Positions 1-64,000 of a stretch of DNA of 64,000 nt are shown here, one piece after another. The notes beneath the pieces were generated by a model, which was given only the letters and a program-made list of their open reading frames with translations, was not told the origin of the DNA and ran no database searches. The stretch is taken from NCBI GenBank assembly GCA_000004695.1, contig CM000153.2, positions 2,176,001 through 2,240,000 of the forward strand, given 5' to 3'. This DNA comes from Dictyostelium discoideum. Lineage: Eukaryota. Position numbers and translations under genes: made by a program. Position 1 is the first letter of the stretch. Every line of letters starts with the position of its first letter.

Positions 1-3
1 TTG

Positions 4-1261
4 TTAATTATTTTGTGGTGAGGTTGGAGATGATTGTTGATTTTGTTGTTGCTGTTGTTGTTGTTGTTGTTGTTGTTGTTGAACAGCAGCGGCAGCAGCA
101 GCAGCGGCAGCTTGTTGTTGTTCAGCTTTATTAACTAAAGCAATTAAAACTTCTTTAGTTTCCAATAGATCGTGTGGAATATAAAAGTTATCTCTTCTAA
201 CGGTTTCCCAAATGGTGACATCAAAGAAAAAGAAAGAACCAACCTCAAAGGTTGAGGTTATATTTGGTTCAGTACCTTGAACACGAGTTAACCATATCTT
301 TCCTTCTTTGTGATATCTCCAATCTCTATCATACAATTCGATGGCTGCATGTAATTGTAATACATCCTTTGGCATTGAATAAAATATATAAAATAGTGTT
401 TCATATGTGAATAGGTTCATCTTGAATGTTGGTGATTCTAAATTTGGTGTAGAATAACACAACGGGATATAATATTCAGGTTTTCTCGAAATTGAATAAT
501 CTACCCATGGTGATCCAAATGAATTTGATATTTCCCTAAAATAAAATTACCATGATCATTTTTTTTTTTTTTTTTAAAATATTTGATTAATATTAATATT
601 TGTTTGTTTTTTTTTTTTTTTTTTTTTTTTTGAATAAACCTATTATTATTACTATAATTTACCCTTGAGAATTTAAATTTAAACCTAACGCTGTTAAATC
701 AATACCAATGGAAAGGGTACTTATATCTAAATCTGTATTTTTAATTACACTTAATAAACCTAATAAACCATATTTTCCATTATCTTTATCAACAATATTA
801 AAATCTTTTCTTTGATATTCTTCGTGACCTTGATCATAACCTAAATGATGGTGAAGTGAATTTTCATCTGATGAAAATGTATTATTACTATTATTATTAT
901 TACTATTATTATTATTGTTATTATTACTATTATTATTATTATTATTATTAGTGTTATTATTTTGATTATTATTATTATTATTACTATTATTTTTTGATTG
1001 AGCTAAATTGAATAAATATGTATTAGTATTGATAAAATAAATATAATTAAAGTATGATAATAGGTAAGGATAGATGATGTGATGACAGATGGATGAATGA
1101 TGATTGAAAACAATAGTAATTTTGCTATTACTGCTGTTAATTAATATATTATTGTATTAATGATTGAAATTTACCATTTTTATTTGAGGTACTGCTCAGT
1201 ACGGGGAAATCGTTGTTTAAATCAAAATTATTATTATTATTGTTATTGTTATTATTATTGA

Positions 1262-1294
<33 letters not shown>

Positions 1295-1333
1295 CTTTTC
1301 CTTGTTGTTTTTGAAGAGGTGATGTGGAAGAAA

Positions 1334-1376
<43 letters not shown>

Positions 1377-1931
1377 ATTGTTATTATTATTGTTATTACT
1401 ATTATAAGGATAATTTTGCATGCCTTGTATTATTGGTCCATTGCTATTAATATTTCCTCTTTGTTGTTGTTGTTGTGTGTTTTGTTGTGCGTTATTTACA
1501 TTACCATTCATTCTTGGTATATTTTGAAGATTTGGTGAGCTGGATGTTGTTGGCGTATTTGGTGTTGATCTTGATAATGGTTGTTGAGGTTGTTGTTGTT
1601 GTTGTGGTGGTGGTGGTGGCTGCTGTGAATTCGAAGATGATATTGGTCTTCCATTATTGTTATTATTGGTATTATTGTTATTATTCATCATATTCATATT
1701 ATTTATATTGGTTGCCATATTACCTCCAGTTGGCATCCCATTGATATTACTATTATTTCCAACCCTATTATTATTAATATTACTACTATTATTGTTGTTA
1801 TTATTTTGATTTTGTCCACCCATCATATTTTGATTTTGTCCTCTAAAATTTTGCTGTTGATTTTGTTGGTTTTGATTTTGTTGTTGGTTTAAATGTTGTG
1901 GTCCTTGCCTATTTATCATTGGATTAATCAT
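4..1931 (-). CDS. CCR4-NOT complex subunit NOT2 (CNOT2)-like. Model is complement(join(4..535,663..1002,1175..1931)), with the stop at 4-6. The N-terminus may continue upstream toward the gap at 2481.
   Basis: The C-terminal exon (4..535) and middle exon (663..1002) encode a NOT2/NOT3/NOT5 NOT-box. Motifs include LGLLGLLSVIKNTDLDISTLSIGIDLTALGLNLNS, FGSPW and LFYIFYSMPKDVLQLHAAIELYDRDWRYHKEGKIWLTR, nearly colinear with human CNOT2. Intron 536..662 is GTAAAT...TTTTAG on the minus strand, and intron 1003..1174 is GTAAAT...CAATTTAG. The upstream exon is N/Q/P-rich low complexity. Confidence 0.8.
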
Positions 1932-2480
1932 TTCTGGTCCTTTATTTTCATTAATATTGTTATTTTTATTTTATTATTATTATTATTATTGGTTAGTACG
2001 GCTACAAAAAAGAGAAAAGAAGAGAAAGAAGAGAAAAATGAGTCTTACTGGATTGCAAATTAAAATTACTATAATTCATATTTGGATTTGCATAGTTTGC
2101 ATAATTCATCATTCCAGGATGAGGTTGCTGCTCATGATCAATATCATGATCATCTTTGTTATACTGAGACATTTTTTTTTTTTTTTTTTTAATATTCGAT
2201 ATTAATATTTACCCTTTTTTTTTTTTTTTTTTTTTTTTTCTTCTTTCTCTTTTCTTCTTTTTCGAATGGGAAACTATATTATGTGTAATTTAATATTTGC
2301 TTTTATGGTCAGTAACTTTTTTTTTTTATTTTTTTTTAAAAATTCTTTATTTATTTTGTTTTTTAAATTTGCTTACCTTTTTTTTTTTTTTAATTTATTT
2401 AAATTTCATTTGTTTTTTTTTTTTTTTTTTTTTTTCTTTGTTTGAAAAAAATAATTAAATAAAAAAGGTACCGAGCTGAT

Positions 2481-2580
2481 NNNNNNNNNNNNNNNNNNNN
2501 NNNNNNNNNNNNNNNNNNNNNNNNNNNNNNNNNNNNNNNNNNNNNNNNNNNNNNNNNNNNNNNNNNNNNNNNNNNNNNNN
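2481..2580. other. Assembly gap of 100 N. Identical 100-N gaps lie at 19412..19511, 24851..24950 and 45003..45102.
   Basis: Runs of n are present in the sequence. The ORF-track entries containing X (19189..19542, 19379..19576, 44940..45155, 44978..45190) are artefacts that span these gaps. Confidence 1.
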
Positions 2581-2587
2581 CTTTTGG

Positions 2588-2622
<35 letters not shown>

Positions 2623-2850
2623 AAAAATTTTTAAATTTTTTTTATTATTTTTTTTTTATTTTTTTTTTTTTTTCAAAATTGAACTCAAATTGTTTTTTTT
2701 TTTTATAATTTTTTATAATTTTTTTTTTTTGTATTATTTTTGTTATAATTATTTTTCATTTTTTTTTTTTTTTTCAAGTACCTTTTCCCCCTTTGTTCCA
2801 TTACCAATTTTAGAATTTAATTAATTAAATATATATATATTGAACTTAAA

Positions 2851-3736
<886 letters not shown>

Positions 3737-3760
3737 TATAACATATAATATAAAACAAAA

Positions 3761-3796
<36 letters not shown>

Positions 3797-3934
3797 CAAA
3801 AAAATACATAAACGATTATATATTTATTTTAAACAAAAATAAGTTTATTTTTATTTTTATCATTGTCTATTTTTATTTTTATTTTGGGTCTAAAATTTAT
3901 TTTTTGATTTTTTTTTTTTTTGGTCAAAAATTTT

Positions 3935-3970
<36 letters not shown>

Positions 3971-4041
3971 TTCATTTCTTTTTTAATTGTAACCTGATTG
4001 TGTGTGTTTATTTACTTTTTTTTAATATAATTTCAAGAATA

Positions 4042-4297
4042 ATGGATCAATACAATAGTAATAATAATTTCAATGGCGGCAGAAACAACAACAATAATTT
4101 TGATGATAATTCTCAATATAATGGATATGATAATAACATGAACAACCAATTCAACAATAATGATAATCAATATAATAATAATAACAACAATCAATATAAT
4201 CAATATGACAATAACAGTAACAACAATAACAATAACAATAATAATAATAATAATAATAGTGATAATAATTACAACAATTACAATAATTTTAATAATT

Positions 4298-4356
<59 letters not shown>

Positions 4357-4378
4357 TTTAATAACAATAATAATAATT

Positions 4379-4419
<41 letters not shown>

Positions 4420-5240
4420 CAATATAACCAACAAGATTTTATAATGAATCAATTAAATGATATGTTAGATAGAATTGATTCATCTCAAGATTATATAAAG
4501 AATACAAAAGAATGGATAATGAATAATTGCTTCAACTCTGTTGTATTTGTTAATTTTATAACGAAAAAAGTAACAGAGATTAGTCCAGATCAAAAACTAT
4601 TCATTTTATTTTTAATTAGCGATATTTTACATTTTAGGTATGTTTTGATTTTTAATCATTTTTTTATTTATTAACAATTTAACTTTTTTTTTTTTTTAGG
4701 AAATACCAATAATTTAATTGTTCAATATATTAATAAATTTTTTTTAGTCAATTTAATAGGATAGAAGGAAGACCAGAATATTTTATACAACCTTTTTATC
4801 AAAATTTACCAATGATTTTATCAAACACATATTATATAATAAATCAACCAATGAGAGATCAAGTTAATAATGTAAATATATCCTATCATTAATATATAAT
4901 ATATATTATTATTATTTGAATTATTAATTTTTAATTTTTTAAAAAAAAAAAAAAAAAAAAAAAACAGATTTTAAATTTATGGATAGAAAGAAATATTTAT
5001 ACAAAGAGTGAAGTTGAGGAATTAAAAAAATATTTAAAAAAATCACCACCACCTGGAGTTGCAATTACACCAGGTGTTACAGTTTCTCATATTCGTTTAT
5101 CACTAGATGTTACATTACCATTGAATTCACAAGATATTGACTATTATCATTTATATAATTTTGATAGATCTGAAAATAATACTCCACTTTATAATTCTAT
5201 AGATCATTTTTATAAAACAATTTACAAAGAAACACAATAA
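4042..5240 (+). CDS. CID (RPR) domain protein of the Rtt103/RPRD1/Pcf11 type, with a poly-Asn N-terminal linker. Model is join(4042..4637,4760..4871,4968..5240).
   Basis: After an N-rich tract the protein reads IKNTKEWIMNNCFNSVVFVNFITKKVTEISPDQKLFILFLISDILHF, then (exon 3) ILNLWIERNIYTKSEVEELKKYL. This matches the CID-domain consensus (TxWI...LYLaNDVlQ...vLniWeeRgifs). Introns are GTATGT...TTAATAG (4638..4759) and GTAAAT...AAACAG (4872..4967). The phases are consistent and the stop is at 5238-5240. Confidence 0.75.
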
Positions 5241-5615
5241 TAAATAATAAATAATAAAGTAAAAAAAAATTATTATTTTTTTTTTTTTTTTATTTTTCAT
5301 TAAAAAAAAAAAAAAAAAAAAAAAAATAATAAAATTTTTGGTAACGAGGGAAAGGTGTCTAGAAATTAATTTTATTTCTTTATTTTTTTTATATGTATAA
5401 AAAAAGATAATTATTTTTAATAAAAATATCATTTAGGAATTCTTTTTTTAATTTCAGGAAAATACACATAAAAAAATTAACGCCAAATTTTTTTATTTTT
5501 ATTTTTAAATTTTTATTTTTTATTTTTTTTACTTTTTTTTTTTTTTTTTTTTTTTTCACTTTTATTTTTTGATTTCTCTTTTTTTTAAACTACCACCGAC
5601 CCCACCCACACATTG

Positions 5616-6072
5616 ATGATTTTATTAAAAAGTTTAATAAATAAATCATCATTATCATCACCATCATTTAAGAGTATTAATAAATCATTAACATTCAAAA
5701 ATATCAATAATTATTATACAACCACCACTACAACAACAAGTTTAAATTTAAAGAGTAATATATTATTTAATAATAGTGACAATAAAATGAGCATTGACAA
5801 TAAAGAAAAAATCCGTGCAGGTTTAGAAGATCTCATGAAGAGAAGATTCTTCATTACTCAATCTTTTTCAATCTATGGTGGTCAAGCTGGTCTTTACGAT
5901 TATGGTCCACCAGGTTGTGCCGTCAAAGCAAACCTTATCAACCTTTGGAGACAACATTTCGTTTTAAATGAAGATATGTCCGAAGTTGATTGTGTTTCTG
6001 TAACACCAGAACAAGTTTTAAAGTTTGTATTATATTAAATAAATAAATTAATATTAATAAATAAATTTTAAT

Positions 6073-6110
<38 letters not shown>

Positions 6111-7756
6111 TTATTTAAAATTTTAGAGCATCAGGACATGTTGCAAAATTTGCAGATTTTATGGTTAAAGATGAAGTCACAAAAGCATTTTTTAGAGCAG
6201 ATCATATTTTAGAAGCACATATTCAAACATTATTAAAGGATACAAGTAAAATGAGTAAAGAACAAATTGAAGAATTAAATTTTGTATTGGCTAAAGCAGG
6301 TGATTACAATCAAGAACAATTGAAAGAATCATTGATCAAATATAATGTTAAAGCACCAGAGACTGGTAATGCATTAACAGAACCATATCCATTCAATTTA
6401 ATGTTCCAAACTCAAATTGGACCATCAGGTTTATCAACTGGTTACCTTCGTCCAGAGACAGCACAAGGTATTTTCACCAATTTCGGTAAACTCTATGAGT
6501 ATAATGGTAAAAAGTTACCATTTGCCGCCGCACAAATTGGTAATGCCTTTAGAAATGAAATTGCACCACGTGCTGGTTTACTTCGTGTAAGAGAGTTTAC
6601 AATGGCCGAGATTGAGCATTTCGTCAATCCAAACAATAAAACTCACCCAAAATTCAATGAGATCAAAGATGTTGAAGCTAATCTCCTTTCATCAGATTCT
6701 CAAGATAAAACTAGTGAAATCCAAGTTTGCACCTTTGGTGAAGCCGTCGAAAAGAAACTCATTGACAATGAGACACTCGCTTACTTTATGGCTCGTACTC
6801 AACAATTCCTTCACACCGTTGGTATCAAACCAGCTGGTCTTCGTTTCAGACAACATCAAAAGAATGAAATGGCTCATTATGCTCAAGATTGTTGGGATGC
6901 TGAAATCCTCTCTTCCTATGGTTGGGTTGAATGTGTAGGTCATGCCGATCGTTCATGTTATGATCTTAAAGTTCATGCCACTGAATCCAAATCAAATCTC
7001 TCTGCCTACGAGGAATTCAAAGAACCACAATTTGTTGACATTGCAAAGGTTGTCGTTAATCCAGGTGCAATCTCAAAGAAACATAGAGCTGCCGTTTCAC
7101 CAATTAAGAAATACTTGACCGAACTCAAAGATGATCTCGCCAAAGCATTGGAAATCCAAGAAACAATCACCAAGGATGGCTCATACAATTTAGTGTTGGA
7201 TGGTAATACCTACGATATCACCGCCGATATGGTCACCATTAGTAAAGCTCAAGAAAAGAAGAATGGTCATACCTTCTTCCCACATGTCATTGAACCATCA
7301 TTTGGTTTGGGTCGTATCATTTACTCAATTCTCGAACAAAACTATTACACCAGAGAAAATGATGAACAAAGAGGTGTACTCTCTTTACCAGCTATCATCG
7401 CTCCAGTTAAAGCCTCTATCCTTCCTTTAACCTCTTCCGATCGTATCGCTCCATTTGTTCAAACCATTTCAAAGGCACTCAAAGAAGCAAACATCTCAAC
7501 TAAAGTTGATGACACTGGTAATGCCATTGGTAGAAAATACGCTCGTACCGATGAAATTGGTGTTCCATTTGGTGTCACCATCGATTTCCAAACTGTTGAA
7601 GATAACACTGTCACTCTTCGTGAACGTGATACCACTAAACAAGTTCGTATTCCAATCTCTGAATTAGCATCAACTCTTAGAAAACTTTGTGATTTAACTG
7701 TTAGTTGGTCTGATATTTTAAAAACTTTCCCAATTTATGAAGGTCAATCAGAATAA
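5616..7756 (+). CDS. glyS: Glycyl-tRNA synthetase, class II, eukaryotic GARS type. Model is join(5616..6022,6127..7756).
   Basis: Exon 1 encodes [70 protein letters not shown]. Exon 2 encodes [15 protein letters not shown]...[60 protein letters not shown]. The two are colinear with human GARS1 across the splice (GTTTGT...TTTTAG, phase 2). The N-terminal ~55 aa ([25 protein letters not shown]...) is presequence-like, with an internal Met at MSIDNKEK. Confidence 0.9.
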
Positions 7757-8287
7757 AAAAAAAAAATAAAAAAAAAATAAAAAAAAATATATAAATAAAT
7801 TTAAATCAAATAATTAATTATAAAAAAAGATATTTACTTATTTTTAGATATTTTTTATTTTTTTTTTTATTTTTTTTTTTTTTCCTCGATCACCATCGGC
7901 AAAAAATGAAATCAATCGTTTCAAAAAAAAAAAAAAAGTGACGAAAATATTTTATTTTTTTATTTTAAAATATTTTTCAAAACAATTAGATTACTTGAAA
8001 AATTGAAAAAGATATTTTTAAAATGTTTTTTTTTAATATTTTTTTATTTTTTAATATTTTTTTATTTTTTTAATATTTTTTTATTTTTTTATTTTGGTTG
8101 GGGAGTTTCGAATAAAAATTCTTTTAAGACCAAGTTTTAGATTTTTTTTTTTTTTTTTTATTTTTTTTTGATTTCGTCACTCTAGTTAATTATTTTTTTT
8201 ACTATAGTTTTAAAATTATTGAGTAAAAGTCAACTAAAAAAAAATATAAAAAAAAAATTTAAACAAAATAAAATAATTAAATTAACA

Positions 8288-10464
8288 ATGATTACAAATA
8301 AATCAAAGTACTATTTTTTTTTAATTTTAATTTTTATAAATTTTTATTTAATTAATTGTCAAGAAGAATATCCAATTGATCAAACAGGAAAATGCGAACC
8401 TTATATTGGAGATAGTCAAATTACTAAATGTTCAACATTTTTACCAAATATAAGTATGTTATCATTTCTTTAATATTAATATAAATATAAAAAAAAAATT
8501 GTTGTAAAAAAAAAAAAATTGTTTAAAAAAAAAAAATGTTTAAAAAAAAAAAAAAAATAAATTAATTAATTTTAAAAAAATATAAATTAGATTCTATCTA
8601 TGTTTCGGCCAATTCAACACAAAAAGATTCAATGAAAACATTGGATAATTATTTTGGATTACTTTTAGCTGTTGGAAGTGAAAAATGTAAAGATTCGTCA
8701 CTTACATATCAAACATTATGTTCAATGGTAAATATTAAAATTAAAATATTATTTTAATAATTTTAAAAAAAAAAAAAAATAAAAAAAAAAAAAATAATTA
8801 ACTAATTTTAAATTTAAAAAAAGTATTTAAAAGAATGTGAAAGTTTTACAGATAATTCAACTTTAAAAACAGTTTCAATACCAAAAAGAATTTGTCGTAA
8901 AACATGTAATGATGTAACTAAATTATGTAATATTGAAAGTTTATTTAATTGTAGTCAAAATGAACCAATTAATAATTTACCATTATGTCCATTGAATTAT
9001 TCAATCTATGATTTATCATTAGTTAATGGTGATAGTAATTATGAATTACAATGTTATTCACCATTATCAAATGATAGTATTGAAATCCCAGTTACTAATT
9101 ATTGTCCATTTCCATTGATTTATATTAATTCTACTGATCATTCAGCAGATGAAGATAGAGGATACATGTTTGTTTCAGGTAATTCAAATTGTGTAGTACC
9201 AAATCCAGTACCGTTATATACACCAAAACAATGGGATAGATTATATGATCTATCAAATTCATTATCGGTATTATCATGTGTTGGGACATTATTCCTATTA
9301 TTTACATTCAATATTTTAAATAAAAAAATTAATAGATTCGATAGGATGAATTCTCTTTTTAATGGCTCAGTTTTTATGATGTCATTATCTGGTGTTATCA
9401 TTCTATTTGCAGGTGGTCCAAGAGCATTAATTAAAGATGGTGGCGCTCGTATTTCAGTTTGGCAAGATCCATTATGCTCTGCAACAGGTTTCATTTTCCA
9501 ATTATTTTCAATTGCTGCAATTTTATTTTGGGTTGTAATGTCTTTTGAATTATGGTATAAAATTAAATTTATGACTAAAAAATTAGATTTAAAAAAATAT
9601 TATATACCATTCATTATTATAGTTTCATTAGTATTTAGTATTATACCATTAGCAACTAAAAATTATAGAATGATTAGAGGAAATATGCAGTATGTATATA
9701 TAAATATTCAAAAAAAAAAAAAATTATAAAATAATTATTAATTTTTAAATTTATTTATTTTTTCATTAAAAAGTTGTTGGGTACATACAACAAAATTACA
9801 AAATTCATTATTTTGGATACCCTTAGGTATTGCAATTACAATTGGTACAATATTTATTGGATTGGTAATGTTTGAAATTCATAGAATTGTAAGCGCAAAT
9901 TCTAAAGGTGGTGTATTAAAATTAGAAATTAAATCAATTTTAAATGTTGCATTAATTTATTTAACATTCATTTACTTATTTGCATTTAATTTCTATATGA
10001 ATGGTCAAGAAGGTGTGGTTTATGGTCAAATTGAATCATTCTATCAATGTACACTTGAAAATGATGCATCTGAATGTACAATTCAAGGACCTTCAATTGG
10101 TTCACTTGGGTTCTTTATATTTTGTATTAGAATTTATGGTGTTTACTGCTTCATATTACAAGGTTTAAATTATAGAGCTTATAATATATGGAAAGAATCA
10201 ATTTTCTTTAATAATAGATTTGTATCATACATTAAAAATAATATTCTCAATATTGAAACTTCTTCAACTGGAAGTGGTGGAACTTCTACAACTGCATCAG
10301 CAACAACAACAACAACAACTAAAAAACACAACGGTATTGACAGTTTAAATATTGATTCAGCTTTCTCAAAAAATAATGAATCAGACGATGAAGATGATTA
10401 TGATCCATATAAAAAATCTAAAAATAATATAACTTTAAAAGATATCGAAGTTTCAAAATCTTAA
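8288..10464 (+). CDS. Frizzled/Smoothened-like (Fsl family) 7TM receptor with an N-terminal cysteine-rich domain. Model is join(8288..8453,8591..8727,8824..9689,9774..10464).
   Basis: A signal peptide (MITNKSKYYFFLILIFINFYLINC) is followed by a Cys-rich Fz-like domain spread over exons 1-3 (CEPYIGDSQITKCSTFLPNI / KCKDSSLTYQTLCSM / YLKECESF...ICRKTCNDVTKLCN...LPLCP). Seven hydrophobic helices follow, typical of the Dictyostelium Fsl proteins (LSVLSCVGTLFLLFTF ... WVVMSFELWYKIKF ... FWIPLGIAITIGTIFIGLVMFEI ...), then an acidic Ser/Thr tail. Introns are GTATGT...AATTAG, GTAAAT...AAAAAG and GTATGT...AAAAAG, all phase-consistent. Confidence 0.8.
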
Positions 10465-11150
10465 AAAAAATAAAACAAAAAAAAATTATTTATTCTAAAA
10501 ATATAAATCTAAATTAAATTATATAAAATTTTATCACATAACTATTTTTCCAAGGCACTATATGATAAACTTCAAAACAATTAGGATTTATAGGTATAGC
10601 CCATTGTTTTGCATTCATATCTCTTTTAAATTTTAGTTAAATTTAATTAACATTGGCATTTTAGAGGTAACTGAATATTGAATGAGGTAATAAATGAAAT
10701 GGTCACCTAGTATATTTTGGTTTAAATAATTTATTTCTTAAAGAATTGTTAGAAGTGAGCTTTTTTAGAAAGTTCTTGTAAGAATTTGAGATGGTTTCAT
10801 TTTTTTTTTTTTATCATCCCTCTCGTTTTTCCTCAAAATTAAAAACAATTACAAAAAATGAATGATAATAAATTCTAAAAATAAATTCTAAAAATAAATT
10901 TTAGTGAAAAAAAAAAAAAAAATTCAAAAACAATAATGATTACATTCATTTTTTTTATATTTTATATCATTTTGTGTAGTTTTGAGTGTTCTATTTTTTA
11001 GTATAAATTAAATTTATAAATAAATAATTGTTAAAGAAAAAAAAAAAAAAAAAAAAAAAAATAAAAAATGTCTCAATATTTTTTTTTTTAAATTTTTTTT
11101 TTTTTTTTTCAAATTATAAAAAAAAATAAATTCATTACAATTTAATAACC

Positions 11151-12591
11151 ATGCAAAAGTTTGATGCATTTCTTGTATATTCTTATTTACCATTATTACC
11201 TATACATTATGAACCATTCATATATCTATATGATAAAACGACAACATTTGGTAGAGGTAAAAAATCAGATGTGTAAATATTTAAAAAACATTCATATTAT
11301 TGTATATTTAAAAAAACATATACATTTATACTAATTTATTATTTTAATTTAGAGAATTTTTATCAATGAGTGCATCAAGAGAACATTCAAAAATAACAGT
11401 GGAAATAAGTAAAAGAGGTTATAAAGAATACTTTATAGAGGATTTAGATACATTGAATGGTACATTTATAAATGGTGTTAGAATTGAAATTAAAACCAAA
11501 TTAAGACATAATGATAGAATTAGATTTGGTAGTAATTCTTCTGAAGTTAGATATACATTTAAATTAAACTACAAATTATCATTTGAGAATATAAATATCT
11601 TTAAATTTTTAAAATCTCTAGAAAATGATAAACAAAAATTAAAATCTCATCCACTTTCAAAATTATTTACACCTTTATTAGTTGCATCAGATGAACAGGA
11701 GATGGATTTAAAAGATGAAAATAATAATATAGATAATAATAATAATAATAATGATAATAATAATAGTAATAATAATATAGATAATAATAATAATATAGAT
11801 AATAATAATAATATAGATAGTAATATAAATAATATAAATAATAATAACATAATAAAAAAAAAAAATTTAGAAAATGAAAAGATTAAAAAATTACAAGTTA
11901 ATGAAACACCATCAAATAAAACAAATACTTCAACCTCTTTAAATAAAACTGCAAAAAAAACTATAACAAAAACACCAAAAACAATAAATAAAAAAAGAAA
12001 ACATGAAGAAATACATAAAGAGGATGAAGAAAATGAAGAGGATGAAGATGTGGGAGGAGGAGGAGGGGGAGGAGAAGAAGAAAAAGAAGAAAAAGAAGAA
12101 GAAAAGACAGAAATAATTGAAAAAGATTCATTGGTTCAATTTATATTAGCAGATAAATCTTGTAACATTGGTACAGTTATTTCTTATAATAAAAATAAAA
12201 ATTCTTACTTGATTCAAAGGTAATTACAACTGTTTATTAAATTAAATAATTTTCAAAATTTAATTTAATTTATTATTACGTATACTAAAAGAACCAATTA
12301 CTTATTAACATTTCATTTAAATAATTAATTAATTAATTATTTGAAGCGATTCAAAGAGAATTCAAATTAATAATGGAGAGATAGAGAAAGCATGGGTCAA
12401 AAGATTAGAATTTGAAAAAGTTAATATTAAATCTAGAGTAAGGATATTTCAAAATGAAAAGTGGTACAGAGGAGTAATCCTTGAAAAAAGATACAATTCA
12501 GGAGGAAGGATAAAATATGAATACTTAGTTCGACTCATTGATATTAAACAACCTCATATATGGATTGGGGGATCAAAAATATTTAAAGAAT
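11151..12591 (+). CDS. FHA-domain protein with a C-terminal tandem Tudor/Agenet-like region. Model is join(11151..11272,11353..12219,12347..12591).
   Basis: The FHA consensus spans intron 1 (GTAAAT...TTAATTTAG, phase 2): YLYDKTTTFGRGKKSDV|VEFLSMSASREHSKITVEISKRGYKEYFIEDLDTLNGTFINGVRIEIKTKLRHNDRIRFG. The middle is an N/K/E-rich low-complexity linker with a G7 run. The last two exons, joined by GTAATT...TTTGAAG, encode two beta-barrel-like Tudor-type repeats (LVQFILADKSCNIGTVISYNKNKNSYLIQSD... and VRIFQNEKWYRGVILEKRYNSGGRIKYEYLVRLIDIKQPHIWIGGSKIF). Confidence 0.6.
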
Positions 12592-12615
12592 AAATAAAAT
12601 AGTTATTTAAAATAG

Positions 12616-12646
<31 letters not shown>

Positions 12647-13007
12647 GTGACAGACTAAATGATAATTAATTTATAGTTTTTTAAAAGACATATATGGATA
12701 TATGGTCCACCAATACCATGTCTTTTTATTTTTTTATAAGTTTTCTAAAAAAGGGGCGTTTTAAAAATAAAATTAATAAAACAGTGTGGTTAAATTTGTG
12801 GGGGATAAAAAAAAATCTAATAATAATAAAATACATGTAAACTCTTCATTTGTTATTCTATAATAAATAGGTTTATCTTTATACAATTAAAAAATACATT
12901 TCAAAATTAAGTTAAAAACAAATCGAACTAATAAAAAAAAAAAAAAAAAAATAAATAAGAATAAAAAAAATATAAACAATAAAAAATTATTTATTAAATT
13001 TAAAATT

Positions 13008-13051
<44 letters not shown>

Positions 13052-13320
13052 CTATGTACATTAATTTTTAATTATTTATTAAAATTGTTTTGTTATTTAT
13101 ATAGAATTCTAGGATATATAAATGTCAACTATTTTTTTTTTTTTCTTTTACATATTTATATAACTATTGTAGTATTGACAACAAAAAAAAACAATAATAG
13201 TAATAAAAATCTTAAATAATAAATTGATTATCATGCAAAAGTTGTTTTTTTTTTTTTTCTTTTTTTTTTTTCTTGGATCTAGGAGAGGAACTATTTTGAA
13301 ATTTTTTTTTTCTTCTAAAA

Positions 13321-17096
<3,776 letters not shown>

Positions 17097-17635
17097 TGTG
17101 TGGCGATTTATATTTTGTGGTTTTTTTATTTTTTTTTTAATTGGTTGTAATGATGATGTTATTTAATTCGAATTGGGTCAATGATATTTTTAAATTTAAA
17201 TTATTTTCTTTTTAAATTTATATTATTTTTATAACCTTTTTAACTATTATTTATATTTATATTATTAAATTTAATTTTAAATTTTTTTTGTTTTTTTTTT
17301 TTTTTTATAATTATTGAGGTTCAATTTATATGATAATATGTTTTGAAAACAAAAAAAAAAAAATAAAAAAAAATTTATTAACCTAAATTTTAAAAAAAAA
17401 ATAAAAAAATAAATAAATAATTAATTTAATAATTAGTACTGGTTTTTTTTTATTTTTTATTGTTTGAACTACAATGAATGTAAGACGATATTTGAAAAAA
17501 AAAAAAAAAAAAATAAAAAAAATAAAAATTTTTACTTTAAAAAGTGATGGTTTTGGAAAATAAAAATAAAAAAAAAATAAAAATTGAAAAAAAAATTTGA
17601 ACTTACTTTGTACAAGACCGATGATTGTTTAATAG

Positions 17636-17701
<66 letters not shown>

Positions 17702-18158
17702 GTTGTTTTTTTTTTTTCTCTCTCTCTTTTTAAATTATTTCTATACCAAAAAAAAAAAAAAAAAAAAAAGAATAAAAAAATAAAAAAAAGAATAAAAATT
17801 AAAAATATAAAATTATAAAATTTTTTTTTTTTTTTTTCTAATATAAAAATAAAAATAAATGTTAGTAAGAGAATCTTTTTTTTTTTTTTTAAAGAAAAAA
17901 AAAATAAATGAATGAAAACAGAAAAAATAATAATAGGTTAAAAAGAAAAATTTTAAAAGAAAAAAAAAAAAAAAAAAAAAAAAATACAATTATGTGATTT
18001 TAAACTACCAAACAAAGTTTAATTTTTCCAAATTAGGTATTTTTGATAGTAATAAATTTTTAAACGTTATTGATATTTTTTAAAATACACTAAACAAAAT
18101 AAATAAAAAAAATTATAAAAAAAAAAAAATAAATAATTATTGAATGTTAATAGAAAAA

Positions 18159-18190
<32 letters not shown>

Positions 18191-18347
18191 AAAAAAACCA
18201 CCCACAATTATGATAGAAGTCTTCGAATAATTACATGTGAAAAACAATGAAACTGTGAATTAAAATATTTTATTATTTTTTTTTTTTTTAAAGTGCAAAA
18301 AAGATGACGATAAACTATAAAGCAATATAATTGTGAGTGAAGAAGAG

Positions 18348-18388
<41 letters not shown>

Positions 18389-19233
18389 ATATCATTAAGA
18401 AATGGAAAATAATAAATAAACTAATTGAAAAAATCACGCAAAACAATTACAAAATTATGTTTTTCTGTATTTCCGATACAATAGATAAAGACAAAAAAAA
18501 AAAAAAAACATAAAAAAAACGAGCCATACATTCATATGGTAACACACAAACACAAAACTATGCTTTATTCGTCATGACAAACATGTTTTTTACAATCTAT
18601 TGACAAATATAGGTGGTTTAAAAAAATTATGGGTTTGTAATAATGAATTTTTTATGTGTAAAAGGGATTAAAAAATAAATTGAATTCTGACTTTGTATCT
18701 AATAGAAAACAAAGATAATTTTTTTTTTTTTTTTTTTTTTTCAATGATGAGTGGTATATAGTATGTGGGTGTGTGTGAGTGCGTGTGTGTGTAAATATAA
18801 ATATAGGGTAAATTTGAAATTTTATATGTAAGCTTTTTATCCAAACGTGGAAGCTATTTTTTTTTCTTTTTTTTTTTTCTTATTTTAATGGAATTGTATT
18901 TTAAAGTTTCTAATCTTTTAAAAAGAAAAAAAAACATTTTCCCCACTCAAATGAATGGTATGAAATTATTTTTAAAAATGATTTGAAAATGTGATTTATA
19001 AATATGTTATTTTATAATTATGTTCAAATTCCATTTGTGTTGTTGAATGATTATATTTGTAAAAAAAGAAATAATAAAATAAAATAAGATGAATAAATAA
19101 AAAAAAATAAAAAATATAAAAATATAAAAAAAAAAATAAATAAAAAAAGCTAAAAATAAGATGAATAAAAAAAAAAAAAAAACTATTATCATATACTTTT
19201 TAAAATTTTATTATTATTTATTATTATTATTAC

Positions 19234-19333
<100 letters not shown>

Positions 19334-19762
19334 AAATTTTTTATTATAAATTTAATAACTATATTAATAAAAACTATAATGATTATAAAAACTATAATAT
19401 TTAGATTTTTTNNNNNNNNNNNNNNNNNNNNNNNNNNNNNNNNNNNNNNNNNNNNNNNNNNNNNNNNNNNNNNNNNNNNNNNNNNNNNNNNNNNNNNNNN
19501 NNNNNNNNNNNGTTTGATTATGGTGATGATGGTGACCACCAAATTAAATGAAATAAATATTACTTTTTTAATTTAATTAAAAAACAAGTAATAAAAAAAA
19601 AAAAAATACATATATATATAAAAATAAAAATAAAAAAAAAAAAAAAATAAAAAAGTTTGTCTTGGTGCACCTTTTTATATAAATATTTTATTTATTATAT
19701 TACATATAAAATTATAATATGTATTGGCACTAATTAAATGAACAAACTCTTTGAAGATGAAG

Positions 19763-19814
<52 letters not shown>

Positions 19815-20631
19815 CCGACTTACTGAGTCCGGGCATAATAAAAATAGAAAAAAAAAAAAAAAAAAAAAAAAAACAAAAAAAACAATTATAATTTCACTAA
19901 AACAATGTGAGAGGGTGTATGTGTGAGAATATCATATATGGGGTTGTGGTGTGTGTCTATCTGTGTGTGTGTGTGTGTGTGATGAATTAATTAAACACGC
20001 ACGGAGAGACACACACACTTATATACATAAATTTTTATATATGTATAAATTTATATATATATATATATATATATATGTATAATAAATGTGATTCCATAAT
20101 TGTTGTTGTTATTAAATGTATATGTTTTTATCATTTATATACTATTTATGTATATATGCGATAGCCATACCACATTACTGGGTGGTGTGTGTGTGTTTGA
20201 AAGTGTGTTGAAATGTGTGGATGGGTGTAAATGTGTGGTGATGTGAATAGTGTTATATATTTGCCTATATATTATTTCTTTTTATAACTTGTTTACCGCA
20301 CGCTCATTAAATAATATAAAAAAAAAAAAAAAAAAAAAAAATTTTTTTGGAACTGTTAAAAATATAACAAACAATAAGATGGTATTGATGATAATAATAG
20401 GAGTATTAAAAATTATTTTTTTATTTATCTATTTTATTATTTTAATAATTATTATCTTTTTTTTTTTTTTTTATTATTATTAATATTATTATTATTATTA
20501 ATATTATTATTATTTAGACATTAAAAAAATGGTTATTGGCGATTAACTGGCGGTAAAAGAAATCAAAAATTTAATTATTCGAAGATTATGAAACAAAACT
20601 ACTAATATTCAAACAAACAACATCATCAACT

Positions 20632-20687
<56 letters not shown>

Positions 20688-21050
20688 TATTTATAATAAT
20701 GTAGTAGTGTGTATTGTCATACCATTGGAATGGTAAAAATAAGAATAAAATAATTGTTAAACTAATAATAGACGATAAAAGTGTTTTTAGTGGAGCAAAA
20801 AAAATAATAAAAAAAAAAATAATAATAATAAAAAAAAAAAGAAAAGTAACGATATACATCTATTTAATTATCCCCATAAATAATTGAATTTAATGTTATC
20901 AAATATAATAAAGATAATTTAAACAAAGTGAAAAAGATTTTTTTTTTTTTTTTTTTTTTCTAAACTAATATAATTTGTCCATAGACCACACTTTAAAAAA
21001 AAAAAAGTGTGGGGAACTAAAAATAGAAACAAATATAATTATTATAATTA

Positions 21051-21129
<79 letters not shown>

Positions 21130-21712
21130 TTTTTATTATTATTATTATACAAGTTGTGAGATAGAAAATGTGGGATAAAAAATGAAATTGATTTAAGATC
21201 AAGATTGGCATTATGATAATAGTTTAAAATAATTAAAGAATAATAATGATGATAAACCCCAAAAGGGTTTTTTTTTTTTTTTTTCCTTTTTTTTTTCTTT
21301 TTTTTTTAACATGCTTTGGTATTGTTGGGAAAAATAAAAAAATTTATATGTATTTATAATAATTTGCTTACCTAAAACACCAATTTAAAACTGTTGAGGG
21401 TAGTTAATTAATAATTTATATGATAAAAAAGTAAATTAGTATTATTATTTTATTTTATTTTATTTTATTTTTTTTTTCTTTTTTTTTCTTTTTTTTTTTT
21501 TTCAGAATTGATTTAGTAAAATAATTTTAAAAGACATGAATTAAAATTTTGTGATCCACATGTTTCCTCTTACAAATTTCAAGGAGATAAAAGGGTGGAA
21601 CAAGAAAAAAAAATATATATATTAAAAAAAGGAATAAAAAATTTCTTTTTTTTTTTTTTTTAATCCTAATTATGTTGTTATATTTACTAGGGTTTTAATT
21701 TTATTGTGCCTA

Positions 21713-21764
<52 letters not shown>

Positions 21765-22606
21765 TTAAATTAAATATTTTTTATTTTAATTTTATTTCCT
21801 CTATTTTTGTTTTATTTATTTTATTTTATTTTATTTTTATTCAATTTTTTTAATTTTATTTTATTTTATTTTTTATTTTTGAAACTAGGAAGTGTATATA
21901 CAATGTAATAACACAAACAAGAAAATAAATCATAAAAATAAAATAAAATAAAATAAAAAATAAAATAAATATTTTTTCGATATTAACAAATGAACATGGT
22001 TTAAAAAATATTTTTTTTTTTTATTTTTTTATTTTTTATTTTTATTTTTTTTTTTTTTTGTGATCCAATGATATTATTAATTTATTAAAAAGGGTAAAAT
22101 AAGTTGTGGAATATTCCTTTTTCTTTGCTTTTTTTTTTTTTTTTTTTTTTTAAAAAAAATAAAAATAAAAATAAATTTTTAAAGAAAATGTATTTATAAA
22201 CCCAGTTGGATACACATACATATTTAGAATTAATTTGAATTATTTAAAATAAAAAAAAAAAAATAAAAATAAAAAAAAAAAAAAAATAAAAAAATAAAAT
22301 AAAAAAAAAAAAAAATAATAAAAAAAAATAAAAATAAATAAAAAAAAAACCAAACCAAACAATGAAATTATAATTTTTTTTTTTTAATAAAAAAAAAATT
22401 TTATATATAGATTTCCCATTCCCTAATTAATTCAAATAAGTTGTTATAATATTTTTGAAATATAATTATTATTATATGATTATATGTTGCTATTATTATT
22501 ATTATTTATTATTAAATATTATTATTTTTAAAAATCAAAGTTAAACTGTTTTTTTTTTTTTTTTTTTTTTGATTTTTTTAAATTCCATCTTCTTCGAAAA
22601 TTGGGT

Positions 22607-22637
<31 letters not shown>

Positions 22638-22964
22638 TATTTTTAAATAAATAAATTTTTTTTTTTTTTTTTTTAATTAAAAAAATATTTGATCTAATTA
22701 ATAACTGGCCATAAATACAATTATGGTATTTCCTCATAAAGTTGGATTTTTATTATTATTATTATTTTTAAAATTATTTTGATATTATTTTTAATAGAAT
22801 TATTTATTTTTTTTGAATACATACAAAAAAATTTAAAAAAAAAAACAAATTGTTTATTTGGTATTGATGATCAAAGTATTAACTTTTTCAAAAGTTGAAT
22901 AAAAATAAAAACAAATTTGTTTTGAGAAAAAAAATATTAAATAAAAATAAATAAAAAATAAAAG

Positions 22965-23036
<72 letters not shown>

Positions 23037-23833
23037 TTTGTTATTATTTTTATTATTTTTAATATTTTTTAATTATCTATAAAACCATTAATTTTGATTT
23101 GATGATTATGTGGGTTTTATATTAATTTTTTTTTTTTTTTTGAATTTTTTTTTTTTTCAGTTAGACCCCAGAAAAAAAAAAAAAATTTTATTTCTTTTTC
23201 CCCAATTTTTTTTTTTTTTTTTTTCCAAGGGGTTTGTTTGTGACATTTTTTAAAATTTTAATTATTTTTTGAAAAGGCATGCCCGTTTTTTTAATTTTTT
23301 ATTTTTTTTTATCAATGCATCTCTTTTTTTTTTTTTTTTTTAATAATTCACCATATGGTTCAATATTTTATTTTGTTTTTTTTTGTTTTTCCTATTTTTT
23401 TTTTTTTTTTAATTAATTGATTTATTGGTTGTGGTTATTAATTCGTTTAATTAAAATTTTTATTTTCATAATTTTTTTACAAAAACAATATTTGAAACAA
23501 TTAAACAAAAATAGTTATGTGAAAAAAAAAAAAAAAATATATTAATAAATAAAAAATTTTATATTGACAATTACCTTTAAGAGTTTGAGTTAATCTGTCT
23601 ATAAAAAAAGAAAAAAAAAATTTAAAAATTATTAGTTAGTATATCAAATAAAAAAATAAAAAGAATATATTTATTTGTATTAAAAAAGAAAAAAAAAAAA
23701 AAAAATATATAAAAAAAACAAAAAACGACTTGACTTTTTTTTTTTATTTTTTTTTTATAAAAAAATTCGATTGGGTATTTGAATCAATTAAAAAAATTTA
23801 TATGAAAAAAAAAAAAAAAAAAAAAAATGATAT

Positions 23834-23874
<41 letters not shown>

Positions 23875-24325
23875 ATAAAATATAAATTAATTTGAAATGG
23901 TATTAAAAATTTGTAAAACCTAAATATGTTTTTTTTTTATAATAAAAAAATTATACTTTCTATATATATAAGCCCATACATGAGGCAAAAAATCTTTGGT
24001 AATTTGAAAATATATATATGTATATAAAAAACCATTTTAATTAAAAGTAAGTTGGGAGTTAGGTTCATAATAATAATAAAACTTGTAATGAACCTTTACA
24101 AGTTAGAATATTTTTTTAAAAAAAAAAAAATAAAATAAAAAAAAAAAAAAAAACCCCAACCCCCATCAGATTCAAATTAACCTTATTAAGGAAAAACTCG
24201 ATTCTTAGCGCCTTTAATTTTGATTATTTGTTTTTATAATATATTTATATATTTGGTTATTATTTAAAATTTATTATTTTTAAAATATTTATTACATATA
24301 TTGAATTTTTTTCTTTTTTGGATAA

Positions 24326-24370
<45 letters not shown>

Positions 24371-24513
24371 AAAACCATATCCTTTGAATTTTTAAATAAT
24401 AAAAAATCCAAATAAATTAAATATTATTAATCCCTTAAAAGGTAAAGATATTTTTATTTTTAAAAAAATTTCCAAATCCCCAAAGAAAAAAAAAAAAAAA
24501 ATTTGTCAGTGCC

Positions 24514-24540
<27 letters not shown>

Positions 24541-24545
<5 letters not shown>

Positions 24546-25497
24546 AAAAAAAAAACAAATCAATGGTCAATATTAATATCAAAGTAGGAAAAATGGATAA
24601 TCAGGGTGTTATTTAAAGGAGTGGGACATGCGTGAAACTTCTTTTGAAAATTTTCATAAAAAAAAATTAAAAAATTAAAAAAAAAATTTTTTTTAGATAT
24701 TTTGGATAAAAAAAAAACAAAATTTAATTCGAATCAACAATTCCTCGCCGTTTCCAAAATAATCCTCAAATGTTGTTATGGCATCAATGCTAAAAAAAAA
24801 AAAAAAAACCTTTCGGAAAGTGTGGTATTAAAAAGATAAAAAAAAAAAAANNNNNNNNNNNNNNNNNNNNNNNNNNNNNNNNNNNNNNNNNNNNNNNNNN
24901 NNNNNNNNNNNNNNNNNNNNNNNNNNNNNNNNNNNNNNNNNNNNNNNNNNACCTGATTAAAAAAGCTTAATAAATGAAAAATATAAAAAAAAAAAAAAAA
25001 AATAAAAAAAATTAAATAAAAAAATTAATTAATTCTTACATTATTTGAAACTAGTTTAATATTTGATTTTTTTTCTTTTTCTTTTTTTTTTTCTTTTTTT
25101 TTTTTTCTAAACTTTTTTTTTTTTTATTGACCAAAAATATTAAATTTAATAGGAGATAGTTATAAATTATATTATAAAATCATTTTTAATTATTAAATAA
25201 TATAAATAAAGAATTGATTAAAAGAAAAAAAATATAAAATGAATTTATTTATGACAATCAATCGATTTAAATTATTAAGAAAAAAAATATCTTTACGATT
25301 GAGGTGGTATGAGAATTTAAAATAAAATAAAATAAAATAAAATAAAATAAAATAAAATAAAATAAAATAAAATAAAATAAAATAAAATAAAATAAAAAAA
25401 AAAAAAAAAAAATTTTTATTTGATTTGAAAAATAAAAAAATAAAAAAAATAAAAAAAAAATAAAAAAATAAAAATTGAAAAAACTTTTCGTTGGTAT

Positions 25498-25534
<37 letters not shown>

Positions 25535-25557
25535 GGGAATAGATTTGGGAAACACTT

Positions 25558-25591
<34 letters not shown>

Positions 25592-25896
25592 AAAAAAAAA
25601 ACAAATCAATGGTCAATATTAATATCAAAGTAGGAAAAATGGATAATCAGGGTGTTATTTAAAGGAGTGGGACATGCGTGAAACTTCTTTTGAAAATTTT
25701 CATAAAAAAAAATTAAAAAATTAAAAAAAAAATTTTTTTTAGATATTTTGGATAAAAAAAAAACAAAATTTAATTCGAATCAACAATTCCTCGCCGTTTC
25801 CAAAATAATCCTCAAATGTTGTTATGGCATCAATGCTAAAAAAAAAAAAAAAAACCTTTCGGAAAGTGTGGTATTAAAAAGATAAAAAAAAAAAAA
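24541..25896. repeat. Direct duplication of a ~310-bp non-coding segment, with copies at 24541..24850 and 25587..25896. The first copy abuts the N gap at 24851.
   Basis: The two copies are nearly identical and both begin aatttaaaaaaaaaacaaatcaatggtcaatattaatatcaaagtaggaaaaatggataatcagggtgttatttaaaggagtgggacatgcgtgaaacttc...ggaaagtgtggtattaaaaagat. A (AAAAT)n tract at 25315-25395 lies between them. Confidence 0.85.
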
Positions 25897-25973
25897 AAAA
25901 ATTGAAAAATATCTTTGTTTTTGTTTTATTTTTTTTTTTTTTTAAAAAATTACAATTGGGAATTATAAATTTA

Positions 25974-26015
<42 letters not shown>

Positions 26016-27549
26016 AAGATTTATTTAACTATTATTCCTTTTATGCCATTATATTTTATAAGAAAAAAAAAAAAAAAAAGAAAGAAAAATTCTAAATTTA
26101 ACCGAGCACACATTTAGATTTTAATTTTTTTTTTTAACACAAAAATGTGTTGGTGATGTTTTTTCTTACGGTAATGGCGGTGTTTTGCCTTGACAGAAAT
26201 TCTTTTTTTTTTTTTTTCATAAAAATCAATAGATATTATTATTTTTATTTTACAAAAAAAACAAAGGCAAAATAAAAAAAAAAAATAATCATAAAAACAA
26301 TTTTAATCATTTTTTTTATTTCTTTACAAAACATATAAAATTAATTGAAATTATCTTTCCTTTATTCTCTCTTTCATTTCCATAGGGCATCTTTTAATCT
26401 GTAATAAAAATAGATATCATTAAAATTTTGCATTGAAAAGGTGATCTTTGACAAACGTAATGACACTTTTTGGATAAAAAAAATAAAAAAATAAAAAAAT
26501 AAAAAAATAAAAAAATAAAAAAAAAAAAAAAAAAAAGCTCGCTTTTTTAAAAGAAAAAAAGAAAAATATAAATTTATAAATAGCTCGCTTTTTTATAAGT
26601 AGAAAAATTAAATTATGAATAAAAAAAACAAACAAAAAAAAAAAAAAACAGTAACTGTTTGTGTCGTTTCAAATTTTTCTAAATATCTTTTCCTACTTCT
26701 TAAAAAAAAAACACATGGGGTTGTACAAAAATTTTCATTTAAATAAAGAGGTTGATACCATTGAGAATCATTATAATGAAAGAGGTTTTTTGTTTTATTT
26801 TTACTCGTGAAACCAATAAAAAAAAATAAGCATATAAAATTAATTTAATTAACAAGTTATTTAATTATTCAAAAATGATAAGAAAAAAAAATATTGGCAA
26901 TCACACCGATTACCAAACCACCTGCTCATAATTACCACAGGATTTTGATAATCTTAATTCATTAAAAAAAAAAAATAAAAAAAAAAAATAGTTTATTTTG
27001 CAAGGAATTATAAATAAAAACCAAGTATTGATATTTTAACCGATAAATTCCTAGGATGATTTTAATATTTTTTTTTTAAAAAAAAAAATGGAATTTAATT
27101 TTATTATTTTTTTTTTTGAGCGAGTATTGAATTTTAAAAATAAAATAGATGTTTAAATTATGAAAAATGTTTTTTTTTTAAATTCAATTCTCACCCAAAA
27201 AAAAAAGTTATCATTTGATACTAAAAAAATTATGAGGCCGTGCGAATCCCTTTATTAATTACAAATTTTAATTATTATTATTCCCAACAAATAAATTTAA
27301 AATCCAAATAATATAATAATAATAATAATTAATTTTTGACAAAACAATTTAAAAATAATAATTTTCTAATTTTATCTATAATTTACTTGTAATTAATTAA
27401 CCTAATATTTTTATTAATTTTTAATCCACTTTTTTTTTTTAAATATAGATAAAATTAGATTAAAATAAAAGTGAAAAAATTAATTAAATATTGGGTAAAT
27501 TTACTCGATAGATTATCAAATATAAATTAAATACGAAACTTGGATTGAA

Positions 27550-29250
27550 TCAGTTCAATTGTTTATGGCCCTGTGAATGTTAAACAATATTTACCATCGA
27601 CAATATTCCAAAATGTATCAAATGGCCAAATAATTGTTTTGATGCCGCTTTTGATATACAACCTGTTAAAAATGTTGAATTGGTTGTAGTATTGGGTGGT
27701 ACAGTTAATATTATAACAAAGGATGCTCCATTTTATACATTTTGGAATAAGTATTTACTGTTTGCATTTGTAATTGATCAACATAAAATCTCCAATGCCG
27801 ATGAAAGATCTAAAGATACTACCAGTTTAACTTAAATATCATCTGCACCAACTTCATCATTATTTAAAATCGAATTATTTTAATAAATCCAAATAGTATC
27901 ACCTAATTATTAATTGTTTTTTTTCTTCTTAATAAATGATTTATAAGAGAAAAAAAGAAATTATTAATAATAATTATTATCATTTTTAAAATAAAATAAA
28001 TGATTGTGGAACGTAACCAACATTGAATGTATAATTGTTATTGAAAGCCTTGAGATTATCTGATGTAATCTTATGAAGTGTATTATTTCAATTTCAATAT
28101 GTATACCGTTAGACTTACAAACTTTAAACCAGAAAATTATCTGGTCCGAATATACAAAGTTTATTGGTTGGATTTAGTGGTATGAAAGTAACAGTTGTAA
28201 ATTACTCAACATTCATGGTTTGTGAAAAATTGGAACCACTGGAATGTATTCCATACCCATTTCACATTTGCTTATGAATGATTGAAATTGCATTCACTAT
28301 TTGAGTCTGTTTGAGTTGTTTAATATCCTCTTTGCCAGTGGTTGGTAAACGTTGAGCAGAATTGAATGGGAACATATCAATACCTGGTTAACCATTGTTT
28401 AGACCTGTTTCATTACCATTAAAAATGACATAACAACCACTGAAAGATATATAATTACATATATCTTAGGAAAAAGTGTAATTTGCATATCCTGCTAAAA
28501 CTGTGTATATATTTGGAATAATATATATGTTTCTAGTTGGAAGTTTTGGTGTTCCTATATTAATCAAAGATTAAAGAATGAATATAAATCGGTTGTATGA
28601 GTCAAATTATTGAGTATTGGAGTTGAGCAATATGATGAAGAATCTATTGTTAGTGAGACCAGATGTGGTGTAGTTTAAACTATCTTAATGTAGGAATTTG
28701 GTGGAACGTTTTTAATTGAATATTTACACCTGTGATTTCCTTTTGGATACATCTGCATTTAATTGTGTACGGTTAACACTTGGAAAACTAATTTCATTGA
28801 TATTACCATGTGTTGACCAAGAATACAATGCCTGAATCACTCAAGATTTGCTCAAACATTTTATCCATAAGTTGTATCTAATCTTAAGTTATTCATAACA
28901 ATGTATTTTTTAAGGTTTTACCAACTTAACAATTACCAAAAAGTGAATTACAATTTTTTTATAATTGTTTTTTTTCATCTATACAATACCAATAATCTCC
29001 ATTGGTAATCTTTTTTTGTTGTTTGAAGCACATTATCCATTCAGTCTTGTAATGATAATTAGGCACCTGGTATCATTTAACTAACTTTTCTACTACTATC
29101 CTTATTCTTATCTATCCATAATACTGATCCGATACTATTGGTTTGACAAGAAATTTAATTTTTGTCTGATTGTATTGTTTGATACAATAATTATCGTACT
29201 AAGCAATGATTAAAATTGTATTAACCATTTGAATCTGTTTGATTTGTTTA
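27550..29250 (-). pseudogene. Degenerate coding-like segment, a possible pseudogene or decayed element.
   Basis: The base composition is clearly less AT-biased than the flanking intergenic DNA and there are no homopolymer runs, yet no ORF of 60 aa or more exists in any frame. Minus-strand translations give peptide-like stretches broken by stops and frame changes, for example YSWSTHGNINEISFPSVNRTQLNADVSKRKSQV and FNGNETGLNNG*PGIDMFPFNSAQRLPTTGKEDIKQLKQTQIVNAISIIHKQ. I cannot assign a family. Confidence 0.3.
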
Positions 29251-29666
29251 TGTTTCACCATTTCCACTGTTGATTTGAAATTTATTTATTTTTAAAAATA
29301 TCTATTATAAAATTATTTTAATATTTTAATTTATAGATTTAAAAGATATAATTATCTTTTTCATTTCTTTATTAAAAAATTAATTTTAATATCTAAATTA
29401 ATAAATTTATTAAATATTATCCAAATGAAAAAATAGTTTGGAAATCCTAAATAAAATTAAATTTAAATAATTCATTCATTTATTGTTAATTATTGTTTGC
29501 AATAATAAATAATATAAAATAATAAAATTAAGATTATTTAAAACAATAATAGGTATTCTTTTATTGATTATTTTTTTCTTTTCAGTTTCTTCTTAAAGAT
29601 TTTAAGATTGTTTTTTTTTTTTGTTGCTTTTTTTTTACATTTGTCGATTAAAATATTTAATATTAT

Positions 29667-31051
29667 TTATTGTTTGGTGGTTTGACATTCGTTGAAAATA
29701 GAATTTTTAAATACTTGAGACATGATACCTTGAACTTGTTCTATTGTGACCTTTGAACTATATAGAGGAATATATATAAATATAATAATTAATATTAATT
29801 ATTAAATGTTTACAAAAAAATATTAAAAAAAAAAAAAAAAAATAAGTTATTATGTTACATACCTATCTTTACTAACTTTTGAAAGTAAACTTTCTTCTTT
29901 CTTTTTATCTAAAATACTTGATCTTGAATGGCTGAGTTGAGTTTCAGCTTGTTCTAATTTTTCGCTAAGATCATTAATTTGACCTGTAATATAATCACGA
30001 TTCTATTTTTTAAAAAAGAAAAAAAAAAAAAAATAAAAAATAAAAAAATTAGGAACTATAATATAATAATAATGGTAACAAAGAATATTGATTTGAAAAT
30101 TTTTGATAATAGTTACACTGAAAATTGGTGATGAAGAAAGAGTATTAACCCAATATTTGTTCCAAAGTTTATCGAGTAATTGTTGATCTAAAGATGATTT
30201 GAAATAGGTAATCTCTAAAGAGTAATATTGTTTGCAATGTACACCAAAATCTTCAATCTTTGATAATGGAATTGATTGATATTCTGATGGACCTTCATTA
30301 GGTGGTTTATAACCTTGTGGATATGTTCTAAATGCACCAATTTCAACTTTACCTGCTGAAACTGTACGTGTTGGATCAATCTAAATAATAAATATTATGA
30401 AATTAATTAAATAAATAAATAAATTATAAATTATAAATTATTAATTTTAAATACTTACAACAATACCTAACCATGGTTCAGAATATTGTTGATTTACAGA
30501 TTGAGTACCAACATCAATACCAGATAACCAACAACCATAACCTGGATGACTGTGATACCAACCTAAAGCATTTTCAAGTCTACCAGTTTGTTTAATTAAT
30601 TCAAGATATTCAACCATGTATTCATAAGCTTCAACTTGTGCGTTTACTCTTGTCTCTGTACCTTCAACTGGTAATGCAAATGAATCCATAATGATCATTG
30701 TATTATTTTCAACTTTACCCATTAACATACCCATAACTTCTAATTTACCACCAGATCTAGCATGCATAACCATCTTTAATAATGCAATTGCTGATATTTT
30801 AACATGTTTAAAATAATGAGGACTAATTTTTTTAAAAAAAAAAAAAAAAGAATATTGGTTAGAATTTAATTGAAGTAATAAATAAATAATGATAATTATT
30901 TTTATAGATACTCTTTTGACCATGGTTTTGATTGTAAAAATTGTTGATATTGTTGAGGATCATATTTAAATAATTGATCATGATCTATGGTTTGAATGTT
31001 ATTTTCAAGTTCAAAAGTTTTTAAAGCATCTGCTGCTCCATTTTTTGACAT
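29667..31051 (-). CDS. csn5: COP9 signalosome subunit 5 (CSN5/Jab1), a JAMM/MPN+ metalloprotease. Model is complement(join(29667..29757,29863..30002,30117..30380,30459..30822,30912..31051)).
   Basis: Five exons are colinear with human COPS5: [47 protein letters not shown] | [62 protein letters not shown]...[40 protein letters not shown] | [65 protein letters not shown]...[17 protein letters not shown] | [20 protein letters not shown]... | [29 protein letters not shown]. The JAMM motif [15 protein letters not shown] is present. All introns are GTAAGT/GTATGT/GTAACT...TAG/CAG. Confidence 0.88.
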
Positions 31052-31692
31052 CTTAAATAATAGATTTTTATATATTTGTTTTTTTTTTTTTTAAATTAAA
31101 TTTAAAAATAAAAAAAAAATTTTGATTTTTTTTTTTTTTTTATTGATTTTTTTTTTTTTTTTTTTTATTATTTTTTTGTGAAAAAAAAAAATTTCCATGA
31201 TGTTAAGAACTTCAATTTAGTTCCTTATTATTTCCCAATTGATTTCATTAAGTTTTTATTTTTATTTTTATTTTTTTATTTTTTTAATTTTTTAATTTTT
31301 TTTTTTTTCATCACTAACTAAAGCAATGAAATAAATAAATAAATAAATAAAAGTCAATAATTAATATTAAAAAAAAAAATAATAAAAAAAAAAAAAAATA
31401 AAAAAAAATTAAAATTAAATAAAAATTTTTAATTTTAAAATTTCAATAAAAAAAAATAAAATAAAATAAAAACAAAAAAAATAAAAAAAAAACTCATTAT
31501 TATTTATTTTTTACAACTATCACTACTATAAATTTAAAGTTTTTTTTATTTCTTTTTATTCATATTTTTTTTTTTATTAACTTTTTTTTTTTATCATAAC
31601 CTTCAACTTCCCAACTCTTTTTTTATCTCCTCAATTTCACTTTTTATTTTTTTTTTTAAAAAAAAAAAACAAAAAAAAAAAAAAAAAAGAAA

Positions 31693-32580
31693 ATGAACAA
31701 CAATTTTACAAGAAATGGTATGAATGATTCACCATTTAGCAAACCAAAAATGCCAACTTCAAGTTCTACAATCAACCAAAATCCTTTTAATCAAGATCTA
31801 TCTTATTTTAGTTCAAATTATGGAAAACCTTCTGCAAAAACTAAACCAACTCCACAAAATCCATTTAATGCAACAACTACAACAACAGCAGCGACAATTA
31901 CAAAAACCCCACCAATCCTCGACTCCAAAAGCAATCAATTAAATTTTTTAGAGTCACCCCCATCTTTTGTGAACAAACCAAGAAATGTAAAAATATTAAA
32001 TAGGAATTCACCACCACCATTGATTTCAAATTCGACATTATCATCATCATCATCACCATCAGTACCATCACCATCAACCTCACAAGCAATACAAGATTTG
32101 ATGAATACTCCACTTCCACATAAGAGATCTGGCTTTACTCATCCAACAGTTTTTCCACAATCTTCATCATTATCTCTACCATTGCCATCATCTCCCTCTC
32201 CATCACTATCGGCATCATCATCATCATCATCACCATACTTTACTTTACCAATTTCAACAACAAAAACCACTCCAACAAATACAAACAAAACCACCACTAC
32301 TACAACCACTACTACTACAACCACTACTTCACCACCATCAACAAAAAACATAAATAAAACCACCACAACCACTACCTCACCAACCTTTTCAAACTTTAAT
32401 AAACATTCTCAAGTATCAAGAGGATTTGATGACTCACAACCCCTACACAGAAACACTTTCATATCCAAACCAACCACCACAACTACAACTACTACTACAA
32501 CCAATACCAATAGTTTTAATTATAACAACAGCAACAATAACACCCAAACCAAAATAAATAAAAACCAAAGTAATAATACT

Positions 32581-32618
<38 letters not shown>

Positions 32619-33243
32619 TAATAACTATAATAAATCAAAATTATTTGAAAAAGAAAAAGAAATTTTAATGCCATCACAAACCTTTTTACCAGACGAGAAT
32701 GATCCATCTTATTCATTGATTTTACAAATGATGCAAGAAGATATTATGGAAAATGATGATAGAGAAATGGCTAAAAAATTGGGTAGTGAAGTAGATGGTC
32801 CCTCTTCATATGATAGACAAACTAGAACACCACCAATTAATTCCTATTATGATTATAATCACTATGACGATGATGATTATAATGGTGGTGATGGCGGTGG
32901 CGGCGGTGGTTATGATGATCACTATGAATATCGTGGTCATAATGTTAACGATATCGATTTATCTTATGAAAATTTAGTTCAACTCGAATCAGTTGTGGTT
33001 GGTGCAACAAAGGAACAAATTGCATCAGTCGAAGAAACCCTATATTTAGATCCAATAAGAAGAAATAAACAAAACAAAAATACTCAATGTCAAGATACTC
33101 GTTGTGCCATTTGTTTATGTGATTTTCAATCAAATGAATTAATTAAAGTACTACCAAAATGTCAACATTTTTATCATAGTGAATGTATTGATCCATGGTT
33201 TAGAGCTAGTAAATTTTGTCCACAATGTAAAGTTGAACTTTAA
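31693..33243 (+). CDS. RING-H2 (C3H2C3) finger protein, a putative E3 ubiquitin ligase with an S/T/P/N-rich N-terminal region.
   Basis: A single 516-aa ORF has a C-terminal CAICLCDFQSNELIKVLPKCQHFYHSECIDPWFRASKFCPQCKV, a canonical RING-H2. The rest is low-complexity Ser/Thr/Pro/Asn, with a G9 run. Confidence 0.75.
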
Positions 33244-33462
33244 TTTATAATTTATAATAATAATCAATAATCAATAATCAATAATCAATAATCAATAACC
33301 ACCAATAATAATAATAATTAATGGTATATAAAAATAATATATAATAAAAACAATATATAATAAAAATAATAATAGATATAATAAATAAAAAATAATTGTA
33401 AATAGATATAATAAAAAAAAAAAATTCATTCAAAATATTGTAAGTTCATACTTTTTTTTCTT

Positions 33463-33493
<31 letters not shown>

Positions 33494-33586
33494 AAATAAA
33501 AAGTTTATTTAGTTTTATTAATTACGTTATCACATACTTGGAGGTTGTTGAATGTGTTTTTTAAAAACACTATCCATCAAGTCGTT

Positions 33587-33622
<36 letters not shown>

Positions 33623-33636
33623 TTTGAATTCAAATT

Positions 33637-34280
33637 TTATTTATTTGTATTATTATTTTGTTGGTTATTATTATTTTGTTGGTTATTATTATTATTATTA
33701 TTATTATTATTGTTATTGTTATTGTTATTATTATTATTGTTAATATTATTATTTTGATTATTTTGATTATTATTTGAAAGACTATTCTTTTTTTGTTGAA
33801 TTTGAAGTTGACGTTCTCTTGCAGATTTATGAATTTTGAAACCATATATTTTAGGAATATATTGTTGTGGTGGTTTGGTTGGAATTAATTCAGGGTAAGT
33901 AATTAATAAAAGATGTGGAAAAGTGGTACCGAAATAAGCACCATCAATATGTGAATGTCTTCTGTATTTTGGATTAAAAATGTCATTGCATCTTGGGCAA
34001 TAGACTTTAACTGTATCAACACCTTGCATATCTGCTAAACCTACTGGAAGGACTGGTTGATTTTGACAAAAAACACGTGGACATCTGCCAAACTCTGCTT
34101 TTTTAAATTTTTCGTGCATATGTGCAAGACCTTTTGGTGTCAAAATATATCTTGCATGAATTAAACCATAAAGAATATCAGCTGATCTTTCTAATGCTTC
34201 TTGTTGATCTTCACTTAATGGGTCATCTATTTTTTTTTTTTTTAATAAATTATTTTAGATTTAGATTTTGATTTTGATTT

Positions 34281-34324
<44 letters not shown>

Positions 34325-34617
34325 ATCGGAAATCTATTTTTAAAATTATTTAAAAAAAAAAAAAAATAATAAAAAATAATAATAAAAATAAAATACATAC
34401 CTGGATCAGAATCTAAAATTATTCCTAAAGCGCTATCATAAAATTGAACTAATGAACTTAAACCAGTAAGATTGAAATCATCATTTATATAATCTTCGTC
34501 AATGGTTGCAAAGAATTCATTTCCTTTTAAATTGCAATACCAAGGAATCCAAGCCATTTCATCCTCGTTTAATGAATCCTCTTCTTCTGAGGATGTATCT
34601 TTATATTTTCTATCCAT
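33637..34617 (-). CDS. csnk2b: Casein kinase II regulatory (beta) subunit. Model is complement(join(33637..34226,34401..34617)).
   Basis: Exon 1 encodes MDRKYKDTSSEEEDSLNEDEMAWIPWYCNLKGNEFFATIDEDYINDDFNLTGLSSLVQFYDSALGIILDSDP. Exon 2 encodes DDPLSEDQQEALERSADILYGLIHARYILTPKGLAHMHEKFKKAEFGRCPRVFCQNQPVLPVGLADMQGVDTVKVYCPRCNDIFNPKYRRHSHIDGAYFGTTFPHLL...YGFKIH. Together they are essentially colinear with human CSNK2B, including the CPxC...CPxC zinc finger. The intron (GTATGT...AAAAATAG, phase 1) contains a (GATTTT)n tract and poly-T. There is a poly-N/Q C-terminal tail. Confidence 0.88.
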
Positions 34618-35192
34618 TATATATTATATATTATTCTTTAATAATTATTTATTAACTTGATCTATATATATATAAAATGTCTGATTTTGATGTTTTTTTT
34701 TTTTTTTTCTTGCAATACTTGTTTTTTTTTTTTTAATATTACTATATGGTTTTGAAAGCTAAAAAAAATCTATATACACACAGATTCACCAAAGTTTTTA
34801 TTATAATTATTATAATTTATTTATTTTAATGATATATTAAATAAAATTAAATTATAACCTAAATAAATTTAATATAGTTTATTAGTATTTTCACTATTAT
34901 TATTTATTTTTATTTTTATTATTTTTTATTATTTTTATTATTTTTTATTATTTTTTATTATTTTTTTTTGGGATAAAAAATTCTTTAAATAAAACTATTG
35001 TTTATCTTTTTATAAAATTATTATTTATTATTATTATTATTTTGTTTATAAGTACTTTTATTTTTGATTTTCGTTAACGTTTTTGCCTGCTAGTAATTGC
35101 AATACTGTGTGTTGAAAAAAAAGTTTTTGAAAAAAAAAAAAAAAATAAAAAAAAAAAATAAATTTTAAAAAAAAAACGCCAAAAAGTTTTTT

Positions 35193-35223
<31 letters not shown>

Positions 35224-35354
35224 AAGAAAAAAAAAAAAAATAAAAATAAATAAATAAAATAAATGATTTAAAAATGATAACCTTTAAGAAAATCGTTTTA
35301 ATTACCAAAAATATTATTTATTTTATTCTGTTTTTCTTTTATATTTTTTGGATT

Positions 35355-35385
<31 letters not shown>

Positions 35386-35788
35386 AAAAAAAGAGAACAA
35401 TGGAATTCCACCCGCGTCGTAGTTTTAATTAATTAATTCAATATTCAAAATTATTTGTGATTTTTTTTAATATTTCTATATTAAAATACAAATTCAAGAT
35501 TCTGTCCATTTTTCTCCTTTTTTTTGCCATAATTTCTTATTTTTATTTATTTATTTCCTTTTTTCGTTTTTATTTTTTATTTTTTATTTTTTTTTTTTTT
35601 CAATTTTTTCAATTTTTTTTTTAATTTAATTTATTTCTTCTTTTTTTTTATTTTTTTTATTTAAACATCAAAATCACATATAATAGAGAAATTAATAAGT
35701 ATATGTGAAAGTTTAATTTTTTATATGTATATATGTAATATATATATTATATAAATAGGTTATTCGAAAAAATATAAAAATAGAAACA

Positions 35789-36943
35789 ATGGATGAAAAT
35801 GAGAGTAAATATCTTTATTTTATTTCATTGGCTTTAGTAAGTAAATATAAAAATTTATAAATACAATTTAATATTTTATTTACTAATATATATATATATA
35901 TATTTTACCTCTCAACCAATAATTTAAAACAATTATAATTATAATTATAGATAATTATACCATCAACTGGGTTTTATGTGACGATTGCTCCATATTTATA
36001 TGAAAAATTTGGAGTTATAATAATTATTTCACATTCATTAGTTTTAATATTAAGTGTTGGATCACTTAGTTTAGCGAAATTTACAGATCCAGGTTATATA
36101 CCAAAACAAACAATTAAAGATAATAGTGATTATATTCTTCAACAAAATTTTAAATCTGAACAAAAACGATTACAAGAAAAAGAAGAGGAAGAAGAAGAAA
36201 AAGAAAGACAAGAACAACTTTCAAATAATAATAATAATGATAATAATAATAATAATTTAAATAGAGAACAACAAGAAGATGAAATTTTAATTAAAAAATA
36301 TAATGAAAGACAAAAAAAGAAACCTAAAAAGAAGGTTATACATTTATATAATGGAAATGTTATAAAATTAGTTTATTGTAGTATGTAGATTTTTATTTTT
36401 TTATTTTTTATTTTATTTAAAATTTTTTTTTTTTTTTTTTTATTATTAATATAAATAAAAATTAAATAATAATAGAAACATGTAATTTTTTTAGACCACC
36501 AAGATCATCTCATTGTTCAACATGTAATAGATGTGTTTTAGAGTTTGATCATCATTGGTAAGTGTTTAATAATATTAATATTAATGGTGATGATGACGAT
36601 GATTGATTATTATTTACTAATAATTAATTAATAAATTTAGTCCATGGGTTGGAAATTGTATAGGAAGAAATAATTATAAATATTTTGTATATTTTTTAAT
36701 ATGGACAGTATTGTTATCAATAGTAACCACTAGTTATTCTTTATTACAATTGATTTCTTTATCAAAAGAGAAATATCCAGCATTTATAGATTTGGTTGCA
36801 CATGCTCCATTTTCAATTGTAATTGCAATTTATGCATTTCTTTTATTTTGGACATTGGTTGGTTTATGTTTTTTTCATTTACATTTAATATCACGTGGTA
36901 TCACAACAAGGGAAGATGTAAGTTTTTATAATATATATCTAAC

Positions 36944-36991
<48 letters not shown>

Positions 36992-37212
36992 CATACAATT
37001 GTTAATAATTTATTAACATTAATAATGATAATAATAATTAATAGGCTAAAGGTATTATTAATCCATATTTTTCAGGTGGATTTATTAGTGGATTTTTTAA
37101 ATTGGCTTTTGGACCCAGATTTATAAAATCTTCAATAGATATTTATGATGTTTCAACACAATATCAAAAATCTCAATCTTCCTTAAATGAATTTATAATC
37201 GATATTCAAAAT

Positions 37213-37289
<77 letters not shown>

Positions 37290-37440
37290 TAATAAATATA
37301 GACAATCGCCAAATGTTTCACCATTTTTAGATAAAAAAGATAGTGTTAATATGAATGATTATGGTAATAATAACACCAATGTAAATAGTAGCTCAGTTTT
37401 TTCGAATTTAAATAATAATAATATTAATAATAATAATAAT

Positions 37441-37536
<96 letters not shown>

Positions 37537-37620
37537 TCTACTCAATTTTCTTTATTATATAATGACGATACAAATATTGATGAAGGGGACGACAGAACAA
37601 GTTTACTCTCATATTATTAA
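35789..37620 (+). CDS. DHHC-type protein S-acyltransferase (palmitoyltransferase). Model is join(35789..35836,35951..36380,36476..36557,36641..36917,37045..37620).
   Basis: The DHHC-CRD is reconstituted across three exons: ...VIKLVYC|[27 protein letters not shown]|[23 protein letters not shown]. Flanking TM helices and the PGYIPKQ motif are present, and there is a long poly-Asn C-terminal tail. Introns are GTAAGT...TTATAG, GTATGT...AATAATAG, GTAAGT...AAATTTAG and GTAAGT...AATTAATAG, with phases 0, 1, 2, 0. Confidence 0.8.
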
Positions 37621-37801
37621 TTGGTTGGTTTACCGACCGATCAAAAATAAAAAATAAAAAAAAAAATAAAAAAAATAAAAAAAAAAATTAAATTAAATTA
37701 ATTATAAAAAAAGGTAGTTTTTTTTTTTTTGTTGGGTAATTGATTTCTCATTTTTTGACTTATTTTGGATTCAAAGAAAAAAAAATATGACTCACACTAA
37801 C

Positions 37802-37834
<33 letters not shown>

Positions 37835-38123
37835 TATTTTTTTTTAATTTTTATATTTTTAATTTTTTTTAATTTTTTTTAATTTTTTTTTTTTCAACAT
37901 CAAGTTTAATTTTTCATTCACCAAAAAAAAAAAAAAACTTTTTTTTATTTTTATAAATATTTAGTTGTATGTTAAAACAGTTTAATAATAATAGTAATAA
38001 TAATAATAATAATAATAGTTTTAGTAATAATATTTTTTTAGGGAAATTTTTAAAAATTTTGATCTAATTCCTAATTTTTCATCTTTTTTTTAATATATTT
38101 ATATATATAATTAATTAATAATT

Positions 38124-38164
<41 letters not shown>

Positions 38165-38346
38165 TATAAATAATTTCAATAATTCTTAATCAAAAAAAAA
38201 ATTTATTTAACGAAAAAAAAAAAAAAAAAAAAAACAAATTTATTTTCAAAAAAACATAAATAATATTTTTTTTATATAAATAATTTCAATAATTCATAAT
38301 TTTTTAAAAAAAAAAAAAAACAAAAAAAAAAGTTTTTTTTTAAATA

Positions 38347-41243
38347 ATGGTAAAATATCATTTTCAAGGCTTAAGTGATAATAAAGTCAAAGAAAATAGA
38401 GAAAAATATGGAAGTAATACATTACCACCAGTAGAGATTGAATCATTTTTTAGTAAATTGATGGAGAATTTTCAAGATCCATTGATTCATATTTTATGTG
38501 TAGCATTAGTGATCACGGTGATCTTATCATTTGTAGGATATGCGGAATGGTTTGAGGGTGTTGGTATTGCATCAGCAGTATTTTTAGCAACATTTGTATC
38601 AACCTATAGTGAATATAAGAATGAGAATTCATTTCAAGAACTTCAAGAGAAAGCATCAAGAGTGAAATGTAACGTTTTTAGAAATGGATCACACATTTCC
38701 GAAGTCTATGGATTCGATGTTGTAGTTGGTGATTTAGTACTCCTTCAAGCGGGTGATAAGATTCCAGCAGATGGTCGTTTAGTTGCAGGCGAACTTCACG
38801 TCAATCAATCGACCCTCAATGGAGAACCACACCTCGAAAAGAAGATTGTAGCCCCAGAAAACTATGAACCAACCACCAGAAACGATTTCTTGGATCATTA
38901 TCTATGTTTTAGAGGTACAGTGGTCGAGGATGGTGAAGGTGTACTCTTGGTGTCAGCCGTTGGTTCATCAACGCTCTATGGTGAACTCGCTATTGAACTT
39001 TCAAAAGCCGATGAAAGAGAATCCCCACTTCAAATTAAATTATCAAATTTAGCCGATGGTATTAGTACCATTGGTTATATTGGCGCTGGTTTCATTGTTA
39101 TTAGTTTCCTCTTTAAACAATTTGTTATGGATAACAATTACAATTGGTCCGAAATCTCAACTTACATTTCAAATTATCCAATCGTTCTAAAAGATATTGT
39201 AAATTCTATCACCTTGGCCATCATTATCATTGTAGTTGCAGTTCCTGAAGGTTTACCAATGATGATTGCAATCGTTTTATCCTTAAACATGAGAAAGCTT
39301 TTAAAAGCAAAAGTTTTAGTACGTAAATTATTAGGTATTGAAACTGCTGGTAGTTTAGATATTCTTTTTGTTGATAAAACTGGTACACTTACAAAAGGTA
39401 AATTTATTCCAAGAACTTTTATTTCTGGTTCAGCTCATACTTATAAAGGTTTTAATCAAATTCCAAAAGAATTAAGGTAATATAATTTATTTTAAAATTT
39501 AATTAAAATTTTAAAATTATTAAATAATAACTAATTTTTTATTATTTTTTTTATTTTTTTTTATTTTTTTTTATTTTTAATTTTAATAGAGAAGTTTTAT
39601 CATTTACAGTTAGAGAATCAACATCATCAGTTATTGGTGAAGATGGTCAAATTGTTGGTGGTAATGCATCAGATAAAGCATTATTACAATTTTTAGATAA
39701 AGAATCATTATTAGCAGATTATCAAGTTAAAGTTGAAAAAGAGATACTTTTCCATTCAGAGAGAAAATATTCAGCAGCATTATTAAAGGTACCATTAAGT
39801 GGTGGACCAACTGGTAAAGCACCAAAAGGTATTGTAACTTGTTCACATAAATTAAAGAATGATGAAAGATATGTTGAGATCACTTGTTTAAAGGGAGCAC
39901 CAGAGATTGTATTAAATCGTTGTACCTCTCATTTCAATGAGGATGGTCATATTGAACCAATTCCAGATAGTGTCGGTTTAACCAATTCAATCAATAGTCT
40001 CTCTGAACAAGGTATTCGTGTTATTGCAGTTGCTGTTTCTCGTGAACCATTGGTTGAAACTGAAACCCTTCCTAATAGTCTTATTCTCGTTGGTATCGTT
40101 GGTGTTTACGATGAAATTCGTGAAGAATCTCGTTCATCCATTCAAACAGCTCGTTCCGCAGGTATTCAAGTAGTTATGATCACTGGTGATAAAAAAGAAA
40201 CTGCCATTGCCGTAGCTCATCAAATTGGTTTAATCTCTCCTGGTGAAGAATCTCAACCAGGTGTCGTTCTCACTTCATTTGAGTTACAAAATTTATCTGA
40301 CAATAAATTGGCCAATATGCTTCCACATCTTCGTGTGGTTTCAAGAGCACTTCCATCCGATAAAGTACGTTTTGTTAATGTAGCTCAATCACTTCATAAA
40401 GTGGTTGGTATGACTGGTGATGGTGTCAATGATTCAGCTGCTCTCAAACATGCCGATGTTGGTTTCGCTATGGGTTCAGGTTCAGAGGTTAGTAAAGAAG
40501 CTGCCGATATTGTAATTCTCGATGATAATTTCGCCTCAATCACTCAAGCCGTTCTCTATGGTAGAACCATTTACAAATCCATTCAAAAGTTTATCGTTTT
40601 CCAATCTACAATCAATGTCGCCTCAACTCTTATCGTATTCTTGGGACCATTTATGGGCTTTGATTTCCCGTTAACTTTAATTCAATTGTTATGGGTTAAC
40701 TTGGTAATGGATACTTTGGCTGCTCTCGCATTTGGTGGTGAACCAGCACTCACTCGTTACATGCAAGAGAAACCAATCAAAAGAGATCAATCCATTATCA
40801 CCAGTAGAATGTGGGGTTCAATTTTAGGTGGAGGTCCTTTCATCTCTGCAATGTCTATTCTTTTCCTTACCAATGACTATGTTGAAGCTTTCTTCACTCG
40901 TAATGGTGAACCATATCAACCAGCTTTCTTGACTGCATTTTTTGCATTTTTCATTTTCCTCTCTGTCATCAATGCCTTTAACGTTCGTACTAGCCGTTTG
41001 AATCTCTTTGATCATTTGTTTGATAATAAAGGTTTCATTGTAGTTGTGTTTTTCATTTTCTTTGTTCAAATCGTTTTCACCTATATTGGTGGTAAGATTC
41101 TCAGAACCGTTGGTCTCACTTCCAGTGAATGGGCTTTGGTTGTAGCAATGTCCTTCTCAGTAATACCTTTTGACCTCATTAGAAAGTTTGCCTTAAATTT
41201 ATTTCTTTTCAAATCAAAGAAAAATATCAATAAAACCGATTAA
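38347..41243 (+). CDS. P-type Ca2+-transporting ATPase of about 927 aa, type IIB/PMCA-like and lacking a calmodulin-binding tail. Model is join(38347..39476,39590..41243).
   Basis: P-type hallmarks are present: PADGRL...GE (actuator region), TM4 PEGLP (VVAVPEGLPMMIAIVLSLNMRKLLKAKVLVRKL), phosphorylation motif DKTGTLT (here LFVDKTGTLTKGKF), MITGDKKETAIAVAHQIG (TGD), and VGMTGDGVNDSAALKHADVGFAMG (GDGxND hinge). The N-terminus resembles Ca-ATPases (ENFQDPLIHILCVALVI). The single intron 39477..39589 is GTAATA...TTTTAATAG, phase 2. Confidence 0.85.
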
Positions 41244-43372
41244 TAAATTTGAAAAAATTGTTTAAATAAATTAATAAAAAAAAAAAAAAAAAAATAAAGA
41301 ATTAAAAAATTTTTTTTCTAAAAAAAATATAAAATATTTCATTTTTAATTTTATTTTCTTTATAAAACCTAAAAAAAGTACTTTTTAAATTATTTTATTT
41401 TATTTATTTATTTTTTTTTTTATATTATTGCCATTTTTTCTAAGGAGGTTCGAGAAAAGGTTTGTCTTAGGAATTTTTAATTTTTTTAAATATAAAATTA
41501 TTAATTTGGTTTAGATTTAAATACAAATAATATTTTAGTTTAGTTTATCTAATAAAGAATTTTGATTTTTTTAAAAAAGAAGATGTTATTATTAATTAGT
41601 TGGAAAAAAAAAAAAAAAAAAAAAAAACACAAAAAGACAAAAAAAAAAAATTTTAAAACAACATTCTATATTAAATAAAGAACAAATGAAAGATAAAAGT
41701 AGTTTTATGTATTTGTTTTTTTTTTTTTTTTTTTTTTATCTATTTTTAATCACTTTAGAGTTTAAAAATTAATACATATTAAATGATTAAAATAAATATA
41801 TGATTGTGTTTGATTAGATTAATTGGTCTAAGGAGATTAGATTAGGAAATACCGATTCTAGAATGCTATACCTTGCAAGTTAACCTTTTTAATTTAATAA
41901 TTTGTTTGGGTTTTTAAAATTATTTGGATCTTTTGAAAGAGTTCTTTTGCTATTAGCAAAGGTTCTAGATAGGTCATAATTTAAACATTTGTATCCCCAT
42001 TCAAAATATTCTTTAAGGAATATTAGCATTATCTATGTTAACCTCATGGTCTTTTTTCATATTTGGTGGAATTATAGGTGTAATTCTGTTAAAGCATTTA
42101 TTGTTTTTGTATCTAATCCTTTTGTGGGTCCAAAATTTGCCACCACCACCTGTTGCGATGTATATGAAATTTTTCAAAATTTTACAAATTCTAATGTTTT
42201 TTTGTACATTTAAAGAAGATATGGCCATAAGGATGTTACCAAGGTCTTCTTTACATAAAGTACAAGGTTTATTATGAAGATAGTTTAGTAGTAAACATCA
42301 TGCATGAAATCTAAACATTGTATCTTTGTTTTAGGATTGAGTATTGATTGACGAAATTAGGTTTTTGGAATGTTTGAATCTTGTATGTGAATTTCGTTAT
42401 ACCATTCTGCCAGTGATAGAGGTTGATTATTTTTGTTTTTAATTGATGGGGAAGGAGTAAATATTGCTCTTTTCTTTCTTATTATCCCAATTTTCCAGAT
42501 TGTGGTTTAAGATATAGGTTTTAGTCTTTATTGTCGAACTTGACGATTTCCACAGGATTAAATACTATTAAGAATTTATGGCATTTTTCTGTATATGATG
42601 ATAGAAACAATTTTTTTTTTTATTGATTGTTTATTTTTTTTTTTTTTTTTTTTTAGATATTAATTAATTTTTTACTTGATCTTTAGTAACAATAAGTGTT
42701 TATTAGATTTTATATTTTTATATATTTTTTATTGATTGTTTTTTTTTTTTTTTTAAGTCTTTTTACATGAAAAATGAAATAATCAAAAAAAGAGGTTGTT
42801 GTGGTTGTTGTTGTTGTAGATCATTTTTATCTATCTGATTATTTTTAATTAAAAATCAAGTTAGTCAGAAAATTTCCAAATTTTTAACTTTTTTTTAAAA
42901 AAAAGAAAATAAGATGAATATTATAAATAATACCATAAATATTTATATTTATAAAAATATTTTTTATTTATTTTTCCTTTTTTTTATTCTTCCTTTTTTT
43001 TTTATTTTTCCTTTTTTTTTATTCTTAATTTTTTAAACAATAAATCTTAGCAACTAAAACCTTATTAAAATTGTTTTTTTTTTATTTTTATTTTTATTTT
43101 TTTTTTTAATTTCTTAATATATTTTTTTTGATTTAAGTGTGTTTTGTTATAAACAAATAACAAAAGTGTTCATAATTGTTTAATTTCTCTCTCTCTTTAA
43201 AAAATTCTAAGGTTTATTCAATAAACTTTATTTAAAAAAGGGATTTATATGGCCATATATTTTCGTAAACCACTTTTAAATTCTTTTTTCTATATTTTTT
43301 TTAATAGTAAAATTAAATTTGCTTATTTTTTTTTTTTATTTTTTTTTATATTTTTTTTTAATCACTTTTTTA

Positions 43373-43407
<35 letters not shown>

Positions 43408-43803
43408 CTATCTTTAATCTTTGTTTTTGAAATAATATTATTTCATTTTATTTGTTTTAATTCTTTGGTTTGGAATGAAAAAAATTTATACTCTAATAAT
43501 TTTTCGATTATTTCCAATTTAAAATTATTTAGATTGGTCTTAAAAAGGAATGTTAGTTTTTTTTTTTTTTTCCTTTCTTTTATCAAACAAATTTCTAAAT
43601 TGGAAACTATTAGATGAATTTAATAAAAATATTTAATTGTTTTTTTTATACTTAATCTTCCCATAAATCATTGATCAACATTCGAATTATTTATAAAAAC
43701 CAACTCAAACTGAATAAAAAAAAATTAAATAAAATAAAATGAAATAAATTTTACAGATGTAATAATTATAATTTATAGATTTTTGTTTTTGTTTTTCTTT
43801 TTT

Positions 43804-43873
<70 letters not shown>

Positions 43874-44151
43874 TGGTAATATAACTTTCTCCTCTAATAT
43901 TTGATATACAAGGTCTGTGGTTATTTATGTTTTAATAATACACATATATCATCTTTTCTATTGCAAATATATATTACCAGCAAATAAATTATTAATATAA
44001 ATTGTTTTATGATCTAAAGTTGTAAATAAATTGGTAGTTGTAAAAACTTCATCTTATTTGTTGAAGATACTCTATTACTATTACTATTACAATTTTTAGA
44101 ATGATAAATAATGGCACTTGTTGAGCTCCCATGATATATATATTAAATATC

Positions 44152-44162
44152 CAGAATCGAAC
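44152..44162 (-). promoter_or_regulatory. External B box (ex-B) downstream of the tRNA-Ser gene.
   Basis: GTTCGATTCTGG on the minus strand lies ~35 bp past the tRNA 3' end. Dictyostelium tRNA genes commonly carry such a duplicated B-box-like element (consensus GGTTCGAATCC). Confidence 0.4.
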
Positions 44163-44196
44163 ATCTGATCTAAGATATTTTTCAATTATAAAATTT

Positions 44197-44277
44197 CGAC
44201 ACCTGCAGGGTTCGAACCTGCGCCTCCGAAGAGAACGCCTTAGCAGGGCGCCGCATTAACCACTTTGCTAAGGTGTC
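44197..44277 (-). tRNA. tRNA-Ser (anticodon GCU), 81 nt including the discriminator, with a long variable arm.
   Basis: On the minus strand the sequence is GACACCT-TA-GCAAAGTGGTTAATGCGG-CGCC-CTGCTAA-GGCG-TTCTCTTCGGAGGCGC-AGG-TTCGAAC-CCT-GCAGGTGTC-G. The acceptor stem is GACACCT/AGGTGTC. The A box is TAGCAAAGTGG and the B box is GGTTCGAACCC. The anticodon loop is CT-GCT-AA. The extra arm CTCTTCGGAG forms a hairpin. Confidence 0.88.
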
Positions 44278-44349
44278 ATGGAAAAATATTATGGTGATAC
44301 ACTTGGTAAAGTTGTATAAGAAGAGATTTCATTTTTCATATAAAAAAGA

Positions 44350-44382
<33 letters not shown>

Positions 44383-44385
<3 letters not shown>

Positions 44386-45790
44386 GGAACCCAAGTTAAT
44401 CAGAAAATTTCCAGATTTTTAACTTTTTAAAGAAAAATAAAAAAAATAGAAAGAAAATAAGATGAAAATCACAAACAACACCACAAATATTAAGCAACAC
44501 AAATGCCTACAAAAAATAAGCGAAATTGTGGATAAAACTCAATTAAAAAAAAAACAATTCAAATACGTCATAAACATCAATCACGAACCAGACGATAAAA
44601 TAAAAAAAGATTTAGAAAAAAGTTTGGACAAAAAAGATGTTTTAATCAAAAGTAATAATACATTCAAAATTCTCACAGACAGTATTAGTACAGTAATCTA
44701 TTTTGTAAATATGTTTGATGCAGAATTAAAAGGACAATTTATAACCACTATAAGACCAAAAAATATGTATACAGATTTTGATTGGTATAAATCACTCACA
44801 GAAATAGAATGGGTAATAGAAAATGAAGGATGTAAACTAATTAAATTAGAAATTAAAGGCGAAACTCTAATTATCAAAACAGTGAAAAGAGTCGTAGAAG
44901 AATTTGACACTATCATTGAACTAGACAATCTAACATTAATTGGACACTCCAACAAAGGATGGAGAGATCAAACCTCATTACCAGAAAATCAAGAAGAAAT
45001 CANNNNNNNNNNNNNNNNNNNNNNNNNNNNNNNNNNNNNNNNNNNNNNNNNNNNNNNNNNNNNNNNNNNNNNNNNNNNNNNNNNNNNNNNNNNNNNNNNN
45101 NNAGATTTTTAACTTTTTAAAGAAAAATATAAAAAATAGAAAGAAAATAAAATGAAAATCACAAACAACACCACAAATATTAAGCAACACAAATGCCTAC
45201 AAAAAATAAGCGAAATTGTGGATAAAACTCAATTAAAAAAAAAACAATTCAAATACGTCATAAACATCAATCACGAACCAGACGATAAAATAAAAAAAGA
45301 TTTAGAAAAAAGTTTGGACAAAAAAGATGTTTTAATCAAAAGTAATAATACAATTCAAAATTCGAAACAAAAAAAAAAAAAAAAAAAAAAAGTAAACTAA
45401 CCCCTCTTTTAGAGACCCTGTAAAAAAAAAAAAAAAAAATAAAATAAAATGAGATCTAGCATCTCAAGGAGAAGCAAATAATAATTGCGTTATCCAATTC
45501 AAAAAAAAAAAAGTTGTATAAGAAGGGGAAAAAAACAAACAACAACAACAATCTCTTTTTTTTGATTATTTCATTTTTCATATAAAAAAGACTTAAAAAA
45601 CAAATAAATAAATAAATAAACTATTTTAAAAAGCCATCTTTTTACTTTATTGTAATTTATTATTTGTTTCGTTTTGAGAATTTTGCGTAGCAAAATTTTC
45701 AAAAAAAAAGCAAAAAATAATCAGATCGAAAAAAACAAACAACAACAACAATCTCTTTTTTTGATTATTTCATTTTTCATATAAAAAAGA

Positions 45791-45837
<47 letters not shown>

Positions 45838-46300
45838 GGAACCAAGTTAATCAAAAAATTTCCAAATTTTTAACTTTTTAAAGAAAAATAAAAAAAATAG
45901 AAAGAAAATAAAATGAAAATCACAAACAACACCACAAATATTAAGCAACACAAATGCCTACAAAAAATAAGCGAAATTGTGGATAAAACTCAATTAAAAA
46001 AAAAACAATTCAAATACGTCATAAACATCAATCACGAACCAGACGATAAAATAAAAAAAGATTTAGAAAAAAGTTTGGACAAAAAAGATGTTTTAATCAA
46101 AAGTAATAATACAATTCAAAATTCGAAACAAAAAAAAAAAAAAAAAAAAAAAAAGTAAACTAACCCCTCTTTTAGAGACCCTGTAAAAAAAAAAAAAAAA
46201 TAAAATAAAATGAGATCTAGCATCTCAAGGAGAAGCAAATAATAATTGCGTTATCCAATTCAAAAAAAAAAAAGTTGTATAAGAATTTTTTTTTTTTTGA
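44383..46300 (+). mobile_element. Tandem array of three TRE5-like (tRNA-gene-targeted non-LTR retroelement) copies. Copy 1 (44383..45002) runs into the N gap. Copies 2 (45103..45860) and 3 (45861..46300) are internally deleted, with the ORF start fused to the 3' module plus oligo(A).
   Basis: Each copy starts aacctgggaacc(c)aagttaatca.aaaatttcca.atttttaactttttaaagaaaaataaaaaaaatagaaagaaaataa.ATGAAAATCACAAACAACACC... The encoded start is MKITNNTTNIKQHKCLQKISEIVDKTQLKKKQFKYVININHEPDDKIKKDLEKSLDKKDVLIKSNNT. Copies 2 and 3 then jump to ...caattcaaaattcgaaac(A)n-gtaaactaacccctcttttagagaccctgtaaaaa...gagatctagcatctcaaggagaagcaaataataattgcgttatccaattc(A)n. The array is adjacent to the 5' flank of a tRNA gene, which is the known niche of TRE5 elements. 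Family assignment is from memory of the element's architecture, not from a database search. Confidence 0.5.
44462..45002 (+). CDS. Putative retroelement ORF1 N-terminal part (180 aa read before the gap). The start is repeated at 45152 and 45913 in the truncated copies.
   Basis: The ORF reads MKITNNTTNIKQHKCLQ...FKILTDSISTVIYFVNMFDAELKGQFITTIRPKNMYTDFDWYKSLTEIEWVIENEGCKLIKLEIKGETLIIKTVKRVVEEFDTIIELDNLTLIGHSNKGWRDQTSLPENQEEI and is continuous into the N gap. It has no homopolymer bias, unlike the surrounding DNA. Confidence 0.4.
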
Positions 46301-46480
46301 ATTGGTTTAAAGGTGTCATAGAATACCAAATGGATGAAACACTTTGCAAAGGTGTCATCGAAAAATATTTGGGTGATACACTTAGCTAAGGTGTCATTGA
46401 AAAATATTTGGGTGATACACTTTGCTAAGGTGTCCACATAAATATTTGGGTGAAAATTTTGCTCAGGTGTAATTTAAAAC
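46300..46480 (-). repeat. About 4.5 tandem units of a ~40-bp repeat, read on the minus strand as GACACCTTAGCAAAGTGTATCACCCAAATATTTTTCAATGA. Each unit reproduces the first 17 nt of the tRNA-Ser gene (including the A box) plus its 5' flank.
   Basis: On the plus strand: aaggtgtcatagaataccaaatggatgaaacactttgc / aaaggtgtcatcgaaaaatatttgggtgatacacttagct / aaggtgtcattgaaaaatatttgggtgatacactttgct / aaggtgtccacataaatatttgggtgaaaattttgctc / aggtgtaa... The array lies immediately 3' of the last element copy. Confidence 0.85.
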
Positions 46481-47099
46481 TATTTGTAAGGGAAGTGGTA
46501 TACTCTAGAAGGTCTTATAAGTTAATTATTATATTTATATTTAGTTTATATTTATATTTTGTTTTATTTATTTTTCACTTGAAAAAAAAAGTTACCAAAA
46601 AATTAAAATGAAAAAAAAAAAATAATAAAAATAAAAGTTATTATAAATGAAACTTATTATAAATAAAAAAAAACATATTTTATTAAAATATGAAAAAAAA
46701 AAATAAGAAAATATAAAAAATAAATTTTATTTTAACGGTTTATATTTTTTTTTTAAATAATAATAAAATTATTAATAAATAAGATTAATTATAAAAAATG
46801 TAATTTTTATTATTTCTATAAAAAAAAAGTGTCATTTTTTAAAATTGATAACATACAAAAAAATCTATATCATAAAAATATTTTTTATATTATAAACATC
46901 TATTTTAGAATTACACTTTTTCTTTTACCAAAATCTGTAATAATTTTTTTAATAAAATGTATTTAAATAAAAATTTTTTTTTTTTTTTTTAAAATGCATA
47001 ATTTTTAAATTTAATTATTTATTTGTTTGATAAAACCTTTTAAATTTTTTTTAACAATTTTTTTTTTACAAGTAAAATTTATAATAATGCCAAGATATA

Positions 47100-49310
<2,211 letters not shown>

Positions 49311-49961
49311 AAAAATAATAAAACTTTATTTAAATATTATTTTTGATTTTAATTTTTTTTTTTTTTTTTATTTTTTTATTTATTTTTTATTTTTTTATTT
49401 TATTTTTTATTTAATTTTATTTAATTTAACTATCTTTTTATAAAAAAAAAAACTACGGATAAATTTTTTAAAAAAAATGGATATTTATTTTAAAAAAATT
49501 GGATATAAGTGAAAAATATAAGGATGGAGATGGATATACAAAAAAACACCTTTTATCCAAAAGTTGGATAAAGGCAAAACACTAGGCAAGATCGGTAAAA
49601 ATATCTTGTAAATTACTAACTTGTTGGTATTCAAGCCACCTTCGTTTGTTTCATTTGTCCCATGCGAAAATTACCATATTAATTTCAGCATCGAGTTTTT
49701 TATTATTATTTTTAATTCTTTTATATCTGAGATGATTATTATTAATTAAATGAGAGTTTTTTTTTTTTTTTTTATACCCAAAATTACCATATTAATTTCA
49801 GCACGAACATTGAGAAATGTTTAACATTAGCCCTTTTTTATATTTTCATTTATTTATAATTTTTCATATATTAATTTTATTATTTTTTTTATTTATTTTT
49901 ATTTATTTTTATTTATTTGATTTTCAACTAAATATAAATGTAAAATTATTAGTTATAGTTA

Positions 49962-49998
<37 letters not shown>

Positions 49999-50017
49999 AA
50001 TATTAGTTATAGTTATT

Positions 50018-50052
<35 letters not shown>

Positions 50053-50529
50053 TAATTGACTAAAAATTTTTGAACCTCTATTGAAATAAACTATAATTAA
50101 AAATAAAAATGGTATGCTAAGGATTTATTATTTTAATTTGTTAACAAAAAAAAAAAAAAAAAAAAGATGGTATAGAAAATAAAAATAAATAAACAAAAAT
50201 AAAAATGAATAATAAAAAATACTACATACATTAGGTTTTTACAAAGTCGTAAACAATATATTCATATTTTCTAACCATAAGTTTAAATAAACTAAGGTAA
50301 AATGTACATTATTTAATTAAAAAAAAAAAAAAAAAATTAAAAAAAAGTTTTTATTTTTTATTTTTTTTTTTATTTTTTTTTTAAAACGAACTTGTTATTT
50401 TAAAAAAATAATTTAAAGTCAATGTGATATATGAAATAAAAAAAGACTTGAGATCAGCAGACCATTTGGTCAAATTTAAAAAAAAAAAAACCTTTGGAAT
50501 GAGTTTGGTAATTTTTTTTTTTTTTATGG

Positions 50530-50860
50530 CAGCCCTTTTTTGATGACAGCTTAGCAAATTATATCACCCAGATATTTTTCGATGACACCTTAGCAAAGTA
50601 TATCACCCAAATATTTTTAGATGACAGCTTAGCAAAGTGTTTCACCAATATATTTTTCGTTCACACTTAGCAAAGTGTATCACCCATTGGTATTCGATGA
50701 CAGCTTAGCAAAGTGAATCACCCATTTGGTATTCGATGACACCTTAGCAAAGTGTATCACCCAAATATTTTTCGATGACAGCTTAGCAAAGTGTTTCACC
50801 AAAATATTTTTCGATGACACCTTAGCAAAGTGTATCACCCATTTGGTATTCGATGACTTT
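50530..50860 (+). repeat. About 8 tandem units of the same ~40-bp tRNA-5'-end-derived repeat (plus-strand orientation, the same as the right-hand tRNA-Ser).
   Basis: The units read cttagcaaattatatcacccagatatttttcgatgaca / ccttagcaaagtatatcacccaaatatttttagatgaca / gcttagcaaagtgtttcaccaatatatttttcgttcaca / cttagcaaagtgtatcacccattggtattcgatgaca / gcttagcaaagtgaatcacccatttggtattcgatgaca / ccttagcaaagtgtatcacccaaatatttttcgatgaca / gcttagcaaagtgtttcaccaaaatatttttcgatgaca / ccttagcaaagtgtatcacccatttggtattcgatgac. Confidence 0.88.
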
Positions 50861-50879
50861 TTTTTTTTTTTTTAATAAC

Positions 50880-51590
50880 ATCACTCGATTTGGTATTCGA
50901 TGACAGTTTTTTTTTGAATTGGATAACGCAATTATTAGTTGCTTCTCCTTGAGATGCTAGATTTAATTTATAGTTTTTTACAGGGTCTCTAAAAGAGGGG
51001 TTAGTTTATTTTTTTTTTATTTTTTTTTTTTTGTTTCGAATTTTGAATTGTATAATTACTTTTGATTAAATCATCTTTTTTATCCAAATTTTTTTCTAAA
51101 TCTTTTTTTATTTTATCATCAGCCGACAGTATGGCGGGTCTTGAAGTTGATGGTGTGATGACTACCAAACCTCCACTCATACTATCGGTGAAACCTTAAG
51201 CCACTTTCGTGACCGACACTCGCTCTCATCTCTCGAGCCACTCACTCGCCATTCGTCTTTATATATATTTTTACTTTTATCGACTTACTTTGTGTGAGCG
51301 CGAGAGGCACCAGCCTCCTTCCAGTTACTTGAAGTGTCTCGCCAGTGTGCCACACGTTTACTGTTGCAGTGACTGACTAACCAACGGCTTCGCTTGTGCA
51401 CCGGGGTAACCTGTCGGCCGTTGTGCCGTCGGATGGTTTTTGGAAGCTACCTCCCCAGATTCATTTCGGAGTTTTTTGGTTGCGATACTTATTGGTCAGG
51501 TTATACATGTCGAGGAGATTTTGCTTTAACCCATCAATATGAGTGTATATTACTTCCTTCTCTTGATCTGGGTCCTCTATGTGTATTCGA
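50880..51590 (-). mobile_element. Inverted partial TRE5-like element in minus orientation. The GC-rich 5' module (51121..51590) is joined to the ORF1 fragment (...DDKIKKDLEK...) and to the 3' module plus oligo(A) (50880..51060). Its 5' end lies ~45 bp upstream of the right-hand tRNA-Ser.
   Basis: The reverse complement of 50880-51120 matches the left-arm copies: ggataaaaaagatgatttaatcaaaagtaattatacaattcaaaattcgaaac(A)n..taaactaacccctcttttagagaccctgtaaaaaa...atctagcatctcaaggagaagcaactaataattgcgttatccaattcaaaa. 51121-51590 is an atypically GC-rich (~50%) non-coding block (agccgacagtatggcgggtcttgaagttgatggtgtgatgactacc...ccggggtaacctgtcggccgttgtgccgtcgg...). That block is absent from the left-arm copies. 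Confidence 0.5.
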
Positions 51591-51630
51591 TGACAGCTTA
51601 GCAAAGTGTATCACCCATTTGGTATTCGAC

Positions 51631-51711
51631 GACACCTTAGCAAAGTGGTTAATGCGGCGCCCTGCTAAGGCGTTCTCTTCGGAGGCGCAGGTTCGAACCC
51701 TGCAGGTGTCG
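51631..51711 (+). tRNA. tRNA-Ser (anticodon GCU), identical in sequence to the copy at complement(44197..44277).
   Basis: The same 81-nt sequence GACACCTTAGCAAAGTGGTTAATGCGGCGCCCTGCTAAGGCGTTCTCTTCGGAGGCGCAGGTTCGAACCCTGCAGGTGTCG occurs on the plus strand. Confidence 0.88.
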
Positions 51712-51743
51712 ATACTTTCGAAAAAAAAAAACTAATGAGCGCT

Positions 51744-51754
51744 GGTTCGAATCT
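51744..51754 (+). promoter_or_regulatory. External B box downstream of the tRNA-Ser gene.
   Basis: GGTTCGAATCT lies 33 bp past the tRNA 3' end. Confidence 0.45.
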
Positions 51755-52340
51755 CTTTGAGATGAATATTGAAGTAAATATTTAAAAAAAAAAAAATAAA
51801 GATTAAATAACAAAAAAATCTTTATTTATATAAATTTTTAAATACCAAATTTAAATTTATTGTTTAGGATATTAAATTACACAAACAATGGGGAATTTAA
51901 TATCCCAAAAAATATCCCAAAAATAATTGATATTTTTTTTTTACAAAAATCTTTATATTATTTTTTTTAAAAAAATCTTTTTCAAATCAAAACATTAAAA
52001 AAAAAAAAAATATATTATATTTTTATATTTTTCTTATTTTTTTATTTTTTTTTTTATGTTTTGGGTTGAAAAAATATCTAAATGATCCACAAAAATAACT
52101 TGATTTGAAAAATGAAATCTAAATTAAAAATTTTGGGTTTAAAATTGCGCAATAATTATTTTAAAAAAGATTTTTTTTAATTTATTGAATTAAAACAAAA
52201 TATCCTTTTTTTTAAGTACACAAACAATTATTTTTTTTTTTTTAATTTGATTTTTTTAATTTGATTTTTTTTTTTTTTTTTAAAAAAATATTAATACACT
52301 GTAAAACTTTTTTTTTTTTTTTTTTTTTTTTATTTTAAAA

Positions 52341-52799
52341 ATGAAATATATAATAAATAATTTTATTTTTTTGACATTTTTTTTATTAATTTATTTTTTT
52401 AGTAAAAACAATGGCCAAACTTTAATTGACATTTCAAGTAATGATATAAATACCTATAATAAATACTTAATAGACAGGAATTGTTTTTTCACTATTATTG
52501 TTTTATCATCAGATCCAATCATGTATGTAGAACCAGTAGGTGATTTTATTGAGAGTTGGGGATACATTGAAAAATTAAGTAACTCTTCACACTATATTTA
52601 TTCTTTGGATATCTCTACAATAAAAGGTCAACTCCCAATATTAATTGGAAATGGTTTATTAAACATTAGTTTGGATTTAAATTGTTTTGGTAATTAAAAT
52701 TTTTTTAAAAAAATATATATATTTAATATTTATTTTAATTACATTATATTACAAACTCTATATATATATATTTTTTTTTTTAATAATTACTAATTTTTC

Positions 52800-52833
<34 letters not shown>

Positions 52834-53209
52834 GTTTTGGAAACAAATGTTGAAATTGTTTCATTACCAAATTATTATTCAAAAAGGTTACCATTAGCAC
52901 CATTGAATATGTTTTTATTTAAAGGTTTAAAGTATTATTTAAGAAATTTTCCAGAGGAATATATAACTGGGTTTACTCCAATAGCATTTAACTCATTTCC
53001 AATAACTGGTGATTTATATGGAGGTGGATTTTCAATTCAATTACAATTATTTGAAAACAATTTACCAATTTTAATTGATTATAATATAACTTCAAATTTT
53101 ATATGTAAGTATTTAAAAAAAATAATTTAAAATAAAAAAAATTAAATTTTAAAAAAAAAAAAAAAAAAAAAAAAATTAAAAAAAATTATAAAAAATTTAA
53201 TTAAATAAT

Positions 53210-53292
<83 letters not shown>

Positions 53293-54212
53293 ATAAATAA
53301 TAATAATAATAATAATTTATAATTATATAAAGATGAAGAATTTAATTATAGTTATATAGTAAATAAATTTCCTAATGTGCCAAGAGAACAAGAAATTTTT
53401 GAAATTGGATATGGGTATTCTCCATTAGTAACAATTACTCTTAAAACAACAAATGAAAATGATGTTGCAATTGTATTTTTCACAAATATGAATGATATTG
53501 GTCCAACTCCAATTTATTCAAACCTTACTCATACTACTTATTTAACAAATATTGAATTTGACCAAAATGATAATACATTTTATGATTCCTATATTAAAAA
53601 TGGTGAAGATTATATTCCATTAACTAATGATTCTGTAAAAATTAAAGGTAAATTTATTAAAAAAAAAAAAAATTAATAATAAAAAAATAAAAAAAAATAA
53701 AATAATTTAGATTTTTAAAATTCTAATCTTTTTTTTTTTTTAAAAAAAAATATTAAATAAATTTAGAAAAAGAAATTAATAATATTTTATATACTGGATT
53801 TTTGGATAGTTCAATTCCAACTATATCAAATAATGTTTTATTTACAATTGGTATTAATTCATCAACTCAATATGATTTTTCAGAATATATTTATAAACTT
53901 TCAAATTTTAGAGACTTTACAACACAATTAAGTTGGCCATACGGTTTTGAAAAAGGTTCAAATGATCTATTTACACATAAGCATTCTTTTTTACTAACAT
54001 CAAAATCATTTTATACATATTTTTACCTTGAAATTCTTTCAAAAGGAGTCACTCAATATTATCAATATATTGAAAATGATTCACGTAATTATTTTTTATT
54101 TTTTTTTATTATTATTTTTATTATTATTTTTATTATTATTATTTTTATTGTTATTAAAAAACAATTAAAAAAAAATATATTTTTTTATTTAAATCAAATT
54201 TTTAAATTTTAA

Positions 54213-54245
<33 letters not shown>

Positions 54246-54635
54246 AGCTCCAAATACTGATATTACATTGAATTCACTTGAAATTATTTGGTTATATGAA
54301 TTTAAATTTTTATTTAGATTTGGAATTAATTCATCAATTCAATTTAGTTGTATTGAAATTAATAATAAAATATATAGACAAGAGAATTTGGTTTTATCAT
54401 CTTATGTTTCACCACCACCATCAACTGAACCTCCCATTCAAACTCTTACAAGAAATTTATTTGATTCAGAAAATGATAATGTTTTTTATGAAATTGTAAT
54501 TGACACAGTATTTTACTTCCCAAATCAATATTATGTAGTAGATGTATATGAAAATTATAGACGTTACTATATTGGTGATTATTTAAATATGAATCCAATT
54601 TCTAAAATTGAGCCTCCACAAATTTTAAAAGGTAT

Positions 54636-54671
<36 letters not shown>

Positions 54672-57365
54672 AAATTATTAATTTTAAAAAATTTAAAATT
54701 CTTAGATGTTGACATTTATTCTGTTTCAAATATTGAATATTTATTTAATGATGTTGATATTACAAATAGTTCTATTTCAAATATAATTTATTTTAATTTT
54801 TCAAATCAAAATGTTCAATTAAATAGACCAATGGCATTAGTTTTATTAGATAGAGTTTCAATAAATAATTTAAAAAATACAGATGTAGATGAACAAATTG
54901 GTACTAGTAAATTATTTTATTCTAAATGGAATTCAACAAAGAAAATGTTTCAAATTGAATTTACAATTCCTGCAAATACTCAATCAGGAATTTTACCATG
55001 GTATATTGCATTCTCAAGTGAAACTTTAATTAATGATAGATCTACTCATCGTCCTGGCTTTGCTAAATTATCTTCACCTATTTTTAATTCTAATAATGAG
55101 TTAGATCCTACAAGACTTTATAGTTCATTCTTAAAATCATCTGATCAATTATATGTTAAAACTGATAACTTTGATGCCTATGGACCAATCTTTTCAAATA
55201 TTACTACAATTGTTGAAAAAGATTATGTTGGTTGGATTTTAACAATTTCTGATTCAATTAATGGATTTAGTTATGGTGATATAACTGTAAGAGGTGAAAA
55301 AGATAGTTCAATTTATAATTTTCATTTAACACCTTCAAATGCTTTGGGAAATAGTGATAAATGGAATTCAAATTATCAATTAATTATAAATTTAAATTCA
55401 AACTTTTGTATTAATCAAACCTATATAATTACAAAAGTAAAATTATTTGATACTCAAGGAAATAGAGCATCATTTTCAGTTTCTGGTTCAATTGTTGAAC
55501 CACTTGAAAATCCATTTATAAACTTTCTTAATAATCCAGATATTTTAAAGGTTGAATATAATTGTATTTCTTCTTTATCAGATATTGATGGTCCAGAATT
55601 ATATAGTTTTGATGTTATTCAAACAGGTTCAATATTTGAATTTTTTTTTTCAGCAATTGATCAACAAAGTGGATTAAAACCAAATCAAAGACCAATTGTT
55701 TATTTATCAACTTATCAATTACAAACTCTACAATGTATTTCAGAAATTTCATTCTTAAATGAAACATTTTCAAATTATTCTTGTTCAATTGAAATACCAT
55801 ATGGATTTGGTTTTGTTCAAGGTGGTGAATATATTGTTTCAGTTTATGGTTTCATTAATAATGCTGGTTACTATTCTGGATTTTCAACTGAAACTTTATA
55901 TTCTTTAGGATATAATTGTATTTTTGATTCTATTAAACCTCAACCAAGATTATTAATAACTGGAACAAGTTCTTTTAATGAAAATAGTAATGAACTTTGG
56001 ATATTTGGTGGTGAATTTAATATTCCAACAGTTAGTTTTCAAAATGTTTCAATCGTTTATTCAAATGGTGAAAAATATATTCTTTCAATTCAAAAGTCAT
56101 ATTCATCATCAATTTTAATTAATGAAATAAAACCAACTAGTGAATCATTTACTGTCCAAGTTATATTTTATGATGAATTTAATAATGCTATAAATGAATC
56201 AAATATTTATACAGTTAAACCAATTAAATTAAATTTTATTCAACCAAAACCAATTCCAATTCCAAATAATCCAACTGTTGAATGTAAGGGAAATCCAGAA
56301 TGTGGTGGTGATAAAAATGGTTATTGTTCAAAATCAGTTGGATGTATTTGTTATTCACCATGGGTTGGTTTAGATTGTTCATCAAAGGTGATTATTATAC
56401 CAACACCAACACTTAATAAATCAGAACCAACTTTTGAAATTCCAATTTTAGATAATCAAGATGATAATACTGATGATTTTTTATATAAATCATTAATTTC
56501 AATTGTATCATTAAGAGAATTAGATTTTAATTTAAATATTGTAAATTATTATACATTTAATAATAAATGGAATGTTACAAAAATTAATTCATACACCAAT
56601 CAATACAAAACAGATATAATTGTTTCACCATCAATTTTATCAAATAATCAAGAAACCACTACAACAATAATTGTAACTTTACAATGGTTTAAAGATAGTA
56701 TGGATATTACATTTGCAAATCAAAAATTAAATATGAAAGCATCAAGTATAAAATATACAATTGAAATTTCAAATTATCAATTTAAAAGTAAACTTAATCA
56801 ACTTCAATTAATTTTATCAGCATCATTTAAATCATCAAATACTGAAGGAATTTGTTCAAATAAAGATTTTGGTGATACAACTTCAACTGATAATTCAAAT
56901 TATATGAAAATTCAAATTGGTGATCGTTCATTATATGGTAGGTTTATTAAAAGAGCAATTATTGATAAATTAATTAAAAGTGTTCAAAATGAAATTATAA
57001 ATGAAACAACATTAAATAATTATGAAAAACAACTAATAACTGAAAGAAGTGCATCATCAGATTATTCATTCATTGGAATTACAATTCCATACTATCGTGA
57101 AAATATAATTCTTGATCCTGATTTTTCAATTCTTTTAGATTCTTTTAAAGTTTCAAAATCTGATCAAGGTTCAATTTGTAATGGTGAAGGTACTGATCCT
57201 TCAATTAAATCTGGTTTATCAAATGGTCAAATTGCTGGTATAATCATTGGTGCTATTGGTTTTGCAACTGTTATAGTAATCAGTGTTATTTATCATTTTT
57301 GGAAAAATAAAAGAGATTCAAAATTTAATAGTCAAATGCAAAATAAATTAAAAGAAATAAAATAA
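52341..57365 (+). CDS. Large secreted-type / type-I membrane glycoprotein of about 1430 aa. It has a signal peptide, a long N-glycosylation-rich ectodomain, one EGF-like module, a single TM helix and a short basic tail. Model is join(52341..52689,52835..53104,53333..53647,53767..54084,54248..54631,54706..57365). The exon-3 acceptor is alternatively at 53351.
   Basis: The N-terminus is MKYIINNFIFLTFFLLIYFFSKNNGQ, a signal peptide. Six exons are joined by phase-1 introns (GTAATT/GTAAGT/GTAAAT/GTATTT ... AG), and each exon boundary preserves the ORF-track frames. The last exon has CKGNPECGGDKNGYCSKSVGCICYSPWVGLDCS (EGF-like), then ...SGLSNGQIAGIIIGAIGFATVIVISVIYHFWKNKRDSKF (TM plus stop-transfer). 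There are many NxS/T sequons. I cannot assign it to a named family. Confidence 0.65.
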
Positions 57366-57408
57366 AATATATTAAATTTTTACAAATATTTATTTATTTA
57401 AATATAAT

Positions 57409-57474
57409 TTATATTGCTGATCCAGTAAATGAATCATCAACTGAAATGGAAGAAGATATTGTTGAAAAAATATT

Positions 57475-57505
<31 letters not shown>

Positions 57506-59120
57506 TTATTATTATTGTTATTAAGATTTAAATTTTGATGATTATAAACTCTTATATGACGAGAAAAGATATCTTGATGATGTTTATCATAAGCTGAAGA
57601 AGAAATTAAATCGAAATGAGGTGGTGTTGTTACAGTTGAATTTGAATTATTTTGATCATTACCAATACTATTATTATTTGAATTATTATTATTATTTAGA
57701 TTATTTAGATTATTTAGATTATTTAGATTTAAATTAAATAAAGGTGAAGAAGAAGAAGGATAAAGATTAGTTGGAGAAGAAGAAGGTGAAAAATCAAATG
57801 TTGGTTGTTCTGGTGATGTATTTGTTGAACTTGGTTGAGGTGCATTTTCAGCAATACCAATACTACAATTATGAATTGTATTTGTATTGATGTTGGTAAT
57901 GATTGTATTTCTATTTTTAAAGTGATTAAATAATTTTTCAAATAATGATTTACTTGTTGAATCATAAAAAGTTTTAAAATGGTCACCTTTTACAAATGAC
58001 CATCCATTTACATCACAAACATAAGAGATACCATTAACACGTAATATATCGAAACCACATACAAATTGTTTAAATGCTTTATTAATCTTAAAGGAAATAT
58101 TAACTTCTTGGTCGGATAAATTTGTCACTGATCTCTTTTCTTTACCCATTGTCGTTCTTTCAACAAAACCATCAACTGATGGTGATTTTCTTAATTCAGA
58201 GTATGAAAAAGATTTGGTTGAATAAATTTTTACATCTTTAAAATCATCAATTTTTAAAAATTCTTCATATGTATATGATCCTTTATCTCTAATTGTATTT
58301 ACTAAAAAAAAAAAAAAAAAAAAAAAAAAAAGATTTTAGATTAATAATTTTTTATTTTATTTTACAAAATTAAAATTAAAATTAAAAAAAATACTTTACT
58401 ATCATTAAAATAATCACTTGAATTATTACCAACTTTTCGAAATAATTTTCTACAACCACCACCTTGAGATTTTGGATAATAGATATAATTATTATGATCA
58501 TCAGAATTGAATGGTTTCTCTATGAATGGTTTATAGATACGATTACCATTGACTTCAATGTAATCATCTGATTGATTAAAATTTGGTGTTATTAGATTAT
58601 TTGTAATTGGATCACGTAATACATATAAACTCTTTGGGCATGGTATATTATTATCTTCTAATATTTTATTTACTTTTTGTCTATCTTGTAATAATAATTG
58701 TAATTCAAGATCATTTACAAGATATGGCCTTCTCAATTTCCAATATCTAATTGCTTTTTCCAATGGAAATCCATTTGAATAAAAACTTAAAAAACTATCT
58801 ACAATTGGCCATTCTTGAATTGGTAAATTAAAAATCGTATTTGAATCAAATTCAATTATCTCTAATTCTTTAAATTCTTTTAATTTTTTTATAAAATATT
58901 TCATAACATTACATCTATTATTAATAAAAAAAAAAAAAATTTAAAAAAAAAAAAATAAAAAAAAAAAAATTAAATGTTAATTATTTTTTTTAAACTTATT
59001 TATATATAATTATTTTTATTTTTATTTTCATTATTACTATTATTATTATTATTAAATAAAAAATAAACCTTACTTTAATTTTTCTTCCATACAACAAATA
59101 CCTAAAGATATTTTAGCCAT
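57409..59120 (-). CDS. PPIP5K/Vip1-like inositol pyrophosphate kinase with an ATP-grasp kinase domain only and no histidine-acid-phosphatase domain. Model is complement(join(57409..58301,58400..58914,59074..59120)).
   Basis: The protein is colinear with the human PPIP5K1/2 N-terminal kinase domain: MAKISLGICCMEEKLK|KCNVMKYFIKKLKEFKELEIIEFDSNTIFNLPIQEWPIVDSFLSFYSNGFPLEKAIRYWKLRRPYLVNDLELQLLLQDRQKV...[113 protein letters not shown]...AFKQFVCGFDILRVNGISYVCDVNGWSFVKGDHFKTFYD. It then continues as an N/S-rich tail to the stop at 57409. Introns are GTAAGG...AATAATAG and GTAAAG...TTTTTTAG. Confidence 0.8.
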
Positions 59121-59499
59121 TTTTTTTTATTATTATTTTTTTTTTTTTTTTTTTTAAATAAATATTTTTTATTTTTTTTCTTTAAAAAAATGAATAAATA
59201 AAATTAAGTTGGTATCTAATTTTTTAAAAAAAATAGTGAATAATTAAAAAAAAAAAAAAAAAATTATTATTTTGTTTAGAAAAAAAAAAAATAAAAAATA
59301 AAAAATTAATAAATATAGGGAAAAAAAAATTATAATTAGTAAATAGATTTAAAATATAAATATTATTTATTTGATAGGGTATTGATGATTATTTATTTTT
59401 TTTTTAAAAAAAAATAAAAATAAAAATAAAAAAAAATAAAAAAAAAAATAAAAAATATAAAAACATACATAAATATTTTTTGATGTAGATATTGATATC

Positions 59500-59534
<35 letters not shown>

Positions 59535-60136
59535 AAGAAAAATAATATTGTTATTAATATGAATTTTGATTTTTTTAATAATATAGATTTTTTTTTTTTT
59601 TATTATAAAAATAAAATGGATTTTCCTTTTGAATCTGATTAAATAAATAAAGGTGAATAACAAATAATAGAAACACGATTATTTGTTTTTTTTTTTGGTT
59701 TTTTTTTACTCAGTTGTGTAAGAAAAAAAATAAAAAAATATAAAAAAAAAAAGTAATAATTTTAATATTATTATAAACTAAGTGTGAAGAGAAGAATAAA
59801 ACTAAACATAATTTTATAATTTTAAAATATTTCTGTGTTTGATGTGGTAAATTTGCTGACTACTTTATAATAATTTGTATTTTTTTTTTTTTTAATTTTT
59901 TCAGTTATTCTAATTTAGTGAGAAACTGGTGTATGTGTTGATTTTTTTTTTTTTTTTTTTTTTGAAATTTATTTGCAAATACTAATGTGGTGAGGGGTGA
60001 AGGGGGTATTAAATTGTTGAATTATACAGATTTTATCGTTTAGATTGAATGGTAATCAATGATATTGTTATTATCGCCATCATAATAATTATTAAAATTA
60101 TTATAATGTCTATGATTTTAAGTTTATTTTTTAGTT

Positions 60137-60176
<40 letters not shown>

Positions 60177-60372
60177 AATTACTTGTTGTTTGTGGTGTGA
60201 AATCAAAAAAAAAATAAAATAAAATAAAAATAAAATAAAAAAATAACCACCAATGCAAGTAAATGTTATTGTTGTAGTTTTAAGAAATTAAGACCACATC
60301 TACTGAATTTAGAAATTAAACACAAAGTTTGGATGTAGACATTTTTTATCGATATTATGTATTCCAATATTA

Positions 60373-60406
<34 letters not shown>

Positions 60407-61276
60407 CATCACAATTATTGTTTTATTAAATTAGTTTTTTCAACTATTATCGTAAAATTTGGAAGTTGTGTTATTATACAAGAACATATGTTGCTGCTAT
60501 TAATAGTTATTATTTTAAATAATAATTAGTTGTTTTTATATGGGTGTGTGTGGTGTGATGTGGTGAATATAAAATTTATACAATTTTCAAATTTATTTGT
60601 TTGTTACCACTATATAACTTGATTTTTTGTTTTTTTTTTTGTTTTTTTTTTTTGTTTTTTTTTTGAAAATTTTAAAAAAAAAAAAAAATTTTAAATTGAA
60701 ATAATAAAATGAAATAATAATAAATAACAAAAAAATCGATATGTTGTGGGAAAATAAAAAAAAAAGTAAAATAAAAAAAAAAAAAAAAAAAATATTAAAA
60801 TTTAAAATAAAAACAAAAAAATAAAAAGAAAAAATTTCAAATTAAAAAAAAAAATAAAATAAAAAAAAAAATAATATCCTGATAACAATTGAAATTGAAT
60901 TGGAGGGGTAAATTTGCAACTGGGAAAATTTTTACCGTACTTACACTATTTCATCAAAAAAAAAAAATCTAAAAATAAAAAAAAAAAAAAAAAAAAAAGT
61001 TTTTTATATATTAATTTTTATAAATATTATTTATAATTTTTGATCGGTATTGTTTTTTTTAAAAATCATATTTTTGTTTTCTGTGCCAAGGTTAAAAAAA
61101 AAATTTAAAAAAAAAAAAAAAAAAAAACCTTTTTAAAAAAAATTAAAAAAAAATTTTTAAAAATTAAAAAAAAAAAAATTTAAAAAAAAAAAAAAATTTA
61201 AAAAAAAAGTTTTCATGTGCCTCCCCAAATGTATTTTTAAAGGGATATTTCTTTTACTTTTATTTACCCATAAATA

Positions 61277-61326
<50 letters not shown>

Positions 61327-61634
61327 GAACAAACTCCTGTTTTGGATTGCAGATTATCTTTTTTTTTTTTTTAAAAAACAATAATAAATAAATATTATTA
61401 TTTCATATATATATATTTTTTTTTTTTTTTTTTTTAATTTTTGGTCGAACCTTGCCAAAATTGTAACATTGTTGGTTTGGTATTAATTTATTTTTATTAT
61501 TGATTGGTTAGTTAATTTTTTTTTTTTTTTTTTTTTTTTCTTGACCTGAAAAATGATTTTTTTTTTATTTTTCTTGATCTCAAAAATGGTTTTTAGATTT
61601 ACAAATTTTTTTTTTTTTTTTTACTTTTTTTTTT

Positions 61635-62396
61635 TTAAAGTTGGATTGCAGACTGTCTTCTTGAAGTTGATCTTGAACCACCTTGAGAAGTGAAATTTGG
61701 AGTATTTTGAGCAGAAGGTGGTCTGGATTGTTGACGTGGAGTTGATGTTACAACAGTTTCAGGAGCAGCATCCATTGAGAAACCAGAGAATGTATTTGAA
61801 ATGAATTTACTAAAGAATGAGGATGATTTTGGAGATTCCTCATAACCTTCACCTTCTAAATAAGTTTCACCAATTGGTGATAATGATCCAGATTCAAATT
61901 GATCACTACCTCCTTCCCTTGGTGTCATACTACCACGTGGTGTTTGACGTGGTGTTTGACGTGGAGTTTGACGTGGAGTATTCTTTACACTTCCAGATGG
62001 TGTTGATTTCATTGATGATGTCGACAATGTACTTTTTAATGTTGGTGTTGTTGGTGATAATGTTTTACCTGATTTCTTGGAAACTGAATCACTACCTGAT
62101 AAAGTTGTAGTTGTAGTAGTTGGTGAGGTTGTTGTTGATGATGATGGTGATGGCGATGATGATGAAGATGGAGATGGTGGTGAAGTTGTTGTGATTTTTG
62201 GAGTTGATGGTGCTTTTTCACCACTTTTATCATGTTTATCATGTTTATTATTTTTATCAGATTTATTGACGGTAGGAGAATTTGGAGCACTAGCAAAGTC
62301 CAAGCTAACTTGATGTTCCATGTCTACATTTTTTTCTTCATTATTTCTATCAATTGATGATAATGATCTTAATCTACTTAAAATTGGAACTTTCAT
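61635..62396 (-). CDS. Ser/Thr/Pro-rich low-complexity protein of 253 aa with TPRQ repeats. It may have further exons.
   Basis: The ORF runs from MKVPILSRLRSLSSIDRNNEEKNVDMEHQ... to ...SRRQSAIQL* and includes (TPRQ)x3 and long S/T/P runs. The coding strand is GC-richer than its surroundings. No recognisable domain. Confidence 0.45.
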   Translation of the reverse strand: MKVPILSRLRSLSSIDRNNEEKNVDMEHQVSLDFASAPNSPTVNKSDKNNKHDKHDKSGEKAPSTPKITTTSPPSPSSSSSPSPSSSTTTSPTTTTTTLSGSDSVSKKSGKTLSPTTPTLKSTLSTSSMKSTPSGSVKNTPRQTPRQTPRQTPRGSMTPREGGSDQFESGSLSPIGETYLEGEGYEESPKSSSFFSKFISNTFSGFSMDAAPETVVTSTPRQQSRPPSAQNTPNFTSQGGSRSTSRRQSAIQL

Positions 62397-64000
62397 TTTT
62401 TAATTTTTTATTTTTTTATTATTTACAAATTTACAAATTTATTTTTTTGTTTATAGTTTTACAAATATATTTAAAAATATATATTATTTCGATGATTATT
62501 GAGTTTATTATTTAATTTAATAAATTAATAAATGATGTTGATTTAAAAAATTAAAAAATTATTATTTTAAAGTAAAAAAAAAAAAATAATAAAAATAAAT
62601 GTTTTATTTAAAATTAATTAAATATAAAATTTTTTTTTTTTTTTTTAATTATAATAATGTGATGTGGTGTTATTATTATTGGTTTTTTTTTTTTTTTGAT
62701 GAGATTTAATTTTGCTAAAAACTATTAAATTAATTGTTTTTTTTTTTTTATTAATTTATTTTTATTAATTATTTTTTTATTGTTGTTTTTGTTGTTGTTG
62801 TTGTGGTTGTTGTTGTTTTTTTTTGGTATAATTTATTAAAATAGCCAAAAAGTGGAAGTGGTTTTTTTTTTTTTTTTTTGGGGTTTTATCTTGAAATGGT
62901 GTGGGGAAAAGTTGAGTGAATATGTGGTGCTTAATAAGTGGTGTAGTTTGTTAATGTGGGGTATTATAAAAAAAATTTTAAAATATTTGATAATTTATTT
63001 GAAATTTTAAAAAAATAATAGAAATTTAATAATTTTATAAAAGCAAAAAAAAAAAAAAAAAATTAATTTTGGTTTAAAAAAAAAAAAATAATATTATTGG
63101 TTCCTTGGTTGTTTATTATTTTAATTTTTTTATTGGTATTTTTGTGGTAGTTATCTATCTAATTAATTTTGAATAATTATTTGAAATTGAAAGAAAAAAA
63201 AAAAAAATAATTAAATAATTAAATATTAAAAAATTTTAAATCAGTTTTAAATCAAAAATATAAAAAAACAAAAAAAAAAAAAAAATAATATTAAATCAAA
63301 ATTAATTTTTTTTATTTTTTTTTTTTTTTTTATTTTTTATTTTTTTTTTTTTTTTTTTTTTTTTTTGTAATAATATTAATAAATGTCAATCATCACAAGT
63401 TAACCACACACAAACACACCAAAGTTTGCTCCTTCTATTCAAGAATCTTTTTTACATTAAAATATTAAGTCGATTTACAAAAATTTTGATGCAAAATCTC
63501 AAAGGTGACTGGGTTTTAAAATTGCATGAAATTTTTTTTTTTTGAGATTTTTGTGTGGGATTGATATTTGTTTTTATTTTTATTTTTAATTTTATTTTTT
63601 AATTTTTGATTTTTTTTTTTTTTTTTTTCTTATCACAATATAAAAAAAAAAAAAAAAACAACTACACAAAAGACAAATAACCCATCAAATCATATTTTAA
63701 GCGTGTGATTCTTTATGGTGGAGATTGAAAAGTAATATAAAAAAATATGGCTTATGAAAAATATACTGGTGTAACTCGCTATTGGTTGTTGTTGATTTAT
63801 TGAATCAATACTTTAAAATTAATTCTATTATTAATGTTCGTTTTTTTTTAATTTTATTTTATTTTATTTTTTCATACTCGATTATATTATGTGTGTTAAA
63901 TCAATAAAATAAAAATAAAAAAAATAAAAAAATAATTATAACCCCTCCTTTCACTTTAACCCACTCTCAACTACCTAAAAAAAAAATTATAACCATACAC

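Follow-up and report, generated by a model that had tools for sequence, protein, structure and literature searches.

This 64-kb stretch of Dictyostelium discoideum DNA (hereafter, the window) carries tandem repeats in which the 5' end of a neighbouring tRNA-Ser(GCU) gene is copied again and again, and thereby raises the question of whether such repeats are orphan promoter elements at work or debris of the processes that reshape DNA beside tRNA genes. To us the array looks like a by-product of DNA instability beside the tRNA gene and not like a working promoter element; more specifically, we consider it very likely that the repeats form a young, locus-specific minisatellite (VNTR), generated at the DNA level from a 39-bp segment that spans positions -22 to +17 of the tRNA-Ser(GCU) gene.

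Two arrays of 39-bp units in register with a tRNA gene pair

ARAGORN and Rfam made only two complete tRNA calls in the window, both of them tRNA-Ser(GCU) genes with the same sequence, placed head-to-head and 7.3 kb apart (Table 1); the window is AX4-like, and an open reading frame neighbouring the pair was found to share 100% identity with XP_638432.1. Upstream of each gene lies an array of repeat units that is in register with it, the 5' end of the gene serving as the final, partial unit (i.e. the first 17 nt of the left gene are the last unit of the left array). Read in the tRNA sense, the unit is composed of the first 17 nt of the tRNA (GACACCTTAGCAAAGTG), followed by ~22 nt of 5' flank (e.g. 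TATCACCCAAATATTTTTCGAT). A first-pass annotation of the left arm had described tandem repeats of ~40 bp; the repeats are there, with a period that TRF sets at 39 bp (46309-46486, 4.6 copies, 80% matches, score 181), and the right arm holds a larger twin of the same period (50536-50841, 7.9 copies, score 416). Allowing for at most one mismatch, the 12-mer CTTAGCAAAGTG occurs 13 times in the window (0.13 occurrences being expected from shuffles), with all 13 matches falling inside the two arrays or the two tRNA genes.

The same annotation had each unit begin with the exact first 17 nt of the tRNA, A box included. Among the left-arm units the exact 17-mer is found only at 46396-46434, the neighbouring units carrying one mismatch each, and the A box is copied over 10 of its 11 positions, its final conserved G lying outside the duplicated segment. 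In the right array, units starting with GACAGC and GACACC alternate and are combined with two spacer types (AAATATTTTTC and ATTTGGTATTC). As had been proposed, the units adjoin directly and are not CRISPR-like: the 22-nt non-tRNA part is itself repeated and no unique spacers are present.

Table 1. Coordinates of the features discussed in the text (positions within the window).
Feature	Position	Strand	Basis or remark
B-box-like GTTCGATTC	44154-44162	-	~33 nt downstream of left tRNA gene
Left tRNA-Ser(GCU) gene	44197-44277	-	ARAGORN; Rfam, 61.1 bits
tRNA-proximal unit remnant, left (TTTACCAAGTG + TATCACCATAATATTTTTCCAT)	44278-44310	-	
Target-site duplication GTTGTATAAGAA, copy 1	44311-44322	.	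further copies at 45513-45524 and 46274-46285
Left tandem TRE5-type non-LTR retroelements	44323-46273	+	5' end toward tRNA gene, 45 nt from +1
Interrupted unit, left (start GACACCTT, then A-rich insert TAAACCAATTCA(13))	46286-46317	-	
Three well-preserved left units (46396-46434, 46357-46395, 46318-46356)	46318-46434	-	TRF and unit lists
Degenerate distal left unit	46435-46471	-	
Central unique segment between the arms	46914-49655	.	alignment to other haplotypes
Right array, eight units	50545-50854	+	TRF and unit lists
Degenerate right unit with T16 + AATAAC, then start of next unit	50855-50906	+	
Short TRE5-A-like element, right arm	50907-51582	-	48 nt upstream of tRNA +1
Proximal target-site duplication copy (51583-51596) and rest of last full right unit, abutting tRNA gene	51583-51630	+	
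Right tRNA-Ser(GCU) gene	51631-51711	+	ARAGORN, Rfam; sequence identical to left gene
B-box-like GGTTCGAATC	51744-51753	+	~33 nt downstream of right tRNA gene

The unique segment between the two arms encodes a ~640-aa product, for which a Pfam search returned no match. The B-box-like motifs downstream of the two genes are conserved in the orthologous flanks, and we take them to be the 'ex-B' (external B box) of Dictyostelium tRNA genes. Unit dimers and the left array, folded as single-stranded DNA, yielded weak structures (z -1.5 to -2.4), on which account a hairpin-driven or structured-RNA explanation of the arrays was dropped.

The repeat unit occurs at this locus alone among those compared

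Outside the two arrays, copies of the unit were found neither in the rest of the 64-kb window nor in three unrelated Dictyostelium loci. The sequence created where two units meet (AAAGTGTATCACCCAAAT; junction stretch AAAGTGTMTCACCMAAAT) provides a 23-mer that was restricted to these arrays across the nine loci fetched, and that had 0 matches in the JGI metagenomes. Furthermore, a control sample of five other tRNA genes associated with TRE5 (Ala-AGC twice, Ser-UGA, Asp-GUC and Glu-UUC) was devoid, over 6-8 kb, of upstream repeats of each gene's own 5' end. No earlier account of these arrays emerged from our searches of the literature.

Retroelements split both arrays

Both arrays are split 45-48 nt upstream of the real tRNA genes by TRE5-type elements with target-site duplications. 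In the left cluster, ORF1 starts at 44462, an N gap occupies 45004-45102, and the C-module/poly(A) end lies at 46273; the presence of GTTGTATAAGAA in three copies indicates two successive TRE5 insertions at a single left-arm site. The right-arm element has its poly(A)/C-module at 50907 and a GC-rich 5' module that ends at 51582, and is bounded by the 14-bp duplication GTATTCGATGACAG (50893-50906 and 51583-51596). Removal of the elements restores the unit register in both arrays, which, together with the flanking duplications, upholds the earlier proposal that the array is the native upstream region into which TRE5 inserted; the distance of ~48 bp given there is that of the right arm, the left one measuring 45 nt. 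This layout matches the published behaviour of TRE5-A, which inserts ~48 bp upstream of tRNA genes, re-inserts in tandem and needs a functional B box (PMC5391098).

Additional traces of insertion were observed at the locus. The N gap of the left cluster corresponds, in an AX4-like assembly (L005 523-3666), to a full-length TRE5-A with a 1047-aa ORF2 (RVT_1). A near-palindrome at 46255-46305 (CCAATTCA(12) GTTGTATAAGAA T(13)GAATTGG) combines the end of the TRE5 C-module with the target-site duplication and, within a unit, with the inverted last 8 nt plus poly(A); an oppositely oriented insertion with an extreme 5' truncation may account for it. The motif GATGAC(ACC)+T14-16+AATRAC.TCA is common to the AX4 right arm (50855-50901) and to both arms of the strain assembly ACTFIR (L006 ~3700-3715 and ~8319-8340); here a further non-LTR element ends in poly(A) within a unit, and of this element 650-900 bp are kept in ACTFIR and ~25 nt in AX4. 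ACTFIW, a further strain assembly, carries an LTR retrotransposon (L001 947-3668) 15 nt upstream of its left tRNA-Ser gene. The LTRs of this element measure 265 bp and are 97% identical, it has a gag/aspartic-protease ORF, and its target duplication is CAAAAC; its position leads us to regard it as DGLT-A-like.

Because TRE5 and LTR elements have struck this locus repeatedly and some units contain remnants of poly(A)/poly(T) (46286-46309, 50861-50876), we considered whether the units themselves could be by-products of retroelement integration, whether as overlong target-site duplications or as the residue of cycles of insertion and loss. The dimensions are at odds with such an origin: the target-site duplications measure 12-14 bp (TRE5) and ~5-6 bp (LTR element) instead of 39 bp, and the insertions lie at about -48 (TRE5) and -15 (LTR element) and not at the -22/+17 unit boundaries. 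Moreover, most unit junctions are clean, with no element remnant, and the loss of an element by recombination between its target-site duplications leaves one copy and not an array. We therefore regard an origin of the units from integration as highly improbable.

The arrays vary among strains and flank an invertible segment

Syntenic loci were fetched from other assemblies through a neighbouring ComC-like gene, using the proteins of other strains; a search for contigs encoding the 844-aa ORF of the window or the AX4 proteins P0001 and P0014 had found none on record. All three D. discoideum haplotypes compared (AX4/ACTFIT, ACTFIW and ACTFIR) possess arrays on both arms. In ACTFIT, an AX4-like, chromosome-scale assembly, the scanned right-arm units and two left-arm units are identical to those of the window, and the alignment identity across both arrays reaches 99.7-99.8%. 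Unit counts (right/left) amount to ~10/~6 in AX4, 3/9 in ACTFIW and 3/~6 in ACTFIR. The variants of the unit are haplotype-specific and at the same time shared between the arms (TCTCACCC...AAGAT in ACTFIW and ACTFIR; ATTTGGTATTC in AX4), while one unit is identical at 39 of 39 positions between the left arms of AX4 and ACTFIR.

The N gap in the left arm may cast some suspicion on the assembly of so repeat-rich a region. To the reading of the arrays as an assembly artefact we nevertheless give next to no weight, for they were reproduced in four independent assemblies, with ACTFIT agreeing almost base for base, and two wild strains carry different but homologous arrays.

Insertions shared between haplotypes provide fixed points from which changes in unit number can be read. 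A TRE5 fragment in the left arm, with identical junctions on both sides in ACTFIW and ACTFIR, is separated from the tRNA gene by 9 units in the former and 5 in the latter. In the right arm of the same two strains, a common TRE5-A 5' end lies 125 nt from +1, that is, 47 + 2x39 nt, where 47-48 nt is the canonical TRE5-A distance (as seen in the right arm of AX4 and, at 47 nt, in the control tRNA-Asp gene). These whole-unit offsets of old shared insertions, along with the 9 versus 5 units, show that the tRNA-side stretch changed in length after insertion. The young insertions of the three haplotypes (two in AX4, two poly(A) elements ~44-48 nt away in ACTFIR, and the LTR element at 15 nt in ACTFIW) are, in five cases out of five, at the canonical distance from the real tRNA gene.

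Compared with AX4/ACTFIT, both ACTFIW and ACTFIR have the central segment (at least 46914-49655) in inverted orientation, between outer flanks that remain collinear. Regarding the breakpoints, the sequence just distal to the arrays gave no alignment between AX4 and the wild haplotypes, and the inversion could have been mediated by the TRE5 copies or the tRNA genes instead of by the arrays.

The nearest species carry the genes and a single-copy flank

At the orthologous loci of D. cf. discoideum (ACTFIZ), D. citrinum and D. firmibasis, no array was found; a single-copy flank is present there, adjoining both tRNA-Ser genes in D. cf. discoideum and D. citrinum and the one that occurs in D. firmibasis. 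The syntenic loci of these three species showed no homolog of the central segment either. The single-copy flank shares homology with the unit's flank half: the left flank of D. cf. discoideum (TGTTTCCACCAAAAAAAATTTCAT; at the gene boundary, marked by a slash, it reads ATATG-TTTCCACCAAAAAAAATTTCAT / GACACC...) matches the flank half of the unit (TGTTTCACCAAAATATTTTTCGAT) in ~18 of 23 columns as judged by eye, and the right-arm flank (TCGTCCGC...) does so more poorly, in 13 of 23. From this homology it follows that the unit was derived from this very locus, and from the absence of the array in D. cf. discoideum that the array arose after the split from that species. In D. discoideum the unit is of the left type on either arm, and a copying of the array from one arm onto its counterpart is therefore the most likely explanation.

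The origin of the flank half at this locus also weighs upon the notion that the 39-mer comes from the interior of some dispersed Dictyostelium repeat or transposon family and that its likeness to a tRNA is incidental. The embedding of the arrays among TRE5 and LTR elements would be compatible with it, but the flank half has its homolog in the single-copy flank of this same gene in D. cf. discoideum, every array keeps the register of the gene and terminates in it, and the junction 23-mer is missing from the unrelated Dictyostelium loci fetched, the rest of the window and the JGI metagenomes. There is accordingly only a very slim chance that the unit belongs to a dispersed family.

In the same region of D. 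cf. discoideum (L002 ~8960-9030) we observed a reverse-oriented tRNA-like fragment (GGGCCCCGATAGTGCAGTGGTAAAGAG...GGTTCGATACCC), called by neither ARAGORN nor Rfam, between the 5' end of a TRE5-A and the right tRNA-Ser gene.

Incomplete A boxes and the question of function

One alternative holds that the arrays are functional orphan A boxes, to which tauA/TFIIIC would bind or on which TFIIIB would be positioned, such that the units would act as decoys, as alternative start-site selectors for the neighbouring tRNA gene or as extra landing sites for TRE5-type elements. We evaluated the Dictyostelium A-box motif TRRYNNARYNG (PMC5391098) across 33 units from the three haplotypes. The first 10 positions are kept in 29 of the 33 units, which is to the credit of a functional array, but the full 11-nt motif was found in none of them, position 11 being T in 32 units and A in one. 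Neither array contains, on either strand, a match to the B box GTTCRANNC, and no cloverleaf tRNA was detected among the units within the window by ARAGORN or Rfam, both of which call only the real genes; this agrees with the first-pass annotation, which had described the units as devoid of B box and 3' half.

A greater uniformity of the tRNA-derived half could likewise hint at constraint on the sequence: counted cell by cell, identity to the consensus is 95% in this half and 85% in the flank half. However, the number of distinct variant states per column differs little between them (0.94 and 1.18, respectively), so that we do not find the uniformity to be convincing evidence of selection; the pattern fits a history in which a small number of spacer variants were amplified, or in which the real gene refreshed its copies.

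With respect to retroelement targeting, the A box has been argued to fix the integration distance of TRE5-A (PMC5391098), and the two old TRE5 insertions, which lie ~42-47 nt plus whole units from the gene, are thereby ~42-47 nt from a pseudo +1. Against such landing sites stand the requirement of TRE5-A for a functional B box (a solo B box being targeted at <1% efficiency; PMC5391098) and the fact that all five young insertions are canonical to the real gene. The difference of 9 versus 5 proximal units at one of the old insertions further implies that the displacement reflects a later change in unit number. Among the loci compared, no TRE5 insertion was found ~48 bp upstream of a unit that the real tRNA gene leaves unexplained. 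The arrays are, in addition, not conserved, since the orthologous loci in the three nearest species lack them, and within D. discoideum they range from 3 to ~10 copies.

On these grounds a functional array of A boxes appears improbable. Both roles that had been suggested for the left arm (TFIIIC/TFIIIB decoys and extra retroelement targets) are disfavoured by the lack of a B box and of the last A-box G, the absence of the array in the three nearest species, the canonical placement of the young insertions and the displacement of the old ones through unit-number change. As far as can be judged from the sequence, nothing requires a decoy or landing pad, and the idea is not supported.

A possible course of events

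The reading that we favour, namely a locus-specific minisatellite, can be arranged into a sequence of steps. The starting point would be the state displayed by the outgroups, a head-to-head tRNA-Ser(GCU) pair with the flank ...ATATG TTTCCACCAAAAAAAATTTCAT / GACACCTTAGCAAAGTG GTTAATG. A first tandem duplication may then have taken place, by replication slippage or template switching, between short direct matches ((A/G)TG-TT) that are shared by the flank and the D-arm region and lie exactly 39 bp apart; since the initiating microhomology extends over 2-3 nt, we put this step forward tentatively. Fork pausing at the Pol III complex may have favoured it. Whole units were subsequently gained and lost, mainly between the older retroelement insertions and the gene, as the unit counts and unit variants of the strains show. 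Gene conversion would have copied the array between the inverted arms, and recombination between these arms is suggested by the inverted central segment. Throughout, the units would have had no Pol III role, and tRNA-targeting retroelements, by landing at a fixed distance from the real gene, would have split the array repeatedly.

A more specific proposal, which we rate as rather unlikely, is that the -22/+17 boundaries mark the place where a replication fork stalls against TFIIIB/TFIIIC-tauA on an active tRNA gene, that repeated template switching there copies the gene start, and that the arrays are the fossil footprint of this conflict between replication and Pol III. Were it true, the tRNA-linked repeats of Entamoeba could have come about in the same way. 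In a stronger variant of this proposal, upstream A boxes that are nearly complete would now and then redirect TFIIIB in steps of a whole unit, and TRE5 integration along with it.

Likeness to known systems

Similar to minisatellites (VNTR, with units of 10-100 bp that change by unequal exchange and slippage), the arrays display head-to-tail units, interspersed variants, copy-number differences among strains, degenerate edge units and a turnover concentrated at one end. They differ from them in that the unit lies across the boundary of a functional Pol III gene, whose 5' end is the terminal repeat, and in that there are two inverted copies, which exchange sequence and stand on either side of an invertible segment. 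Among described systems, the nearest analogue is provided by the tRNA-linked short tandem repeats of Entamoeba histolytica, likewise an amoebozoan, where strain-polymorphic repeats (7-44 bp) directly adjoin tRNA genes and replication pausing at these genes, together with strand slippage, has been proposed as their origin (PMC2652664). The Entamoeba repeats are located between complete, tandemly arrayed tRNA genes, and tRNA sequence within them is not reported (PMC2652664); at the present locus, by contrast, the two complete tRNA genes are inverted and dispersed, and only the 5' 17 nt plus flank are repeated. The inclusion of a gene's own 5' end is unusual for a tRNA-linked repeat.

The head-to-head TRE5 elements at 45-48 nt upstream, the 12-14 bp target-site duplications and the tandem re-insertion at one site are shared with described TRE5-A target sites (PMC5391098, PMC3159450); the array units differ from such targets by lacking a B box and having an incomplete A box, and no insertion requires a pseudo-site. 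With tRNA pseudogenes and tRNA-derived SINEs the units have in common a tRNA-derived sequence that includes an A-box-like stretch, but here it consists of 17 nt of tRNA fused to untranscribed or leader flank. The lack of a B box, of poly(A) and, among the loci fetched, of dispersal points to DNA-level tandem duplication, and not retroposition, as the origin of the unit.

Taken by themselves, the arrays are a neutral-looking minisatellite. They nonetheless offer a test case, set up by nature, for the rule by which an A-box-like sequence lacking a B box fails both to draw tRNA-targeting retroelements and to survive in evolution, and the insertions displaced by exact multiples of 39 bp constitute a dated, directional record of minisatellite growth beside a Pol III gene. 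Furthermore, the inverted arrays and the strain-inverted segment supply a compact example of tRNA-associated structural polymorphism in Dictyostelium, and the arrays could serve in strain typing, as tRNA-linked repeats do in Entamoeba.

A second tandem repeat was encountered in D. cf. discoideum (L002 4467-4561), where, 1-2 nt beyond the 3' end of the left tRNA-Ser gene (L002 4563-4645, minus strand), a perfect array of 15 bp x 6.3 begins (CCGAAAACCTTTTTT when read in the sense of the tRNA). It is an independent tRNA-abutting repeat in a lineage without the 5' arrays; its position beside the 3' end of the gene supports recurrence at this locus, and hints that tandem duplication beside this tRNA gene has occurred more than once.

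Follow-up and report, generated by a model that had tools for sequence, protein, structure and literature searches.

How did an array of short repeats that reproduce the beginning of a tRNA gene come to lie next to that gene, and does it do anything there? The question is raised by positions 50530-50860 of a 64,000-nucleotide stretch of the Dictyostelium discoideum AX4 genome (the window), where a sequence-only reading had described about eight units that begin with a tRNA 5' end and share the orientation of the tRNA on their right. Tandem Repeats Finder (TRF) placed a repeat at 50536-50841 (period 39, 7.9 copies, 84% matches), and the 19-mer core TTAGCAAAGTGTATCACCC (<=3 mismatches allowed) matched 12 times in the 64-kb window against 0.00 matches expected from 100 shuffles, all 12 within the two arms of the locus. 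The array at 50530-50860 is thus real. It consists of eight head-to-tail units, R1-R8, each corresponding to positions -22 to +17 of the tRNA-Ser(GCU) gene on its right and oriented as that gene is, which bears out the description of the units as beginning with the tRNA 5' end: GACA[C/G]CTTAGCAAAGTG matches tRNA +1 to +17 and is followed by a 22-nt spacer that matches tRNA -22 to -1. Seven of the eight units are 39 bp long and R4 is 37 bp, with start-to-start spacings of 39, 39, 38-39, 37-38, 39, 39 and 39; head-to-tail units of this length lie in the 10-100 bp range of minisatellites (VNTRs). A ninth unit, R9, adjoins the tRNA and is 95% identical to both R5 and R8. A probe from the tRNA 3' end gave one match per gene, and the repeated part of the tRNA is its 5' 17 nt only. 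The coordinates of the features are given in the Table.

Table. Features of the two arms of the tRNA-Ser(GCU) locus, in window coordinates.
Feature	Position	Strand	Evidence or description
Right-arm array R1-R8	50545-50854	+	TRF, unit table, identity matrix, core-motif count
Partial degenerate unit tail	50536-50544		precedes R1
Unit R9, tRNA-proximal	51592-51630	+	GACAGC...GGTATTCGAC; adjoins tRNA, between retroelement and tRNA
tRNA-Ser(GCU), right, intact	51631-51711	+	ARAGORN; Rfam RF00005, 61.1 bits; box scan
16-bp target-site duplication, distal copy	50842-50857		TTTGGTATTCGATGAC; last 13 nt of R8 plus GAC
31-bp retroelement tip	50858-50888	-	oligo(A)16 plus 15 nt, TCGAGTGATGTTATT (minus); T16 plus AATAACATCACTCGA (plus)
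16-bp target-site duplication, proximal copy	50889-50904		TTTGGTATTCGATGAC; exact match to distal copy
TRE5-A-type target-site duplication, distal copy	50893-50906		(G)TATTCGATGACAG
TRE5-A-type non-LTR retrotransposon, 0.68 kb, internally deleted	50907-51582	-	
0.68-kb element, oligo(A)9	50907-50915		T9 on plus
0.68-kb element, C-module-like 3' end	~50916-51040		
0.68-kb element, B-module/ORF1 fragment	to 51120		
0.68-kb element, GC-rich 5' part	51121-51582		
TRE5-A-type target-site duplication, proximal copy	51583-51596		(G)TATTCGATGACAG
tRNA-Ser(GCU), left	44197-44277	-	sequence identical to right copy; genes divergent
Degenerate tRNA-proximal left-arm unit	44278-44316	-	TACAACTTTACCAAGTG + tatcaccataatatttttccat
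Left-arm TRE5-A cluster	44324-46273	+	5' end at -47 from left tRNA
Left-arm array, mirror orientation	46309-46486	-	TRF: period 39, 4.6 copies

The units are less uniform than had been thought. The count of about eight stood, and the description of them as near-identical proved generous, pairwise identity among R1-R8 ranging from 77 to 95%. Six of R1-R8 have a full GACAGC or GACACC start; the start of R4 is degraded to CACAC, with one base lost and the expected C present directly before TTAGC. The alternation of variants between adjacent units was upheld for a G/C at unit position 5 in 7 of the 8 units and not for the GTGTTTCACC variant, which is restricted to R3 and R7. An ~80-bp dimer, which had been put forward as the unit of duplication, did not survive: mean unit identity was 81.6% at lag 2, lower than the 84.6% at lag 1 and the 90.4% at lag 4. 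R2 and R6 are 95% identical, as are R3 and R7, and R4 and R8 are 92% identical; moreover, repeat family D6, with an offset of ~154 bp, agrees with block duplication of about 155 bp. Thus, the last amplification in AX4 involved a block of about four units, R2-R4 resembling R6-R8, rather than an 80-bp dimer.

The right tRNA-Ser(GCU), with +1 at 51631, a full A box TAGCAAAGTGG at 51638 and a B box GGTTCGAACCC at 51690, is the parent of the repeated 5' segment. In both tRNA-Ser genes the A box and the B box are full, and a B-box-like sequence lies ~35 bp downstream of each tRNA (GTTCGAATC at 51745-51753 on the plus strand and GTTCGATTC at 44154-44162 on the minus strand). Dictyostelium tRNA genes are known to have such 'external B boxes', which we take GTTCGAATC and GTTCGATTC to resemble. 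The tRNA 3' flanks are otherwise unrelated, so the similarity between the arms ends at the tRNA 3' end. The mirror-image array claimed for the other arm was recovered by TRF on the minus strand; R6-R8 and its three proximal units show 93% complementarity (inverted repeat I4, 46315-46434 versus 50738-50857). In total, AX4 carries 9 units in the right arm and about 6.6 in the left.

We also analyzed the sequences that interrupt the right-arm array. The sequence-only reading had placed there an inverted tRNA-targeting retroelement that leaves one unit beside the tRNA, and a 0.68-kb TRE5-A-type element does lie between R1-R8 and R9. Its 5' end faces the tRNA at -48/-49, in agreement with the published integration of TRE5-A 47+/-3 bp upstream from tRNA genes, the 5' end facing the tRNA (PMC5391098). 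The element has a 3' C-module, an oligo(A) and a B-module, and a stretch of 160 nt is complementary, at 93%, to the B/C region of the copies in the left arm (I1, I6, I16); its assignment to the A rather than the C subfamily rests on its linkage to those left copies, which continue into an RVT_1 ORF2 in L005, a second assembly of the AX4 lineage. ORF1 plus ORF2 coding capacity is absent from the element, which retains an ORF1/B fragment of ~80 nt only and is an internally deleted, non-autonomous copy. A check of the junctions for a target-site duplication was positive: (G)TATTCGATGACAG, 13/14 bp, abuts both ends of the element and is the tied longest exact word common to the junction regions, the other tied 14-mer representing unit-to-unit similarity.

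Two parts of the earlier picture of this interruption were overturned. The array had been thought to end where the oligo(A) of the large element begins; the T16 at 50858-50873 belongs instead to a separate 31-bp tip, which lies between the two exact copies of a 16-bp duplication. Longer insertions in both arms of another D. discoideum strain, L006, end in the same 3' tip (T14 then AAT[A/G]ACCTCA...), and the one in the right arm encodes an ORF2 C-terminus that includes a zinc-finger (CCHC-like) motif and has 36% identity to TRE5-A ORF2 (E=1e-22); a Pfam search with the 166-aa ORF of this insertion gave no match, and BLASTP against TRE5-A ORF2 identified it. This right-arm L006 copy is thus a TRE, and the 31-bp insert is therefore the tip of a second TRE family, an extremely 5'-truncated ('dead-on-arrival') copy. 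Interpretation of 50855-50901 as a degenerate unit, 'R8.5', was ruled out by the exact 16-bp duplication and by the L006 homologues. A single element thus gives way to two successive insertions at one site, the 31-bp tip and then the TRE5-A-type copy. Deletion of both inserts together with one copy of each duplication brought R8 and R9 together in perfect register; ancestrally, the right arm consisted of nine units in an unbroken row, with the tRNA next. We infer that the tip inserted before the 0.68-kb copy because only then do both events lie at the canonical distance from the tRNA, and this order fits the published tendency of TREs toward TRE-TRE tandems instead of insertion into each other (PMC5391098).

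The left arm has a retroelement history of its own. Its TRE5-A cluster, whose 5' end at -47 faces the left tRNA and fits the published window as well, includes at 44462 an ORF1 fragment with 100% identity to an AX4 protein. GTTGTATAAGAAG, the target-site duplication of the left arm, lies at 44311-44323 and at 45513-45525, and its first 12 nt (GTTGTATAAGAA) recur at 46274-46285. It is thus found three times, after each TRE5-A copy, which indicates that the TRE and its duplication were themselves tandemly duplicated; the tandem came either from unequal recombination or from mis-assembly beside the adjacent gap. This gap, an N run at 45004-45103, hides most of a full-length TRE5-A according to the gap-free L005 (1-3740), where the rest of ORF1, a 1047-aa ORF2 with an RVT_1 domain and then the B and C modules are found at this position. 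Between the cluster and the array lies a near-palindrome at 46262-46305 (ccaattc A12 gttgtataagaa T13 gaattgg). Its T13+GAATTGG, at about 46286-46305 (CCAATTC A13 on the other strand), resembles a 7-nt TRE5-A 3' tip in non-canonical orientation, and a 39-nt degenerate unit fits equally well; an Rfam match to mir-2063 at this place was dismissed as chance, since it scored 27.9 bits where the gathering score is 100. A degenerate copy of the TRE5-A B-module and ORF1 start (caagttagtcagaaaatttccaaatttttaac...aagatgaa), another TRE remnant at the locus, lies at 42830-42915, about 1.3 kb downstream of the left tRNA.

The syntenic locus was taken from six assemblies (L001-L006), with the neighbouring EGF-like gene as anchor (an 844-aa ORF at 54831, 100% identical to the AX4 EGF-like-domain protein). 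L005, an independent assembly of the AX4 lineage that is 99.7% identical, has 8 plus 1 right-arm units with the same variants, and a full-length TRE5-A in place of the N gap. Arrays were also present in two further D. discoideum assemblies. In L001 (GCA_054859355.1), 3.6 right-arm units adjoin the tRNA without an element between, and the left arm has 8.9 plus 1 units; L006 (GCA_054859385.1) has 2 plus 1 units on the right, 1 plus 4 plus 1 on the left, and in each arm TRE insertion at the canonical site. Copy number therefore differs among strains as it does in VNTRs, being 9, 3.6 and 3 in the right arm and ~6.6, ~10 and 6 in the left arm of AX4, L001 and L006, respectively. No unit was found at the divergent tRNA pairs of D. 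cf. discoideum (L002) and D. citrinum (L003), or in the stretch retrieved from D. firmibasis (L004), which holds one tRNA. Comparison of strains and species thus confirms the array as real and shows that it is confined to D. discoideum sensu stricto, where its copy number varies between strains.

Variants are shared between the two arms within a strain. The ATTTGGTATTC spacer occurs in AX4 only, in both of its arms, and GTGTCTCACC is restricted to L001, where both arms have it, and L006, where the left arm alone does. The dimer pattern is present in the left arm of L001. L001 and L006 also carry a 5'-truncated TRE5-A B/C fragment with one unit distal to it and 9 (L001) or 4 (L006) units on its tRNA side. 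This arrangement is most simply explained if the fragment inserted at about -42, with one unit between, and the proximal units expanded afterwards; growth of the array on its tRNA side appears to move older insertions outward. In L002, the -22 to -1 flank tttccaccaaaaaaaatttcat is similar to the unit spacer (tttcaccaaaatatttttcgat in R7, for example) and probably orthologous to it; the region from -39 to -23 is unrelated to the tRNA. The dinucleotide TG directly precedes -22 in L002, and TG likewise ends the repeated segment at tRNA +16/+17.

The other loci contained further tRNA-adjacent sequences. Directly after the 3' end of the left tRNA, at ~4490-4562, L002 has a 16-bp tandem repeat, CCGAAAACCTTTTTT(C), which is a different tRNA-adjacent tandem repeat in a sister lineage. 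At ~8950-9030 of L002, between a TRE 5' end and the right tRNA, lies a tRNA-like fragment in reverse complement (gtgggccccgatagtgcagtggtaaagag...ggttcgataccctgttgg); it contains A- and B-box-like motifs and was not called by ARAGORN. In L001, an insertion of ~2.7 kb (~950-3660) is found upstream of the left tRNA at ~17 bp, which is the distance that DGLT-A prefers; the insertion contains a called gene at 1223-3181 (-) with retroviral-type aspartic protease domains. AX4 has been reported to lack full-length DGLT-A (PMC5006619). At a tRNA-Arg in L007, the only other tRNA locus sampled, 5' repeats were absent, and a metagenome scan for ACCTTAGCAAAGTGTNTCACC gave 0 matches. A broader, mechanistically specific process at tRNA 5' ends may act beyond this locus.

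The segment between the arms differs in orientation among strains. AX4 46801-49439 aligned in reverse orientation to L001 7124-4476, and AX4 46887-49408 likewise to L006 6777-4371, whereas the outer flanks and both tRNAs are collinear across the three. Thus, the AX4 lineage differs from the two other strains by an inversion between the arms. The inverted segment of ~3 kb (window 46801-49650; AX4 and L005 versus L001 and L006) carries a fast-evolving gene, and its central coding segment was absent from the syntenic loci of L002, L003 and L004. One end of the inverted block in L006 lies ~130 bp from the distal-most unit, and the breakpoints lie within the repeated arms, in arrays, TRE copies or tRNA genes. 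A bolder proposal is that recombination uses the inverted arrays, and not the 81-bp tRNA genes or TRE copies, as its substrate, both for variant exchange and for flipping of the ~3 kb, and that the phased A-box-only pseudo-starts may measurably shift TFIIIB placement or retroelement landing. We regard this as unlikely; if it is true, a tRNA gene has given rise to a hotspot of structural variation of its own.

Do the units themselves have a function? They could be functional Pol III-related DNA whose A-box-like starts recruit or position TFIIIC/TFIIIB, serve as a decoy 'landing pad' for TRE5 or DGLT-A, or form a chromatin boundary. Consistent with such roles, 7 of the 9 right-arm units keep TAGCAAAGTG, which has 10 of the 11 A-box bases (the next base being T), all dated insertions at the locus lie within array sequence, and the A box at +8 has been published as setting the distance of TRE5-A integration (PMC5391098). 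However, efficient TRE5-A targeting requires a B box (PMC5391098), and the box scan found none in the whole array, locating B boxes only in the two tRNAs and B-box-like sequences downstream of them. No unit has the type-2 Pol III promoter combination of A box (TRGCNNAGTGG) and B box (GGTTCGANNCC). ARAGORN and Rfam called two full tRNA genes only, with no cloverleaf inside the arrays, and an Rfam search of 43000-53000 at permissive E-values returned the two tRNAs and one chance miRNA match only. With 10 of 11 A-box bases and neither B box nor cloverleaf, the units are probably inert as Pol III genes. Folding of the array as single-stranded DNA was unremarkable (z = -1.7; 5 of 100 shuffles fold as well). 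Furthermore, every datable insertion keeps its distance from the real tRNA gene despite A-box-only copies every 39 bp: the insertions lie at about -47 from the real gene and out of phase with the upstream pseudo-starts. Distances set from the real gene agree with the dependence of TRE5-A targeting on a B box. Finally, the sister species keep the tRNA pair without the array, copy number varies from ~3 to 10 across strains and the units are decaying. A functional role for the array is therefore improbable, and most likely it has none.

Retrotransposition might instead have built the array as a by-product, either through accumulated target-site duplications or through template switching or repair at TRE endonuclease nicks. 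The tRNA 5' flanks of this genome are repeatedly nicked by the TRE machinery (PMC5391098), and the array does contain TRE insertions with their duplications, including two events at the same site. Yet the boundaries differ: the true duplications, of 13/14 and 16 bp, span about -50 to -35, whereas the 39-bp unit spans -22 to +17, includes tRNA coding sequence and is repeated in tandem with nothing between the copies, unlike a target-site duplication. Moreover, the 3.6 uninterrupted units of the L001 right arm adjoin the tRNA with no element between, and the AX4 units stand in perfect register once both insertions are taken out. These observations make an origin as a retrotransposition by-product very improbable. 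Assembly or collapse artefact in this AT-rich, low-complexity, repeat-rich region with its N gap (45004-45103, left arm) is refuted, and retains next to no probability, as L005, an independent chromosome-scale assembly, has all nine right-arm units base for base and two further strains have arrays at the same two places.

We therefore consider it likely that the array is a young, lineage-specific, copy-number-polymorphic and neutral minisatellite, its putative neutrality being suggested by the missing motifs and the variability. In the D. discoideum lineage, a segment of 39 bp that spans the 5' border of tRNA-Ser(GCU), from -22 to +17, would have been duplicated in tandem. The TG on both sides of the segment suggests replication slippage or another microhomology-mediated duplication; slippage is a tentative mechanism, based on a microhomology of 2 nt and one outgroup with a diverged flank. 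From two copies on, the array could have grown and shrunk by unequal exchange or slippage, the duplication of about four units being the most recent step in AX4. The tRNA pair predates the array and both arms carry arrays, from which we infer that the array or its variants moved between the arms; a single origin would need such transfer, and gene conversion or recombination may have carried variants from one inverted arm to the other. TREs target a point ~47 bp upstream of the real tRNA, and this point is ~8 bp inside the second unit. The right arm of AX4 received two such insertions at nearly the same nucleotide, presumably the second-family tip first and the 0.68-kb TRE5-A-type copy second, and together they separated R9 from R1-R8.

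The array indicates no new biological mechanism. It is a natural experiment, with A-box-only tRNA starts placed every 39 bp upstream of a real tRNA gene, and it offers a ready-made polymorphic marker that also flags an inversion polymorphism between laboratory and wild strains. In addition, since older insertions are apparently pushed outward, it gives a relative time-line of insertions. Neither this array nor any tandem repeat of partial tRNAs in Dictyostelium is described in the literature searched, whose coverage was incomplete, and the array may have been noted elsewhere.

Several known systems share features with the array. As in a tRNA-derived SINE, a tRNA 5' end with an A-box-like motif opens each unit; unlike SINEs, the units lack a B box, a tail, duplications around each unit and dispersed copies within the 64 kb, all copies being in tandem at the two arms. 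Satellite DNAs derived from tRNAs have been reported in plants and animals. These satellites, and the tRNA gene tandem arrays of Entamoeba (PMC2652664), which resemble the present array in having tandem units with tRNA-derived sequence, contain whole tRNA genes or tRNA-like sequences in large families, whereas the unit described here comprises only +1 to +17 and a 22-nt flank, without a B box, in ~3-10 copies at a single locus. The elements that interrupt the array share with TRE5-A targets and TRE-TRE tandems (PMC5391098, PMC3159450) their distance, orientation, oligo(A) and target-site duplication, and here too the second insertion adjoins the first instead of lying inside it; the array differs from those systems in being repetitive target DNA, neither part of a TRE nor a target-site duplication. 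The closest likeness is to minisatellites (VNTRs), with which the array shares head-to-tail 39-bp units, a strain-variable copy number of 3 to ~10 and interspersed variants, as well as, with those that have higher-order structure, the 4-unit block in AX4, the dimer pattern in the L001 left arm and homogenisation within strains. Unlike ordinary minisatellites, it forms two inverted arrays at a divergent tRNA pair, and unlike anonymous ones it has a unit that is a copy of an active tRNA gene's 5' border, and it still adjoins that gene. By kind, then, it is an ordinary minisatellite whose source is unusual and traceable: the 5' border of the adjoining tRNA gene.
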